Assembly: GCA_044229975.1 (NCBI GenBank)
Contig: JBGARZ010000002.1
Location: forward strand, 992,001 to 1,056,000
Direction of reading: 5' to 3'
DNA: 64,000 nucleotides
Source: Polyangiales bacterium
GTDB taxonomy: Bacteria > Myxococcota_A > Polyangia > Polyangiales > Ga0077539
In this document: positions 1 through 64,000 of the stretch, piece after piece
Numbering within the stretch: position 1 is the first letter of the stretch
How the letters are laid out: the number at the start of each line of letters is the position of its first letter
Program-made: the position numbers and the translations under genes
Notes under the pieces: model-generated
Databases searched by the model: none
Told to the model about the DNA's origin: nothing
What the model saw: the letters and a program-made list of their open reading frames with translations, nothing else

Positions 1-987
1 GTTGACGTTGCCCGCGGAGAAGGGGTTGGGCTGCTCGGCGATGGTCGGCGAGGTCGAGTACGCCGCGGTGAGGCCCAACGCGAGGTCGGGGAAGTACGCC
101 CACCACTGGATGTCGACCGCCGCGCGCCGCGCCGCGATGCCCGCCTGTAGCATGTCCACCTCCGGGCGATGGAGCCGTGCCCGCGTGAGGTGGCGCACCA
201 ACGAACCGAGCTCGACGCGATACGGGCACAACGGCGCGTCGGGCACGTCGATGCGGTCGCCCACGCCCGTCAACAGCCCGAGGGCGGCCCGCGCGCTGCG
301 CTCGGCGCGCTCGGCCTGCGCCCGTTGAACCACCAGCTCCTGGGCGGACATCCCAAGCTGCGCGAGGTCGCCGCGGCTCACGATGCCGCCGTCCTGCGCG
401 AGCGTCGCGTCGAGCTGCTCCTGCGCCGTTCGGATGTACCCCTCGGCGCGCTGCACCAGATAGAGGGCGTCACGCGCCGACTGCAACCCGAAGAACGCCT
501 TCCGCACGTTGGCCCGCAGCTCCAACCGCGCGCGCGCCTCTTCGCCGCGCCCCGCGCGAACGCCCGCCCGCGCCGCGTCGCGAACGCGCCCGAGGCGCAC
601 CCAGCTCCACGGCGAGATGGGGACGCCCGTGTCGGCCGAGATGCGCGCGATGTAGCCCGTCTCCACGGTCAGCGGGTTTTGCGCGAACACGTCGGGCGAG
701 TACGTCGAGTTGCCGCGCGCCGTCGGAGCGAGCGACATGAAGCCCGACACGCTCACCGGGAAGAACGGCGCCGCCCAGGCCTCATCGAGCTGGGCGTCGG
801 CCGCGAGCCGCTTGTGTCGCGCGGCGACGAGCCCGGGGTACGTGCGCTCCGCTCGCGCGAGACACTCCGCGAGGTCGAGGCGCACCGTCTCCGCGGGCGG
901 GTCGGCCCGGCCCTCGCGCAGCGATGCGCTCACCCCGAGTGCGACGCCGATGACAGCGAGGAGCCAGCGCGCTCGACGTGGCCCCAT
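1..987 (-). CDS. TolC-family outer membrane efflux protein (runs off the left edge, 3' end missing)
   Basis: Not in the ORF track; translated by hand. Signal peptide MGPRRARWLLAVIGVALGVSA, then OEP-like segments 'RLDLAECLARAERTYPGLVAAR', 'LELRANVRKAFFGLQ' and 'LHRPEVDMLQAGIAARRAAV..AYFPDLAL'. Starts 9 nt after the helicase stop. Confidence 0.8.
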   Translation of the reverse strand, partial: MGPRRARWLLAVIGVALGVSASLREGRADPPAETVRLDLAECLARAERTYPGLVAARHKRLAADAQLDEAWAAPFFPVSVSGFMSLAPTARGNSTYSPDVFAQNPLTVETGYIARISADTGVPISPWSWVRLGRVRDAARAGVRAGRGEEARARLELRANVRKAFFGLQSARDALYLVQRAEGYIRTAQEQLDATLAQDGGIVSRGDLAQLGMSAQELVVQRAQAERAERSARAALGLLTGVGDRIDVPDAPLCPYRVELGSLVRHLTRARLHRPEVDMLQAGIAARRAAVDIQWWAYFPDLALGLTAAYSTSPTIAEQPNPFSAGNVN

Positions 988-996
988 CACCGCCGC

Positions 997-2763
997 TCAG
1001 TCCGCTGCGGGCTCTGCCACCGGCTCGCTCGGCACGACCCGCCGCGGCGACACCGGAACCTCGTTGTACTTGATGTCCGCGAGCTGCTCGACGAGCCCGT
1101 CGAGCTTCTCCGAGCGCACGCTCACCAGCGTCACCCGATCGCGCACATGGATGCGCCCGACCTCGGCCTTCTCCAGGCCCCCGACGTCGCGCAGCAGCCG
1201 CGCCACCTCGCCCGCGCGCACGCCTTCGCGGCGGCCCACGGCGAGCTCCAGGCTGTCCATCCCGACCTCTTCGCCGGGCGTCTCGTCGGACACCCGCGGA
1301 TCGGCGTGGCGCACCTCGATCTTGCGCTCGGACGCGGCCTCTCGCGGCGCACGCTCCCGCGGCGCGCGCTCCCGCGGCGGTCGCCCGTTGGTCTTCGGCT
1401 CGCTCGGCGCAGCCTCGGCCGGAGCCGCCTTCGTCTCCTCGCGATCGGCGCGGGCGGGCGGCGCGGCCTCGTCCGGGGCGCCCAGCACGTAGCGCTCGAC
1501 CAGCCACGCGATGGCGCGCTCGGCGTCGTCGTGCGTGAGCAGGCGCTTGGCAAACACCAGGGCGTCGTCGGACACGCGGCCCTTGGAGGCAGTGATGAGC
1601 GACTCGACGCGGGCGGCCTCGATGCGCGTACGGTTCTCCGCGGCGCTCGGGAGCGTTCGCTCGATGGGGCGGATGCCGTAGGTGAGGCGCAGCAGGTAGA
1701 GGTTGCCGATGTCGTGCGGACCGATGAGCGAGATGGCGGTGCCGGTGCGGCCCGCGCGACCCGTGCGCCCGGAGCGGTGGACGTAGTTCTCGGGCGACTC
1801 GGGGAAGCCCACGTGGATGACGTGCGAGAGGTGCGGAACGTCGATGCCGCGCGCCGCCACGTCGGTCGCCACGAGGAAGTCGACGCGCCCGTCACGGAGG
1901 AGGCCCATCACGCGCTCGCGGTCGTTTTGCGCGAGGTCGCCGTTGAGGAACTCCGCGCGCAGCCCGGCCGACTGCAAGCCCCGCGCGACCATCTCGGTCT
2001 CCGCCTTGGTGTTGCAGAACACCAGCGCAGCGCGGGGCTTCTCGATCTCCAGCACCTTGAGGAGGTCGGGCACCGATCCCCCGGAGGCGGAGAAGTACGC
2101 GTGGTGCGAGATGCCGTCGGGCGCGACGTTGTCGGTGGAGAGCGCGATGGTCACGGGCTCGCGCTGGTGACGCGCGGCCATACGCGACATGGCGTCGGGC
2201 ATGGTGGCCGAGAAGATGAGCGCCTGGCGCCCTTTGGGGAGCAGCGAGAGGATGGCGTTGAGCTCTTCGGCGAAGCCCATGGAGAGCATCTCGTCGCCCT
2301 CGTCGAGCACGATGGCCCGGAGGTTGGAGACGTCGAGGGTCTTGCGGCGGAGGTGGTCGAGCGTTCGGCCCGGGGTGCCCACGACGACCTTGGCGCCCGC
2401 CTTGAGCTGGTCGATCTGCTGCTGCATCCCGGCGCCGCCATAGATGGGGGCGACGCCGACGTCGGAGTACTTGCCGAGGCGCTCGAACTCGCCGGCCACC
2501 TGGAGCGCGAGCTCGCGGGTGGGGCACAGCACCATCACCTGCACGCCCGGCGTGGGCTTGATGACCCGATCGATGAGCGGGAGCGCGAAGGCCGCCGTCT
2601 TGCCGCTGCCGGTGCGGCTCTGGACGATGACGTCCTTGCCCTCGGCGATGGTCTGGAAGGTGGCGGCCTGCACCGACGTGGGCCGGGGGTAGCCGACGTC
2701 GGCCACCGCGCGGCGCACGGGCTCGCTCAGCGCAAACGATTCGAAAGTCTGCTCGTCACTCAT
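997..2763 (-). CDS. deaD: DEAD-box RNA helicase with C-terminal DbpA-type RNA-binding domain (DeaD/CsdA-like)
   Basis: Q motif, SRTGSGKT, CPTRELALQ, GTPGR, LDEGD (motif II variant), FSAT, ATDVAARGID and YVHRSGRTGRAG; C-terminal 'LAVGRREGVRAGEV..VGRIHVRDRVTLV'. Confidence 0.9.
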   Translation of the reverse strand: MSDEQTFESFALSEPVRRAVADVGYPRPTSVQAATFQTIAEGKDVIVQSRTGSGKTAAFALPLIDRVIKPTPGVQVMVLCPTRELALQVAGEFERLGKYSDVGVAPIYGGAGMQQQIDQLKAGAKVVVGTPGRTLDHLRRKTLDVSNLRAIVLDEGDEMLSMGFAEELNAILSLLPKGRQALIFSATMPDAMSRMAARHQREPVTIALSTDNVAPDGISHHAYFSASGGSVPDLLKVLEIEKPRAALVFCNTKAETEMVARGLQSAGLRAEFLNGDLAQNDRERVMGLLRDGRVDFLVATDVAARGIDVPHLSHVIHVGFPESPENYVHRSGRTGRAGRTGTAISLIGPHDIGNLYLLRLTYGIRPIERTLPSAAENRTRIEAARVESLITASKGRVSDDALVFAKRLLTHDDAERAIAWLVERYVLGAPDEAAPPARADREETKAAPAEAAPSEPKTNGRPPRERAPRERAPREAASERKIEVRHADPRVSDETPGEEVGMDSLELAVGRREGVRAGEVARLLRDVGGLEKAEVGRIHVRDRVTLVSVRSEKLDGLVEQLADIKYNEVPVSPRRVVPSEPVAEPAAD

Positions 2764-3206
2764 GGGGAATTTCCTGCACCGCCGAGCGCCTGCCCGGCCT
2801 CATCGCCAACGGCTTCACGCCACAACCGCACCTGATCTTCGGCGCGGTAGCGCCAGCGTTCCAGGTGCTCAAACGCCGCCCGTGGCGCGTCGCCTTCGCG
2901 CGCGCACAGACCTCTCAACCCGCGGAGATCATCATCGAGACCGCGCACCTCGGGCGTCGCCCTGCCCTCGCGCTGCCGCGCCCAGGCCGCCTCGTAGGCG
3001 CCGTGCAGGCGCTGGATGCCCTCGCGGCACGTGCGGTCGAGGGGATTGGTCGGCCGGTCGGCGTACACCTCGCGGTGCAGCACCCCCGCCCCGAACCAGA
3101 TCAACAACCCCGTGAGCACCGTCATCGTCACCGCCGTCGCGCGCCGCCCCATCGGGGAGCGCGGTATGGGAGGCTTCGTCGGGCTGTCGGGGGGGGCATC
3201 GGTCAC
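2760..3206 (-). CDS. Hypothetical single-TM membrane protein
   Basis: ORF 2760..3227; GTG at 3206 is the more plausible start. One hydrophobic helix; stop overlaps the helicase ATG. Confidence 0.6.
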   Translation of the reverse strand: MTDAPPDSPTKPPIPRSPMGRRATAVTMTVLTGLLIWFGAGVLHREVYADRPTNPLDRTCREGIQRLHGAYEAAWARQREGRATPEVRGLDDDLRGLRGLCAREGDAPRAAFEHLERWRYRAEDQVRLWREAVGDEAGQALGGAGNSP

Positions 3207-3361
3207 TGGGCACCGTCGGCACCGCAAAGGTGCCGCTCCAATGCGAGACCGCCGCGCCGCTTGCTCGAATTTCCGCGCGGTTTTACGTCGCCGCGTACGC
3301 AGGGGTCAAGGACCGCCGTCGCGCCTGGAGTTCGCGGGAGGGCTTGTCGGCAGCGGGACAC

Positions 3362-3524
3362 TGAAGGGCCGCAAGGGCGCGAGGGTCGCAAGGGGTGGTG
3401 GTTCAGCAGGCAGGGCTGGGGACGAGCGCGATGCTCGGGCGATAGGTGACCCTGACGACCGCTCGTCTCACCCACGCTCCCGAACAACACCCCCCTGCGA
3501 CCCTCGTGCCCTTGCGGCTCTTCA
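3362..3524. repeat. Long intergenic palindrome (REP/REPIN- or MITE-like)
   Basis: Arms 3362-3404 and 3482-3524 are reverse complements at 37/43 positions. An inner GACGAGCG/CGCTCGTC stem is also present. Confidence 0.85.
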
Positions 3525-6341
3525 ATCTCCCACCCCCGCCCCAGACCTCACCTCGCCCTCACCTCTCGCGGTCGCTCGCGGCGGAACGACCAGCATCGGA
3601 AGCCCTCGCTCCCCTCGTCGCACTGCCTCGATGCGCGCCCGCACCTCCGCGGCGTTGGGCGGCTCCAACGCGAGCGCCGACTCGTACGTCGTCACCGCCG
3701 CCTCGCGATCACCCAGCTCGTAGGCCGCCTGCCCAAGCGTGAGGTGCACCGCGAGGCTCTCCGGGTCGAGCGACACCGCGTGCTCACCCAGCGCACGAAC
3801 GTCCGCCCACGCGCGCGCCGTCGCCAGCGCCGTCAGGAGCTCTCCCAGCGACTCCCGATCGTGCTGATCGAGTCGCACCACCGTTCGCAGCGCCGCGAGG
3901 CGCTCGGCGTCGCGGTGCGCCCGCCCGTGCACGGCCGCGAGCAGCCGCCACGCGTCCACCTGCGTCGGGTCGCGCCGCGTCGCCTCGGTGAGCGCCGTGA
4001 GCGTCCGCGCCTCGTCGTGCGCTCTCGCCGCCGCCCGCGCCTCCAGCATCCGCACCTCGTAGCCGTCGTGGCCGTCCGCCCGGAGCGCGTCGAGCTCCAC
4101 CAGCGCCGCGCGACCGTCGCGTTGCCCCAGCGCCAGCGTCGCCCGCACCCACCGCGCGACCGCCTGCGACCCGTCGAGCCGCACCGCCGTCTCGGCCCGT
4201 TGCGCCGCGCCCGCGGCGTCGCCAGAGAGCATCAGCGCCATGGCCGCCGCCGACTGCGCGCTCGCGTCGCCGGGGTGTTCGTCTGCGGCACGCACGAGCG
4301 CCGCCCGATCGCGGTACCGCGAGGGGTCGACCGCGTACTCGTGGTCGTAGCGCGCGAGCCTCGTCCGCAGCATCGCGCGAAACGCCTCGTCCACGACGTC
4401 AGCGGAGACACCGAGCGCGCGCTGGATGACGGCGGGCGTGCGCTGACCTTCGCCCCAGAGCGGCAGCATCGCGGCGACGCGCTCGAAGCCGTAGCGCTCG
4501 ACCATGAACGCCACGAGCTGCGAGGCCGCGTAGTAGGCCGTGAGCATGTCGTCGGTGTGACCCGCGTGCGTGAACGCCGTGTTGAAGTCCGCGACGCGCG
4601 GCAACCGACCGCCCGCGATGGCGCGGTGTAGCGATGGGTCGTCTTCGCGCGCCCACTCCGGCCTCGCGTGAAAGGCCTCCCACTCGCTCAGCCCCTCGGT
4701 GAACCACCGCGGCACCCGTGACCGCGACCGTTGCACCGCGAAGACGTGGGCGAGCTCGTGCCACACGATCTGCGCCCAGTTGAAGGGCCCGCCCCGCGGG
4801 GAGAGCGCCGTCACCACGCGGCCGAAGCACACGCCCTGCACGCCGATCTCGGGCACGCCCGCGGTGCGGACGGAGAAGTGTTCGGTGTCGGCGTAGAGCT
4901 CGATGGAGATGGGCCCTTCAGGCGTGAACCCGTACCGACGAACCATGTCGTCCCACGCGCGCCGCAGGAGCTGCGGAACAAAGCGCCGCAAGATCGCCCG
5001 CTCCTCGCGGTGGTACCGGATGCGGAAGGGCCCATCGGTCTCGGTGACGTAATCGGCGGGGAGCGTTCGCTCGTAGAAGTTGAGGAGGTTGGCCACGCGC
5101 ACGTTGAAGCGGCTCTGCGCAAACGCCGCGCGCAGCTCGACGAGCGCGTCGTCCTCCCGCCCCATGCGCAATAGGTTGACCCCGAGGAAGGCCCGCATGC
5201 GCGCCCCCGCCCGACGATCGGCCGCGATGCCGGGGCGGGCGAGACCCTCGCGCATGAGCTCCGCGGCCTCGGCGTAGCGGTGCTCCCAGTCGGCGAAGTC
5301 GGCGAGCACCTCGTAGCCCTCGACCCACGTCGGCGACACCGCGAAGAGCGCGTCGAAGGCCCGTCGCAGACCCGCGGCATCGCCCGCGGAGAAGCGCGCC
5401 ACGCCCCGCATCGTGAGCACGTCGAGGTCGCGCGGGTTGATGGCTGCCGCCTCGTCGAGCCGTCGCTCGGCGCCCGCCACGTCGTCGTCGCGCAGCATCA
5501 GCGACGCCTGCATCGCCATCGCCCCCGTGAGCCGCGGGTGCACCGCGAGCGCGGCGGCGAGGTCGTCCCTCGCGCGGGCCATGTCGAGGTCGGACGAGAG
5601 ACGGGTGCGCGCCCGCAGCAGCAACGCGCGCGGGTGGCGCGGGTTGGCGCGCAGCACGGCCGCGAGCGCCTCACTGGCCGGGCCATAGTCCTCGGTGGTG
5701 AGCATGAGCTCGGCTTGTTCGAGGTTGGTCTCGACCCGCCCCGGCACCACGCGCAGCGCGTCGTTGAAGGCCCCGTTGGCGTCTCGCACCGCCCCGAGCG
5801 CCCGCGCCGCGACGCCGACCCACGTGAGGAAATCTGCGTCCCGTAGCCGCGCCGCCCCGCTGGGTGCACCGGCCGCGTCGTTGTACGCGTCGACGAGCCC
5901 GTTGGCCGCCTCCCTCGCCTCGTCGCGACGACCCAGCCGCATCAGCCACGTCGCGGCCCGTGCCCTCGCCCGCCACGCCTCGCCCCGCGGCGTCGCCTCG
6001 ATGGCCCGCTGCCACCGCGCGACCGCATCGTCGTAGCGCCCCGCCGCCGCGAGCACCTCTCCCTCCCAGGTGAGCCCCTCGCCTCGCGTCGTCGCGACCC
6101 GCTGCAACCGCGTCGCGAGCGCGGTGAGCGCCTCGTGCTGCCCTGTCTCCCAGAGCCACCGCGCGCGCACCCGATCGGCCTCGGCGCGCTCGTTGGGTCG
6201 CGCCACCCGAAGCGCAGATTCCACCGACGCGTAGTCGCCGCGATCGAGCGCCGCGCGCGCCCCGGTGAGGTCAGCGCGGGCGGCCGGTGCATAGAGCGCG
6301 AGGGCCAGCAGCGCCGCGCGCCACGCCCCGCGAACGATCAT
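3522..6341 (-). CDS. Secreted TPR-repeat protein with gluzincin (peptidase MA-like) metalloprotease domain
   Basis: Signal peptide and many TPR-like helices; HELAH zinc motif followed by 'VPRWFTEGLSE'. Confidence 0.8.
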   Translation of the reverse strand: MIVRGAWRAALLALALYAPAARADLTGARAALDRGDYASVESALRVARPNERAEADRVRARWLWETGQHEALTALATRLQRVATTRGEGLTWEGEVLAAAGRYDDAVARWQRAIEATPRGEAWRARARAATWLMRLGRRDEAREAANGLVDAYNDAAGAPSGAARLRDADFLTWVGVAARALGAVRDANGAFNDALRVVPGRVETNLEQAELMLTTEDYGPASEALAAVLRANPRHPRALLLRARTRLSSDLDMARARDDLAAALAVHPRLTGAMAMQASLMLRDDDVAGAERRLDEAAAINPRDLDVLTMRGVARFSAGDAAGLRRAFDALFAVSPTWVEGYEVLADFADWEHRYAEAAELMREGLARPGIAADRRAGARMRAFLGVNLLRMGREDDALVELRAAFAQSRFNVRVANLLNFYERTLPADYVTETDGPFRIRYHREERAILRRFVPQLLRRAWDDMVRRYGFTPEGPISIELYADTEHFSVRTAGVPEIGVQGVCFGRVVTALSPRGGPFNWAQIVWHELAHVFAVQRSRSRVPRWFTEGLSEWEAFHARPEWAREDDPSLHRAIAGGRLPRVADFNTAFTHAGHTDDMLTAYYAASQLVAFMVERYGFERVAAMLPLWGEGQRTPAVIQRALGVSADVVDEAFRAMLRTRLARYDHEYAVDPSRYRDRAALVRAADEHPGDASAQSAAAMALMLSGDAAGAAQRAETAVRLDGSQAVARWVRATLALGQRDGRAALVELDALRADGHDGYEVRMLEARAAARAHDEARTLTALTEATRRDPTQVDAWRLLAAVHGRAHRDAERLAALRTVVRLDQHDRESLGELLTALATARAWADVRALGEHAVSLDPESLAVHLTLGQAAYELGDREAAVTTYESALALEPPNAAEVRARIEAVRRGERGLPMLVVPPRATARGEGEVRSGAGVGD

Positions 6342-6922
6342 GCGCTCCCGCCCCGGCTGCTCGTGAAGGCCCCCGGATCGATGCCGGCGACCTGCTGGTA
6401 CGCGCGCTTCCAGAGTTCGTCAGGGTCGCCGTCGAAGACGAGGTCGGCGTCGATGTCGGCGGGCAGCCAGACGCCCTGCGCGATCTCGTCTTCGAGCTGC
6501 GACGGCGACCAGCCCGCGTACCCGAGCAGCAGCCGGAAGTCCCGGTCGCGCTCGCGCACCACCGAGGCCAGCGCGTCGAGGTCGCCCGTGACGCCCAGCA
6601 CGTCACCCGCGTCGATCTCTCCCGCGAAGGCGACCGCATTCCGGCGGTAGAGCAACCAGCCCGTGTGGGTCTGAACGGGCCCGCCCCGGCGAGCATCGCG
6701 CGCGAAGGGTCCGTCGTCGGGAAGGGACTCCCCGTCGCCGACGAGGTTGCTGCTCTGGAGGAGCTCACCCACGCGGCCGACGCTCTTGCCGTTGATGACC
6801 CACCCGAGAGCGCCCTTCTCGTCGTGGCGCGCGAGGAGGACGACGGTGTGATCGAAGTTGGGGTCGCCGAGCCGGGGCGCCGCCAGGAGCAGGCAGGGCG
6901 CGAGGGACCTTGGGTTGCTCAT
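6338..6922 (-). CDS. YqgE/AlgH (DUF179) family protein
   Basis: 'LLAAPRLGDPNFDHTVVLL..GALGWVIN', 'GGPV', 'LGYAGWSPSQLEDEI..W'. Confidence 0.9.
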   Translation of the reverse strand: MSNPRSLAPCLLLAAPRLGDPNFDHTVVLLARHDEKGALGWVINGKSVGRVGELLQSSNLVGDGESLPDDGPFARDARRGGPVQTHTGWLLYRRNAVAFAGEIDAGDVLGVTGDLDALASVVRERDRDFRLLLGYAGWSPSQLEDEIAQGVWLPADIDADLVFDGDPDELWKRAYQQVAGIDPGAFTSSRGGSA

Positions 6923-6952
6923 CGGGTAGCCCCGACGATAGCAGCCGAGACC

Positions 6953-8458
6953 CTACTCCGGCACGACCTCACCGCGTTCGGTCTTCTCTTCGCGGTCGAG
7001 CTCGATGACCTGGAGGAAGGGGTGCGCGACCCCGGGGTCGAACTGACTCCCGGCGCAGCGCTCGACCTCGTTGATGGCCACGTCGTGCGGGAGGGCGCGG
7101 CGGTAGCTGCGGTCGCTGGTCATGGCGTCGTAGGTGTCGGCCACGGAGATGATGCGCGCGATGACCGGGATGGCGTCACCCTTCAGCCCGAGGGGGTAGC
7201 CCTTGCCGTCCCAGCGCTCGTGGTGGAGGTGAACGCCCGGCAGCAGCGGGTGGAGAAACTTGATCGGCTCAAGGATCTCGCGGCCGAAGCCCGGGTGCTT
7301 CTTGAAGATCTCGTACTCCTCCGGGGTGAGCCTTCCCGGGCGGTTGAGGTTGAGCACGCAGCCGATCTTGCCGATGTCGTGCATCAGCGCGGCCTGCCGC
7401 ACGGTCTCCACCTGGTCGGGCGACAGCTTGAGCCGCGCGGCCAGCACCTTCGAGTAGTACGCGACGCGGTCGGAGTGTCCGGCGGTGTAGCGGTCCATCG
7501 TGTCGATGGCGCGCGCGAGCCCCTGGATGGTCTGGTTGAAGGTCGCCTTGAGGTTTTCGTAGAGCCGCGCGTTTTCGATGGCCGCCGCGGCGCGCGACCC
7601 CACCGCCGAGAGCAGCTTGCGCTGGCCCTCGTCGAAGCGCCGACCGCGCTGGAAGCCGACCGCCACGAGGAAGCCCATGATCTTGCCGCGGATGCGCAGC
7701 GGCACCGCCATGAGGGCCTGGGCGACGTGCTGATCGGAGGGATGGATGAGGAAGCGGCGGACGCGCGCGCCGGCGAGGTTGAGCACCGGCTCGTGGGCGA
7801 AGTGTTCGGAGAGCGTGGGGATGTCGCAGCCGAGCTCACCCTCGTGGCCCGTGAGGTCGGCGATGAAGCGCGGGCTCTGCTGCCGGAAGCGCTCGACGAC
7901 GCCGGTCTCCTCGTCGCCCATGTACACGAGCGCGAGGTCGGCCTGCACGTCGTCGAGGGCGGCGGCCGCCACGGTGGAGAGCACCTCGTCGAGCGAGAGC
8001 GACGCGGCGATGGCCTCGCTGACCTTGTAGAGCGACACGGCCTCGCGGAGGCGGAGGTTTTCCGCGGTGAGGCGCTTCTTCTCCAGGCCGCGCTGGATGA
8101 TGTGCACCACCTCCTCGATGCGAAACGGCTTCATCACGTAGTCGTACGCGCCGTGCCGCATGGCATCGATGGCGGTCTCCACCGTGCCGAAGCCCGTCAT
8201 GATGATGGTGACGATGCCCGGGTACGTCCGGTTGAGCTCGTTGAGCAGCTCGAGACCGCCCATGCCCGGCATCTTCAGGTCGGAGATGACGAGGTCGTAG
8301 GCGTTGCCTTCGAGCTCCTTGAGCGCGGTCTGGCCGTCGTCGGCGGTTCGTACCTCAAAGCCTTCGAGTGAGAGGAAGTCCGCGAGGATCTCCCGGATGA
8401 CTTTTTCGTCATCCACCACAAGCACTCGAGGCGCCGCGTCGAAGAAGGCGTCCTCCAT
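6953..8458 (-). CDS. REC-GAF-HD-GYP response regulator / cyclic-dinucleotide phosphodiesterase
   Basis: Receiver motifs VDDE, SDLKMPG, MTG and KPF; central GAF ('AAIENARLY'); HSDRVA, HDIGK and HHERWDGKGYP. Confidence 0.92.
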   Translation of the reverse strand: MEDAFFDAAPRVLVVDDEKVIREILADFLSLEGFEVRTADDGQTALKELEGNAYDLVISDLKMPGMGGLELLNELNRTYPGIVTIIMTGFGTVETAIDAMRHGAYDYVMKPFRIEEVVHIIQRGLEKKRLTAENLRLREAVSLYKVSEAIAASLSLDEVLSTVAAAALDDVQADLALVYMGDEETGVVERFRQQSPRFIADLTGHEGELGCDIPTLSEHFAHEPVLNLAGARVRRFLIHPSDQHVAQALMAVPLRIRGKIMGFLVAVGFQRGRRFDEGQRKLLSAVGSRAAAAIENARLYENLKATFNQTIQGLARAIDTMDRYTAGHSDRVAYYSKVLAARLKLSPDQVETVRQAALMHDIGKIGCVLNLNRPGRLTPEEYEIFKKHPGFGREILEPIKFLHPLLPGVHLHHERWDGKGYPLGLKGDAIPVIARIISVADTYDAMTSDRSYRRALPHDVAINEVERCAGSQFDPGVAHPFLQVIELDREEKTERGEVVPE

Positions 8459-8561
8459 CGCGACGAGAGACTGAAGGTTGCCGCCCGCCCCGTCAATCGT
8501 CTCCGCGCCTCGTCGGGTTGCACCCCGCCGTGCTCAGGTGCTAGCGCCGCTCTCGCACTCC

Positions 8562-9167
8562 ATGGCGACCGCCCGCACCACCGCCGCGCTCATGGTCTAC
8601 GCGGGGTTTTCGCTCGCCGCGATCACGTGGCGCCACGCCGTCGGCGGCAGCGCGCTGCACGACGGAGCCCCCCTCGGCGGAACCCACGCCATCGCCCTCC
8701 CCCTCGCCCTCTCCTTCGGCGCCTTGAGCGGCGTCGCGGTGGTGGGCGTCACACGGCAGCTCGTCGCCCGCGCCCGCTGGGCCTCCGCGCTCGAGTCCGC
8801 CCTGCGCGACGGCCTCGCGGGAGCACCCGCGAGCGAGCTGCGCGCCCTCTGCCTCGCCGCCGCCGTCGGCGAAGAACTCCTCTTCCGCGGCGCCCTCCTC
8901 CCGTCGCTCACGGCGTGGAGCAGCTTCCCCGTCGCGGCCCTCGTGACCTCCGTCGTCTTCGGGCTCCTGCACGTGCCGGCCAACCGCGCGCTGCGGTCGT
9001 GGACGGCCAGCGCCGTGGTGATGGGCCTCGTCTTCGCGTTGCTCTACCGGCTCACCGGCGAGGTGCTCGCGCCCCTCACCGCGCACGCCGTCGTCAACCT
9101 GGAGAACCTCGACCAGCTCCTGCGCCCGGCGCCTGACCCAGCCGCTCGGCCGGGCCCTCGTCCGTAG
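8562..9167 (+). CDS. CPBP (CAAX/Abi) intramembrane glutamic protease
   Basis: 'GEELLFRG', 'FGLLH' and 'AHAVVN' motifs with several TM helices; ATG 8562 chosen within ORF 8478..9167. Confidence 0.85.
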   Translation: MATARTTAALMVYAGFSLAAITWRHAVGGSALHDGAPLGGTHAIALPLALSFGALSGVAVVGVTRQLVARARWASALESALRDGLAGAPASELRALCLAAAVGEELLFRGALLPSLTAWSSFPVAALVTSVVFGLLHVPANRALRSWTASAVVMGLVFALLYRLTGEVLAPLTAHAVVNLENLDQLLRPAPDPAARPGPRP

Positions 9168-10701
9168 ACCGCGGAGGCACCGGCGGCGTGCGCGGCCCGG
9201 TCGGCGCGGCGGGCGTCGGGAGGATGTAGGGCTCGGCGTTGAAGGTTCCGCACTGGCGGTGGTCGCGGTGGAAGCCCCAGCGCACGTACACCCGCCCGTC
9301 GTACGAGCGGATCGCCGCGGGCGCTTCGCCGAAGGGCGCCGAGCGGCGAACAGCACCGAGCGCGCCGACGTCGAAGGCCAGCACGCCGCTCGGGTGCGCG
9401 ACGCCGACGGAGTGGATCGCCCCGGTGCCCTCCAGGACGATCTCCAGCGTCGTCACGAGCTGGTCGTTTTGAAGGGCGGGGGACGACGGGATGTTGGCGA
9501 TGAAGCCGTCCGCGAAGAGGCGATGGATGCGGCGGTGCATCGCCGTGAGGTAGGCCGCGAAGGGCGACGCCGCCGCGCGCAGCGCTGTCTGGTTGCCGAT
9601 GCGGACGTGCGGGACGAAGTTTTCGATCGCCGACCGAGTGTCCTGCCAGCCGTCGGTGTAGCTGCCGCGCGCTTCGGAGCGACGACGGCGGGCCTCGTCG
9701 GCCTCACGCTCCATACGAGCGTCGCCGATGATGGAGGCGTAGCTGTTCCAGGTAGGGAGCGTGGCTGCGAGCGCGCGGCTCGCGCCGAGGCCGCGCAACC
9801 CCGCCAGGCCGCCCGCGTTGTTGCTGGTCGCGCCGCCGCCGTTCTGCCCGTTGCTTCCCTGCGCACCGCTCGCGACCGCCATCGTCCCGGCGCCCGGAAC
9901 GGGGTCGCCCGTGGCGCCCGCGCGACCCACGGCGCCCGTGGTCGTAGAGGCACCGCCGGTGCCGGGAGCGCGCGTGCCCTGCGCGGGGGTGGGGTTGGGC
10001 CGCACCGCTGCGGCAGCGACGTGGGACTCGTCGCGCGGGTGCTGGTTGGGCACCCGATCGCTGCGCCCCTCGTGGTTGTCGAGGTCGGCGCTGACCTGAT
10101 CGCGGTTGCGACCGGGGTTGGTCGGATCGGTTCGATCGCGCGGGCCTCCGCTGCGCGGGTTGGCCTGGTCGCGCACGAGGTTGCGCTGGGCGGCCTGCGT
10201 CTCCTCCTCGACGTTGCGGTTGGCCTGCGCGAGGAAGTGGGGGTCGGTGGGGACCGGCTCCTCGGCGGCGTTGTTCTGATCGACGAAGTGGTGCTCGCCG
10301 CGCGGCACGACGACCGGGACCACCGGCGTCGCAACGACCGGGGGCGGCGGAGGCGGCGGAGGCGCGGGCGGAGGATCGGGCTCGCGTCGTGGGGGCGGGC
10401 GACGATCGCGCTCGCGCGGCGGGCGGCGATGGGTCGACGTCGGCGTCGGGGTGGTGGTTGGCGTGGGCGAGGCCGTCGGGTCGAGCGACGGCACGACCGG
10501 AGGCGGAGGCGGCGTGGGCCCGAGCTCGAACTCCACCTCGGACACGCTGTTGGAGCCAGCGCCGGCCTGCGCGAGGAGGCGCCGCTCGTCGCCACCGAGC
10601 CGGTCGGCGATGGCCTTCGTCCCGCCCGCCAGGAACATGTGCAGCAGCACAGAAGCGCTGATCCACAAGTAGATGGGGATCAGGTATTCGCGCGGCCGCA
10701 T
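9094..10701 (-). CDS. TonB-family energy transducer (N-terminal TM, Pro-rich linker, TonB_C domain)
   Basis: TM 'SASVLLH' (S-x-x-L-H), Pro/Thr-rich linker, C-terminal 'VAHPSGVLAFDVGALGAVRRSAPF'. Its 3' end overlaps the convergent CPBP gene by 74 nt. Confidence 0.75.
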   Translation of the reverse strand: MRPREYLIPIYLWISASVLLHMFLAGGTKAIADRLGGDERRLLAQAGAGSNSVSEVEFELGPTPPPPPVVPSLDPTASPTPTTTPTPTSTHRRPPRERDRRPPPRREPDPPPAPPPPPPPPVVATPVVPVVVPRGEHHFVDQNNAAEEPVPTDPHFLAQANRNVEEETQAAQRNLVRDQANPRSGGPRDRTDPTNPGRNRDQVSADLDNHEGRSDRVPNQHPRDESHVAAAAVRPNPTPAQGTRAPGTGGASTTTGAVGRAGATGDPVPGAGTMAVASGAQGSNGQNGGGATSNNAGGLAGLRGLGASRALAATLPTWNSYASIIGDARMEREADEARRRRSEARGSYTDGWQDTRSAIENFVPHVRIGNQTALRAAASPFAAYLTAMHRRIHRLFADGFIANIPSSPALQNDQLVTTLEIVLEGTGAIHSVGVAHPSGVLAFDVGALGAVRRSAPFGEAPAAIRSYDGRVYVRWGFHRDHRQCGTFNAEPYILPTPAAPTGPRTPPVPPRSTDEGPAERLGQAPGAGAGRGSPG

Positions 10702-10758
10702 GGCTGTCCGTACCACCCGTGCGAAACGCGGGCAACGCGAAGGGCGCGCCGCACGGGG

Positions 10759-11430
10759 TCAGTCGGCGTCGTCGTCGATGGCAGGCAGGGCGTGCACGCC
10801 GGACTCGTAGCTGCCGGGCGAGAGCGCCTTCCAGCGCTCGCGCCAGCGCGACGGGAGGTGGACGATGACCTCCAGGCGCAGCCCCGCGATGGCGTCGGCC
10901 ACGGCGTCGCGACGGCCCTCCAGCGAGGCCATCGCGCGCACGTCGCTCACGTAGCGGGTGAAGCTGGGAAACGACCCGCCGAGACCCGCCACGAGGTCGT
11001 CGCGCAGCCGTCGGAGCAGGCCCGGCGCGCTGCCGCCCGACCCGAGCGCGATGACCAGCTCGCCCACGTCGGCGACCGCGAGGTTGGTGAACGTGCACCA
11101 CCGCGGCTGGTCGATGGTGCAGAGCAGAAACCCGTCCTTCAGCGAGCGCCGGTGCAGCTCCTCGCAGAGCACCTCGTCGCGCACGGCGCACATCACCAGG
11201 ATCGGGCCCTCTTCGAGGTCGCCGTTGATGAGCTCCCTCGCCTCCCACATGGCGCGCGCCCCGTAGGACTCGATGACGGAGGCCAGCGCCGGGATCACCG
11301 TAGGCGACACGACCTTCACCCGCGCCCCGGCCGCGAGGAGCCGTCGGGTCTTGTCGAAGGCCTCGCGGTCGCCGCCCACCACGAAGCAGAGGCGGTCTTC
11401 CACCACGAGCCCGACGGGAAAGGTCTTCAT
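10759..11430 (-). CDS. Precorrin-2 dehydrogenase / sirohydrochlorin ferrochelatase (CysG N-terminal-like)
   Basis: 'FPVGL..CFVVGG..AFDKTRRLLAAGARVKVVSP', 'IDQPRWCTF', 'IALGSGGSAPGL'. Confidence 0.8.
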   Translation of the reverse strand: MKTFPVGLVVEDRLCFVVGGDREAFDKTRRLLAAGARVKVVSPTVIPALASVIESYGARAMWEARELINGDLEEGPILVMCAVRDEVLCEELHRRSLKDGFLLCTIDQPRWCTFTNLAVADVGELVIALGSGGSAPGLLRRLRDDLVAGLGGSFPSFTRYVSDVRAMASLEGRRDAVADAIAGLRLEVIVHLPSRWRERWKALSPGSYESGVHALPAIDDDAD

Positions 11431-11554
11431 GAAACTCCCGCCAGCCTATCGCACGTGGCCCCACGGTTGGGGGCTTTCATCGCCGTGGTGGCAGCCACAG
11501 AAACGTCGTATGAGTTCGCCATCCCGCGGCGCCCAGGCGGCACCGACCCGTCTC

Positions 11555-12670
11555 ATGAATCTCACCGACCTCCCGGAAGACCTGTCGCGGACCCTCACTC
11601 GCTTCCACGCCGGGCGCGTTCCCACCGAGGTGTCGCGCCAACGCTTGCAGGCCGCCGGTGCCGCCCCCGAGTCGTTGCATCTCATCGTCGGAGACGTTGG
11701 GCCGCCGCCGCTCGACTGCGCCCAACGCGCACCGGAGCCGGGCAGTCCCGAGGCGCTCGCGCTCGCGGCCGAAGGCGCGGCGGCCATCGAGCGGGGCGAG
11801 CTCGCGGTGGTGGTGCTCGCGGGCGGAATGGCCACGCGCTTCGGCTCGGTGGTGAAGGCCCTGGCGCCGCTGGGCACGCCCGGCGGAGAGCGCTTCCTCG
11901 ACGTGAAGCTCGCTGACGTGGCGCGATGGAAGGGGCGTGTTCCGGCCGCGCTCATGACCAGCTTCGCGACGCACGACCTCATCGCCCAGTCCCTCGACGA
12001 CGCGCCCCCGCCCGCCGACGCAGCGGTCTCGCTGGTGCCGCAGTTCGTGTCGCTGCGCTTTACACCCGATGGGGGATTGTTTCTGACCGAAGACGGCGTC
12101 CCCTCGGCGCACTCCACGGGTCACGGCGACCTGCCCGACGCGCTCGCGGCAGCGGGTACGCTTGCCGCGTGGCGGGCCGCGGGCGTTCGTACGGTGCTCA
12201 TCTCCAACGTCGACAACCTGGGCGCCACCATCGACCCGACGCTCTTCGCGATGCACCGCAAGGGCAGCTCGGAGGTGACCGTCGAGCTCGTCGAGAAGCG
12301 CGCCGGTGACCGCGGCGGACTGCCGGTGCTGCGCGACGGGCGGCTGGTGCTGGCGGAGACCTTTCGCCTGCCCGAGGACTTCCCCGATCAGGATTTCCCG
12401 CTGTTCAACACCAACACGCTCTGGGTCGACCTCGACGCCCTGGAGGGTGAGCACCCGTGGACATGGTGCGTCGCGCGCAAGAAGGTCGAAGGGCGTGACG
12501 CCATCCAGTTCGAGCGCCTCATCGGTGAGCTCACCTGGTGGCACGAGACGCGGTACCTGCACGTCACGCGCGATGGGGCGCGCTCGCGCTTCCTGCCGAT
12601 CAAGGAGTTCGACGACCTCGCGCGGCACCACGACGCGCTCGTCGCGATGATCACCGCGCAGCGCGCGTAG
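11555..12670 (+). CDS. UTP--glucose-1-phosphate uridylyltransferase, eukaryote-type UDPGP family
   Basis: 'VLAGGMATRFG..VK', 'LMTSFATH', 'GHGDL', 'SNVDNLGA', 'FNTNTLW', 'RFLPIK'. Confidence 0.8.
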   Translation: MNLTDLPEDLSRTLTRFHAGRVPTEVSRQRLQAAGAAPESLHLIVGDVGPPPLDCAQRAPEPGSPEALALAAEGAAAIERGELAVVVLAGGMATRFGSVVKALAPLGTPGGERFLDVKLADVARWKGRVPAALMTSFATHDLIAQSLDDAPPPADAAVSLVPQFVSLRFTPDGGLFLTEDGVPSAHSTGHGDLPDALAAAGTLAAWRAAGVRTVLISNVDNLGATIDPTLFAMHRKGSSEVTVELVEKRAGDRGGLPVLRDGRLVLAETFRLPEDFPDQDFPLFNTNTLWVDLDALEGEHPWTWCVARKKVEGRDAIQFERLIGELTWWHETRYLHVTRDGARSRFLPIKEFDDLARHHDALVAMITAQRA

Positions 12671-12675
12671 GAGAC

Positions 12676-13308
12676 CTACGCCGCGGGGCGCACGAGCGAG
12701 CGGTACCCCGCCACCACCAGCAGCGCGGCCAGCAACGGCGTCAGAAATGCGCTCCACAAGCCCTCGAAGCCCGGCGTCGGCCGCACCACCTGGGCCTGAA
12801 ACATCAGCCCGCCCGCCGTCGCGATCAGCCCCGCAGCCGACCACGCGAGCGTCGCCTGACGCGCCCAGCCCGCGCCACGCGACCACGCCCACGCGAGCGC
12901 GATCGCCGTGAGCGCAAGCCCGACGTCCGCCGCACCGAGCACGCGCCCGTAGGAGTTGGGCAACCAGCCGCCATGCACCGCGAGCACCCGCGCGCTGCCG
13001 ACGAAGCGGAGCGTCTGTAGCGCCACCAGAGCCGTCATCGACACGCCGAGCCACGCGCGTCGCAGTGGGGCGACGCCGAGCCAGAGCGCCACCATCACCG
13101 CGAACGCGACGGGCGCCACCGCGACGTGACTGGAGCCCGACGACGCGGTCGCCACCGACACCACGAGCCATGCGAGGAGCAGCACGGACAGGGCAGCCGT
13201 GAGCCCGGCGCCCTTGGTTCCACGAGCGAAGGTCGGCACCACGAGCAGGCCCGCGGTCACCGAGGCGCCCATCACGAGGGCGAAGAGGATGCGATCGAGG
13301 TTCTCCAC
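12676..13308 (-). CDS. Hypothetical multi-pass membrane protein
   Basis: About 6-7 hydrophobic segments; fills the gap between flanking genes. Confidence 0.65.
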   Translation of the reverse strand: MENLDRILFALVMGASVTAGLLVVPTFARGTKGAGLTAALSVLLLAWLVVSVATASSGSSHVAVAPVAFAVMVALWLGVAPLRRAWLGVSMTALVALQTLRFVGSARVLAVHGGWLPNSYGRVLGAADVGLALTAIALAWAWSRGAGWARQATLAWSAAGLIATAGGLMFQAQVVRPTPGFEGLWSAFLTPLLAALLVVAGYRSLVRPAA

Positions 13309-13391
13309 GGCGCGGAGACATAGTGGCCAACGCCCCGGCGCCGCAACGACCCGTTCGGCGAACGCGGCACTTGGGGTACTGTCCGCGCCCT

Positions 13392-14330
13392 ATGGTGGAG
13401 CGAACGTTCACGCTGAAGGCGACCGACGGCACCGAGGTCTTCGTCTACGCATGGCTGCCCGATGGAGAGGTGCGGGCGTCGTTGCAGGTCGTTCATGGCC
13501 TCGCCGAGCACGCCGGGCGCTATCGCCGCTTCGCCGAAGCGTGCGCCGCGCGCGGCATCGCCGTGTACGCCGACGACCACCGCGGACACGGTCACACCGC
13601 CACCGCGAGCACCCTCGGGTTCTTCGCGGCCGACCACGGCTGGCGCACCGTGCTCGATGATCTCTACCGCCTCGGCGATCACATCACCCGCGAGCACCCC
13701 AAGGCTCCGAAGGTGCTCTTCGGGCACAGCATGGGGTCGTTTCTTTCGCAGCAGATGATGTTCGAGCGGGGCGATCAGTTTGCGGGCGTGGTGCTCTCGG
13801 GCTGCGCCTGCGGCACGAGCAATCCCCTCGCCCCGGTGGGTCGCCTCGTGGCTCGCGTCGAGCGCGCCCGCGTCGGCGCGACGAAGCCCTCGCCCGTGCT
13901 CACCCGCATGAGCTTCGGCGACTACAACAAGGCCTTCGCGCCCAACCGCACCGAGTTCGACTGGCTCTCGCGCGACCCCGCCGAGGTCGACAAGTACATC
14001 GCCGACGACCGCTGCGGCTTCGAGGCGAGCACCCAGCTCTGGGTCGACCTGCTCGGCGCGCTCCCCGCCCTCGGCGACGCCTCCAACCTCGCCCACCTCC
14101 CGAAGGACCTCCCGGTCTACCTCACCGTCGGAGAGCGCGATCCGCTGCACCGCAAGCTCAAGGACTTCCATCCGCTCGTCGCGGGCTACGAGCGCGCGGG
14201 CATGCGCAACGTGACCGTGCGGGTGTGGTCCGACGCGCGCCATGAGCTTCTCAACGAGACCAACCGCGACGAGATCACCGAGGCGATCCTGCACTGGGTC
14301 GATCGCATCGCGCTCAAGAGCGGCGCGTGA
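13392..14330 (+). CDS. Alpha/beta hydrolase (lysophospholipase / monoglyceride lipase type)
   Basis: 'VHGLAEHAGRY', 'DHRGHG', GHSMG nucleophile elbow, 'WLSRD', 'RHELLNE'. Confidence 0.9.
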   Translation: MVERTFTLKATDGTEVFVYAWLPDGEVRASLQVVHGLAEHAGRYRRFAEACAARGIAVYADDHRGHGHTATASTLGFFAADHGWRTVLDDLYRLGDHITREHPKAPKVLFGHSMGSFLSQQMMFERGDQFAGVVLSGCACGTSNPLAPVGRLVARVERARVGATKPSPVLTRMSFGDYNKAFAPNRTEFDWLSRDPAEVDKYIADDRCGFEASTQLWVDLLGALPALGDASNLAHLPKDLPVYLTVGERDPLHRKLKDFHPLVAGYERAGMRNVTVRVWSDARHELLNETNRDEITEAILHWVDRIALKSGA

Positions 14331-14333
14331 GAC

Positions 14334-14762
14334 TCAGCCGCCGGGGGCGCTGAGGAAGCGGGCCTTCTCGGCGGGCGTCGCGATGCGGCAGGTGTCCTTG
14401 CGACCGAACCAGCGGTACCGGTTGCGCGCGATGAACTTGTAGACGCCGTCACGCACCACCCGCGGAACCCACCCGAAGGCGCCCACCAGGCTCCACGGAA
14501 ACGTCAGGTGGCGCGCGATGCGCAGCCCGGCATCGGAGCGCTCCCAGACCACACCATCCTCGACGAGGATCACCGAGTCGGGGTCGCCCTCGGGCAGCGC
14601 CACACCGTGCTTCGCGAGCAGCGCTCGACCCGCGTCGGACTGGAGCGACGCGAACTTCAACGTCGGCGTCTTCTCCCGCGTGAGGATGAAGTCCACCGCG
14701 CCATTGCAGAGGTTGCAGTGGCCATCGAACAGCATCACCGGGGGGTCGGCGGCGGCGGTCAT
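14334..14762 (-). CDS. DCC1-like thiol-disulfide oxidoreductase (YuxK/DUF393)
   Basis: 'LFDGHCNLC', 'FASLQS', 'YKFIARNRYRWFG..C'; ATG 14762 chosen within ORF 14334..15176. Confidence 0.88.
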   Translation of the reverse strand: MTAAADPPVMLFDGHCNLCNGAVDFILTREKTPTLKFASLQSDAGRALLAKHGVALPEGDPDSVILVEDGVVWERSDAGLRIARHLTFPWSLVGAFGWVPRVVRDGVYKFIARNRYRWFGRKDTCRIATPAEKARFLSAPGG

Positions 14763-14775
14763 CGGGGAGACCGGC

Positions 14776-16701
14776 CTACCGCACGCAGGTGAGGGATGTG
14801 AGGTTGCAGGTGAGCGGGCGATCGCACTCGCCCGAGCCGTTGCGCGCCCGGCGGCAGCGAGCGCCTTCGGTGCCGGCGGCCCCGATGGGCTGGCAGCCGG
14901 CCTCGCAGCGCGTCCCCGGCGGGCAGCGCAGTCGATCGGCGCAGACACCCGCCGACGCATCGGCCGCCGCGGCGCACACGCCGCCGATGCAGCGGAAGCC
15001 GTTGTCGCAGGGAGCATCGGGGGCCCGACGGCAGACGCCGCCGTCGCGGCCGATGGGGCGACACGCGAGGCCGCCCGCCGCGACGGGAACACAGCGCGAG
15101 TCGGTGTCGCAGACGACGTTGGTGAGGAAGACGTTGCGCTGCGGGCACTGCCCGACGACGACGCACACGTGCTCACGGCAGGCCGTCCCGCGGATGCAAT
15201 CGACGTCGGTGGTGCAGCCGGTGGAGGGAGGGCTCACCTCGCAGCGGCCGACGTCGGAGGGGCAGGCGTAGCCGCCCGCGCAGGTCGCGCCGGTGCAGGT
15301 CTGCCCGGCGGCGATGGCCGGGACGCACGATCGGTTGAAGCAGCGCTGACCGTCGGGGCAGGCGTCGCCGCGCGACGTGCAGCGGCCCGTGGGAGGCGCC
15401 GCGCAGCGATTGTCGACGCAGGTGAGGCCGGCCTCGCACTCGGACTCGTCGGCACACGCTTCACCCGACGGCCGCGTGCGGCGGCAGGCGCCGGAGACGC
15501 AGCGGAGCCCGGTCGCGCAGGGGTAGATCTGGCCGGTGGTCGCGTCGCAGGGAGTGTTCTCCGAGCCCGCCGCGGTGCACAGGAGCTGGCGGGCCGCGTC
15601 TGGCGCGCACACCGCGAGCCCCGTGCAGAACGACTCGCTCGTGCACGTCATCCCCACGGGCGTCTGGGTGACGCAGATGAAGCGGGTGTTGACCTGACGA
15701 CAGGAGAGCGGGGCGTCGCAGGCGCCGCGCGGATCGGAGGGGTCACGGCACTCGCCGAGGGCGGTTCCGACCGCGACGCAGCGGCTCTCGCTCACCGGCG
15801 ACCGGACGACGCAGCTCGCGCCCGCCGCGCAGCCGCGGCTCTCACAGGACTCGCCGATGGCCGCGGGCGTGTCGCAGGTGTTGCCGAGCGCGAGGCAGCT
15901 GAGGCCCGTGTCGCAGTCGCGCAGCGGGCCGCGGCAGATGCCGGCGCGCGCGCCGCGGGGGACGCAGGTGGGGGCGGCGCCCGCCACCGAGACGCAGTCC
16001 GAGCGGGCGGGGCAGAGCTGGTCCCACTCCGTCGCGCCCGGGGTGCAGGCGCGGTTGTACGCGGACGCGCTCACCATGTTGGCCGAGACCCGCAGCGGCG
16101 GAACGGGGGTCACGCGGACGCCCGCGTTGCCGTAGTTGAAGCTCCAGGCGAGGGCGATCCACTGGGTGCCCGCCTCGACGCGAAACTCGAACTCCGAGCG
16201 CGTGTGGGAGGGATCGGTCTCGAAGGTCGCGACGGAGCACTCGCGGGCCGTGGCGCTCCACGAGCAGCTCTCCAGGCGACGGGCGGAGAGGTAGGCGCCC
16301 GCGAGCATCTCGGAGGCCCAGTCGGCCTGATCGCGCTCGACGCGCAGGCGCATGATGCCCGCGCGCGGGGCCGTCCACTGCACGACCACGGCGTTGTAGA
16401 CGGCGCCGCCGCACGTCGGGATGGGCGTGAGCTGCGCCGTGTCGGACGAGCGGGAGAACTCCACCCAGGCGACGTCTCCCTCCGGGGTCGCGATGCCCTC
16501 CGAGTCGAGGTTGACCCTGGGCGCGATGCCACAGCCACCCGCGTCGGCCACGTCGGACGTCGACGCCTCGGACGAGGCGGGCGCGTCGGCCGAGGCGTCG
16601 GCCCCGGCGTCGATGGCGCTCGGAGGCTTTGGCGTCGACGAACACGCCGCGACCGTCGCCAACACCGCCCAGACCAGACCCCACCCGACTCGCGTCACCA
16701 T
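14776..16701 (-). CDS. Cysteine-rich secreted lipoprotein
   Basis: 3' part of ORF 14776..18777. Lipobox-like 'LATVAAC', a beta-rich segment, then about 380 aa of Cys-rich modules. Confidence 0.75.
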   Translation of the reverse strand: MVTRVGWGLVWAVLATVAACSSTPKPPSAIDAGADASADAPASSEASTSDVADAGGCGIAPRVNLDSEGIATPEGDVAWVEFSRSSDTAQLTPIPTCGGAVYNAVVVQWTAPRAGIMRLRVERDQADWASEMLAGAYLSARRLESCSWSATARECSVATFETDPSHTRSEFEFRVEAGTQWIALAWSFNYGNAGVRVTPVPPLRVSANMVSASAYNRACTPGATEWDQLCPARSDCVSVAGAAPTCVPRGARAGICRGPLRDCDTGLSCLALGNTCDTPAAIGESCESRGCAAGASCVVRSPVSESRCVAVGTALGECRDPSDPRGACDAPLSCRQVNTRFICVTQTPVGMTCTSESFCTGLAVCAPDAARQLLCTAAGSENTPCDATTGQIYPCATGLRCVSGACRRTRPSGEACADESECEAGLTCVDNRCAAPPTGRCTSRGDACPDGQRCFNRSCVPAIAAGQTCTGATCAGGYACPSDVGRCEVSPPSTGCTTDVDCIRGTACREHVCVVVGQCPQRNVFLTNVVCDTDSRCVPVAAGGLACRPIGRDGGVCRRAPDAPCDNGFRCIGGVCAAAADASAGVCADRLRCPPGTRCEAGCQPIGAAGTEGARCRRARNGSGECDRPLTCNLTSLTCVR

Positions 16702-16842
16702 GTGAGCGATCGTGCCGTCTCTGCTTCGCCGGGGCAATCCGCGAGTGAGCCCCGCTGACCGGCAACCCCACGGGGACGGCTCCGCACTTCCGCCGGTGTG
16801 CCCTGTCACGCTAGGGTGCTCGGTGAGAGCGGCGCACCACCC

Positions 16843-18756
16843 ATGACAACCCTCCGATCCATCTTGTTGATCTCCCTCGTGGCCTGGTCGTGCGCGCTCG
16901 GGGGGTGCTCCAGCGACCGCCCCCCGCCGCTGGGCAATTACGTCCCCGACGGCGGCATCTACGGCTTCGACGCCGTCAACGACATCGGCCAGTCCTTCAT
17001 GGACATCATCCCGGTCGACAACCCGCCGCGCGACATCCAGGTCGCCGACGTCCCCGGCGACGTCCAGGCGGGCGCGGTCTGTCGGCTCGACAGCGACTGC
17101 GGGCGCGGGCTCGTCTGCCTCGATGGCCTCTGTGCCATCGACGAATGCATGGGGGAATCCAACCCCTGCAACCCCCTCACGGAGCGCTGCGTGATGCGCT
17201 GCGTGGCCACGACCGATCGCTGCGCGGGCCGGACGTGCGGGGCGACCCAGACCTGCCTCAATGGTCGATGCGAGGAGGGCTGCTTCCCGCCGACCTGCTC
17301 GGGGGTCGCGTGCCCGGCGGGTCAGTTCTGCGACGACCGCACGGGCGCTTGCGCTCCCATCGCGTCGTGCGGCGGCCGCTGCGAGACCGGCGGCGCCTGC
17401 CACTTCCAGTGCGTGCCCCGCTCGGCGTGCGACGGCGTGATCTGCGGGATGGGCCAGTCCTGTTCGAACGGCGTGTGCATGGACAACCCCTGCGCGTCGA
17501 TCAGCTGTGGCATCGGGTCGGTCTGCGTCAACGGGATGTGCATCAGCACATGCAACTGCGACCCGCCGTGCACCCGCTCGCCGCGTGACCGCTGCATCGT
17601 CGGCCAGTGCATCTGCGAGCGCCGGTGCGCGGGCGCCATGTGCGGCGCCGACGACGGCTGCGGCGGGCGCTGCGCCGGGCCCTGCCCCACGACCTTCGAG
17701 TTCTGCGACACCACGTCCAACACGTGCGTGTGCATGCCGCGCTGCCCGGCGACGGCGCCCTGCGGGTCGAGCGACGGGTGCGGCGGGCGCTGCGACAGCG
17801 GCTGCGGCAACGGCGAGCGCTGCGACGTCCCGACGGGTCGCTGCCTCTGCACGCCGCACTGCCCGCCCGCGGAGATGGTCGCGGACTACCCGTGTGGAGT
17901 GACCATTCCCAACCTGTGCATGGGCGAGGCGGCGTGCGGCACCGGCACGGGATGCACCACCGGGCGCCACTGCTCGGCCGAGATGCGCTGCGTGGCCGAC
18001 GACCCGGATGACGGCGGCGCCGACGACGCCGGCGGCGGAGGCGACGGCGGCGACGGCGGTGGCGGCTGCCCGAGCGGCCGAACGATGTGCGAGGACGGTT
18101 GCTACAACCTCCAGACCAACAACAACCGCTGCGGCGCCTGCGACAACCGCTGCCCCTCCGACAGCACCTGCGTGGCGGGCGTGTGCACCTGCCCGACGGG
18201 GCTCACCCTCTGCAACGGGCGCTGCGTCAACCTCCGCGGCGACCAGAGCCACTGCGGCGCGTGCAACTCGCCGTGCGGTGATCTCAGCTCGTGCACCGAT
18301 GGGGTGTGTCGGTGCGTTCCGCACTGCGAGACGGACGCGAGCAACGTGGCGTGCGGCACGCCGGTGCCCAACGCCTGCGCGGGCGGGCCCGCGTGCGGTG
18401 TCGGTCGCCAGTGCCCGACCGGAACGCTGTGCAACGTGCTCACGGGCACCTGCAACTGCGTGCCGTTCTGCCCGCCGGGCGTGGCGTGCGGCATCGCCGA
18501 CGGCTGCGGCGGCTCGTGCCGCGGGACGTGCACCGGCAGCGCGGCCTGCGCGGCCGACCCGATGGATCCGACGCGATACAGCTGCGCCGAGGCGGGCTGC
18601 GTGGGCGGCTGCCGCTGCAACGAGGACTGCAACACGGCGACCAATCGCTGCGCGGCGCGAACCTGCTCCAACGGGACGAGCCCGTGCCCGTGCAACTGCT
18701 GCCCGGTCGGCTTCATGTGCGTTGCCGGAACGGTCTGCGCGCCGATTCCGCCGTGA
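16843..18756 (+). CDS. Cysteine-rich lipoprotein (myxobacterial disulfide-repeat type)
   Basis: Lipobox 'ALGGC'; repeated 'DGCGGxC' and 'D/N-x-x-H/R-CGAC' modules; acidic Gly-rich linker. Confidence 0.8.
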   Translation: MTTLRSILLISLVAWSCALGGCSSDRPPPLGNYVPDGGIYGFDAVNDIGQSFMDIIPVDNPPRDIQVADVPGDVQAGAVCRLDSDCGRGLVCLDGLCAIDECMGESNPCNPLTERCVMRCVATTDRCAGRTCGATQTCLNGRCEEGCFPPTCSGVACPAGQFCDDRTGACAPIASCGGRCETGGACHFQCVPRSACDGVICGMGQSCSNGVCMDNPCASISCGIGSVCVNGMCISTCNCDPPCTRSPRDRCIVGQCICERRCAGAMCGADDGCGGRCAGPCPTTFEFCDTTSNTCVCMPRCPATAPCGSSDGCGGRCDSGCGNGERCDVPTGRCLCTPHCPPAEMVADYPCGVTIPNLCMGEAACGTGTGCTTGRHCSAEMRCVADDPDDGGADDAGGGGDGGDGGGGCPSGRTMCEDGCYNLQTNNNRCGACDNRCPSDSTCVAGVCTCPTGLTLCNGRCVNLRGDQSHCGACNSPCGDLSSCTDGVCRCVPHCETDASNVACGTPVPNACAGGPACGVGRQCPTGTLCNVLTGTCNCVPFCPPGVACGIADGCGGSCRGTCTGSAACAADPMDPTRYSCAEAGCVGGCRCNEDCNTATNRCAARTCSNGTSPCPCNCCPVGFMCVAGTVCAPIPP

Positions 18757-18782
18757 CCTCCGGCTGAGGGGAGTCACAGGGG

Positions 18783-18819
18783 AAGGAGCCCTCCGCGCGA
18801 TTGGGCGGAGGGCTCTTTT
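18783..18819 (+). terminator. Rho-independent terminator between convergent genes, possibly bidirectional
   Basis: Perfect 11-bp stem GAGCCCTCCGC/GCGGAGGGCTC (18786-18815) followed by TTTT and preceded by AAG. Confidence 0.8.
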
Positions 18820-18849
18820 GTTGGGGGAATGGGAGGGGTGGGGCGGGGT

Positions 18850-21354
18850 CTACGGGTGGACGTAGACGTAGAGGAAGCGGTCGCCGGACAGGCCCTGGCC
18901 GAAGCAGTTGGACGCCTCCCACGAGCAACTGTTGTTGATCGTGATGTTGGTCGAGGTCTCGGTGCAGCCGTTGCCACCGTTCCACCACGAGGTGCCGCTG
19001 TTGGGGTTCATCGACGACGCGTAGATGACGTTGTCGGTGCCGGTGAAGTTCTGGCCGATGATGAGGCCGGTCTCGGGGTAGCTGACGAGCGGCGTGGCGA
19101 AGATGTTCCTCGACACGTCGATGTAGCGGACGGCGCTGGCGCTCGCGCCGCACGCGACGCGGAGCTGGCGATACCCGGTGCCGATGCACGCGGTCGCCCA
19201 GCCGCTGTCGGGGATGTCCTCCACCCCAGAGCGGTCGAGGTAGCCCACGCACTGCACCCAGCCGGCGCTGGAGTAGTCCGGGCCGAGCTGTCCGGAGAAG
19301 CCCGGCACCGTGCGGGTGCTGGAGCACGATCCAAACGAGCACGACAGGCCGGTGGCGCAGGCGGTGCCGCAGGCGCCGCAGTTGGAGGTGCTGCTCGACA
19401 AGTTGGTCTCGCAGCCGTTGCTCGCGACGCCGTCACAGTTGGCGAAGCCCGTGGTGCAGGTGAACCCGCACGCGCTCGCGCTGCACGTCGCCGTCGCGTT
19501 GGCGCGCGTCGGACACACGGTGCCGCAGGCGCCGCAATTGGCGAGGTCGTTCGTCAGGTTGCGGCAGGAGCCCGAGCAGTTGTTGAGCCCGCTCGCGCAG
19601 GTGACCACACACGCGCCCGCCGAGCACACCTGGCCGCCGGCGCACACCACGCCGCAGCCACCGCAGTTGCGCGGGTCGTTCTGCGCGTCGACGCAGGCGC
19701 CGCTGCACAGCCGCAGAGAGCCCGTGCACGCGCAGGCCCCCGAGACGCACGCCCGATCGGCGGCGCAGACGACGCCGCAGCCGCCGCAGTTGGCGCGGTC
19801 GACGGAGGTGTCGCGGCACACGCCGCCGCAGGTGGTCAGCCCGCTGGGGCAGCTCACCACGCAGGCGCCCGCCGTGCAGACCTCGCCCGCGTTGCAGCTC
19901 CGGGTGCAGCTCCCGCAGTGGTCGCGGTCGGTCTGGAGGTTCCAGCAGGCGCCCGAGCAGACGGTCTGACCGACCGGGCACGAGGTCACGCAGGCGCTCG
20001 CCACGCAGATCTGCCCCGAGGCGCAGAGCATCCCGCAGCCGCCGCAGTGGGCGCGGTCGTCGGTGGTGTCCCGGCACGAGCCCGAGCAGTCGGTGAGGCC
20101 GGTGCCGCACGAGGTCACGCACGCGCCCGCCGAGCACACCTGCCCGGCGCCGCACGCGCTGCCGCAGGTCCCGCAGTTGGAGCGGTCGCTCTGGAGGTCG
20201 CGGCACGAGCCGCCGCACTCCGTCTGCCCCGCCGCGCAGGACGTGACGCACATGCCCGCAGAGCACACCTGCCCCGGCATGCACGACCGACCGCACACGC
20301 CGCAGTGGGCGCGATCGCTCTGGAGGTCGCGGCACGAGCCCGTGCAGTCGGTGAGCCCGCTGCCGCACGAGGTGGTGCACACGCTGCCCGAGCACACCTG
20401 ACCGGCGCCGCACGCGCTGCCGCACGCGCCGCAGTTGGCGCGGTCGCTCGCGAGGTCGCGGCAGGAGCCGTCGCAGTTGACCTGGCCCACGGGGCACGAG
20501 GTCACGCACACCCCGGCGGTGCACACCTGACCGGGCATGCACGACGTCCCGCAGGCGCCGCAGTTGGCGCGGTCGCCCTGGAGGTCGCGGCACGAGCCCG
20601 AGCAGTCGCTGAGGCCCATGGTGCACGAGGTCTGGCAGCTCCCGGTCATGCACACCTGGCCGGCGCCGCACACGCTGCCGCAGGCGCCGCAGTTGTTGCG
20701 GTCCTGCTGGAGGTTGGCGCAGTAGCCGGTGCCCGCGTCCATGCCCGTCGCCGCGCACGCGGTGAAGCCCGTCGCGCAGCTCGTCACGCAGCGGCTCGCC
20801 TCGCAGGACTCGCCCGGCTGACACGCGGTGCCGCACGCGCCGCAGTTGCGGTTGTCGCGCGTGAGGTCGGCGCAGGCGCGAACGCCCCCGTTCGTGCAGG
20901 TGGTGAGCCCGACGGAGCAGTTCGTCTGACACGTCCCCGCGGAGCAGACCTCACCCGGCGCGCAGCGGGTGCCACACGCGCCACAGTTGTTGTTGTCCGT
21001 CGCGACGATCACGCACTGCTCGGCGCCGCCGTCCGCGCCGCCCTCGCGGCAGGTGCTCTGGCCCGTCGGGCACACCACGCGACACGCGCCTTCGCGGCAC
21101 TGGGCGCCCGCGGTGCAGGCCACGCCGCAGCCGCCGCAGTTGGCGTTGTCCGACTGGGTCGAGATGCAGAGGTTGCCGCACACCGTCTGCATCGGGCCGC
21201 ACATCGGAACCCGATCGACCGGCACATCGATGGCCGGGACATCGACCCCGGCGTCGACGTTGCCGCTGACGACGGGGTCGCCGGTACAGCCCGCCAGCGC
21301 GCTCGCCACCGCGCAGGCTGCGGTCGTTGTTCGTATCGCTCTCCACCAATTCAT
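18850..21354 (-). CDS. Cys-rich tandem-repeat lipoprotein (Stig1/MXAN_6577-like repeats) with a distinct C-terminal domain
   Basis: AGGAG RBS; lipobox 'LAGC'; 14 copies of an approximately 43-aa, 8-Cys unit containing 'D-x-x-[NH]-CG-x-C'. Confidence 0.88.
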   Translation of the reverse strand: MNWWRAIRTTTAACAVASALAGCTGDPVVSGNVDAGVDVPAIDVPVDRVPMCGPMQTVCGNLCISTQSDNANCGGCGVACTAGAQCREGACRVVCPTGQSTCREGGADGGAEQCVIVATDNNNCGACGTRCAPGEVCSAGTCQTNCSVGLTTCTNGGVRACADLTRDNRNCGACGTACQPGESCEASRCVTSCATGFTACAATGMDAGTGYCANLQQDRNNCGACGSVCGAGQVCMTGSCQTSCTMGLSDCSGSCRDLQGDRANCGACGTSCMPGQVCTAGVCVTSCPVGQVNCDGSCRDLASDRANCGACGSACGAGQVCSGSVCTTSCGSGLTDCTGSCRDLQSDRAHCGVCGRSCMPGQVCSAGMCVTSCAAGQTECGGSCRDLQSDRSNCGTCGSACGAGQVCSAGACVTSCGTGLTDCSGSCRDTTDDRAHCGGCGMLCASGQICVASACVTSCPVGQTVCSGACWNLQTDRDHCGSCTRSCNAGEVCTAGACVVSCPSGLTTCGGVCRDTSVDRANCGGCGVVCAADRACVSGACACTGSLRLCSGACVDAQNDPRNCGGCGVVCAGGQVCSAGACVVTCASGLNNCSGSCRNLTNDLANCGACGTVCPTRANATATCSASACGFTCTTGFANCDGVASNGCETNLSSSTSNCGACGTACATGLSCSFGSCSSTRTVPGFSGQLGPDYSSAGWVQCVGYLDRSGVEDIPDSGWATACIGTGYRQLRVACGASASAVRYIDVSRNIFATPLVSYPETGLIIGQNFTGTDNVIYASSMNPNSGTSWWNGGNGCTETSTNITINNSCSWEASNCFGQGLSGDRFLYVYVHP

Positions 21355-21453
21355 GGACGTATCTCCTCCTCAGCCGCCACCGCGGCGGCTGACCGTTCAC
21401 CACGGGAGGGGATGGTCGCACCGCAACGGGGCGCGAGATAGAGCCGACGCTCG

Positions 21454-23190
21454 TTACATGCTCGGGTCGAGGGCCGGTGCGTCCGAGGCGATGGCCACGC
21501 AGTCGATCTGCGCCCTCCCTCCGCTCGGCACGCTGTCGCCCTCGCTGAACGCGATGCGCTGCACGCACGAGGGGTTCGCCGGGTCGGGCCGCGTGTCGTA
21601 GTAGAAGCCGTGCGCGCCCGCGGGCGGCGCCTGCCCCATGACCACGGCGATCTGGTCGACGAGGCACACCTCGCGTCCGTCGGTGGTGCGCTCGCTCACG
21701 CGTCGACCGCGGGTGGGGTCGCAGCGCAGCCCGGCGGGCAGCGTCTCGCGCACGACGCACGACACCCTCACGCTCTCCCCGGCAGAGGGCGCCGCGGGCA
21801 CGGTGGGCAGTCGCCGCGGGAGGCACCTGCCCTCCAGCGAGCGGCCGATGCGGTCGACGATCTGCCGCAGCGCCGGGGCGTAGTCGTTGGCGCAGATGGA
21901 CGCCACGGTGCCCGTCCCGTGGGCGCGATCGAAGCGGCGCGCGACCTCGGCGATGCGCCGCGACGGCCACGCGTAGGCGGGTCCCTGGTTGGAGCAGCTC
22001 GCACTGCTCGGGTCGAAGCGAGAGCCCTCCTGGCGACACGCCGGAACCATGTTGTGCAGCGGGCACGTGGGCTCGCGGCGGTTGGGGCGCATGGTGAAGG
22101 CCCCTTCGGCGGCGGTGCCTTCGATGGCGTCGCTGCCGTCGGCGCGCGCTCCGAGGAGGCGGTCCCAGTCCACCTGCCCGGCGTTGGTCGGAACCTGCAA
22201 CGGCACGCCCACGATGCCCGCGAACACTACGCGCTCGGGGTGACCGGGCTTGAGCGAGGTGAAGCCGCGGCTCGCGTTGCGCGGGTCGAAGTAGCGGTCG
22301 AGGGGCCAGGTCGGGTCCTGCGACGAGCCGGGTGTGTACGCGTACATGCGGAGGTTGAGGTCGTCGTCGTCGCCCCAGCCGACGGCCGCGAGGTCGTAGA
22401 CGGACAGCGCGTCGGTGCACGGCTGCCCCGCCTCGGCGTAGCGACAGTCGCGCACCGAGCCGTCCTCCTCGTCGCTGATGACCACGATGCCGAGGACGGC
22501 GTTGGGTCGAACAAAGCCCGCGTTGGGGTCGGTGTTGCCCGCCTGCTCGCGCGGGTTGTGCACCACGAGCGCTCGGTAGGCCGATTCGAGCTGTTGCTCC
22601 AGGCCGCAGCCGCCGGTGAAGAGGTAGGCGTTGCAGACGAAGTCCTCGCTGAAGGCCGCCGGGTCGGACGACTCCGCGTCGAACTGGAGGAAGGTCGGGT
22701 ACTGGTTGGGGTTGGCGGTGCAGCGCGCGGGTCGTGCGCCCGCAGGAATCCCCGCCGCCGCCGCGGGGCGATGGACGGCCATCGCGCGACCGCTGCGAAT
22801 CGGGTTGAGCAGCCCGTCGTCGCCGACATCGGGGCTCACGTTGCAGGTGCCGATGTTGGCGCCGGGCGTTCCGAGGTCGGACGACACGACGGCGACGTGG
22901 AGGCTGCGCGCGGGCGGGTGCGCGGGGCGATTGGTACCGGCCACGATGGGCGGGGCGACGAGCTCATCGATGAGCACGCGAAACTGCGCGCCCAGGCGCT
23001 GCTGGTAGGCGCTCATCGAGTTGGAGTTGTCGACGACGAAGAGCAGGTCGACGCTGTCGACGCCGTCGTTGGCGACCTCCGAGGTGAAGCTGGCGTTGAG
23101 GCGCTCCAGGGGCTGAGCGCTCGGGCGTTCGAGGCAGGCCGTGAGCAGGGCCAACAGACCGACGGGCCAACGGGGAAGAAATGGGGTCAT
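21454..23190 (-). CDS. vWA-domain lipoprotein (myxobacterial type)
   Basis: AGGAGG RBS; lipobox 'LLTAC'; MIDAS 'DLLFVVDNSNSM'; 'GCGLEQQLE' and 'ISDEEDGS'. Confidence 0.82.
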   Translation of the reverse strand: MTPFLPRWPVGLLALLTACLERPSAQPLERLNASFTSEVANDGVDSVDLLFVVDNSNSMSAYQQRLGAQFRVLIDELVAPPIVAGTNRPAHPPARSLHVAVVSSDLGTPGANIGTCNVSPDVGDDGLLNPIRSGRAMAVHRPAAAAGIPAGARPARCTANPNQYPTFLQFDAESSDPAAFSEDFVCNAYLFTGGCGLEQQLESAYRALVVHNPREQAGNTDPNAGFVRPNAVLGIVVISDEEDGSVRDCRYAEAGQPCTDALSVYDLAAVGWGDDDDLNLRMYAYTPGSSQDPTWPLDRYFDPRNASRGFTSLKPGHPERVVFAGIVGVPLQVPTNAGQVDWDRLLGARADGSDAIEGTAAEGAFTMRPNRREPTCPLHNMVPACRQEGSRFDPSSASCSNQGPAYAWPSRRIAEVARRFDRAHGTGTVASICANDYAPALRQIVDRIGRSLEGRCLPRRLPTVPAAPSAGESVRVSCVVRETLPAGLRCDPTRGRRVSERTTDGREVCLVDQIAVVMGQAPPAGAHGFYYDTRPDPANPSCVQRIAFSEGDSVPSGGRAQIDCVAIASDAPALDPSM

Positions 23191-23374
23191 ACGGTGAGCC
23201 TCCTGGTGGGGAGACTCAGCAACGGAGGGGCCATCGCAGCGTGCGCGATGGCTTGTGTGGCAGGCGCATCCGTGACCGCCACCGTCAGTTGGCGACCAGA
23301 GGGCGACTGCAACCCCAGTCGAGCCGAAGCGGCTCATCTGGTGGGCGGGGCTGGTTGGCGCTACTCCTTGGAGG

Positions 23375-23596
23375 ATGCGAAGCGCGACCATGTTGATCGA
23401 GGGGATGACCTGCGGCGGGTGCGTGGTGTCGGTGCGGCGGGTGCTGGAGCGGGTGCCCGGCGTGAGCGACCTATTGGTGGAGGTCGGCGAGGCGCGCATG
23501 AAGGTCGACGACGCGGTGGTGACCGAAGAGGCGCTGCGGCAGACGGTCGAGCGCGCGGGCTTCGAGGTCGACGAGTTCGTGTGGGCGGCGGGCTGA
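23375..23596 (+). CDS. Heavy-metal-associated (HMA) domain protein, CopZ-like chaperone
   Basis: 73 aa with 'IEGMTCGGCV' and C-terminal 'VERAGF'. Confidence 0.85.
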   Translation: MRSATMLIEGMTCGGCVVSVRRVLERVPGVSDLLVEVGEARMKVDDAVVTEEALRQTVERAGFEVDEFVWAAG

Positions 23597-23645
23597 TCGC
23601 GGCCTTGCGCCTGAGGCCCAGACGGGCTGACAACAGCAGATCCCG

Positions 23646-25763
23646 ATGGACACCTCGCGCAAGCCCAACGCGCTCGTCACCGAGCGCTCGCCGTACCTGC
23701 TCCAGCACGCGCACAACCCCGTGGCCTGGGAGCCCTGGGGTGACGCCGCGTTTGCGCGGGCCCAGGCCGAAGGCAAGCCGGTGTTTCTCTCCATCGGGTA
23801 CTCGGCCTGCCACTGGTGTCACGTCATGGAGCGCGAGAGCTTCGAGGACGAGGCGACGGCCGCCCTCCTCAACGAGCGCTTCGTCTCCATCAAGGTCGAC
23901 CGCGAAGAGCGCCCCGACGTCGATCAGGTCTATCAGCTCGCCCATCAGGTGGTGTCGCAGCGGGGCGGCGGTTGGCCGCTGTCGATGTTTCTCACGCCCG
24001 ACCGCCGACCCTTCTTCGGCGGAACGTATTTCCCTCCCGCGCCCCGCCACGGCATGCCCTCCTTTCGCGAGGTGCTCACGCTCATGTCCGCGGCGTGGAC
24101 CGACCGTCGCGACGAGGTCTTCGAGCAGGCCGCCGAGCTCGTCGCCACCCTCACCCGCGTCACCCGCACGGCCCCCGCCGCGAGCGACGTCATCCCCGCG
24201 GACGTTCTCTCTCGCGCCGTCGCGAAGCTCCTCCCGCGCGCCGATCGCCGCTACGGCGGCTTCGGCGGCGCGCCGAAGTTTCCCAACACCATGACCCACG
24301 ACGTGCTGCTCGTGGGCGCCGCGGTCGACGTCGACGGCGTCGGCACCCACTGCTCCGACGTGACGCTCCTCACGCTCCAGCGCATGCGCGAGGGCGGCAT
24401 CTGGGACCACCTCGGCGGAGGTTTCGCCCGCTACTCCACCGACTCCGAGTGGAAGGTCCCCCACTTCGAGAAGATGCTCTACGACAACGCCCAGCTCCTG
24501 CGCCTCGCGGTCGACGCCGCGGGCCTCGTCCACGCCCAGGAGGGCGACGATCGCAGGCGACAGGCGCTGCTCTCCGTCGCGAAGGACATCCGCACGTACC
24601 TGCTCCGCGAGATGCGCTCCCCGGAGGGCTTCTTCTACTCGGCGCAGGACGCCGACAGCGAAGGCGAGGAGGGGCGCTTCTTCGTGTGGACGCCCGCGGA
24701 GATCGAGGCCGCCGTCGGACCGGTGGACGCCGCTTCGTTCTGCGCGGTGTTCGACGTGAGCGCGCAGGGCAACTTCGAGCACGGCCGTTCGGTGCTGTGG
24801 ACCCCACGGCCGCTCGACAAGGTCGGCGTCGCGTTGGGACGCACCGTGACCGAGCTGGAGGAGGTGGTCGCCCGCTGCCGCCCGAAGCTGCTCGCCGCGC
24901 GCGAGACCCGCCCCCACCCGATGCGCGACGACAAGTGCCTCGCCTCCTGGAACGGCCTCACCCTCGGCGCCCTCGCCCACCTCGGCGCCACGCTCAACGA
25001 GCCCGCCGCCGTAGACCTCGCCCGCGACGGCCTCTTTGCGTGGCGCGACCTCGCCATGCCCAACGGCACGCTCGCCCACGCCGTGAAGGACGGCATCGCC
25101 TATGGCACGGCATTCCTCGACGACCACGCCGCGCTCGCCAACGCCGCCGTCGATGTCTTCGAGGCCACCTTCGACCCGGCCGCGATCACCCTCGCGCGCA
25201 CGCTCCTCGACGCCGTGCTCGCACGCTTCGTCGACGCCGACACCGGCGCGCTGTGCTTCTCCCCCGTCGACGCCGAGGTGGTGCTCTACCGCGCCAACGA
25301 CGCCTACGACCACGCCTACCCTGGCGGCGTCGGGCTCGCGCTCGAAGCCCTCCTGCGCGTCGCGACGCTCACCGGCCACGCGCCCTACCGCTCCGTCGCC
25401 GAGCGCGCCCTCGCACTCTACGCCGCATCCGCGAGAGACAACCCTCTCGCCATGGGAACGGTGCTGCGCGCCGCCGACCGCGCGACCCGCGGCGCCGTCG
25501 AGGTGATCGTCGTAGGCGACCCCGCGCGCGAAGACACGCGGGCGCTGCTCTCGGTGGCGCGATCGTTCTTCGTGCCGCACCGCACGCTGGTGTGCGCGCC
25601 CGACGAGGCGACCGCCATGGCGATGGGCATCGACCCCGAGCTGCTGCGCGGTCGAAGCACCGGCGCGAACGGAGCGCCCATGGCCTATGTGTGCCGCGGC
25701 ACGACCTGCCAGTCGCCGGTCGGTGACGCCGCGGGGCTCACCGCGACGCTGCGCCGGGCGTAG
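23646..25763 (+). CDS. YyaL/SPATA20 family (thioredoxin-like DUF255 plus six-hairpin glycosidase-like domain)
   Basis: '[12 protein letters not shown]', '[17 protein letters not shown]', '[11 protein letters not shown]', '[13 protein letters not shown]'. Confidence 0.92.
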
Positions 25764-25885
25764 GCCCGCAACCGCGGCAAAACGAGGGGAAACGCGGGCT
25801 CGCGCGGGCTATGGCCTCGCTGTGGGAATGCGTCTATCTTCCGCCGCCCCGTACGACCCGTAGCGAAGGGGATGGAGATTCATCG

Positions 25886-27883
25886 ATGACCGAGACCGTT
25901 GACGCCGCCGCGATCCGCCGCGCGCTCGATCAGAGCCGAGGACAGCGCACCCAGATCACCCGCGGAGCGCCGCTCCCCATCGACACGGCCCATGTGGTCG
26001 GCGCGTGCCCCAACTGCGGGCACCTGGGCGCGACGATCCTTGGGTTCCCCGATCCCCCGTACGCGGGGCCGCAGGGCAAGCCGCGCTACCGCAACGCCAA
26101 GGAGCTCAACACCTTCGTCGAGGAGCTGTTCAAGAAGCCCCCTCCGCTCCCGGCCAACGAAGACCCCTCCGAGCCGTCGAAGAACCCGCAGCAGGCTCCG
26201 TTCTGGAAGGGCCTCTGCAAGTGCGGCGCGAAGATCATGCCCCCGCAGCCCGACCCCAAGACGGGCGAGATGGTCGCTGAGCCCGGCGCCACGCCGCGGC
26301 AGGTGTGCGGCGTTCGCTTCATCAAGGCGATGCCGGGCTCCGGCGCCGAGCTGGTCATCGAGGCCCTCGCGGGCGGTGACGGCGGCGTTCCGTACACCGA
26401 CGGCGTGGTCATCAAGTCGAAGCTCCTGCGCGCGCCGCTCGACGGCGTCGAGACCGTGGCCTCGGACGAGGTCGACGACGAGAGCATCGAGAAGACCTTC
26501 GGCCGCCCGCTCACGCTGGCCAAGCAGTGGAAGGGCGTGCTCGACGCGGCCGCGAAGGGCGAGGAGTCCATCGCGGAGGTGGAGCCCGGCTACTGGGTCT
26601 GGGCCGGCCCCAAGGACGACGCGGGCCTGGAGCAGCGCGTGAAGGACCTCATCGGCGAGGACAAGCAGAAGGCGGCGTTTCCGCTGGCGATGCTCCCGCA
26701 GATGGCCCCGATGCCGCAGGGCCCGGCGTTCCCGCAGTGGGCCTTCGAGCACGCCGACGCGATCATGAAGGGCGAGATGCGCGCGGGCGTGGTGATGGAC
26801 CAGGCCGTGACGCGCAAGCTGCTCCAGGGGCAGCTGGAGCGCGGCGGCCTCGGGTGGACGGAGCAGAACGAGGGCGCGGTGCTCATCGCCTCGGCCGGAG
26901 AGCTCCTGTGGCCGATGGAGGTGCCGATCGTGGCGCTCGGCGCGGCCCACCTCGGGTGGTACCTCGGCGAGACGACGGCGGCGGCGGTGGGCGAGACCAT
27001 GGCGCGCATCACCGAGGTGAAGCGCTTCGTCGACACGGCGCGCGCCGAGCGGCCGGAGATGACCTTCGCGGTGCAGGGCACGCAGATGATCCCCAAGCGC
27101 GCCGACGGCACCGCGGGCCGGGCGCTCAACCTGATGGACATGCCCTTCCGCATGCCGCCGGGGAGCAAGGACTTCAAGCGCGAGCTGCGCTTCGCGTGCG
27201 ACGAGCTGCCGAAGAACCTCGACCCGTCGCGGTGGTGTCCGTGCGGCGACAAGGCGTGGGTCTGCGCGCGCATCTTCCCGGCCCGCGTGGTCGAGCAGTT
27301 CAAGCAGGCGACGCAGGGCAAGAGCCCGAAGATCATCGAGGCGTGGAACGACGCTCTCCTGGTCGCGGTCATCTCCGACGACCGGCACGTGCGCATCCCG
27401 ACGCAGGAGGAGCTCGAAGGCTCCGGCCTCAAGGGCGACGCCTTCGACCGCCGCCTCGCCGAAGAACTCCCCAACAACATCTTCGCCGTCGACGTCTCGA
27501 TGCACGAGGACAAGAACCAGAAGCGCGCACTGCTGGCCTTTGGTCCGCTCGTGGCGAGCGTGGTCATCAACGACCACCTCATCAGCGCGCTGCACGGCGC
27601 CTGCGGCAAGCCGCTGCGGGGCGACGAGGTCTCGGCCGTCGTCACCACCCCCAACGTGATCTGCCTCCACGAGCCGGGCTTCGACGACGACCGCCTGGAG
27701 CAGGTGCTCGACATGGGCGCCGCCATGGACGGCCTCCCCGCCGACGTGAAGCCGCCCTTCGACCTCTCCTGGGACGTGTCGCTCACGGCCGCTCCGGTGG
27801 GCAAGTTCGTCAACCTCAACCCGGCCCCTCCCGGCCAGGGTCAGCCCCCGCCGCAGCAGGCCAACGCCCCGCGCGGTCGGTGA
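25886..27883 (+). CDS. Large hypothetical cytoplasmic protein with putative Zn-binding Cys clusters
   Basis: Strong GC3 coding bias; GGAGA upstream of ATG 25886; CPNC, CKC and CPC motifs. Confidence 0.7.
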   Translation: MTETVDAAAIRRALDQSRGQRTQITRGAPLPIDTAHVVGACPNCGHLGATILGFPDPPYAGPQGKPRYRNAKELNTFVEELFKKPPPLPANEDPSEPSKNPQQAPFWKGLCKCGAKIMPPQPDPKTGEMVAEPGATPRQVCGVRFIKAMPGSGAELVIEALAGGDGGVPYTDGVVIKSKLLRAPLDGVETVASDEVDDESIEKTFGRPLTLAKQWKGVLDAAAKGEESIAEVEPGYWVWAGPKDDAGLEQRVKDLIGEDKQKAAFPLAMLPQMAPMPQGPAFPQWAFEHADAIMKGEMRAGVVMDQAVTRKLLQGQLERGGLGWTEQNEGAVLIASAGELLWPMEVPIVALGAAHLGWYLGETTAAAVGETMARITEVKRFVDTARAERPEMTFAVQGTQMIPKRADGTAGRALNLMDMPFRMPPGSKDFKRELRFACDELPKNLDPSRWCPCGDKAWVCARIFPARVVEQFKQATQGKSPKIIEAWNDALLVAVISDDRHVRIPTQEELEGSGLKGDAFDRRLAEELPNNIFAVDVSMHEDKNQKRALLAFGPLVASVVINDHLISALHGACGKPLRGDEVSAVVTTPNVICLHEPGFDDDRLEQVLDMGAAMDGLPADVKPPFDLSWDVSLTAAPVGKFVNLNPAPPGQGQPPPQQANAPRGR

Positions 27884-27902
27884 TACCCTCCCGCGCGCTC
27901 CG

Positions 27903-29057
27903 ATGATCGACAGCGCGCGACTCCGCTCCCACTACACAGCGTTCCTGCGACCCGGTCGGGTGCTCCTCACGGGGCACTCGCACCAGGCGTGGCCCGACGT
28001 CGCCCGCGACGCGCTCACCGAGTGCTTCGACGCCGCCGCCCTCCACGTCGACGACAAGTGGGGCGCGGCCTTCGCCGTCGCCGACGAGCTGCGCGCGGGC
28101 CTCGCGTCCGACCTCGGCGGCCACGCCCGCGACTACGCGCTCGACCTCAACACCCACGCGCTGGTGACCCGCTTTCTCAGCGCGCTTCCGTGGTCGAAGC
28201 GCCGGCACCTCGTCACCACCGCGGGCGAGTTTCACACCCTGCACCGCCAGCTCCGGCGGCTCGCCGAAGAGGGCATCCGGGTCACCTTCGTCGACCCCTC
28301 ACCCGTCGACTCGCTCGCCGCCCGCCTCGCCGCCGCGGTCACCGCCGACACCGCCGCGGTGCTCTGCTCGTCGGTGCTCTTCGAGACCTCCAGCGTGGTG
28401 CCCGACCTCGGCGACCTCGCCGCCCGCTGCCGCGCGCTCGCGGTGCCGTTGCTCGTCGACGCCTATCACCACTTCGCGGTCGTCCCCTTCGATCGCGCGG
28501 CCCTCGGCGACGAGGTCTTCGTGCTCGGTGGCGGGTACAAGTACGCGCAGTGGGGCGAAGGCGTGTGCTTCCTCGGAGCGCCCCCTGCCAACGACCTGCG
28601 CCCGGTGCTCACCGGATGGTTCGCCGACTTCGCGCACCTCGCCGACCGTCGAACCGACGCGCCCGTGCAGTACGGCGACGACGGCGCGGCGCGCTTCGCC
28701 GGCGCCACCTACGACCCGGCGAGCCACTACCGGGCCCGCGCGGTGCGGCGCTTCTTCGACGCCCAGGGCCTCACCATCGACGCGCGCCGAGAGGTCTCCC
28801 TTGCACAGACGGCGCACCTCCTCGCGGCCGCCGACCGGCTCTCGCTCGACGTGGCGACCCCGCGCGCCGACGCTCGTCGGGGAGGCTTCGTGGCGGTGCG
28901 GGTCAACGACGCGAGCGACGCAGTCGAGGCGCTGAAGGGCCACGGCATCTGGACAGACTCGCGCGGCGACCTGCTGCGACTGGGCCCCGCGCCCTACTCC
29001 ACATTGGACGAACTCGATCAGGCCATGGAGGCTCTGGGCGCGTGGACACGGCGATGA
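27903..29057 (+). CDS. Kynureninase-like PLP enzyme (aminotransferase class V)
   Basis: 'LTGHSHQAWP', 'LVDAYH', 'GGGYKY' (PLP lysine), 'GWF', 'RGGF', 'DSRGDLLRLGPAPY'. Confidence 0.78.
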   Translation: MIDSARLRSHYTAFLRPGRVLLTGHSHQAWPDVARDALTECFDAAALHVDDKWGAAFAVADELRAGLASDLGGHARDYALDLNTHALVTRFLSALPWSKRRHLVTTAGEFHTLHRQLRRLAEEGIRVTFVDPSPVDSLAARLAAAVTADTAAVLCSSVLFETSSVVPDLGDLAARCRALAVPLLVDAYHHFAVVPFDRAALGDEVFVLGGGYKYAQWGEGVCFLGAPPANDLRPVLTGWFADFAHLADRRTDAPVQYGDDGAARFAGATYDPASHYRARAVRRFFDAQGLTIDARREVSLAQTAHLLAAADRLSLDVATPRADARRGGFVAVRVNDASDAVEALKGHGIWTDSRGDLLRLGPAPYSTLDELDQAMEALGAWTRR

Positions 29058-29572
29058 AGCGAGCGACGACGTTCTGGCTGATGGCGACCCTGGGGTGCGC
29101 GAGCACGCAGACGACAACGGCGCCCGCCGCGCCTGCGAGCGACGAGGCCCTCGCGCGGGTGGCGGCGGTGCACGGGGGCGCCGGGCCCTTCGCCGTAGCG
29201 GGATACCGCATGGGGGCGCGGGCGCTGACGGAGCTGTCGCTGCCGCGCGGGAGCTTCGACGTCGACGTGGAGCACACCTCGCCGCCGGAGGTGCAGTTCA
29301 GTTGCATCGCGGACGGGGTGGCCGCGGCGACGGGGGCGAGCCTCGGGAGGCTCAACCTCCGGCGCGTCGACACCACCGACGGGACGACCCACACCCAGGT
29401 GCGCGACCGCCGCAGCGGTCGGGCCGTGGTGCTGCGGTTGACGCCGGGCTTCCTGGCGCGGTACCGCGACGTACCGATGCCGGGGCTCGGCGCGGCGGGT
29501 CGCACGGTGCTCGACCTGCGCGACGAGGAGATCTTCGAGGTGGTGCCAGAGCCGCGAGAGGTGACGCGATGA
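29054..29572 (+). CDS. FmdE-family lipoprotein
   Basis: Lipobox 'TLGC'; 'VHGGAGPFAVAGYRMG' and 'SCIADGV..ATGASLG'; ATGA overlap with the upstream gene. Confidence 0.72.
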   Translation: MKRATTFWLMATLGCASTQTTTAPAAPASDEALARVAAVHGGAGPFAVAGYRMGARALTELSLPRGSFDVDVEHTSPPEVQFSCIADGVAAATGASLGRLNLRRVDTTDGTTHTQVRDRRSGRAVVLRLTPGFLARYRDVPMPGLGAAGRTVLDLRDEEIFEVVPEPREVTR

Positions 29573-30096
29573 CCGACGCCGTACCGTTCAAGCTGAGCCG
29601 CGAGAGCAACATCCGCGTCGACCGCGAGGGGCACATCTGGCACGAGGGCGAACGGGTGCTGCACCCGGGCCTCGCGCGCACCCTCGCCCGCTGGATCGAC
29701 ATCGAGCCGAGCGGCCGCTACGTGATGCGCAACGCGCTCGACTGGTGCTTCATCACCGTCGACCACACGCCCCTGGTCGTGCGCTCGGTGACGCTGGAGA
29801 CCGACCCCGCGATGCGCGTCGAGGTCGAGCTCTCCGACGACACCACCGAGAAGCTCGACCTGCGCACCGTACAGGTCGACCCCGATGGAGTGGTCTACGC
29901 CCACGTCCGTGGGGGCAAGCTCCTGGCGCGCTTCGACCGGCAGCCGTCGTTCAAGTTTCTGGAGCACGTCGAGGCCGACGAGAAGGGCATCATGATCTTC
30001 CGTTTGGGTACGCTCATGGTCCGCATCGCCCCGCTGGAGCGCGGCGAGACCCTCGTCCCCCCTGCCCCGCCGCGCAGCCAGGCCAGCCGCGGCTGA
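29569..30096 (+). CDS. DUF1285-like protein
   Basis: 'IRVDREGHIWHEGERV', 'ITVDHTPLVV', 'LARFDR'; ATGA overlap. Confidence 0.65.
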   Translation: MTDAVPFKLSRESNIRVDREGHIWHEGERVLHPGLARTLARWIDIEPSGRYVMRNALDWCFITVDHTPLVVRSVTLETDPAMRVEVELSDDTTEKLDLRTVQVDPDGVVYAHVRGGKLLARFDRQPSFKFLEHVEADEKGIMIFRLGTLMVRIAPLERGETLVPPAPPRSQASRG

Positions 30097-30167
30097 TGGT
30101 CGCAGCGACGGGGATGCCGGTTGACCCCGCTCGGGCCGCGGTGCTACCGCCCGCCGCGATCACCCCG

Positions 30168-30422
30168 ATGCCCACGGTCACGCTCTACACCCGACGCGGC
30201 TGCCACCTCTGCGACGACGCCAAGACCGTCCTCGACGCCGTCCGGGGCGAGCACCCCTTCGAGCTCGCGGTCGTCGACATCGACACCGACCCCGCGCTCG
30301 TCGCGCGCTACACCGACGAAGTGCCGGTCATCGCGGTCGACGGTCGTAAGGCGTTCAAGTACCGCGTGACGGCGGCCGAGCTCGTCGCGCGCCTCCAGCA
30401 GTCGGAGGCCACCACGCCATGA
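30168..30422 (+). CDS. Glutaredoxin-like protein (DUF836)
   Basis: 'LYTRRGCHLCDDA..VDIDTDP..Y..VPV'. Confidence 0.85.
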   Translation: MPTVTLYTRRGCHLCDDAKTVLDAVRGEHPFELAVVDIDTDPALVARYTDEVPVIAVDGRKAFKYRVTAAELVARLQQSEATTP

Positions 30423-31003
30423 GCCGACCTCCCTTCGATCGCCGTCAGACCGCCCTCATCGTCTCTGGCGCCTTCGTCATCGCGGCGCTCGCCGCAGGCG
30501 TCACCTTTGGCGCGGCCGCCCTCGACGGTGAGCACCGCCGCGGCACCGCGCTCATCGCCACGCTGCGCCCCGACTACGTCGGCAACGACCGCGTCGCGCC
30601 CGACTTCTCCCTGCGCGACCGCAACGGCCGCAGCGTCAGCCTCCGCTCCTTCCGCGGACGAACGGTGGTGCTGCACTTCTGGTCGCGCGAGTGCCCGCCG
30701 TGCATCGAAGAGCTCGCCGAGTCGCTCCCGGCCTTCGACGAGCTGGTGCACTCCACGCCCGACCTCGCGCTCCTCATGGTCAGCGTCGACGCCAACTGGG
30801 CCGCCGTCGCGCCGCTGGTCCCGTCCAGCATGCACGCGCCGATGCTCTTCGACCCCGATCGCAGCGTCGTCGAACGCCGTTACGGCACGAAGCTATTCCC
30901 CGAGACCTGGATCATCGACCCCGAAGGCGTCATCCGCGCCCGCTTCGACCGCACCCTCGACTGGACCTCGCCCGCCCTGCTCTCGTTCGTGCGCTCGCTC
31001 TAG
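30419..31003 (+). CDS. Membrane-anchored TlpA/ResA-family disulfide reductase
   Basis: N-terminal TM, 'APDFSL', 'LHFWSRECPPC', 'FPETWIIDPEG'. Confidence 0.85.
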   Translation: MSRPPFDRRQTALIVSGAFVIAALAAGVTFGAAALDGEHRRGTALIATLRPDYVGNDRVAPDFSLRDRNGRSVSLRSFRGRTVVLHFWSRECPPCIEELAESLPAFDELVHSTPDLALLMVSVDANWAAVAPLVPSSMHAPMLFDPDRSVVERRYGTKLFPETWIIDPEGVIRARFDRTLDWTSPALLSFVRSL

Positions 31004-31063
31004 CGAGGCCATCGCGCGGGGCGTGCTTGACCCCGTGCGGGCGCCCTTCTACACCGCGTCCCC

Positions 31064-32362
31064 ATGCATCCGGTCATGATCACGGTCCCGGGGTGGGCGT
31101 TCAAGTTCATCGTCCCCGCGCTCATCCTGTGGGGCGTCTACTCCATCATCGTCAACGTCAACCGCAACGGCGCACCGCCGCCGAAGAAGGGCGCGGAGGG
31201 CGACGCGAAGGACGACAAGGGCCCCATCGCCGACTCACCCGCCAACGCCCTGTTGTCGGTCGCCATCGGCATCGGCGTCTTCGCCTACGCCGCGCCCCTC
31301 GGGCTGCACGGCTCCAACGCCGAGAAGGCCCTCCAGGTCATCAAGGGCTTCGCCCGCGGCCTCATCTGGAAGTCCCCGTGGGAGTCGCTCCCCATCTACT
31401 CGTACGGCGTGATGCTCGGGCTCTCGCTCGTCGTCGGCTGGTACGTCGTGCTCGGGCTCACCGACCGGCAGGGCCTCCCCCGCGACAAGATGGCCGACTG
31501 CTACGTCTTCACCGCCTTCATGGCCGTGGTCGGCGCGCGCGTCCTCTACTTCCTCACCAACCTCGACGAGTTCTCGTCGCCCCTCCAGATCCTCCAGCTC
31601 CGCTCGGGCGGCCTCGTCGCCTACGGCGGCTTCCTCGGCGGCCTGCTGGGCAGCGTGATCTACCTCTATCGCAACGGCTTCTCGCTCTGGAAGTGGGCCG
31701 ACGCCGCCGTCCCCGCCCTCGGCTCCGGGCTCATGATCACCCGCCTCGGTTGCTACATGTACGGCTGCGACTTCGGCCAGCCGCTCTCGCCGCGCGCGCC
31801 CGCGTGGTTGAAGTTCCTCGGCACCTTCCCCCACTGGCACGACGGCCACGGGGCGCCCGCCTGGCAGCAGCACGTGCGCCTCGGGTTCCGCGCCACCCGC
31901 GAGGTCTGCGAGCGCGGCTACCACGGCATCTTCAACGCCGCCGACGGCCTCTGCCACATCGCCCCCACCACCGAGCACTCGGTGCCCGTGCACCCCACCC
32001 AGCTCTACGAGTCGCTCGTGGGCCTCGGCGTGTTCGCGACGCTCCTCTTCATCTGGCGCCGCCGTCAGTGGGAAGGCCAGGTCTTCCTCGCCTTCTGGAT
32101 CGTCTACGGCGTCGGCCGCTTCCTGCTGGAGATCATCCGCGACGACGCCGAGCGCGGCACCGTGGGCAACCTCTCCACGTCGCAGTTCATCGCCATCGTC
32201 TCGGTGGTCATCTGCATCCCGCTCTACCTCTACCGTCGCAAGACCGCCGAGCGCGCGAAGCCCGCCAACCTCTTCGCCCCCGTCGAGAAGCCCGCCGTCG
32301 AGACGAAGCCCGTCGCGGAAGAGAAGCCCGCCGCCGACGACAAGCCCGCCGCCTCGAACTGA
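31064..32362 (+). CDS. lgt: Prolipoprotein diacylglyceryl transferase
   Basis: 'IYSYG', 'VGARVLY', 'GGLVAYGG', 'RLGCYMYGCDFG', 'HPTQLYE', 'RFLLEIIR'. Confidence 0.9.
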   Translation: MHPVMITVPGWAFKFIVPALILWGVYSIIVNVNRNGAPPPKKGAEGDAKDDKGPIADSPANALLSVAIGIGVFAYAAPLGLHGSNAEKALQVIKGFARGLIWKSPWESLPIYSYGVMLGLSLVVGWYVVLGLTDRQGLPRDKMADCYVFTAFMAVVGARVLYFLTNLDEFSSPLQILQLRSGGLVAYGGFLGGLLGSVIYLYRNGFSLWKWADAAVPALGSGLMITRLGCYMYGCDFGQPLSPRAPAWLKFLGTFPHWHDGHGAPAWQQHVRLGFRATREVCERGYHGIFNAADGLCHIAPTTEHSVPVHPTQLYESLVGLGVFATLLFIWRRRQWEGQVFLAFWIVYGVGRFLLEIIRDDAERGTVGNLSTSQFIAIVSVVICIPLYLYRRKTAERAKPANLFAPVEKPAVETKPVAEEKPAADDKPAASN

Positions 32363-32526
32363 TCGCCCGCCCCCGTCTCCGCGCAATCCTGTCTTGTGCG
32401 GCACTTGCGCCACCTGCGCTCCTGTCGTCCAATCGCCGATGAGAAGTGGGTACCGGCCCGGTGACCGATGGTGGTCGTCGGCGGCGTCTCCGCATCTCCC
32501 CACCGGCTTCTTCAGGAGCCCCGCGC

Positions 32527-35001
32527 ATGCCGCACCTCATCGGCCTCGAACTGCACACGGACGGCATCTCCGTCGCCGCGCTGCGCCCCGACCAGACCAT
32601 CGTGCTCCGGCCGGTCAACGACCTGGCGGGCATCCTCCAGCGGACGAGCTCCCTGCGGTGGAAGTGGTCGCTCGGCACCGAAGAGCGCGACGCGGGTGCG
32701 GTGGCCGTGGCGGCGGAGATCTTCCAGTCGCTCCAGCACGCCATGGGCGACGACCACGTGCTCGCCGCCGTCGCGGTCCCATCGGTGTGGACCGATCGTG
32801 CGCGGCGCTCGCTCCTGCGCGCGATGGAAGACACCAGCATCGAGGCGATGCGGCTCGTGCGCGACACCACCGCGCTCGCCCTCGGCGCGAGCCTCGTCGA
32901 CCCCACCGTCCATGGTCTCTGCGCGATCATCGACCTCGGCATCCACAAGCTGGAGATCGCCATCGCGGAGGTCGGTACCGGGGCGGTCAGGGTGCGGGCG
33001 CGGCGCGGTGTCGTGGGCCTCGACTCGTCCAACGTGAAGCCCGAAGGAATCCTCCCCCTGGTGATGGAGGTGGCCCGCTACGTCGCCCACGAGGCGGGCG
33101 TCGCCCCGACCGATCTGGCGCGCGTCGTGACCTGCGGGCGAAGGCTGGCGTCGCGTGAGCTCGCCGACGGAATCGGCGCCGTGTGGGGCATCCCCGCCAA
33201 CGTGTTCCCGGGCGGAACGATCGCGCTCGGTGCCGCGGGCGTGGCCGTCAGCCTCACGGGGATGATCCCGCCGTGGATCGTGATCGATGACCTCGACGAG
33301 ACGCCCCTGAGCAACCTCCGTGGCAACGCCCGTCGGCCGGCATCGCTCACCCCCGCGCCTGTTCCCATCCCCGCGGCCGACGCTCCGACGCCCGCGTCAA
33401 CGCCCACCGTGATGCCAGAGCCGGAAGTCATTCCCCTGGACGCCTTGCCCGTCGAGACCTACCGCACGCCCGACGTGTCGCGCGCCTCGTCGCTCGCCCT
33501 GCCGCGCGTCCCGCCGCCCACCACGGCGCCGACCCCCCAACGCGCCGTGGTCTCGTCCGCCTCCTCCGCGAGAGTCCCCCGCTCGCTCGCTCCACGCGCT
33601 CCCCGCCCGGCGCCCGTCGAGGCTCCGCCGACCCCCGCCGCGCCCGCGGTCGAGGCCGCCGCGCCGCCGCCAATCGATCCCGCATCGCCCGCGTCGCCCG
33701 CGCCGATGGAGGTCGCGCCCGAAGAGGTCCCGCTCCTCGACCTCGCGCCCGAGGACATCTCATCGATGGACGTCGCACCACGCCTCACGCCCTCACCCAC
33801 CCCGCTGCCGGCGCCAGTCTCGGAGCGGCCGCCGCCGTACGACCCGACGCCATCCCGGTCGCCCTCGTCGTCGCAAGACCTCGTCGCGGTGGACACTGGA
33901 CGCATCAGCGAGCTCCCGTACGCCCCGTCGACCTCGACGCACGTCGTCGAACCCCACTCGGGGCCCTTCGTCGGCCTTCCTCGGCTCGACTCGATTCTCG
34001 CGCTCGACCTCGTGCACCCCGCCGAAAACGAAGGGCTCGCGCGGCCCACCATCGCGACGCTGCTCAACCAGTTCACGTTTCTGCGCGGCATCTCCGGGAC
34101 GCTCACGCTGCGGTCGCGCGCCGAGGAGATCACCCTCCCCATCGACCGCGGCGGGGTGTGCCTCACCGCCGCCGAGCGCGGCCGCACCCTGCGCATCTTC
34201 GACTGGCCCGACGGGGCCTACTCCTGGCGTCGTGAGAAGCACCCGTGGGCGGTGCAGAAGCAGCGCTTCCCGATGACGGCCTACCTCGTCGCGGGCCTCC
34301 GCATCCGGCTGCGCAACTTCGACGACCCGCAGTTCACGCAGGTGCACATGCCGAAGATGCGGCTCTCTCCGACGGTCATCGACGACCGCCGCGGACGCCT
34401 CGAACGCCTCGCGCTCCCGGAGGCCGAGCACCGCGCGGTGGAGTACGTCGTCGATGGCACGCGCAGCTTCGAGCGGATGCTCGGCGAGGGGTACATCGGC
34501 CGAACGACCTTCCAGCGACTGGTGCTGCTGCTCGACCTCTACGGCATCTTGCAGTGGGCCCAGCCGACGCTCTCCGACCACGAAGACCCCATCGCGGCGA
34601 TGACGAAGCTCTACGGCAAGATCGAGCGGGCCAACCACTTCGTCGCCATGGGCATCCACTGGAGCGCGCCGCCCATCGAGATCCTCGCGGCGTGGGAGAA
34701 GGCCCAGGAGACCTACGGCCCCGGCGGGACCATGGAGAAGTACGAGCCCATGATCGCGGCCCGCATCCTCCGGCGCATCAGCGGGGCGTGGCAGATCCTG
34801 CGGGTCGACGCGCTGCGCGTGGCCCACCGCCGCGAGGCGTACCCCGGGATGGACGAGGACCTCCTCGCGCCCCTGGTGGAGGCCCGCGCCAAGGCGCTGG
34901 AGATGCGCGGAGAGAAGAGCGAGGCGGCGGTGATGATGCGGCTGCGCGGGGAGTTCACGGTGACCTCGATTCCCGAGGAGCCCGTGAAGCCCAAGCGCTG
35001 A
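32527..35001 (+). CDS. Degenerate Hsp70-like N-domain, Pro-rich linker and J-domain-like C-terminus
   Basis: 'AVAVPSVWTDRARRSL..MRLVRDTTALAL..IIDLG' parallels Hsp70 'ITVPAYFND.QR..LRIINEPTAAAL..VYDLG'. C-terminal 'HFVAMGI..EILAAW..YGP..ISGAWQIL' parallels a J-domain. Confidence 0.6.
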   Translation: MPHLIGLELHTDGISVAALRPDQTIVLRPVNDLAGILQRTSSLRWKWSLGTEERDAGAVAVAAEIFQSLQHAMGDDHVLAAVAVPSVWTDRARRSLLRAMEDTSIEAMRLVRDTTALALGASLVDPTVHGLCAIIDLGIHKLEIAIAEVGTGAVRVRARRGVVGLDSSNVKPEGILPLVMEVARYVAHEAGVAPTDLARVVTCGRRLASRELADGIGAVWGIPANVFPGGTIALGAAGVAVSLTGMIPPWIVIDDLDETPLSNLRGNARRPASLTPAPVPIPAADAPTPASTPTVMPEPEVIPLDALPVETYRTPDVSRASSLALPRVPPPTTAPTPQRAVVSSASSARVPRSLAPRAPRPAPVEAPPTPAAPAVEAAAPPPIDPASPASPAPMEVAPEEVPLLDLAPEDISSMDVAPRLTPSPTPLPAPVSERPPPYDPTPSRSPSSSQDLVAVDTGRISELPYAPSTSTHVVEPHSGPFVGLPRLDSILALDLVHPAENEGLARPTIATLLNQFTFLRGISGTLTLRSRAEEITLPIDRGGVCLTAAERGRTLRIFDWPDGAYSWRREKHPWAVQKQRFPMTAYLVAGLRIRLRNFDDPQFTQVHMPKMRLSPTVIDDRRGRLERLALPEAEHRAVEYVVDGTRSFERMLGEGYIGRTTFQRLVLLLDLYGILQWAQPTLSDHEDPIAAMTKLYGKIERANHFVAMGIHWSAPPIEILAAWEKAQETYGPGGTMEKYEPMIAARILRRISGAWQILRVDALRVAHRREAYPGMDEDLLAPLVEARAKALEMRGEKSEAAVMMRLRGEFTVTSIPEEPVKPKR

Positions 35002-35010
35002 GGGACGGCG

Positions 35011-37131
35011 CTACCGGCTGAAGGTGATGTTGCGGGCCGAGTACGCCGACCAGTAGAGCTGCGACAGGTTGGTGTAGCGAAACTCGTTGAAGGCGAAGCC
35101 CGCGACGCGGAAGGCCGTGAGGTACAGGTAGAACGACTGCCCCGCCGGCAGGTCGCGCAGCCCCATGACCCCGGAGAGGTCGGGGAAGCGGAACGTTCGC
35201 TCGGTGGCGTTGGCGTAGGTCTGCCAGTACTGGGTGTCGCCGCTGAGCGAGAGGTTGAACATGTCCGGGTCGTTGCCGCGCTGGGTGAAGCGCACGGTGC
35301 GATCGGACGGCAGCCTGCCCCCGTCGGTCGGGACATCGAACTCGGGGATACCCACCCAGTTGTCGATGCGGACGGTGTCGTCGGGCGACGTGATGCCGCC
35401 GACGACGACGGCGCTCGATGGAGGCGAGAGGTACTCAGAGCCATCGGCGTTGCGCCCGCCGCTCACGCCGTAGGTGGCGCGCACGATGAGCCGCGCGTCG
35501 GCGAGCGGACCGCTGAAGGGCGGCAGCGCGACGAGGTTGTAGTTGTCGCCCACGTCACGGCCGTACGCGGTGATCTCCGAGCGGGCGATGACCCCTTCGC
35601 CGCCGAGGTTGAGGAAGCCTTCGACGCGCAGTCGGTTGGGCGCATCGCGCGTGACCGGCGGGAGGTTGGCGAGGCGCACCTCGGTCTGGTGATCGAGGGG
35701 GATGTTCATGTTGACCACCACGTTGGCGATCATGGCGCGGGGCGAGCCGAGCACGCCGCGCGCGACGCCCATGATGTACGGGGTGAAGCGGGTGCGGTCG
35801 CGGTTGTTCTCGATGCCCGCGATGGCGTAGACGGCCATCGACCCATTGCGCGTGTTGATGGTGAAGGGGTAGCCGCGACCGCCATAACCGGGCGTGACGA
35901 CCTCGACGACCTGGCCGCCATCCGAGGGCTGGTTGGGGGTCGAGAGGATGTCCGTGGTGGTCACGAAGACCCGCGCCACGCGGCGCTCTCCCGCACGGGG
36001 TTCGGGGACGTTGCGCCACGGGTTGGGCGCAAACTCGTTGGGGCCTTCCCACACGAGCTCGCCCGAGACCTGGGTGCCGAAGGTCCCGCGGCCGGGGGTG
36101 TTGTCCGGGGGCATGCCCTCGGCGATGCACGCCGGGATCATCTGCGCGTAGAGGTAGAGCGACACGTTGCGCGCGTCGAAGACCTGCACCGTCTGGCTGT
36201 TGAAGCAGTGCGCGCTGATGGTCATCGTGACGGGCCCGCGCAGCTCGGGGAAGCCCACCGACGCGCGGCCGCGCTCGTTGGTGCGCGTCGAGCGCGGCGG
36301 CGCCACGAGGGGGTCGTCGCCGAGGAAGACCAGCGCGTTGGGGATGGGGTCGCCCGTGTTGCCCGCGAGCACGGTGACGTTGATGTTGCCGAGGATGGGG
36401 CCGCCACCGAGACCGCCGCGCGCGGCCTCGGCGCTGTCGGTGTAGTTGAAGGCGTCGGCGACGGCGATGCGCTCGTCGCCAGTGACGACGGTGACATCGA
36501 CGCGCGCCTCGGGGTGGGCGGGCGTGAGGCAGGTGAGCAGCTCGGGGCCACCGACGCGGATGCCGGTACAGGGCAGGCCGTCGAGGGTGACGGCGCTGGC
36601 GTCGGTGAAGTGGGTTCCGAGGCCGCGGATGGTGAGGAGCGTGTTGCCCGCTGGCGTGCCATCGGGCGGCTCGGTGGCGATGGCGTCGTAGCGGTAGCCC
36701 ATCGGGAGCGTCGTGGTGCGGCCGTCGACCTGCACGGTGACATCAACGGCGCCCGCGCGGCCCGCCGGGGGCTTCACGGTGAGGCGGCCCTGGTCGTTGG
36801 CGACGGTGTCGGCAGGCTGCACGAGGTTGCCGCCGAAGGTGACGACGGACTCCGGGGTGAAGTTGGAGCCACGCACGACGACGGAGTTGCCCCCGGTGAA
36901 GGGACCGTGGTCGGGCACGACGCCGACGACGACGGGGTTGGTGTTGCGCGGGACGTCCGGGCGGGCCGCGTCGCGGGCTTCGGTGGAGACGTCGGCCTGC
37001 ACGATGCGCGGGACATCGACGCCGGCATCGACGGCGGGCGCGGGCGCGGTGAAGGGGTCGTCGGCACAGCCAGCGACGAGCACAGACGCGAGGAGGGCGA
37101 CGGAGCGCGCGCGGGGCCGGGGAGCGTTCAT
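35011..37131 (-). CDS. IPT/TIG-domain lipoprotein
   Basis: Lipobox 'LVAGC'; two IPT/TIG repeats ('PDHGPFTGGNSVVVRGSNF', 'PPDGTPAGNTLLTIRG..F'); ATG 37131 chosen. Confidence 0.8.
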   Translation of the reverse strand: MNAPRPRARSVALLASVLVAGCADDPFTAPAPAVDAGVDVPRIVQADVSTEARDAARPDVPRNTNPVVVGVVPDHGPFTGGNSVVVRGSNFTPESVVTFGGNLVQPADTVANDQGRLTVKPPAGRAGAVDVTVQVDGRTTTLPMGYRYDAIATEPPDGTPAGNTLLTIRGLGTHFTDASAVTLDGLPCTGIRVGGPELLTCLTPAHPEARVDVTVVTGDERIAVADAFNYTDSAEAARGGLGGGPILGNINVTVLAGNTGDPIPNALVFLGDDPLVAPPRSTRTNERGRASVGFPELRGPVTMTISAHCFNSQTVQVFDARNVSLYLYAQMIPACIAEGMPPDNTPGRGTFGTQVSGELVWEGPNEFAPNPWRNVPEPRAGERRVARVFVTTTDILSTPNQPSDGGQVVEVVTPGYGGRGYPFTINTRNGSMAVYAIAGIENNRDRTRFTPYIMGVARGVLGSPRAMIANVVVNMNIPLDHQTEVRLANLPPVTRDAPNRLRVEGFLNLGGEGVIARSEITAYGRDVGDNYNLVALPPFSGPLADARLIVRATYGVSGGRNADGSEYLSPPSSAVVVGGITSPDDTVRIDNWVGIPEFDVPTDGGRLPSDRTVRFTQRGNDPDMFNLSLSGDTQYWQTYANATERTFRFPDLSGVMGLRDLPAGQSFYLYLTAFRVAGFAFNEFRYTNLSQLYWSAYSARNITFSR

Positions 37132-37207
37132 GGGGCGAGTATCGGGTGGAGGGGGCAGCGGTGCAATCGGGCGGATCGACCGCGGTGGGCGTGGGTCAGG
37201 GGCATGG

Positions 37208-37393
37208 CGTGGACTTGGTCGACGGTAGGGATCGAACACCCGATGGGCCCCGTGGACTCGGTCGACGGTAGGGATCGAACACCCGACGGGCCCCGTGGAC
37301 TCGGTCGACGGTGGGGACCGAACACTTGATGGGTGGCGTGGACTCGGTCGACGGTGACGAGGGGACATCCGATGGGTGGCGTGGACTCGGTCG
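37208..37393. repeat. 43-bp tandem repeat, about 4.3 copies
   Basis: Units start at 37208, 37251, 37294, 37337 and 37380 (partial). Consensus CGTGGACTCGGTCGACGGTAGGGATCGAACACCCGATGGGYSS. Confidence 0.92.
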
Positions 37394-37477
37394 CCCCCCT
37401 TCGATGGATGTTCGAGGGGTGCCTTCGACCGGGGACAATCCCACCGAAGACATCGGCTACCCTGCGATCACAGCGCG

Positions 37478-38239
37478 ATGAACTTCCTGTTCTGGAATCT
37501 GGGGAAGAGACCGATCGAGGAGCTGCTCGCTACGGCGGTTCACGAGCACGACGTCGATGTGATCGTGCTCGCGGAGTGTGAGACTCCGGTCGGGAGATTG
37601 TTGCAGTCGCTCAATCAGGATCGATCACGCCGATACGTACGAGCGGACCTCCTGCCGGGTCGAGTGCAGGTGTTCTCGCGCCTTCAGGCGGGCAGCATCC
37701 AACCTGTACGCAACACGCCCAACGCCGTGATCCATCGTGTCTCACCAAGCTCTGGTGAGGCGTTCTTGTTGGTCGGAGTACACTTCCCCAGCCGTCGACA
37801 CCACCATCCCGACGACCTGAGCGATCTAGCTGGGCGCCTGGCTCGGACCATTCGGAACGCCGAAAAGCGCGAGGGTCACGCTCGGACGCTGGTAGTCGGC
37901 GACTTCAATCTCGACCCGTTCGATCGCGGTCTTGCGGGGAGCGAGGGTCTGCACGCGGTCATGGATCGGCGCATCGCCCAGCGTGGCTCTCGGACGATGC
38001 AGTGGCTCCAGCGTCCGTTCTTCTACAACCCGATGTGGAGCCGACTTGGCGACGCGAGCGTCGGCCCTCCGGGAACCCACTACTACGCTCGCAGCTCCGC
38101 GCTCGCCCTCTTCTGGCACACCTTCGATCAGGTGCTGATGCGCCCTCAAATGATCGATCAGTTCGACCCGATGTCGCTTGCGGTGTTGACGTCCGTTGGG
38201 GATACCTCCCTGGTCGACGAAGTCGGCGTACCAGACGCG
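37478..38239 (+). pseudogene. Endonuclease/exonuclease/phosphatase (EEP) family gene, 5' part, interrupted by a mobile element
   Basis: 'FLFWNL', 'VIVLAE', 'VHFPS', 'VGDFNLDPF', 'FDQVL'. The catalytic SDH is missing here. Read-through into the element stops at 38278. Confidence 0.88.
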
Positions 38240-38329
38240 TTGGTAGGTGCTCTTGCCGCACAACTTCCATCGGTTTGAGGACCTGAAACTCCGGACTTCG
38301 GAGACCTCCTCAAATCGCTGGAGGAGACG

Positions 38330-39748
38330 ATGGACGAGAAGCGAGATGAGCAACGGCTGCCACGCAGCGTAGGGCGGCGATACACAGCCGAGGAGCGCGC
38401 GGTGGTGCTCGCCGATGTGCCGGCGTTGGGCTGCAAGCCCGCGGCGGCGAAGCATGGCGTTCCGGCCCCCAACGTCTTCCGCTGGGCGAAGGCTGCCGGG
38501 GTCACGAAGGCGTCGAGCAGCGACGAGACGCCCACGGCGCCCGCGGCGCCCGCCGCGCCGCCGCCGCCAGTGGTGATCGCGAAGGCGAAGGCGGCACCCG
38601 CGCGGCGCAAGTCCACCGCGTCGGCGAAGGCGGCGCCGCCGTCGTCGGCGGGCAACAAGTCGCCTGACACCACGGGCCTCCCCGCCAAAGCCGTCGCAAC
38701 GCCCGCGGCGAAGCCGAAGACCGTCGCGCGTTCGTACACGCCGTCGGAGCGCGCGGAGATCCTCGAGTACGCCGCCGAGAAGAGCGTCACCGAGTCGGCG
38801 ACGAAGTTCAAAGTGAGCCGGTTCTCGATCTACGAGTGGCAGCGCAAGGTCAGCGCCGCGGCGAAGGGCGAGGGCCCGTCGCCGACGAGCGGTGCGGGCG
38901 TCAAGGAGATCGAGGCGCGGCGCGACAAGGAGATCCTCGACGAGTGGAGCCGGCACCCCGGCCTCGGGCCGAGCCAGATCCGCAACCAGCTCCGTCGCAA
39001 GAGCGTGAAGGTCTCCGTCCACACGGCGCGGCGGGTGATGGAGGAGGCGGGCTATCGGCCGCCGAAGGTCGCGCGGCATCCGCACATCCAACGCTTCGAG
39101 GCCGTGCGCCCGAACCACCTCTGGCACCTCGATTTCGTGCATCGCAACATCCACCGCGCGAACACGTTCACGTTGATCCTGATCGACGACCACTCGCGCT
39201 TCGTCGTGGGCCACGGGGTGGACGACGCGGAGCGCGCGGACATGGTGATCGGGACCTTCGAGCGCGCCGTCGCGCGGTACGGCAAGCCCGAGATGGTGAT
39301 GCACGACCGCGGCGCGGCGTTCTGGGCGTGGAACGGCATCTCGCGCTTCACGGCGCTGCTCACGGAGCTCGGCATCGACCAGCTCGTCGCCGTGGACAAG
39401 GAGCACAACGGCAAGGTCGAGGTCTTCAACGCCAACCTCGCGAAGGAGCTGTTCGACGTGCAGCGCTTCGCCGATGTGGGCGAGATGCGGCGGCGGCTCG
39501 ACACGCACATGCACTGGTACAATCACGGCCGCACGCACCACGCGCTGGGCGGCCTGCTGGTGCCCGCGGACCGCTACTACGGCCGCGTGGACGAGGTGCT
39601 CGCGCGCATCGAAGCCGGCGCGGGGCGCGACGTCGGCGACGGCATCGACCTGCGCGCCCGATCGCTGGATCTCTTCAAGGTCACCAGCCGCGACGGCGTG
39701 CCCGAGGTGTGGCTCATGGGCCGAAAGCTGATCGAGCTGCGCCCCTGA
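38330..39748 (+). CDS. DDE transposase/integrase (rve, IS481/IS3-like) with duplicated N-terminal HTH
   Basis: GGAGGAG RBS; 'RPNHLWHLDF', 'IDDHSRF', 'MHDRG', 'NGKVE', 'WYNHGRTHHAL..PADRY'. Confidence 0.92.
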   Translation: MDEKRDEQRLPRSVGRRYTAEERAVVLADVPALGCKPAAAKHGVPAPNVFRWAKAAGVTKASSSDETPTAPAAPAAPPPPVVIAKAKAAPARRKSTASAKAAPPSSAGNKSPDTTGLPAKAVATPAAKPKTVARSYTPSERAEILEYAAEKSVTESATKFKVSRFSIYEWQRKVSAAAKGEGPSPTSGAGVKEIEARRDKEILDEWSRHPGLGPSQIRNQLRRKSVKVSVHTARRVMEEAGYRPPKVARHPHIQRFEAVRPNHLWHLDFVHRNIHRANTFTLILIDDHSRFVVGHGVDDAERADMVIGTFERAVARYGKPEMVMHDRGAAFWAWNGISRFTALLTELGIDQLVAVDKEHNGKVEVFNANLAKELFDVQRFADVGEMRRRLDTHMHWYNHGRTHHALGGLLVPADRYYGRVDEVLARIEAGAGRDVGDGIDLRARSLDLFKVTSRDGVPEVWLMGRKLIELRP

Positions 39749-39826
39749 AAGGAAAGCGGTCTCCCGCCCTGGTCGTGTATTGCGAAGTTTCCAGACACCG
39801 CAACGCACCACCCAGACAAGGAGACC

Positions 39827-41722
39827 GTGCGCTCCGACCTACCAGAGTCCGGCGAGTCCGTCTCGCCGCTCCTGATCTCCGCCCTGCTTCTTGCGTCCGC
39901 CGAGCACGCTCGGCGGGTCTCGCTCGCGCACCCGTCCGTCGGTGAGATCCTCGCGGCCACCGGCGCCACGCGCTCGCGGGCGTATGAGTTGCGCGACGCG
40001 CTCGTGGCCTCGCTGCCGTCGTTGCAACGCCCTGCGGGGCGCCCAGCGGTCGCGGAGACGGCACCATGCGGCGGCCCGTGCGAGGAGCTGCTCTCCATCT
40101 CGCGGGCGATGCTGCGCTTCACCTTCGAGCATCCTGGGTGCGTCGGGGGTGACCGGCGGCGGCACTACACCGATGCCTTCCGGCACCGCGTGCTGGAGCT
40201 GCACGCCGCGCATGAGGATCTTCCTCTCGCACGCTTCGCGGAGGCCGTGGAGGTGCCGCTGGAGACCGTCGAAGACTGGCTGCGTGCCGGAGCGATCACC
40301 GCGCCACCCGACGAGCCGGTGCGCGACGTGGAGAACGACACGAGCGCCACGCGGCTCACGCATCTCGAGACCGTGCTCGCGGAGTGGAAGACCTGGCGCG
40401 GCGGCTTCTCGGACTTCTGCGCGTACTTGAAAGCCGACTGCCGCGTCCCGTACGGCCCCACGCTGGTGAGCTCCATCCTCGCCGCGCGCGGGATTCGCAC
40501 GCCGGCTCGGCGCGAGGGACGATCGCCCGACGAGCGTGCGCTGCGCGGTGCCTTCGAGGTCTTCTTCCCGGACGCGCAGTGGGTCGGCGACGGCTCGCAG
40601 GTTGCGCTCGAACTCTCCGGCGCGCGCCACGTCTTCAACCTCGAGTTGCTGGTCGATCCGTACAGCGGCGCCTTCGTCGGCGCGTCGCTCGGCGACCAGG
40701 AGGACAGCGAAGCCGTCGCCCTCGCGATGGCGGACGCGAGGGCGACGACGAGCGCCGCGCCGCCGCTGCCGCTCGCGGTGCTCCTGGACAACAAGCCGAG
40801 CAACCACGCGCCTGAGGTGGATCGTGCGCTCGATGGTGCCGAGCGCATTCGCGCGACCCCCGAGAGGCCGCAGAACAAGGCGCACATCGAAGGTGGATTC
40901 GGGCTCTTCCAGCAGACCGCGCCGCCGCTGCTCGTCGAGGGAGAGGACGCGCGCTCGCTCGCACGATCGATCCTCCGGCTGGTCCTCACGACCTTTTTCC
41001 GCACGATCAATCATCGTCCGCGCAAGGATCGCGACGGTCGCTCGCGCGTCACGATCCACGGGGAGACGCCGACGCCGGAGCAGATCGCCGAGGCGCGCAA
41101 GGCGCTCGCGGAGCGGTGCCGCCGCCAGGAGCTCGCGCGACAGACGCTCGAGGCGCGGCAGGATCCCGAGGTGCGCGCGTACCTCGATCGGTCCTTCGAG
41201 CGGCTCGCGCTGCTCGACCCGGAGCGCAGCCTCCGCATCGCCCTCGCGCGCTATCCGCTCGACGCGATCGTCGATGGCGTCGCGATCTTCGAGGGCAAGC
41301 GCGCCACCGGAACGATCGCTGCCGACACCGACGCGCGCTACCTGCTCGGCATCGTCAGGAACCTCGCCGCCCAGAACGAGGGACAACGAATCTGCGAGGC
41401 GCTGCTCCGCGAGCGGATGGCCCAGCGCGACCGCATGCTCGCGTCGCTGCAGACCGAGCGTGTGCGCATCGAGCAGATCCTCCCGGTCGTCGGGGACCGC
41501 CTGAAGGCCTTCGCCGACCGCGCCTGCGAGATCGACGCGGTGCTCGACCGGCGCTTCTGGCTGCTCGTCCTCATCGACACCGTGCGCGCCCAGCCGCGGG
41601 CGCAACACGCCAGCCTGACCGAGAACCTCTCGCGGAGGATTCACGCCACGTTTCGCATCACGCCCCGCGAGCGGGCGGACGCCGTGCGATTCATCGTCGA
41701 TCGGGTCGTGGCGCTGCACTGA
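39827..41722 (+). CDS. Second, divergent DDE integrase-fold transposase
   Basis: AAGGAG RBS before GTG; 'PDAQWVGDG', 'LVDPYSG', 'LLDNKPSN', 'PQNKAHIEGGF', 'INHRPR'; internal HTH-like 'HYTDAFR..FAEAVEVPLETVEDW'. Confidence 0.8.
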   Translation: MRSDLPESGESVSPLLISALLLASAEHARRVSLAHPSVGEILAATGATRSRAYELRDALVASLPSLQRPAGRPAVAETAPCGGPCEELLSISRAMLRFTFEHPGCVGGDRRRHYTDAFRHRVLELHAAHEDLPLARFAEAVEVPLETVEDWLRAGAITAPPDEPVRDVENDTSATRLTHLETVLAEWKTWRGGFSDFCAYLKADCRVPYGPTLVSSILAARGIRTPARREGRSPDERALRGAFEVFFPDAQWVGDGSQVALELSGARHVFNLELLVDPYSGAFVGASLGDQEDSEAVALAMADARATTSAAPPLPLAVLLDNKPSNHAPEVDRALDGAERIRATPERPQNKAHIEGGFGLFQQTAPPLLVEGEDARSLARSILRLVLTTFFRTINHRPRKDRDGRSRVTIHGETPTPEQIAEARKALAERCRRQELARQTLEARQDPEVRAYLDRSFERLALLDPERSLRIALARYPLDAIVDGVAIFEGKRATGTIAADTDARYLLGIVRNLAAQNEGQRICEALLRERMAQRDRMLASLQTERVRIEQILPVVGDRLKAFADRACEIDAVLDRRFWLLVLIDTVRAQPRAQHASLTENLSRRIHATFRITPRERADAVRFIVDRVVALH

Positions 41723-41892
41723 CGGCGAGGCGCCCGCACACCGTGGGCGACCCCGACGGCGACGGGCTCGACGGCGATCGCTGCGACGCCAAAACCAACG
41801 AGCGCCCGAGCGTCAGCCGGTCACGCCAAGGCGCTCGCCAGGCCGCGCCAACGGACGTCCGCCATTTCTTGTTGGTAGGTGTTTGACAAGCG

Positions 41893-41973
41893 CAGGTAGG
41901 CTCCGATCATCTGCCCCTGCGATTCAGCCTGAGCTTTCCAACAACCGGCCATCAGGAGATACTTCGACCATGA
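41893..41973 (+). pseudogene. EEP gene, 3' remnant carrying the catalytic SDH motif
   Basis: Translates QVGSDHLPLRFSLSFPTTGHQEILRP*. The stop overlaps the next ATG (ATGA at 41970-41973). Confidence 0.85.
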
Positions 41974-42359
41974 GCGCCCGAAACCTGTGGGGTGACATTC
42001 CTTCGGCCACGTCGTTGCGCACGCCGACCACGGTATTGCGCGAGCAGGCCGACCTTCTGACCACCCTGACCAAGGGCGTTCTGAAGGGCGTCGTCGAAAC
42101 GTTGCCGTTCCGCGGTTCACTTACCAGCACCCTCCTGATCGAGGCTCCAGCCCTCGACAACTACCATCATCAGGTGCTGCGAGCGGAGTATGGAACGTCT
42201 CTGTACCCCGTCGCGGTAGACAGGGGAGACTCGGACGCGGTGCACTACTGCGACGACGAAGACGCCTTCATCGCGTACCTCGGCGAAGTCCTCTCGTCGC
42301 CAGACGTCCACAAGACGATCCAAGTGCTTCTCGCGCAGAGCACCGCCACTGCCGCCTGA
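41970..42359 (+). CDS. Small hypothetical protein translationally coupled to the EEP nuclease
   Basis: AGGAGA RBS; 129 aa 'MSARNLWGDIP..TPTTVLREQADLL..APALDNY..YPV'; less GC-biased than the backbone genes. Confidence 0.8.
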   Translation: MSARNLWGDIPSATSLRTPTTVLREQADLLTTLTKGVLKGVVETLPFRGSLTSTLLIEAPALDNYHHQVLRAEYGTSLYPVAVDRGDSDAVHYCDDEDAFIAYLGEVLSSPDVHKTIQVLLAQSTATAA

Positions 42360-42362
42360 CCG

Positions 42363-43865
42363 TCACCCCTCCAGCATCGCGTCCGCGAAGGTCCGCGCCA
42401 GCGCCATGATCGTGTGCTGCGGGTTCACCCCCAGCGTCGACGGAATCACGCTCGCATCCGCCACGACCAGGCCCTCGTACCCGTGCACTCTCCCCCTGGC
42501 GTCACACACGCCCTTGGCCGGGTCCTTGTCCATCACGGTCCCGCCGAAGAGGTGCGACGAGATCACCACGTACGCCCGCGGGTCGAGCGGCCCCTCTTCG
42601 ATCAACCCCACCTGGTCGGGTCCGATCTCGTACGGCAGCCCGTAGATCCCCGACACCACCTTCTTCGCGCCCGCCGCGAAGTGCGTCTTCGCCATCAGCG
42701 CGAGGCCCTTGCGCAGCCGGTCCATGTCGTTGCGGTTGAAGCTGTACTCCACGCTCACTTCGCCCAGCAGCCCGCGCTTGATGCGCCCCACCGACTCGGC
42801 CCGCACCGCGACGACCCACATCGCCATCTTGCGGTACTCGGTCATCCGCTCGATGAGTTCGCGCCCCGCCCCCGCCAGCCGCGACGCCACCATCTCCGGC
42901 GGAATCGCCAGCGTCTCCAGCTTCATCCCCGGCTCGACCCGGTACTGCACCGAGGCCCAGCCCTGCGTGGCCCCGATGTTCATGTCCACCGGGTCGTCGT
43001 ACACGCCGAACACCCCCGTCCCCGGGTGCGCGCGAAAGCCCTCGCCCAGCAGCCTGTGCTTCACGCCGCTCGCCATCAGCAGCGGCGACGTGCGCGTGAC
43101 GCTCGCCGCCACCACCACGCCCTTGCGCGCCCGCACCGTGTACCTGCCGCCCTTGCGCCGCGTCACCGGCTCGCGAAACCGCCCGCTCACCCCGACCGCA
43201 CGCTTGCCCTCCAGCAACACCCGCTCGGCCGGCGCGCACGACAGCACCGTCCCGCCGAGCTTCATCACCTCGGGCACCAACTGGAGGTTCAAGCTCTGCT
43301 TCTTGAGCTTCTTGCAGCCCTGGAGGCACTGCCCCGCGCCCTCGCAGCCCTTCGCGTAGCGGGTCATCGGGTGGCTGTCGTAGCCAACCTTGGCCGCACC
43401 GATCACCGCGAGGTCGTTCGATCGACCCATCGACGCAGGCGGAACCACCTCCGCCGAGAGCTCGCGCTCCAGCGCGTCTTGATGACGCCAGATGGACTCG
43501 CGAAACCCTTTGTCCCCGATGCCGAGGTCGCGCTCCCAGGCGAGCAACACATCTTCGGGCGTACGCACGCAGATGGCCGAGTTGATGACGGTGGTGCCAC
43601 CCACGCACGACGCCTGGACAATGGGCCACAGCGCCCGACCGCGCGTGATGCCGACGCCCCAGTCGTCGAAGAGGTCGCGCATCGCGCCGTAGGTCGACGA
43701 GGGGTAGTCGTCCGGGTCGCGCCACGGCCCGGCCTCGATGAGCGCCACCGTCGCGCCGCCGCGGGCGAGGGCGTTGGCCGCCGTCGCGCCGCCCGCGCCG
43801 GAGCCGACCACCACGTAGTCGACGTCGAGGGAGTAGTCCTCCTCGCGAAACGAGACGTGCGTCAC
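42363..43865 (-). CDS. GMC-family oxidoreductase (long-chain alcohol oxidase-like)
   Basis: 'VVVGSGAGG', 'VGGTTVINS', 'C.GAGQCLQGC', 'SSHLFGG', 'VADASVIPSTLGVNPQHTIMA'. Confidence 0.9.
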   Translation of the reverse strand: MTHVSFREEDYSLDVDYVVVGSGAGGATAANALARGGATVALIEAGPWRDPDDYPSSTYGAMRDLFDDWGVGITRGRALWPIVQASCVGGTTVINSAICVRTPEDVLLAWERDLGIGDKGFRESIWRHQDALERELSAEVVPPASMGRSNDLAVIGAAKVGYDSHPMTRYAKGCEGAGQCLQGCKKLKKQSLNLQLVPEVMKLGGTVLSCAPAERVLLEGKRAVGVSGRFREPVTRRKGGRYTVRARKGVVVAASVTRTSPLLMASGVKHRLLGEGFRAHPGTGVFGVYDDPVDMNIGATQGWASVQYRVEPGMKLETLAIPPEMVASRLAGAGRELIERMTEYRKMAMWVVAVRAESVGRIKRGLLGEVSVEYSFNRNDMDRLRKGLALMAKTHFAAGAKKVVSGIYGLPYEIGPDQVGLIEEGPLDPRAYVVISSHLFGGTVMDKDPAKGVCDARGRVHGYEGLVVADASVIPSTLGVNPQHTIMALARTFADAMLEG

Positions 43866-44299
43866 GAGAGCCTCCGCGTTCCGGGATCGGCGGGATACGG
43901 CGTCAGGGCGAGGCGCTCACGGACACGCGCGTCGGCGCCCCACAAGAGCCCCGCGACCATCTTCAACAGAAACACCGGCTGCCGCACATAGTAGATCGGC
44001 GACCCGAGCAGGCGCTGGGCGTGGCGCTCGCGCGTCGCGGCCGACAGCCAGAACGCCGGCAGCGGCAGGTACACCGTGAAGAGCGGGGTGAGGTGGAAGA
44101 AGAGCGTTCCGAGCACGAAGCCCAGCCACATGATGGGCGCGGTCTCGCGCTGGTAGCGCGCGAGGTACGCGTCGAGGTCCATGTCCTCGATGCCCGGGAA
44201 GTGCTCCGAGCGCGGGTAGAAGGTCACCATCGCCGATCGGGCCAGCCAGGCAATCACGGCCGCGGAGCCTACCGGAAGGTCAGCGATCGTTGACGGCAA
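43862..44299 (-). CDS. Hypothetical protein, probable partner of the GMC oxidoreductase
   Basis: Its stop overlaps the GMC start (GTGA); start codon uncertain. Confidence 0.6.
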   Translation of the reverse strand: MPSTIADLPVGSAAVIAWLARSAMVTFYPRSEHFPGIEDMDLDAYLARYQRETAPIMWLGFVLGTLFFHLTPLFTVYLPLPAFWLSAATRERHAQRLLGSPIYYVRQPVFLLKMVAGLLWGADARVRERLALTPYPADPGTRRLS

Positions 44300-44315
44300 T
44301 ACTGTGTAACTGCGG

Positions 44316-46346
44316 TCAGCGCACAGGGACGAGGTTGGTGCCGCCCGCGTAGGCGTACGAGACGTAGCGGTCGAAGCCCGAGACCAGCACCATCACGCCC
44401 TGCGGCGGCTGCCCCTCTGGCGTGACCGCGCGCACCACGTGGACGCCGTCACCCTGCCGCCCGGCGGTGATGTCCGGCGGCATGGTGCTGTTGTCGATGC
44501 GCGGAAACGAGAGCTGGCACTGGTAGGTCACGTAGACCGGCGGTGGGCACTCGTTGGTGCGCGTAGGGACGCAGCCGTCGGAGCGCGTGCGGACGCAGTC
44601 GGAGAAGTCGCTCACGTCGGTGTCGTCGAGGTACACGGTGACCTCCGGGCGCGTGACGATCTGGACGAAGTCGAAGGCGTACTTGTTGGGCGTGAGAAAC
44701 ACGTAGTCCGTGCGCCACTGCTCCACCGGCGGGACGATGATGAGCGCGGGGTCGCCGCCCGGCAGCGCGGTGGGAATCCCGGTGGTGGACTGCGACCCCT
44801 GGAGCTGGCCCACGGAGATGGGCGCGTCGCCGTGGATCTGGAAGTCCGCGAGCGCGCGGATGTCCCGGTAGCCGCCCTCTTCGAGGTCGAACTCGACCTT
44901 GGGGCCCGCGGGCATGGAGATGTCTTCGGGCAGCGTCGTGGTGACGTGCACGATGCGCGACGACACGTTGAGCACGCGGAACCACTCGGGCTCGTTGACC
45001 TCCGCCACCGAGGCGCCCGCGAGGTTGACCGCGCGGGTGCGGGTGGGCGTTCGCGAGGCGACGTAGTTCTGGCCCGCGGTGCCGGCGGGGAAGAGCTGCT
45101 CCTCGATGTGGTCGCACGCGGGCTGGCGCTCGGAGATGGTTCGCCAGAAGGGGACATCGGTGCACTCGGTTCCGGCGAAGACGGCCACCGGGCGGTCGGG
45201 CTGGATGAGGCTGCCGGTGAAGTCCGCGAGGAAGGCGCCGGTCTCCAGGTTGAGCACGTCGAAGGGACCGAGAATCACCTCGAAGGGCGTGCCCGCCGGG
45301 TGGCGCTCGCGGAACGGCCCGCCCGGGATGATGTCGGCCGTCGGCGTGACCCGCACCCGCGTGTTGGCGACGGTGCCCACGATGGTCATGTACGCGCGAA
45401 TCTCGTCGCGCCCGTTGGTGTCCGGGTTGGTGGTCATCGACCACTGCTGCGGATAACCCAGGAAGCGATAGTTGCCGCCCAGAGAATTGGTGGGCACCAG
45501 CAGCGAAGCGTCGTTGGAGAACACCCCGACGTTGGACAGCGGGTTGAACTGGTACGCGATGACCGGGTACGTCGACGTCACCTGGTAGGCGCGCGACGAG
45601 AGGCACGTCCCCGTCCCGTCGTTGAGCCCCGCCACCGTCGAACAATCCACCTCTCGCGCGGGCAGCTCGAACACTTCGAGGTCGCGCGGCGGAATCACCC
45701 TCCGCTCGACGACCTCGCGCACCGGCGGCATGCCCTGGGGCGCGGTGTTGCGGGCGATCTCGACGCGCACGGTGAGCACCGGGTCGGGGTTGGACACCAC
45801 GATGCTGTACTGCTGCGACGCCGCCGAGCGGCCGCCGGTCTCCACGATGTTGTCGAGGTCGACGCCGAAGTACTCGCAGCCGATGTTGCTGTTGGCCACC
45901 GAGTCGTCGTTGCAAAGCTGCACGCACGTCCCGCGGCGGCACGCCTCGCCGATGGTGGTGTCGCAGTCGCGCACGGGCTCCCACCCGGTGCCGGCGGCGA
46001 TGCAGCGCTCGACGCTCAAGGAGTTCTCGGTGCAGCGCAGCTCGCCCGGGCGACAGGACACGCACCACAGCCGGTCGTCGCAGATGCGGCCCTGCGGGAG
46101 GCAGGGCTCCTCCACCACGCGCGTGAGCTCGCCCGCGAGCTCGCAGGTCTGGTGGATGTTCTGGTAGCAGCGCTGCTGGCCGGGCTGGCACTCGATCCAG
46201 TCGCGCTCGCTGCCCATGGGTCTCGGCCGGGTGTCGGTGGTGACGCCGCCGTCCTCGGTGCGACGCGTGGTGTCCGCGCACGCCGCGAGCGCCATCGCCA
46301 GCATCACTCCCCGGAGACCCGCTCTGCCCTCTCGCATCGTCGACAT
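44316..46346 (-). CDS. IgGFc-binding-domain lipoprotein
   Basis: Lipobox 'ALAAC', Cys-rich N-terminus, 'AYQFNPL..FSNDASLLVP', 'CDHIEEQLFP', 'GDPALIIVPPVEQW', 'SYAYAGG'. Confidence 0.85.
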   Translation of the reverse strand: MSTMREGRAGLRGVMLAMALAACADTTRRTEDGGVTTDTRPRPMGSERDWIECQPGQQRCYQNIHQTCELAGELTRVVEEPCLPQGRICDDRLWCVSCRPGELRCTENSLSVERCIAAGTGWEPVRDCDTTIGEACRRGTCVQLCNDDSVANSNIGCEYFGVDLDNIVETGGRSAASQQYSIVVSNPDPVLTVRVEIARNTAPQGMPPVREVVERRVIPPRDLEVFELPAREVDCSTVAGLNDGTGTCLSSRAYQVTSTYPVIAYQFNPLSNVGVFSNDASLLVPTNSLGGNYRFLGYPQQWSMTTNPDTNGRDEIRAYMTIVGTVANTRVRVTPTADIIPGGPFRERHPAGTPFEVILGPFDVLNLETGAFLADFTGSLIQPDRPVAVFAGTECTDVPFWRTISERQPACDHIEEQLFPAGTAGQNYVASRTPTRTRAVNLAGASVAEVNEPEWFRVLNVSSRIVHVTTTLPEDISMPAGPKVEFDLEEGGYRDIRALADFQIHGDAPISVGQLQGSQSTTGIPTALPGGDPALIIVPPVEQWRTDYVFLTPNKYAFDFVQIVTRPEVTVYLDDTDVSDFSDCVRTRSDGCVPTRTNECPPPVYVTYQCQLSFPRIDNSTMPPDITAGRQGDGVHVVRAVTPEGQPPQGVMVLVSGFDRYVSYAYAGGTNLVPVR

Positions 46347-46411
46347 CCTTCCCGCGCGGCCCTCGTCACCGACGGGCCCGCGGCCAGTATCAGCGCGCAT
46401 GTGCGGCCCGA

Positions 46412-47158
46412 TCAATCTCCGACTGGTGGCGGATCATGGAGCGCCCCGCTCCCCACGCTCACGTCGATGCGGTCGCGGTTGGCGTCGAGAAAGGCCCGAT
46501 ACGCCGCGTACACCGAGAAGCGCACGGTCACCCTCCCCGGCGTGCGCGCCACCACCATCGATCGCCCGACGGCTTCGTCCCCTGCGCCGTGGGCGTCGCA
46601 GTAGCCGGGAGCGCGGCCATCGGGTGGCGCGTCGAGGGTCGCCTCGTTGCCTGAGAGCACCCCGACCTCGCGGACGGACAACCGCAGCGCGCGGGTCGCG
46701 GGCTTCGCGCAGCGCACGCAGGCCCCACCCCACGCGAGGGCGTCGAGGTGCGTCGCGTCGAGCACGCACTCGTACGCCGGGGCGTCGTGCGTTCGCTGAA
46801 ACGGAACCTCGCGCACGACCCCGGTCGAGGCATCGACGTAGATGCCGCACGCGCGACACCGCAGGTCATGGACGCGGGGCCCGAGCACCGGCTCGTCGGC
46901 GAGCTGGACGATGTTGGCGCCGAGGAGCGACCCGCACCCCGGACACGGCGCCACGAAGGGTCGGCGGATGGACAGGAGGGTGAAGGCCGCGGGGATGGCG
47001 AGCACACCGGCCGCGACCCAGGCCCAGCCGCCGACGACGAGCCCGGCCACGCCCGAAGCGGTCGCAAACGAACCCCCGACGAGCGCGCGACGGACGATGA
47101 GCCCGACGTCGCGGCGCACCTCTGTCTGGTCGGGCGATCGTCGGCCGCGCAGGAGCAA
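46412..47158 (-). CDS. Hypothetical membrane protein with putative Zn ribbons
   Basis: Two TM helices, then CPGC..CRAC and CVRC..CDAH; true start may be about 40 nt downstream. Confidence 0.6.
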   Translation of the reverse strand: MLLRGRRSPDQTEVRRDVGLIVRRALVGGSFATASGVAGLVVGGWAWVAAGVLAIPAAFTLLSIRRPFVAPCPGCGSLLGANIVQLADEPVLGPRVHDLRCRACGIYVDASTGVVREVPFQRTHDAPAYECVLDATHLDALAWGGACVRCAKPATRALRLSVREVGVLSGNEATLDAPPDGRAPGYCDAHGAGDEAVGRSMVVARTPGRVTVRFSVYAAYRAFLDANRDRIDVSVGSGALHDPPPVGD

Positions 47159-47188
47159 TGGTCGCCGTCCCCCCTCTGCTCTGCTCTC

Positions 47189-47680
47189 TCAGGCCGCCGA
47201 GGGCTTCTGGGCGGCGGCCACGAGGGCGTCGAGGCGGGCGAGAATCTGCCGCTGGAGGTCGGCGATCTCCTTGAGCGCGGGGTCGCTGCCGAGCGCGCCT
47301 TCGTGGCGTGGCGCCGCGAAGAGCTGGGCGGTGATGGAGGGCCCGGCGGTCATCACGGCGGAGGCGATGGCCTTGCCGGCGTCGGTGCGCGCGAAGATGT
47401 CGGAGTACCCGACGGACAAGCAGGTGGTGATGAACACCAGCGCGTCGGCGGGGGTCTTCACCTTGGGGTTCACCTTGCGCTCGGCCAGGTAGAACAGCAG
47501 CGTCCCTCCGGTGATGGTCGCCAACGCGGAGTCGATGGGGTCGCGGGCCACGACGGCGCGCGCAGAGTCCTTCGCGGACGACCAGGCGTTGCCGTCGCCG
47601 AGGATGCTTGAGAGGGCCTGGGAGGCCACCTGGCCGAGGACCTTCATCGCCTTCGGGTCGAGCTTCCTGGGGGTGCTCAT
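47189..47680 (-). CDS. Two-TM ion-channel (Ion_trans_2, KcsA-like) domain protein
   Basis: 'LFYLAER..DALVFITTCLSVGYSDIFARTDAGKAIAS..G'; C-terminal coiled coil. Confidence 0.75.
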   Translation of the reverse strand: MSTPRKLDPKAMKVLGQVASQALSSILGDGNAWSSAKDSARAVVARDPIDSALATITGGTLLFYLAERKVNPKVKTPADALVFITTCLSVGYSDIFARTDAGKAIASAVMTAGPSITAQLFAAPRHEGALGSDPALKEIADLQRQILARLDALVAAAQKPSAA

Positions 47681-47829
47681 CGGGGCCCAACGATGCCCCA
47701 CGCGGCGGCCCCTTGCACGCGCCAAACAAACGGCCGCGCCGACGATGCTTGACAGGGCTTCGCGGAACCAGCCATAGGCGTCGACGGTCGCGACGGAGAC
47801 GGTCTTGTAGCTTCGCTTGAGGTGCCGAC

Positions 47830-49143
47830 ATGAGCGACGATCGACTCACCGGCGAGGAGCTGCACGACGCCTGGGCCGTGTTGTCGCCCGCCGAGCGCTT
47901 GGAAGGTTTCCAACACCTGGAGCGCTCTGAGGCGGACGAGTTCTTCCTCGGGCTCTCGACGCACGAGCAGGCGACGATGCTCCGCGTGATGCGCGAGGGC
48001 GAGCGCCGCTTGTGGCTGCGGTTGCTGGCCCCCGACGACGCCGCCGACCTCCTGCAAGAGCTCTCGGAGGACGAGCGGGTGGCCTGTCTCGGGCAGCTCG
48101 ACGACGCCTCGCGCCGCGAGGTGACGGCCCTCATGGCCTACGCCGAGGACGCCGCCGGCGGTCTGATGAGCCCCCGCTTCGCGCGGCTGCGTCCCAGCAT
48201 GACCGTCGACGAGGCCATCCGGTACCTGCGGCGGCAGGCGCGCGAGCGGCTGGAGACCATCTACTACGCGTACGTTCTCGACCAGGAGCAGCGCATCCAG
48301 GGGGTGGTGACCTTCCGCGACCTGTTCATGGCGCCGGGGGCCAAGCCGCTCGCAGAGGTGATGCACACGCAGGTCATCTCGGTGCCCGACACCATGGACC
48401 AGGAGGCCGTCGCGCGGGTCATCGCCGAGCACGACCTCAACGCGCTGCCCGTGGTCGACGCCGACGGTCGCATGAAGGGCATCGTGACGGTCGACGACAT
48501 CGTCGACGTGGTGCAGCACGAGGCCACCGAGGACATCCAGAAGCTGGGCGGCATGGAGGCCCTCGACACGCCGTACATGGAGACGGCCTTCGGCGCGATG
48601 GTGCAGAAGCGCGGAGGCTGGCTCGTGGTGCTCTTCCTCGGCGAGATGCTCACGGCCAGCGCGATGGCCCACTACGAGCACGACATCGCGCGCGCCGTGG
48701 TGCTCACCCTCTTCATCCCGCTCATCATCTCCAGCGGCGGCAACTCGGGGTCGCAGGCCACCACGCTCATCATCCGCGCGATGGCGCTCGGCGAGGTGTC
48801 GGGCCGCGACTGGGCGCGCATCATCCGCCGTGAGCTGGCCGTGGGCCTCGCGCTCGGCGGGATGCTCGCGGTCATCGGCGTCATCCGCGTCATCGCGTGG
48901 CCGTCGGCCGCCACCGTCTACGGTGCGGCGTACGTGCGGGTCGCGCTCACGGTGGGGTGCAGCCTGCTGGGCGTGGTGATGTGGGGCACCATCGCGGGTT
49001 CGATGCTGCCGCTCATCGCGAAGCGACTGGGCTTCGACCCGGCCACGGCGTCGGCGCCCTTCGTGGCGACGCTGGTCGACGTCGCCGGGCTCGTCATCTA
49101 CTTCAACGTCGCGCAGGTGCTGCTGCGCGGAACGCTGCTCTAG
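47830..49143 (+). CDS. mgtE: Magnesium transporter MgtE
   Basis: MgtE_N, CBS pair ('AGGLM', 'LPVVD..GIVTVDD'), 'PLIISSGGNSGSQ', 'DPATASAPFVATLVD'. Confidence 0.95.
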   Translation: MSDDRLTGEELHDAWAVLSPAERLEGFQHLERSEADEFFLGLSTHEQATMLRVMREGERRLWLRLLAPDDAADLLQELSEDERVACLGQLDDASRREVTALMAYAEDAAGGLMSPRFARLRPSMTVDEAIRYLRRQARERLETIYYAYVLDQEQRIQGVVTFRDLFMAPGAKPLAEVMHTQVISVPDTMDQEAVARVIAEHDLNALPVVDADGRMKGIVTVDDIVDVVQHEATEDIQKLGGMEALDTPYMETAFGAMVQKRGGWLVVLFLGEMLTASAMAHYEHDIARAVVLTLFIPLIISSGGNSGSQATTLIIRAMALGEVSGRDWARIIRRELAVGLALGGMLAVIGVIRVIAWPSAATVYGAAYVRVALTVGCSLLGVVMWGTIAGSMLPLIAKRLGFDPATASAPFVATLVDVAGLVIYFNVAQVLLRGTLL

Positions 49144-49144
49144 C

Positions 49145-50485
49145 TCACAGCCCCGCGTCGCCAAGCAGGCGGCCGAGGAAGTCGTAGCGCTCTTGCAGGA
49201 AGTGCGGCACCTCGCCGTCCGCGGCGTAGAGGTTGTCGTACTGCTCGGCGCCGAAGGGGCTGCCCGGCACCGCGAGCAGCAGCGCCCGCACCTGGGCGTA
49301 CTTCATGGCGAGGAGCGGCAGCGTGATGGCCGGGTCCATGGCCGCGCGGGCCACCTGGAGGTCACGGCGGTACTGCGCGCGCAGCTCGGGGTCTTCGAGG
49401 AGCGCCGTCAGGTGGCTGCGGTACTCGGCCGGGTTGCTCGGCACGAAGGGGTCGGCCCCGGCGTCGGGCTCCAGCGCCGGAACCTCGTCCCAATCATCAC
49501 CGAGCGGCCGCGCGATGTTGGTCATGTTGTTCTGCACGAGCACCCAGTTGTACGGGTAGTCCGGGTAGTTATCGCCGGGCGCAAGGGCCTTCACCGCGGC
49601 CGACCACTGGAGGTAGGCGGGGATGTCGAGCATCGTCGAGAGCGTGGCCCGATCGAAGGTTCGGCAGAAGGTTCCGATGAAGCCCGTGGTCGGCGCGAGG
49701 TAGCAGCCGTTTTCGTGGAAGGTGACGTCGCGCGTGCCTTCGAGGCGCTGGCCGAGGTCGCGGTTTACGTCCTCGGTGAGCGTCTCGACGTTGTAGAGCG
49801 CGTCGTTGAAGTAGATCGCGACGACGTTGGTGTACTTGTAGTGGATGCGCAGGTCGGGGCGCGCGAGGGCCACGCGGCGCATCACGCCAACCGAGAGCCA
49901 CTCGTGCAGCGCGTAGCAGCGCCCGCGGTCGGTCTCGAAGCGGTCGCTGCGGTAGCCGTCGGGGAAGGTGATCGCCGAAGGGAAGTCGAGGCGAAACTGC
50001 CGCAGCATGGCGCAGCTCGAGTTGTTGCCGAGGCGCTGGCGGATGGTGCCGGTGTACGTCCCGCCCATGTACCGGAGCGTCATGGGGACGCGCGTCTCGT
50101 TGCCCATGGTGAGCATCGTCGCGAGGTCGGCGGGCGCGATGGTGATGCGAAACTCCGGCAGCGTCTCGTCGCGCCACATCGTCGGCAGCGCCGTCCCACC
50201 GTCGGCGCCCGCGTCCTCGGCGTCGCCCGTCGCGTCGCCGAGGTCGCTCGTCGCGTCCATCGGGCTTGCGTCCGTGAGCCCCGCATCACCGATGTCCGTC
50301 GCCGTCGCGTCGTCGCCCGCGTCCGTCGGTGACGACGGAACATCGCCCCCCGTGTCGGTCGACAGGTCGTTGGTGACCTCGACGTCCGTGGACATCGCCG
50401 CGTCCGCCGCGGGCTCTGGATCGGAGCAGGAGGCGAGCGCGAAGACACCGAGCAACACGAGGCCGGGAGCGTGGAGGTTTCTCAT
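49145..50485 (-). CDS. CotH-kinase-like lipoprotein
   Basis: Lipobox 'LASC', Asp/Ala-rich linker, 'LPEFRITI', 'IRQRLGNNS', 'GDNY..N', 'PLGDDWDE'. Confidence 0.62.
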   Translation of the reverse strand: MRNLHAPGLVLLGVFALASCSDPEPAADAAMSTDVEVTNDLSTDTGGDVPSSPTDAGDDATATDIGDAGLTDASPMDATSDLGDATGDAEDAGADGGTALPTMWRDETLPEFRITIAPADLATMLTMGNETRVPMTLRYMGGTYTGTIRQRLGNNSSCAMLRQFRLDFPSAITFPDGYRSDRFETDRGRCYALHEWLSVGVMRRVALARPDLRIHYKYTNVVAIYFNDALYNVETLTEDVNRDLGQRLEGTRDVTFHENGCYLAPTTGFIGTFCRTFDRATLSTMLDIPAYLQWSAAVKALAPGDNYPDYPYNWVLVQNNMTNIARPLGDDWDEVPALEPDAGADPFVPSNPAEYRSHLTALLEDPELRAQYRRDLQVARAAMDPAITLPLLAMKYAQVRALLLAVPGSPFGAEQYDNLYAADGEVPHFLQERYDFLGRLLGDAGL

Positions 50486-50571
50486 TGCGGGGGTCGGGGA
50501 GCCTATCAGTCCTTGGTGCCGCACCGGGGATCAGCTTGACGGCCACCGCAGACCCGACAGAGTCTATTTGA

Positions 50572-51675
50572 ATGCCTGATGCATCTACCATAGTGAACGC
50601 GGCGGACACCCCCGCGGTCGAGCTCGCCGACACCTGGCTGCGGGTCTACCTCGGTGGTGGGCGCGGTCCCGCGGACTTCCACTACCGCTGGCTCCGTCAC
50701 TGGTGCGACCGCGAGCGCCACCCCACCACGCGCGAGCGCACCCTCGACTCCTCCGACCTGCCCGACCTCGTCACGCCGCGCGAGGCCCGCATCGACGGCG
50801 ACGAGCTCTGGGTGCGCTGGGCCCCCGACGACCACGAGAGCCGCTACCCCCTCGCCTGGCTCGACCGACACGCCTACGGGCGCAACCGCGCGACTACCAC
50901 ACCGCCCTCGGACATCGCTCCGTTGGAGCTACACGCCGACGGCGCCGCCGACCCCGCGGTCATCGCCCGAGCGCTTGAGCTCGTGGGGGTTCATGGCGCC
51001 GCGGTGCTGCGCCGCACCGACCCGTCGCGCGCCCGGCCCGAGGAGGAGACCGAGGCCATCGCGGCGGCGATGGAGGCCCACGGGCTCACGGTCATCCCGA
51101 CGCACTTCGGGCGCATCGAGGACCTGCGCACGGACAACACCACCAACAGCAACACCGACCAGCTCGGGTACACCGACGCGCCGATTCAGCTCCACACCGA
51201 CCAGCCCTTCCTCGATCATCCGCCGCGCTATCAGCTGCTCCAGAGCGTTCGCTCGGCGGACGAGGGCGGGGCCAACTTCCTCGTCGACGCGCGCGCCGCG
51301 GCCCGGCATCTGCGCCACGTCGATCGGGCCGCGTACGAGCTCCTCGTCCACACCCCGGTGACCTTCCACCGCCAGCAGAAGAACTTCGACCGCGTCGTCG
51401 TCTCCCCCATGCTGCGCGACCCCGACGACGACACCTTCATGGTGCGCTACTCGTACTTCACCCTCGCACCGTACTCGCTCCCCTTCGACGAGATGGACGC
51501 CTGGTACCGCGCCGTCGACCGCTTCGCCCGCCTCGTCCGCGAGCCGCGCCATCAGCTCAAGCTCGCGCTGCGCCCCGGCGAGTGGCTGCTCTACGACAAC
51601 CACCGGATGCTCCACGCCCGCACCGGGTTCCGCGGCCCTCGCTGGGTCCGCGGCGTGTACTTCGACCGCGCCTGA
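50572..51675 (+). CDS. TauD/TfdA Fe(II)/2-oxoglutarate dioxygenase, gamma-butyrobetaine/trimethyllysine hydroxylase-like
   Basis: N-terminal 'WLRHWC..W..DHESRYPLAWL' (GBBH N-domain), 'LHTD', 'DNHRMLHARTGF..R'; the start may be GTG 50593. Confidence 0.85.
   Translation: MPDASTIVNAADTPAVELADTWLRVYLGGGRGPADFHYRWLRHWCDRERHPTTRERTLDSSDLPDLVTPREARIDGDELWVRWAPDDHESRYPLAWLDRHAYGRNRATTTPPSDIAPLELHADGAADPAVIARALELVGVHGAAVLRRTDPSRARPEEETEAIAAAMEAHGLTVIPTHFGRIEDLRTDNTTNSNTDQLGYTDAPIQLHTDQPFLDHPPRYQLLQSVRSADEGGANFLVDARAAARHLRHVDRAAYELLVHTPVTFHRQQKNFDRVVVSPMLRDPDDDTFMVRYSYFTLAPYSLPFDEMDAWYRAVDRFARLVREPRHQLKLALRPGEWLLYDNHRMLHARTGFRGPRWVRGVYFDRA
50583..50598. promoter_or_regulatory. Putative operator ATCTACCATAGTGAAC
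   Basis: Matches the 16-bp palindromic consensus seen at 51784, 51804, 53519, 53594 and 53614. Confidence 0.55.
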
Positions 51676-51783
51676 CCGCCGCTCCCGCCTCTCGTATCCC
51701 ACTCCATTCCTTCAGCATCATCAGCACATCGAGTGACAGCTGACGCTCGCCCGCGAGTCGACGAATTCGTTTGCCCACACATC

Positions 51784-51819
51784 ATCCACAATTATAGACG
51801 AATGTTCAGAATACTAGAT
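51784..51819. promoter_or_regulatory. Tandem putative operators ATCCACAATTATAGAC and GTTCAGAATACTAGAT
   Basis: Two imperfect 16-bp palindromes with a 20-bp period, in an AT-rich stretch 43 nt upstream of the PBP gene. Confidence 0.65.
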
Positions 51820-51862
51820 GGCGTCCGGCGACCCTGCGCCGCGCGCCGGAAAGGTCTGACGA

Positions 51863-53038
51863 ATGGCACGACGACCCCCCGTCCCCCTCCTCGGAGCGGC
51901 GGCCGCCCTCGCGGCGCTGCTGCTCCCCGTCGCCGCGCAGGCGGTGGACTGCGACACGCTGACGAACCCGATCTACGGCACGGGCGGCAGCGCGCAGAAG
52001 CCCCTCCTCGCGCTGCTCGCGGCGCGGCTCGCGGCCCTCTCCCCGCCGCGCACGCTGGTCTACTCGTCGCCGGGCGCGTGCTTCGCCATCAACGCCTTCA
52101 CCGCCACGCCGACGCGCATCACCGGCACGCCCAGCTACTGGACCGCGGGCGGCGTCGAGGCGACCTGCACGGTCCCGGTCACAGGGCAGGCGGCCGACTT
52201 CGGGTGCATGGGAAACTCGGTCACGCAGTGCGCGGGCATCACGGCGCTCCCCGCCGGCGTCGGCGAGGTCGAAGGCCCCGTCACCGCCTGGAACTTCTTC
52301 GTCCCCGCGGCCTCGTCGCAGCAGTCGATCAGCAGCGCGGCGGCCTACTTCGTCTTCGGCTTCGGCAACACCGGGGGCGTCGCCCCGTGGACCAACGAGG
52401 CCTTCATCATCCGCCGCGACGAGAACTCCGCCGCGCAGATCTTCATGGGCCTCGCCGCGGGCGTTCCCCCGACGCGCTTCCGCGGCGTCGACGCGATGAC
52501 CAACGGGCGCTCGATCTCCCTCGTGGCCATGGCGGGCACCCCCGAGCAGGCCATCGGCTTCGCCAGCGCCGACAACGTCGACGCCAACCGTGCCACGGTG
52601 CGCACGCTGGCCTATCAGCACACCGACCAGAGCTGCGGGTACTGGCCCGACTCGACGGTCACCTCCTTCGACAAGGCCAACGTCCGCGACGGCCACTACT
52701 GGCTCTGGTCGCCCGCGCGTCTGATCGTTCCGGTCGGGAGCGACGGACAGCCCAGCAACCCCCTCACCCGCGAGCTGGTCAACTACTGGAACGGCTCCGT
52801 CGAGACCCCCGAGGTTCCCTTCACCGAGGTGCAGATTCGCAGCCGCAGCATCCCGCAGTGCGCCATGCAGGTCTGGCGCAACGGCGACCTCGGCGCGCTC
52901 TACAGCCGGGCGCCGAGCGCCCCCTGCAACTGCCTCTTCTCACAGATCGCCACCGGCTCCACCACCTGCGCGCCGTGCTCCGCCACGACCGCGTGCGCCA
53001 CCGGCGTCTGCCGCCACGGCTACTGCGAGGCCTACTGA
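51863..53038 (+). CDS. Secreted substrate-binding protein (PstS/PBP2-like fold) with Cys-rich tail
   Basis: Signal peptide (AAQA|V); 'IYGTGGSAQKP', 'YSSPGAC', 'IIRRDENSAAQ', 'AIGFAS', 'GHYWLW' parallel PstS-like motifs. Confidence 0.65.
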   Translation: MARRPPVPLLGAAAALAALLLPVAAQAVDCDTLTNPIYGTGGSAQKPLLALLAARLAALSPPRTLVYSSPGACFAINAFTATPTRITGTPSYWTAGGVEATCTVPVTGQAADFGCMGNSVTQCAGITALPAGVGEVEGPVTAWNFFVPAASSQQSISSAAAYFVFGFGNTGGVAPWTNEAFIIRRDENSAAQIFMGLAAGVPPTRFRGVDAMTNGRSISLVAMAGTPEQAIGFASADNVDANRATVRTLAYQHTDQSCGYWPDSTVTSFDKANVRDGHYWLWSPARLIVPVGSDGQPSNPLTRELVNYWNGSVETPEVPFTEVQIRSRSIPQCAMQVWRNGDLGALYSRAPSAPCNCLFSQIATGSTTCAPCSATTACATGVCRHGYCEAY

Positions 53039-53039
53039 T

Positions 53040-53483
53040 ATGCGCGCCACCATCCTGACTCTCGGCGCGCTCGCGCTCGCCCTCTCGCTCGGCTGCGACA
53101 AGGCCGAAGAGGCCGCCCCCACCGACAGCGGGCCCATCGTTCGCGACGTGGGCTTTGCCGACACCCATACAGTCACCGACACGCCGGTTGTGACCGATGC
53201 GCAGACGCCCGGGGACAACCCCGTCATCACCGACACGCCCGTGGTGACCGACGTGCAGACGACCGACGGCGGCGCCCCCGACGTCCAGGCGATCGACGTT
53301 CCGGCGGACACCGGGCCAGCGGACGCCGGGAGCTGCGAGGGCGACGGCGGATGCTTCGCCTGCACTCCGACATCGTCGGTGCAGTTCCTCAACCGTTGCA
53401 CCACCGCGAGCTGCGCGCGCTTCGACAACGCCGCGCGCCTCACCCGCCTCAACGCCGACGGGGGCCTTCCCCCGCTGCCTTGA
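53040..53483 (+). CDS. Small lipoprotein with TDTPVV repeats and a Cys-rich C-terminus
   Basis: Lipobox 'SLGC'; 'GCFACTP..QFLNRCT..C..FDN..RL'. Confidence 0.75.
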   Translation: MRATILTLGALALALSLGCDKAEEAAPTDSGPIVRDVGFADTHTVTDTPVVTDAQTPGDNPVITDTPVVTDVQTTDGGAPDVQAIDVPADTGPADAGSCEGDGGCFACTPTSSVQFLNRCTTASCARFDNAARLTRLNADGGLPPLP

Positions 53484-53518
53484 GCTCGAGCCCCCACGTC
53501 TCTCCAGACGCCCATCAC

Positions 53519-53629
53519 CTCTACTATTCTAGATGCCACGATCGAAGCCGGGGCCGCTCATCTAATTTTCTCGAACTGGCTTGCGGCATCGCGATCTACA
53601 ATTGTAGACACACTTTCATCATAGTGGAT
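53519..53629. promoter_or_regulatory. Putative operators CTCTACTATTCTAGAT (53519), ATCTACAATTGTAGAC (53594) and TTTCATCATAGTGGAT (53614)
   Basis: Same 16-bp palindrome; the last two have a 20-bp period; TCTACAATTGTAGA is a perfect 14-bp palindrome. Confidence 0.65.
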
Positions 53630-53696
53630 GCTTTCGACGGTGCTGGGCGCCCGTCGCCCTTGAGCCCGTCGACCGACGCCGGAGACCGCCGTACCG

Positions 53697-55016
53697 ATGC
53701 ACCCCCGCCACCTCGCCTCCGTGTTTGGCGCAGCGCTGCTGAGCCCCGTCGTCGCCTTCGCGCAGCCCGCCCCCGGGACTCCCGCGACCGAGGGCTCGCT
53801 GCTCCCCATCCGCACGGCGCCGTCGATGTTCGACGGCAACCGGGTGCTCGACCCGGTAGGGCTCGTGGTGTCGGGGTACGTGCAGGCCCAGCTCGAAAAC
53901 TCGCAGCTCTCCGAAGACCAGCTTCAGCAGGGAGGCGTTCCGCTCAACCGCGATCGCTTCGTGCTGCGGCGCGGGCGACTGCGCCTCGACGGGAGCTGGC
54001 GCTGGGCGACCTTCGCCCTGGAGATCGACGGCAGCACCACGCGGGGGCTCTTCTTCGGTCTGCGGCGCGCCGAGGCGTCGCTGCTCTGGCGCAACCCGCA
54101 GCGAGGGGCGCCGCCGTGGGTGATGCTCACCGCCGGGCTCACGGAGATTCCCTTCGGATACGAGCTGTCGGCGGGCGTTCGCAGCCGCGTCTTCATGGAG
54201 CGCTCGCTCGCCTCGCTGGCGTTCTTCCGCGGCGAGCCCGACGTCGGCGCGCGCCTCTCCGGCGGCATCGGGTGGTTTCGCTACGCCGTCGCCGTGATGA
54301 ACGGCACGCCCCTCGACGACCGCGCGGGCACCACCTACGCCGAGACCACCTCCGCGATGGACGTCATCGGTCGCGTGGGCGTCGACCTCGCTCCCTCCGA
54401 ACGCTTCCGCGTGGCGGGCGGCGTGTCCTTCCTCACCGGCACCGGCTTCCACGCGGGCGCCGACGCGACGCCCAACTCGGTGGTGTGGCGCGACCTCAAT
54501 GAAAACAGCGTCATCGACGGCGCCGAGCTCACCGCGCAGCCCGGCAGCGCCGCCACGCCGTCGCTCACGTTTCAGCACTGGGCCGTCAACGCCGACCTCC
54601 AGCTCGCGCTGCGCACCCGCCTCGGGTGGACGCGCCTCTATGGCGAGTTCAGCCTCGCCACCAACCTCGATCGCTCGGTGTTTCCGTCCGACCCCATCAC
54701 GGCGGGCGCTGATGTCCGGCAGCTCGGTGCCTACGTCGCGGTCGTGCAGGAGGTCACGCGCTACGGGCTCGTCGGGTTCCGCTGGGACTACTACGACGCG
54801 AACTCGGACTTCCTCGACAATCGGCGCGGGCGCTTCGTGCCGGCCAACCTCTCGGTGCAGACCTTCTCGCCGGTCGTGGGCGTGGTGCTGCCCGACCGCG
54901 GCAAGCTGCTCTTCCAGTACGACGCCATCGTCGACTCGCTCGCCCGCGATGGCCGCGGTGTGCCCACCGACCTGCGCAACAACCAGTGGACGCTGCGCCT
55001 CCAGATGGGGTTCTGA
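53697..55016 (+). CDS. Outer-membrane porin (OprO/OprP-like beta-barrel)
   Basis: Signal peptide; 'SGYVQAQ..FVLRRGRL', 'G..EIPFGYE..FMERS', 'DVGA'; C-terminal Phe. Confidence 0.75.
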   Translation: MHPRHLASVFGAALLSPVVAFAQPAPGTPATEGSLLPIRTAPSMFDGNRVLDPVGLVVSGYVQAQLENSQLSEDQLQQGGVPLNRDRFVLRRGRLRLDGSWRWATFALEIDGSTTRGLFFGLRRAEASLLWRNPQRGAPPWVMLTAGLTEIPFGYELSAGVRSRVFMERSLASLAFFRGEPDVGARLSGGIGWFRYAVAVMNGTPLDDRAGTTYAETTSAMDVIGRVGVDLAPSERFRVAGGVSFLTGTGFHAGADATPNSVVWRDLNENSVIDGAELTAQPGSAATPSLTFQHWAVNADLQLALRTRLGWTRLYGEFSLATNLDRSVFPSDPITAGADVRQLGAYVAVVQEVTRYGLVGFRWDYYDANSDFLDNRRGRFVPANLSVQTFSPVVGVVLPDRGKLLFQYDAIVDSLARDGRGVPTDLRNNQWTLRLQMGF

Positions 55017-55018
55017 CC

Positions 55019-55954
55019 ATGCGCCGCGCAGCCCTCTCCCTCGCGCTCGTGCTCGCTTCGTGCGGAGGCGAACGAAACCCCTCCGGCCTCGAAGAGCCCT
55101 TCCGCGTTCGCAACGCCCAGTTTCGCGAGGGTGACCTCCCGGGCACGGCTCCCGGTGATGCCGGTGTATCGACCACCACGCCAGCGATCACCGCGCTGGA
55201 GAGCGCCAACGCGCTGCTGCGATTGCGCCAGCCGGGCAAGGTGTTCTCGGGGCGAACCAACCCGCGAGGCGCCACCGTGGGCGTGCGCTTTCCGACGCTG
55301 GGCACCGGGTGGTGGCAGATCAACGTCGGCGGGCCCGACCCGACCTTCGACAACGACTACACCTGGACCCTCCAGGCCGACTTCTCCGACGCCCTCCCGA
55401 CGGGGCTCCAGACGCTGCGCTTCGTGGCCCTCGACGAAGCAGGCCGCGCGGGCGAGCAGCGCGACTACCGCGTCTGCGTGCTGCCCGACGTCCCCGACAA
55501 CCTCAACGCCTGCGACCCCACCATCGTCCCGCCCGACACGGTCATCTCCCTCGCGTGGGAAGAGGACGTCGACCTCGACCTCGTCGTGGTCACCCCCGAG
55601 GGCCGCGTCGTCGACGCCCGCCACCCGAGCGCCGAGACGCCCGCCACGCGCACCAGCGGCGCGCTCGATCGCAACTCCAACGCCAACTGCGCCGTCGACT
55701 CCATCCGCCGCGAAAACCTTGTCTTCCAGGGCGCACCCTCCCCCGGCCTCTACCGCATCTACGCCAACCTCTTCAGCGCCTGCGGGCGGCCCGCGACGCG
55801 TTATCGGGCGACGGTCCATCTGCGCGAGATCCTCGAAGGCGGTCGCACCAGCGGCGTGCGCGAGACCTTCCGCCGCGAGGGCCTGCTCACCGCCATCGCG
55901 GCCAACGGCGGCGCCGCGCTCGGGACCTTCGTCGGCGAGGTCTCGCTGCCGTGA
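55019..55954 (+). CDS. Lipoprotein (YfaP-like 'WEEDVDLDLVV' domain)
   Basis: Lipobox 'LASC'; 'ISLAWEEDVDLDLVVVTPEG..LDR..C..ENL'. Confidence 0.7.
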   Translation: MRRAALSLALVLASCGGERNPSGLEEPFRVRNAQFREGDLPGTAPGDAGVSTTTPAITALESANALLRLRQPGKVFSGRTNPRGATVGVRFPTLGTGWWQINVGGPDPTFDNDYTWTLQADFSDALPTGLQTLRFVALDEAGRAGEQRDYRVCVLPDVPDNLNACDPTIVPPDTVISLAWEEDVDLDLVVVTPEGRVVDARHPSAETPATRTSGALDRNSNANCAVDSIRRENLVFQGAPSPGLYRIYANLFSACGRPATRYRATVHLREILEGGRTSGVRETFRREGLLTAIAANGGAALGTFVGEVSLP

Positions 55955-55959
55955 GGCCG

Positions 55960-58395
55960 ATGGTACGGTGGCCCACCATCGCGGCGATCGCCCTCGCCGC
56001 GCCCGCGGCCTTCGCGCAGCCACGCGTGGTGGCGCCGCGCATCCAGCACTTCGTGCAGGCGGAGTTTCCCGAGGCCGAGCGCCGCCCCGAGGGGGTGAAC
56101 ACCTCGGTGGTGTTGCAGCTCACCGTCGCCGCCGACGGAACGGTCACCGACGCCGTCGTCACCCAGTCGGGCGGCGCGGCCTTCGACCCCCTCGCCGTCG
56201 CCGCCGCGCGTCAGTTCACGTTCACGCCCGCGACCGTCAACGGGCAGCCCACCACCGTCCGCATCGTCTACCGCTACCGCTTCCGCTGGGACCCGCCGCC
56301 ACCCATTGCGCTGCCGCCGCCTCCCGTTCCGGCGGCCTCATCGGCCTCGCAGGTGCCGCCGCCGGCGCCCGAGCCACCGCGCGTGGGGACGTCGCCCGCG
56401 CCGCCCGACGCCGTCGGCGAGGTCGTGGTTCGCGCCTCACGTTTGCGCCGAGCGGTGGTGTCGACGGAGATCACCGCCGACGTCGCGCGCCGCCTCCCCG
56501 GAACGCAGGGCGACGTGCTGCGCGTCGTCGAGAACATGCCCGGCGTCGCGCGCGCCTCGGTGGGCTCGGGGCAGCTCGTGGTGTGGGGCGCGGCGCCCGA
56601 AGACACCCGGGTCTACGTGGATGGCGTGCCCGTTCCGCGGCTGTACCACGACGGCGGTCTGCGCTCGGTGCTGCCCTCGGACATGGTGCAGTCGGTGGAG
56701 CTCGTCCCCGGCGCGGCGGGCGCGGCGTGGGGGCGCGGCCTCGGCGGTCTCGTCGCAGCGACCACCCGCACCTTCGACGATCCCGGCGTTCACGGCGCGG
56801 TGGCGGCCGACCTCTATGACGCCTCGGCCAACCTGCGGGCCAACGTCGCGCGCAACCTCAACGCCGCCATCGCGGCGCGGCGCAGTCACCTGGCCGAGCT
56901 GCTCGACGCGACAGGTGAGCAGGTCTCGGCGCTCTTCCCGACGCCCCACTACTACGACGGTCAGGCGAGACTCACCTGGTCGCCCACGGGGCGCGATCGC
57001 CTGGAGCTCACCGGACTGCTCTCGTCCGACCGCACCGAGCGCCGCAACCCCTCGCTCGACCCTGCCGCCGAGAGCGAGGACAGCCGCGCGACGGCCTTCG
57101 AGCGGGTGTACCTCCGCTACCGCCACCAGACCGACGAGGGCGCGACGGTGCTGGTGACGCCGTGGTTCGGGCGCGACGCGCGCAGCCAGCTCCAGCGCGT
57201 CGGTGCGGTGCAGACCTCGCTCGACTCGACGGCGTGGGTGGGTGGCCTGCGCGCGAGCTGGCGACGCACGGTTCGCGGCTGGCTGACGGTGGAGGCCGGC
57301 CTCGACGCCGAGGTCTCCGCCACGACACTGCAACGTAGCGGCAGCATTGCGCTGCCCGCCCGTGAGGGAGACCGCCGCGTCTTCGGTCAGCCGCCGCCTG
57401 ACCAGATCGCGGCCGACGCCTGGAGCGTCACGCAGGTCGGCATCGCCCCCTACGTCGAGGCGGACCTCTCGCTCTTCCGCGGCGCGCTGCACATCCTGCC
57501 GGGACTTCGTGTGGACCCATACGTTCGCTCGGTGAGCCGACGATCGCCGCAGGAGGGCGACACGCCCGCGCAGGGGTTGTTCACGCAGGACTTCGCCGTC
57601 GAGCCGCGCCTCGCGCTGCGCTTCACGCCGCACACCCGGGTCACCTTCAAGGCGGCGCTCGGTCGGTTTCACCAGGCGCCGCAGGCCGACGACCTCTCCG
57701 CAGCCTTCGGAACACCGACGCTCACCAACTCCTCAGCCACCCACGCGCTGGTGGGCGCCGCGGTGCAGATCACCCGCACGCTCTCCGCAGAAGTCACCGG
57801 TTTCGGTGCGCTCACCGACTCCCTGGCCGTGCGCTCGCCGCTGCCCGCTCCGCTGCGGGCGCAGGCGCTGGTGTCGACGGGTGAAGGTCGCTCGTATGGC
57901 GTGCAGGTGCTCGTCCGCCAGGAGCTCGCGCGCGGCTTCGTCGGTTGGTTCAGTTACAGCCTGCTGCGGAGCGAACGGCGGAGTACGCCCGACGCCCGGT
58001 GGCGCCTCTCGGACTACGACCAGACGCATGTGTTGACGGCTCTCTTCTCGTACGACCTGGGTCGCGGATTCGAGGTGGGCCTGCGCTTCCGTTACGGAAC
58101 CGGGTCGCCGCGAACCCCCGTGGCGAGCGCGTGGTTCGACGCCCGTCGCGACCGCTGGGAGCCGGTCTTTGGCGCGCAGAACAGCATCCGCGTGTCGGAC
58201 TTCATCCAGCTCGACGCGCGCGTCGCGAAGCGCTTCACCATCGGACGCACCACGCTCGATCTCTCACTGGAAGTGCAGAACGTGACCAACCGGGCCAACG
58301 CCGAGGAGATCGTCTACGACCCGACCTTCACCCGGCACGGTTCCATCGCGGGGCTCCCTCTCCTGCCGGTGCTGGGGGCGCGATGGGCGCTCTGA
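55960..58395 (+). CDS. TonB-dependent receptor with N-terminal TonB_C domain
   Basis: Signal peptide; TonB_C ('FDPLAVAAARQFTFTPA'); plug 'LPGTQGDVLRVVENMPGVAR..YVDGVPVPRLYH'; barrel end 'QLDARV..VQNVTN..GARWAL'. GTG 55951 is an alternative start. Confidence 0.9.
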   Translation: MVRWPTIAAIALAAPAAFAQPRVVAPRIQHFVQAEFPEAERRPEGVNTSVVLQLTVAADGTVTDAVVTQSGGAAFDPLAVAAARQFTFTPATVNGQPTTVRIVYRYRFRWDPPPPIALPPPPVPAASSASQVPPPAPEPPRVGTSPAPPDAVGEVVVRASRLRRAVVSTEITADVARRLPGTQGDVLRVVENMPGVARASVGSGQLVVWGAAPEDTRVYVDGVPVPRLYHDGGLRSVLPSDMVQSVELVPGAAGAAWGRGLGGLVAATTRTFDDPGVHGAVAADLYDASANLRANVARNLNAAIAARRSHLAELLDATGEQVSALFPTPHYYDGQARLTWSPTGRDRLELTGLLSSDRTERRNPSLDPAAESEDSRATAFERVYLRYRHQTDEGATVLVTPWFGRDARSQLQRVGAVQTSLDSTAWVGGLRASWRRTVRGWLTVEAGLDAEVSATTLQRSGSIALPAREGDRRVFGQPPPDQIAADAWSVTQVGIAPYVEADLSLFRGALHILPGLRVDPYVRSVSRRSPQEGDTPAQGLFTQDFAVEPRLALRFTPHTRVTFKAALGRFHQAPQADDLSAAFGTPTLTNSSATHALVGAAVQITRTLSAEVTGFGALTDSLAVRSPLPAPLRAQALVSTGEGRSYGVQVLVRQELARGFVGWFSYSLLRSERRSTPDARWRLSDYDQTHVLTALFSYDLGRGFEVGLRFRYGTGSPRTPVASAWFDARRDRWEPVFGAQNSIRVSDFIQLDARVAKRFTIGRTTLDLSLEVQNVTNRANAEEIVYDPTFTRHGSIAGLPLLPVLGARWAL

Positions 58396-59396
58396 CCCGC
58401 CTCCTCCCGCTGCTCACTTTGGGGTGCGCCCCGGAGCTGGTCGACGACACGTCGCAGATCCGTTCGCTCCGGGTGCTCGCAGCGCGCGCCGAGCCGGCGG
58501 AGCCAGCACCTGGAGAGACCGTGCGACTGCGTGCGTTGGTGGTCTCGCCCGACGGTACTGTGACCGAACCATCGTTGCGGTGGTCGTTCTGCACGGCGCG
58601 CAGGGCGCTCGCGACGCCCGGTCCGGTGAGCCCGGCGTGCCTGGAGGAGAGCGACCCCGCACTGACGACACTGGGCACCGGCGCGCAGTCGCAAGGCACC
58701 CTCCCGATGGATGCCTGTCGCCTCTTCGGACCGGAGCCACCCGACGACCGGCAGGGGGCGGGCGGCCGTCCGGTGGACCCGGATGTCACGGGCGGGTTCT
58801 ACCTCCCGGTGCAGCTTCGGCTGACGGGGGCGGCGCCGTCGGTGTTCCAGACCCGCATCGGGTGCCGACCGGGGGGATTGTCGCAGTCCGAGGCGGCCGA
58901 GCTCACGCGGCGATCGAGACGCAACGAGAACCCCGCGGTGGCGACGCTGCGAGCGATCGTAGGGGGCCGCACCATCGACGTCGAAGAGGACGGCGCGGTG
59001 ACGGTCGCGCCCGGAGCGGCGGTGCGCTTCGAGGCGGCGTGGTCGGCGTGCCCGGACACGGCGAGTTGCGGCGACGGGGTGTGCAGCGACGGAGAAGACC
59101 GCGCGACCTGCGCAATGGACTGCACGACCCCGCGCGGCTGCACCGGGGCCGAGCGGTATGCGCGGTTTGACCTCGCGACGAGGACCGTCGTGGCGGCGCG
59201 GGAGGTGCTGCGTGCGAGCTGGTTTGCGACGAGCGGGGTGTTCGCGGCGCCGCGCACGGGCGGGGCGACCACGGACGGCGCGACCAACGAATGGACGGCG
59301 CCCGCAGCAGCAGGTGAGGTGCGGGCGTGGGTGGTGTTGCGTGACGATCGGGGCGGGGCGGACTGGCGCTCGCTGAGCGTGCGCGTCGGGATGTGA
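58383..59396 (+). CDS. Lipoprotein associated with the TonB-dependent receptor
   Basis: Lipobox 'TLGC'; 'LRVLAARAEPAE', 'SWFATSG', 'WVVLRDDRGG'; overlaps the receptor stop. Confidence 0.8.
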   Translation: MGALTRLLPLLTLGCAPELVDDTSQIRSLRVLAARAEPAEPAPGETVRLRALVVSPDGTVTEPSLRWSFCTARRALATPGPVSPACLEESDPALTTLGTGAQSQGTLPMDACRLFGPEPPDDRQGAGGRPVDPDVTGGFYLPVQLRLTGAAPSVFQTRIGCRPGGLSQSEAAELTRRSRRNENPAVATLRAIVGGRTIDVEEDGAVTVAPGAAVRFEAAWSACPDTASCGDGVCSDGEDRATCAMDCTTPRGCTGAERYARFDLATRTVVAAREVLRASWFATSGVFAAPRTGGATTDGATNEWTAPAAAGEVRAWVVLRDDRGGADWRSLSVRVGM

Positions 59397-59397
59397 G

Positions 59398-60873
59398 CTA
59401 CGCGCCGAGGGTGACCTCGGGGTGGAAGTTGCTGTGGCTCACGCCCGGCAGGCTGACACCCAGGCGTATCGTCGCGACGGGCCCCGCAGAGATGCGCTGC
59501 GCGTCGTGGATGACGACGTCCGTGTGGCCGGTGTCGCCGTCGATGACCCAGGTGAGCAGCCAGCCGTCGCCTTCGGTGGTCGAGCCCGGTCGCGCCGCAA
59601 AGGCCGGCGGCGAGCAGAGGCGGTTGGGCCCGGCGGTCCATCGATCGACGGAGCCGGTGTCGGCGTCGACGCGGACGACGCCGTGGAAGTGCCCGTAGAA
59701 GGCGCCCACAGGCTCGTCGCCGACCGCGTCGGGGGTCGGACCATAGAGGTAGCGATGGCGCTTGCCGCGGTACCGACGGTCGATGTCGAGCGCCTCGGTC
59801 GGAACGTCACCGAGGTCACGCGACTCGACCACCTTCACGCTCTCCGGGTCGATCACGTAGCGCACCAGCCGAGGCATCGACGCTGGCGTCGGGCCGGAGA
59901 GACCCAGCGCGGCGCGGCGTGTCTTCGACGCGATGGCGTACATCGGGAGCGGTCGCTCGTAGACGACACAATCGAGGACGAGGCGGTCGCCGTCGTCGAA
60001 GGCGTTGAGGCAGTGGAAGAGGATCGCGACCGTGCCGGGCGTCGGGACGCGAACCGAGCGCGAGGTGCCATCCCGCGCGACGAGGACCAGGGTCGGGTTT
60101 TCGCCTTCAGGAAACTGGAAGCTGTCGTAGACGGTCTTCGTTCCGAAAAGAGCTGGGAGGAGGGCGAGGCGCGCCGGGAGCTCGGCGACCACGTACCAAC
60201 GCGACGAGAACGCATGGCCGTGGAGGAGCACCGGTCCCGCGCCGAGCGTGACGTCCTCGGTGCGACGCACCTCGCGGTAGCTGGGGTCGAGCTCGATGAA
60301 GCGCACGCGGTCGATCTTGCCGGGCTTCTGGTGCTGCACGAAGGCGACGAGGTTGCCGCTCGCCGGGTCGACCCGCGGCATCGGCGACATGATGGTTCCC
60401 ATCGGGGCGGCGTTGTTCCAGCGCTCTTCGCCGACGGCGGCGAGGGTGCGCGGGTCGAGGGCGAAGTGTCCCGGATCGTTGCTGACGATCACCTTCGAAC
60501 CGAAGGCATAGACGTCGTGCGCGAGGTTGTTCCCGAGTTCGAGCTTGAAGGCATTGGCGAAGGTGCCTGGGAGGTTGGTGAAGGCGCGCCGCCGGGTCAT
60601 GCGACCGGCCGCGGATTCTTCCTTCCAGAGCGCCGAGTCGATCACGGAGGCGCGCAGGCGGACGGCGCCATCTTCAAAGGACAAGCCCGCGATGAGCGCG
60701 TGCCCGTCGAAGAAGTTGAGCGTGTCGCGCCCCACCTCGAAGATGCCCGGACCGTTGCGCAGGAGCGTTCCACGGAGCTCAGGCGGAACGGCGCCATCGA
60801 TGCGGGTGACCGCCAGCGAGTGGGCCTGCGGTCGACTGGTCATGAAGAGGTCGTAGACGGTGGGCGTGCTCAT
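59398..60873 (-). CDS. Carotenoid oxygenase (RPE65) family protein
   Basis: 'GAVPPELRGTLLRNGPG', 'FDG', 'FHCLNAFD', 'EGDGWLL', 'GPVA..P..SH'. Confidence 0.85.
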   Translation of the reverse strand: MSTPTVYDLFMTSRPQAHSLAVTRIDGAVPPELRGTLLRNGPGIFEVGRDTLNFFDGHALIAGLSFEDGAVRLRASVIDSALWKEESAAGRMTRRRAFTNLPGTFANAFKLELGNNLAHDVYAFGSKVIVSNDPGHFALDPRTLAAVGEERWNNAAPMGTIMSPMPRVDPASGNLVAFVQHQKPGKIDRVRFIELDPSYREVRRTEDVTLGAGPVLLHGHAFSSRWYVVAELPARLALLPALFGTKTVYDSFQFPEGENPTLVLVARDGTSRSVRVPTPGTVAILFHCLNAFDDGDRLVLDCVVYERPLPMYAIASKTRRAALGLSGPTPASMPRLVRYVIDPESVKVVESRDLGDVPTEALDIDRRYRGKRHRYLYGPTPDAVGDEPVGAFYGHFHGVVRVDADTGSVDRWTAGPNRLCSPPAFAARPGSTTEGDGWLLTWVIDGDTGHTDVVIHDAQRISAGPVATIRLGVSLPGVSHSNFHPEVTLGA

Positions 60874-60954
60874 CACGGCGCGACAGTACGTCGGTTCTTC
60901 GCGCTCGGATGAGCCCGATCGGGAGGGCGCGGGTTCGGTGCTATCGTCGGCGCC

Positions 60955-61779
60955 GTGCCGAACCTGCTCGATGCGGTGATCAGCTTCCCGGGGGCGCTGT
61001 ACTCGGTGCTCCTGGGGGTGGTGCTGCTCTATTGGATCTCCATGCTCCTCGGCGCGGTGGACCTCGACGTCCTGGGCGGCGCGGAGCACGGCGGCGCCGA
61101 CGGCGCGGCGGACGCGGCGATGCACGGCGACGGCGTCGCGGAGGGCCATGGCCACGACATCGACGGCGGTGACGTCGACGGCGGTGACGTCGATGGCGAC
61201 GTCGACAGCGACGGTGGCGTGCTGAGCGCCCTCGGCGCGGTGGGTCTGCGGAAGCTCCCGGCGACGGTGAGCATCAGCCTGCTGGTGATCTGGGGATGGC
61301 TCTTCAGCGTGCTCGGCGTGATGCTGCTGTCCGCTCCCGCCGCGCAGGTCATGCCGGGGTGGGCGTTTCGGGGATTGCTCTTCGTGGTGGCCTTCGTGGC
61401 GTCGCTGAAGCTCGCGGCCGTCACGGCGCGGCCCATCGCGCCGGTGTTCACGCCGAAGGGCGCGTCGCGGCGCGAGAGCCTCGTGGGCAAGACGGCGGAG
61501 GTCTCCACGGGGCGGCTCGACGCGAGCTTCGGCCAGGTGCTGGTCTCGGACGGCGGGGCGGGGCTCCTGCTCGACGCGCGACACGAGGGCGGCGACGCGC
61601 TGAAGCGCGGCGACCGCGTGGTGGTGACCGCGTGGGACGCCGACAAGAACGTGGTGCACGTCGAACCGCTCGACCGCTTTACAGCGCTCAGGGTGGAGAG
61701 CGCGGCGAAGGCGGATTCGACGGCGGAAGAGGGCGTTACGAAGACCGGCGACGCTCCTGGCAGGCGGGTGCTACGGTAG
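60955..61779 (+). CDS. YqiJ/DUF1449-like membrane protein with NfeD-type OB fold
   Basis: TM helices, His/Asp-rich loop, 'LVGKTAEV..FGQV..DGGAGLLL'; directly upstream of a flotillin gene. Confidence 0.8.
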   Translation: MPNLLDAVISFPGALYSVLLGVVLLYWISMLLGAVDLDVLGGAEHGGADGAADAAMHGDGVAEGHGHDIDGGDVDGGDVDGDVDSDGGVLSALGAVGLRKLPATVSISLLVIWGWLFSVLGVMLLSAPAAQVMPGWAFRGLLFVVAFVASLKLAAVTARPIAPVFTPKGASRRESLVGKTAEVSTGRLDASFGQVLVSDGGAGLLLDARHEGGDALKRGDRVVVTAWDADKNVVHVEPLDRFTALRVESAAKADSTAEEGVTKTGDAPGRRVLR

Positions 61780-61837
61780 CGCGCGACGGCGGGTTGCGGG
61801 TCGGTGTCTACCGGCGTCGCAGACAGAGGAGTGTTGA

Positions 61838-63634
61838 ATGGAGCAGTTGATTCCCATCCTGGTTGCGGTGGTCGCCCTCGTGCTGTTTGCGCTGGGGCTC
61901 TTCGCGTTGCTGGCTCGCTTCTATCGACAGGTCGATCAGGGCAAGGCCCTCATCGTCAACACGCTGAAGAGCGAGCCGCTGGTGACCTTCACGGGGGCGG
62001 TGGTCTATCCCATCATCCATCGCGCGGAGATCATGGACATCTCGGTGAAGACCATCGAGATCGACCGGCGCGGCAAGGAGGGGTTGATCTGCAAGGACAA
62101 CATCCGCGGTGACATCAAGGTCACGTTCTTCGTGCGGGTGAACAAGACCCATGAAGACGTGTTGAAGGTGGCGCAGTCCATCGGCTGTGCGCGCGCGAGC
62201 GACCAGGCGACGGTGGAGGGGCTCTTCGAGGCGAAGTTCGCCGAGGCGCTCAAGACCGTCGGCAAGCGGCTCAACTTCGAGGACCTCTACAAGGAGCGCG
62301 ATCACTTCAAGGACGCGATCATCGAGGTGATCGGCAAGGACCTGAACGGGTTCGTGATGGACGACTGCGCCATCGACTTCCTGGAGCAGACGCCCATCGA
62401 GTCGCTCGACCCCAACAACATCATGGACTCTGAGGGCATCCGGAAGATCACGGATCTCACGGTCATCCAGAACCTCAAGACCAACGAGCTCCGCCAGAAG
62501 GAGCGCATGGAGACCGGGTCGCAGAACCTCGCCGGCGACGAGGCCCTCTTCCGCTTCGAGCAGAAGCGCGCCGAGGCCGAGGCCAAGAAGAACAAGGAGG
62601 TCGCCATCTCGCAGGCGCGCGAGCAGAACGAGGCGGCGCGCATCGCCAACCAGGAGGCCAAGCTCACGCAGCTCGCCCACGAGAAGAACGCCGAGGAGAC
62701 CCTCGTGGCGCAGCAGGCCCGCGAGCGCGCCGTGCTCGTGGCGATGAAGAACAAGGAGCGTGAGATCGGCGTGGAGATCGAGCGCGTCGAGCGCGCGCGG
62801 CAGATGGAGGCGACCACCCGGGAGAACGACGTGATCGCCCAGCAGATCACGCGGCAGGGCGAGATCGAGCGGCAGAAGCGCGAGATCGCCGACGTGGTGC
62901 GAGCGCGCATCGCGGTGGACAAGACGGTCGCCGAGGAGGAGGAGCGCATCAAGGACGTGCGCGCCATCGCCGAGGCCAACCGGCAGCGCGAGACGATGAA
63001 GATCGCCGCGGAGGCCGAGGCGTCGCAGCTCACGACGCGGCAGGTGAAGGCGGCGGAGGCAGCCGAGGAGGTCGCCAAGGCGCAGGCGCGGCAGCGTCTG
63101 GTGCTGGCCGACGCCGACCTGGAGTCATCGGACAAGCAGTCGCGGGCGAAGGTTCGTCTGGCGGAGGGCATTCAAGCCGAGGCGTCGGCCGCGGGTCTCG
63201 CCGCGGCGCGGGTACGCGAGGCCGACGCGAAGGCGATGGAGCTGACGGGCGCGGCGGAGGCGAGCGCGATTCGCGCGAAGATGGGCGCCGAGGCGGCGGG
63301 CATCGGCGAGAAGGCCGAGGCGATGAAGGCGCTCGACAGCGTGAGCCGCGAGCACGAGGAGTTCCGGCTCAAGCTCGATCAGGAGAAGGTGATCCAGCTC
63401 GAAGCGATCCGCGCGCGCAAGGACGTCGCCGGGGTGCAGGCCGAGGTGCTCAAGGCCGCGTTCGAGCACGCGAAGATCAACATCGTGGGTGGTGATGGAG
63501 CGTTCTTCGAGCGCTTCATCCGCGCGGTGACGGTGGGCCAGTCCATCGACGGCGCGGTCGATCAGAGCGAGGTGCTGCGCGGGCTGATGACCCAGATGGG
63601 CACCGTGGCGGCCGAGGACGACTCGAAGGACTGA
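61838..63634 (+). CDS. SPFH/flotillin-family protein (YqiK-like)
   Basis: GAGGAG RBS; N-terminal TM, SPFH domain ('GLICKDNIRGDIKVTFFVRVN'), long Ala/Glu coiled coil. Confidence 0.9.
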   Translation: MEQLIPILVAVVALVLFALGLFALLARFYRQVDQGKALIVNTLKSEPLVTFTGAVVYPIIHRAEIMDISVKTIEIDRRGKEGLICKDNIRGDIKVTFFVRVNKTHEDVLKVAQSIGCARASDQATVEGLFEAKFAEALKTVGKRLNFEDLYKERDHFKDAIIEVIGKDLNGFVMDDCAIDFLEQTPIESLDPNNIMDSEGIRKITDLTVIQNLKTNELRQKERMETGSQNLAGDEALFRFEQKRAEAEAKKNKEVAISQAREQNEAARIANQEAKLTQLAHEKNAEETLVAQQARERAVLVAMKNKEREIGVEIERVERARQMEATTRENDVIAQQITRQGEIERQKREIADVVRARIAVDKTVAEEEERIKDVRAIAEANRQRETMKIAAEAEASQLTTRQVKAAEAAEEVAKAQARQRLVLADADLESSDKQSRAKVRLAEGIQAEASAAGLAAARVREADAKAMELTGAAEASAIRAKMGAEAAGIGEKAEAMKALDSVSREHEEFRLKLDQEKVIQLEAIRARKDVAGVQAEVLKAAFEHAKINIVGGDGAFFERFIRAVTVGQSIDGAVDQSEVLRGLMTQMGTVAAEDDSKD

Positions 63635-63640
63635 TCGAAC

Positions 63641-64000
63641 ATGGCCGACGCCTCGCCGGACGCACCCTCCCCCCACGCGCCGACGGGCGCGGCGGCCGCT
63701 GCCCCCACCACCACCAGCACGGACGAACTCGGAGGCAGCTACGAGGTCATCCGGCGACGTCTCCTGACCACCGCCGAGGCCCTCGCGACGAGGGCCGAGC
63801 AGCTCAACGCCCGCCGTAAAGAGGTCTTCGGCGGCAGCGAGCTCGCGCTCGTCGCGACCGAGCGCGTACGCACCGAGAACAACTGCCTCCCGCGCGACAT
63901 CGTGGCACTCGGCCCGCGATTGCTCGTGGGCTTCGACGTCTTCGTGGGGATGAAGTCCGAGGTGACGGTCCCCGATGTGTTCGCGCTGTACTCGGTGAAG
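63641..64000 (+). CDS. 'DNA repair ATPase' (DUF3686-like) N-terminus, runs off the right edge
   Basis: Hand translation: 'GGSYEVIRRRL..LNARRKEVFGG..ERVRTENNCLPRDIV..LLVGFDVFVG', the N-terminus recalled for the large ATPase that follows YqiJ/flotillin pairs. Confidence 0.75.
   Translation, partial: MADASPDAPSPHAPTGAAAAAPTTTSTDELGGSYEVIRRRLLTTAEALATRAEQLNARRKEVFGGSELALVATERVRTENNCLPRDIVALGPRLLVGFDVFVGMKSEVTVPDVFALYSVK

Follow-up and report, generated by a model that had tools for sequence, protein, structure and literature searches.

The 64,000-nucleotide stretch of DNA analysed here (the window) carries an insertion sequence that is unusual in encoding two related, predicted DDE enzymes, both with intact active-site residues, and in possessing two unequal ends. 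Judging from comparison of its relatives, the element likely moves by a mixed two-enzyme machine rather than by the usual single enzyme. DDE transposases normally consist of one protein used several times over; where a partner is known, it is an ATPase, a nuclease of unrelated origin or a helper without catalytic function. No insertion sequence with two DDE genes appeared among the papers listed in literature searches, which ran outside ISfinder, TnCentral and most subscription journals.

Boundaries, copies and target sites

The insertion and its surroundings comprise the following features:
38248..41894, forward strand: whole insertion sequence, 3,647 bp, TG...CA (junction alignment, identical copies, contig breaks)
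38242..38247, forward strand: left copy of the target duplication GGTAGG, different at other copies and repeated at 41895-41900
41895..41900, forward strand: right copy of the target duplication GGTAGG (junction alignment)
37478..41973, forward strand: host gene of the endonuclease/exonuclease/phosphatase family (PF03372, E 9e-9), outside the element and split by its insertion

All five left and all five right junctions in the genome agree as far as TGCTCTTG... (38248) and ...GACAAGCGCA (41894) and diverge outside, and contigs from the metagenome runs start or stop at the same tips (X1, X2, X4, X14, X15 and X8). Three full copies of the 3,647-bp element are identical over their whole length, and the insertion sequence has been active recently. 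When the element is removed, the host reading frame continues through the empty site to give a protein of 280 aa carrying an SDH motif at its C terminus. The initial annotation had placed the element at 38237..41892 with a 3-bp GCG spacer; since both sets of boundaries restore the host frame and have the same total length, flank alignment alone decides between them, and alignment of the other copies yields 38248-41894 and a 6-bp duplication in place of the spacer.

Duplications of 6 bp flank all four pairable copies in this genome: GGTAGG in the window, AGTAGG (C11), GCTACA (C31) and CGTAGC (the two ends of C29). The C1-left and C24-right junctions are unpaired. The flanks are centred on TA in 98/101 cases in the genome-loci set and 106/112 in the metagenome set, and the commonest target, GGTAGG/CCTACC, accounts for 18 of the 101 flanks versus a 2.8% share of the genome's TA sites. 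Of 39 metagenome contigs, 3 showed exact duplications, as did 8 of 33 distinct loci in the genome set, low counts that we tentatively attribute to assemblers joining flanks from different copies; in two long-contig genomes the counts were 4/6 and 2/2. Two candidate insertions into the element's own repeat (L033, L060) proved to have flanks with short likenesses only. Elements of the family span 3.4-4.4 kb, and two DDE genes were found in 108 of them.

The 11-mer GTTGGTAGGTG does occur twice in direct orientation, at 38239-38249 and 41871-41881, and had been read as a direct repeat replacing inverted repeats, with only TTG/CAA inverted, and as a transposase binding site present twice, 21 bp apart, in a circle. 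Alignment of the ends and flanks of other copies overturns this reading, showing the left 11-mer to be site-dependent and mostly target duplication. The left copy is made up of three host bases, the duplication and the terminal TG; the right copy corresponds to positions 14-24 of the right inverted repeat and is conserved because it lies inside that repeat. All four other left junctions lack the 11-mer, matching the inner copy over 2, 7, 2 and 2 bases only, the longest left-end match among 34 relatives is 9, and GGTAGGTG is found in 0/43 left ends. Nor does the junction alignment support paired sites in a circle. Such a coincidence comes easily, because the commonest target equals the core of the right repeat; a rough estimate, made post hoc, puts it at ~0.1% per insertion. 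The direct repeat arose by chance at this particular insertion site and has no part in the mechanism.

Two paired DDE proteins

The element encodes two proteins:
38330..39748, forward strand: ORF1, 472 aa, IS481/IS3-like DDE transposase, D268/D326/E364 (Pfam rve, HTH_Tnp_1)
39827..41722, forward strand: ORF2, 631 aa, second DDE transposase, D255/D321/E355 (triad, core model, fold search)

ORF1 is a single frame, and ORF2 begins 78 bp past its stop and has a core of its own; it comprises helix-turn-helix-like domains, the integrase core and a helical C-terminal part of ~215 aa. The best NCBIfam match of ORF1, NF033577, scores 156 bits, below the cut-off of 224, and ORF2 does not match it; the test for IS3, NF033516, gives 128 bits versus 160. 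The three triad residues are kept in 108, 107 and 108 of 108 ORF1 sequences. In ORF2 the triad is kept in 108/108, and also in 96/96 full-length relatives down to 25% identity; D255, D321 and E355 account for three of just 8 columns that are invariant across 67 ORF2 relatives with a mean column identity of 39%. The ORF2 core model (pLDDT 87) matches the fold of integrases, TnsB and IstA with a best E of 8e-8, and hhalign aligns ORF2 collinearly with ORF1 at an E of 1e-4 and a probability of 52%. The model of whole ORF2 (pTM 0.44) gave weak fold matches only, and a wide fold search was uninformative, dominated by generic helical hits (best Z 8.6) for the C-terminal part. Complex prediction for ORF1 (130-472) with ORF2 scored 0.01, which speaks neither for nor against an interaction.

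Purifying selection is seen on both ORFs in 9/9 pairs, with dN/dS for ORF2 of 0.20-0.47 in the 9 pairs. ORF2 evolves faster than ORF1, which is more conserved and nearer to IS481, and carries Gln where ORF1 has Lys, eight residues past the catalytic Glu; we count the rate and the Gln against a mixed complex. ORF2 has no Pfam match and its relatives are mostly unnamed or 'hypothetical', which may explain why the pairing of the two genes was overlooked. A search of the ESM Atlas gave one unnamed cluster at 0.75, and a PDB sequence search gave five weak matches for ORF2 and none for ORF1. The element contains two DDE genes only, without a match to an AAA+ ATPase; PADLOC reported nothing relevant, and ORF2 was absent from the plasmid collection and viral contigs searched.

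The two genes travel together. A relative of ORF1 lies directly upstream of the ORF2 relative at 59 of 61 metagenome loci with room for it, one more having a longer gap, and at 75 of 83 genome loci, a set that includes duplicates and two of this genome's own copies, with 3 more at longer gaps and one more split by a ~9-kb insert. Conversely, ORF2 is present at 17 of 19 foreign ORF1 loci with room, the two misses being partial ORF1 matches. Gene order is the same across many phyla. Searching this genome with end profiles revealed no element end between the genes, and none of three longer matches was a full-length ORF1-ORF2 fusion, which is weak evidence. The ORF1 and ORF2 trees correlate (Mantel rho 0.63 versus at most 0.35 in permutations) and disagree in places, with 7/12 and 8/21 strong splits common to both.

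Unequal ends and their joining

The ends carry the following signals:
38248..38271, forward strand: left terminal inverted repeat, TGCTCTTG..., identical to the right end at 17/24 positions and the less conserved of the two
41871..41894, reverse strand: right terminal inverted repeat, containing the right 11-mer (41871-41881) and TTGACA
41883-41888, forward strand: outward -35 hexamer TTGACA, within the right terminal inverted repeat
38285..38296, forward strand: left inner box GAAACTCCGGAC, at position 38 counted from the tip
41857..41868, reverse strand: right inner box GAAATGGCGGAC, at position 27 counted from the tip

The ends are imperfect inverted repeats, matching at 7/8, 8/10 and 17/24 positions; over 36 related elements the median match is 15/24 versus 8 for shuffles, and information content is 27 bits at the left end versus 36 at the right. 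The asymmetry that the initial annotation had noted stands, in the form of an inner-box offset and a right-only -35 hexamer and not of a direct repeat. The best match to the inner box falls at 37-39 in 43/43 left ends (41/41 in the metagenome set) and at 26-28 in 65/65 right ends, these last being the training set, with 60/63 at 27-28 in the metagenome set. The box is thus deeper at the left end by 11±1 bp (10-12 bp) in all 36 elements, and in 36/38 of the metagenome set. TGCG forms the tip of 138/138 right ends, and left tips are TGC in 80% and TGT in 19%. This asymmetry of the ends may be the reason for two enzymes.

One clade shows a change in the ORF1 recognition helix accompanied by a changed repeat core at both ends. 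This, the one clear covariation, suggests that ORF1 recognises the core of either end, which is what a model with one enzyme would lead one to expect. The signal comes from that one clade, the partial correlation dropping from 0.47 to 0.09 when it is left out. Left-end sequence is weakly linked to ORF2 (0.14-0.24), a link that may come only from the stronger phylogenetic signal in ORF2.

Outward TTGACA is present in 133 of 138 distinct right ends, and at the right end only, and a -10-like xAnnnT at position 11 or 12 occurs in 78/94 left ends versus 3/138 right ends. A junction promoter built from this -35 and the weak left -10 needs a spacer of 0-2 bp. One locus (L150) has a right end joined to a left end across a 1-bp spacer, which sets the promoter boxes 18 bp apart; two or three further joins (L049, L078, perhaps L070) have 6-bp spacers, too long for a promoter. 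The copy in the window has xAnnnT at position 14 only, and its own -10 is poorly placed. No circle junction was listed in 8 runs, searched as assembled contigs, which drop rare forms, and the pattern was absent from 33 genomes. One viral-contig match to the circle junction was rejected, having a 9-bp gap and no transposase match. We consider a circular intermediate plausible from the arrangement of the ends.

A hairpin and a predicted antisense signal before ORF2

Two further features lie at the start of ORF2:
39758..39826, no strand assigned: conserved hairpin of ~65-70 nt, ending at the ORF2 start codon and covering the ribosome-binding site
39836..39864, reverse strand: predicted antisense promoter within ORF2 codons 4-13, with a -35-like GAGACG, 17 bp and a TA-led -10

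The hairpin has a z of -3.4 in the window copy, with the antisense strand more stable. Among relatives, z is below -2 for 44/55 antisense and 37/55 sense sequences versus 2 and 4 of 53 control windows, and the antisense strand is the stronger in 43/55. The predicted -10 is without the -7 T; its TA falls at ORF2 codon 5 in 43/55 relatives, versus about 3% NTA among V/L/I codons, and 19 of those 43 have GAGACA. Rfam holds no match to the hairpin. RNAalifold found no consensus for 40 hand-picked hairpins, because they align poorly; in an anchored count, which placed 27 of the 40, pair types varied within the basal stem, although the anchor itself selects for pairing.

Discussion

The element displays individual features of several known families. 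With DDE insertion sequences at large it shares inverted repeats (17/24), a fixed 6-bp duplication and RNase H-fold transposases with a DDE triad. The IS481 family, to which ORF1 comes nearest through NF033577, albeit below cut-off, has elements of ~1 kb with one DDE gene, and IS481 itself targets NCTAGN, centred on TA as here. The TG...CA tips of the IS481 family are also found in our element, which differs in having two DDE genes in 3.4-4.4 kb, TGC rather than TGT tips and an offset inner box. According to PMC10045372, 6 bp is the majority duplication length in the IS481 family. IS3 and other copy-out elements (IS911, IS2, IS30, ISCth4) likewise combine TG...CA ends with a helix-turn-helix and integrase core; a -35 in the right end with a -10-like box in the left, and end-to-end dimers, are described in PMC7780238 and PMC9333248, respectively. 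Unlike IS3, the element has two separate full DDE proteins instead of a frameshifted OrfA/OrfB, and a 6-bp instead of a 3-5-bp duplication. According to 10.1101/2022.12.17.520857, IS1202 has a related DDE core, a 5-6-bp duplication in one subgroup and, as in ORF2, a Gln where a Lys/Arg would otherwise follow the catalytic Glu. IS1202 elements differ in encoding a single transposase, in measuring 1.3-2.0 kb and in having TGT tips; one subgroup targets Xer sites, and the passenger genes are unrelated to the transposase.

In Tn7 (TnsA+TnsB) and IS21 (IstA+IstB), two element-encoded proteins cooperate, as is proposed here; the modelled ORF2 core folds like TnsB and IstA. TnsA is a restriction-type nuclease and IstB and TnsC are ATPases, whereas the present element encodes two DDE paralogues and lacks an ATPase gene. 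Under the 12/23 rule of RAG, the two ends differ by one helical turn, as does the distance from tip to inner box here, an analogy only, for which no homology is claimed. Equally by analogy, piggyBat has an asymmetric transpososome, unequal ends and an engineered heterodimer (10.64898/2026.07.15.738711); RAG and piggyBat differ in using one catalytic protein type.

We tentatively propose the following mechanism. ORF2 would descend from an ancient duplicate of an ORF1-like gene, and both proteins are probably required for movement. They would form a mixed transpososome in which ORF1 and ORF2 each serve one end, so that each end is cut and joined by its own enzyme, an arrangement that we hold to be the likeliest of those considered, at just short of even, the apparent symmetry of the target flanks counting against it. 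Having one helical turn more on its left side would allow the two ends of the element to be distinguished. Movement may proceed through a copied-out circle whose joined ends create a promoter, a route for which we see the case as evenly poised, and the hairpin, together with a predicted antisense RNA, may hold ORF2 at low levels, an idea that could equally well prove right or wrong.

Division of labour by step, in which one enzyme copies the element out through one-ended transfer (or cuts the second strand in the way that TnsA serves TnsB) and the other integrates it, is an unlikely alternative that nevertheless accommodates a good deal: triads kept in both ORFs, an ORF1 that seems to recognise the repeat core of either end, the junction-promoter signature with its end-to-end joins and symmetric target flanks, while separate control of ORF2 would fit a separately timed step. 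The conserved 11-bp offset is left unexplained by such a division alone, and according to PMC7780238 known copy-out transposases perform both steps unaided. More doubtful still is a reading in which ORF1 is the working transposase and ORF2 a partner without catalytic activity, either required or simply helpful, that serves as scaffold, end-pairing subunit or regulator and whose acidic residues persist for the sake of folding or of contact with DNA. The greater conservation of ORF1 and its proximity to IS481, the want of a basic residue after the Glu of ORF2, its large extra domain and an expression that looks damped would suit such a partner, but its triad is among the few invariant columns. 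Non-catalytic partners usually lose the triad, which we count against this reading. Identical piggyBat subunits can split catalytic and non-catalytic roles (10.64898/2026.07.15.738711).

It is very improbable that ORF2 is mere cargo or that it is left over from another element that had inserted into an IS481-like one: tree conflicts do show exchange between elements, and no ORF1 lies in the sequence covered at L017, L025, L076, L098 and L155, but the lone-ORF2 loci other than L155 are fragments, frameshifted or short of flank, the end profiles found no internal ends in this genome, gene order is constant across many phyla and ORF2 is under purifying selection. A model in which the ends are direct repeats, the spacer is 3 bp long and the two 11-mers are bound as a pair has next to no chance of being right, since the 11-mer, though present twice, is missing from all four other left junctions and from 34 relatives, and genuine inverted repeats and 6-bp duplications exist.

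Returning to the mixed complex, the fuller picture would be of a widespread, active family built on an obligate two-paralogue heteromer, with one enzyme per end, a 12/23-like one-turn distinction and a second enzyme rationed by antisense RNA; taken together, we hold this to be possible, at rather less than even. If true, two intact paralogues conserved together in many phyla, along with a one-turn offset, would show how a symmetric transpososome can become divided into end- or step-specific subunits, and a natural heteromer of this kind would provide a starting point for the two-sided targeting that was recently engineered by hand in piggyBat (10.64898/2026.07.15.738711).

Results

Boundaries and insertion sites

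The window carries a single mobile unit with two conserved DDE enzymes and unequal ends, whose features are as follows (window coordinates).

Features of the element
38248-41894: complete insertion sequence, TGCTCTTG...CAAGCGCA, from alignment of all five left and five right junctions in the genome
38330-39748: ORF1, an IS481/IS3-like DDE transposase scoring under both family cut-offs
39827-41722: ORF2, a second DDE enzyme with its core identified by predicted structure

Three full copies, completely identical over 3,647 bp, and four halves at contig ends are present in the source genome, where 6-bp target duplications flank 4/4 pairable copies. Positions 38248 and 41894 are also start and stop points of contigs in independent metagenome runs. 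The initial annotation had instead bounded the element at 38237-41892 and proposed an 11-bp direct repeat at its ends. The 11-mer, GTTGGTAGGTG, does occur twice (38239-38249 and 41871-41881), but its left copy combines three host bases with the target duplication and the element's terminal TG. At the four remaining left junctions, agreement with the inner copy extends for 2, 7, 2 and 2 bases, and 0/34 relatives reach 11 bases; the direct repeat is a coincidence. It misled because either choice of boundaries brings the host gene back into frame, and because the target used most often, GGTAGG/CCTACC, coincides with the core of the inverted repeat at the right end (41874-41881), possibly reflecting one DNA preference that serves both end and target.

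This target accounts for 18/101 flanks, approximately sixfold over its share of TA sites in the source genome, and TA lies at the flank centre in 98/101 and 106/112 cases in two flank sets. No duplication longer than 2 bp had a length other than 6 bp in the 101-flank set. Exact 6-bp pairs were found at 8/33 distinct genome loci and on 3/39 metagenome contigs, as well as in 4/6 and 2/2 cases in two long-contig genomes; we tentatively take the shortfall to reflect assembly joins between different copies.

At 37478-42359 of the window, the insertion removes the C-terminal SDH motif from a phosphoesterase-family gene. The stop of that gene and the start of a 129-aa ORF overlap, and Pfam, NCBIfam and PADLOC gave no match to this ORF. 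Another copy in the source genome (contig C11, ~433800-441100, partly represented by locus L001) sits inside a CRISPR array of 59 repeats with a 61-bp period and one interval of 3,714 bp; its target duplication straddles a spacer/repeat boundary, and the insertion was probably at a chance TA site. In a second genome, G638, contigs C18 and C23 (loci L286, L287, L288, L292, L293 and L294) hold three copies stretched by ~5-9 kb inserts and two more right ends that adjoin no full element.

Unequal ends and end-to-end joins

The ends of the relatives are imperfect inverted repeats (median 15/24 versus 8 for shuffles). An inner box, a 12-bp motif trained on right ends only, lies at position 27 from the tip on the right end and at 37-39 on the left, giving an offset of 10-12 bp in 36/36 elements and in 36/38 of a second set whose ends were located from the first 24 bp alone. 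The right end is the more conserved and bears an outward TTGACA in 133/138 distinct cases; this hexamer is absent from the eight commonest on the left, where the AA needed to form it is not fixed. At position 11 or 12, xAnnnT marks 78/94 left ends versus 3/138 right ends. The asymmetry first proposed for the ends therefore survives through the inner-box offset and the right-only TTGACA, and not through a direct repeat. A short inverted repeat (38289-38305), also seen in several relatives, overlaps the left inner box just 5' of the ORF1 ribosome-binding site.

Head-to-tail joins were found on three metagenome contigs. In L150 (930-1050), a right end meets the left end of a related element across a 1-bp spacer without TA, while in L049 (1-70) and L078 (2450-2520) the element's own ends are joined through a 6-bp TA-centred spacer. 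L078 is a tandem dimer with an identical 6-mer at all three joints, and these 6-bp joins read as a target re-used in tandem. No free circle was seen among the metagenome-run contigs or genomes, but contigs drop rare forms.

Two coupled enzymes

The window's ORF2 has no Pfam match, and 31/40 of its relatives match an integrase core weakly. Its core model (pLDDT 87) resembles retroviral integrases, TnsB and IstA (best E 8e-8), and ORF2 carries ~215 additional helical residues. Aligned as profiles, ORF1 and ORF2 are collinear across the helix-turn-helix domains and on into the core (E 1e-4, probability 52%), suggesting that the two derive from an old duplication. The family is large: 1,253 proteins out of 7,997 scored candidates belong to it, a separate search gave 380 clusters at E<=1e-30, and it occurs in 27/401 genomes of the phylum, source genome counted. 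Record titles name many phyla, a spread that rests on metagenome bins in which short contigs may be misplaced.

Among the best 80 of 374 metagenome loci, 59/61 with room have an ORF1 relative immediately 5' of ORF2, the others being one with a longer gap and one without ORF1 (L155). The same arrangement holds in 75/83 of a genome set that takes in duplicates and two own copies; of the eight exceptions, three place ORF1 farther upstream, one is interrupted by a ~9-kb insert, and four are fragmentary, carry frameshifts or have too little flanking sequence. In the converse search with ORF1, ORF2 was present at 17/19 foreign loci with room. The three catalytic residues are kept in 108, 107 and 108 of 108 elements for ORF1 and in 108, 108 and 108 for ORF2, and the ORF2 triad is intact in 96/96 full-length relatives, down to 25% identity. 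Ratios of dN/dS in nine chosen close pairs were 0.09-0.41 for ORF1 and 0.20-0.47 for ORF2. The two trees are correlated (rho 0.63) and share only 7/12 and 8/21 strong splits, so that either parts have been exchanged between elements or the trees are unresolved.

Predicted control of ORF2

The intergenic gap folds into a hairpin ending at the ORF2 start. For 55 relatives, picked only by the start of their ORF2 match and compared with mononucleotide shuffles, z<-2 was reached by 44 antisense and 37 sense folds versus 2 and 4 of 53 coding controls, with the antisense fold the stronger in 43/55. The opposite strand carries a promoter-like pair lacking the -7 T, with TA at codon 5 (43/55) and, 17 bp from it, a hexamer resembling GAGACA; protein constraint could account for part of this. 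An antisense RNA resembling IS10 RNA-OUT or IS200 art200 is predicted. A variant that is common in the environment aligns at 96-99% identity outside 39724-39943 but, in three runs, not over this stretch, which covers the hairpin and the ORF2 start; elements may swap this control region.

Discussion

The element works like those of the IS481/IS3 type but departs from both families in gene number, tips or duplication length. Frameshifting is known in the IS3 family. A literature search yielded no two-DDE insertion sequence; ISfinder and TnCentral lay outside that search, and prior cataloguing is possible.

One clade has an altered ORF1 recognition helix together with an altered repeat core, position 15 becoming C at both ends. 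This clade forms a single branch in the ORF1 tree, but a quickly built ORF2 tree needs it to have changed twice; together these observations suggest that ORF1 contacts both repeats. The covariation is one event (partial correlation 0.47, falling to 0.09 when the clade is removed), and the left-end sequence tracks ORF2 weakly, a link that phylogeny alone could produce; the ends are therefore not assignable to enzymes from these data.

From comparison of the sequences, we consider it probable that both enzymes are required. That ORF2 is cargo seems highly improbable. ORF2 might be a non-catalytic partner, which we think unlikely. A division of labour by step, with each enzyme serving a different stage, would be slightly less doubtful. 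Above these three we tentatively place a mixed transpososome, for which Tn7, IS21 and RAG provide comparison systems, and in which one enzyme would act at each of the unequal ends.
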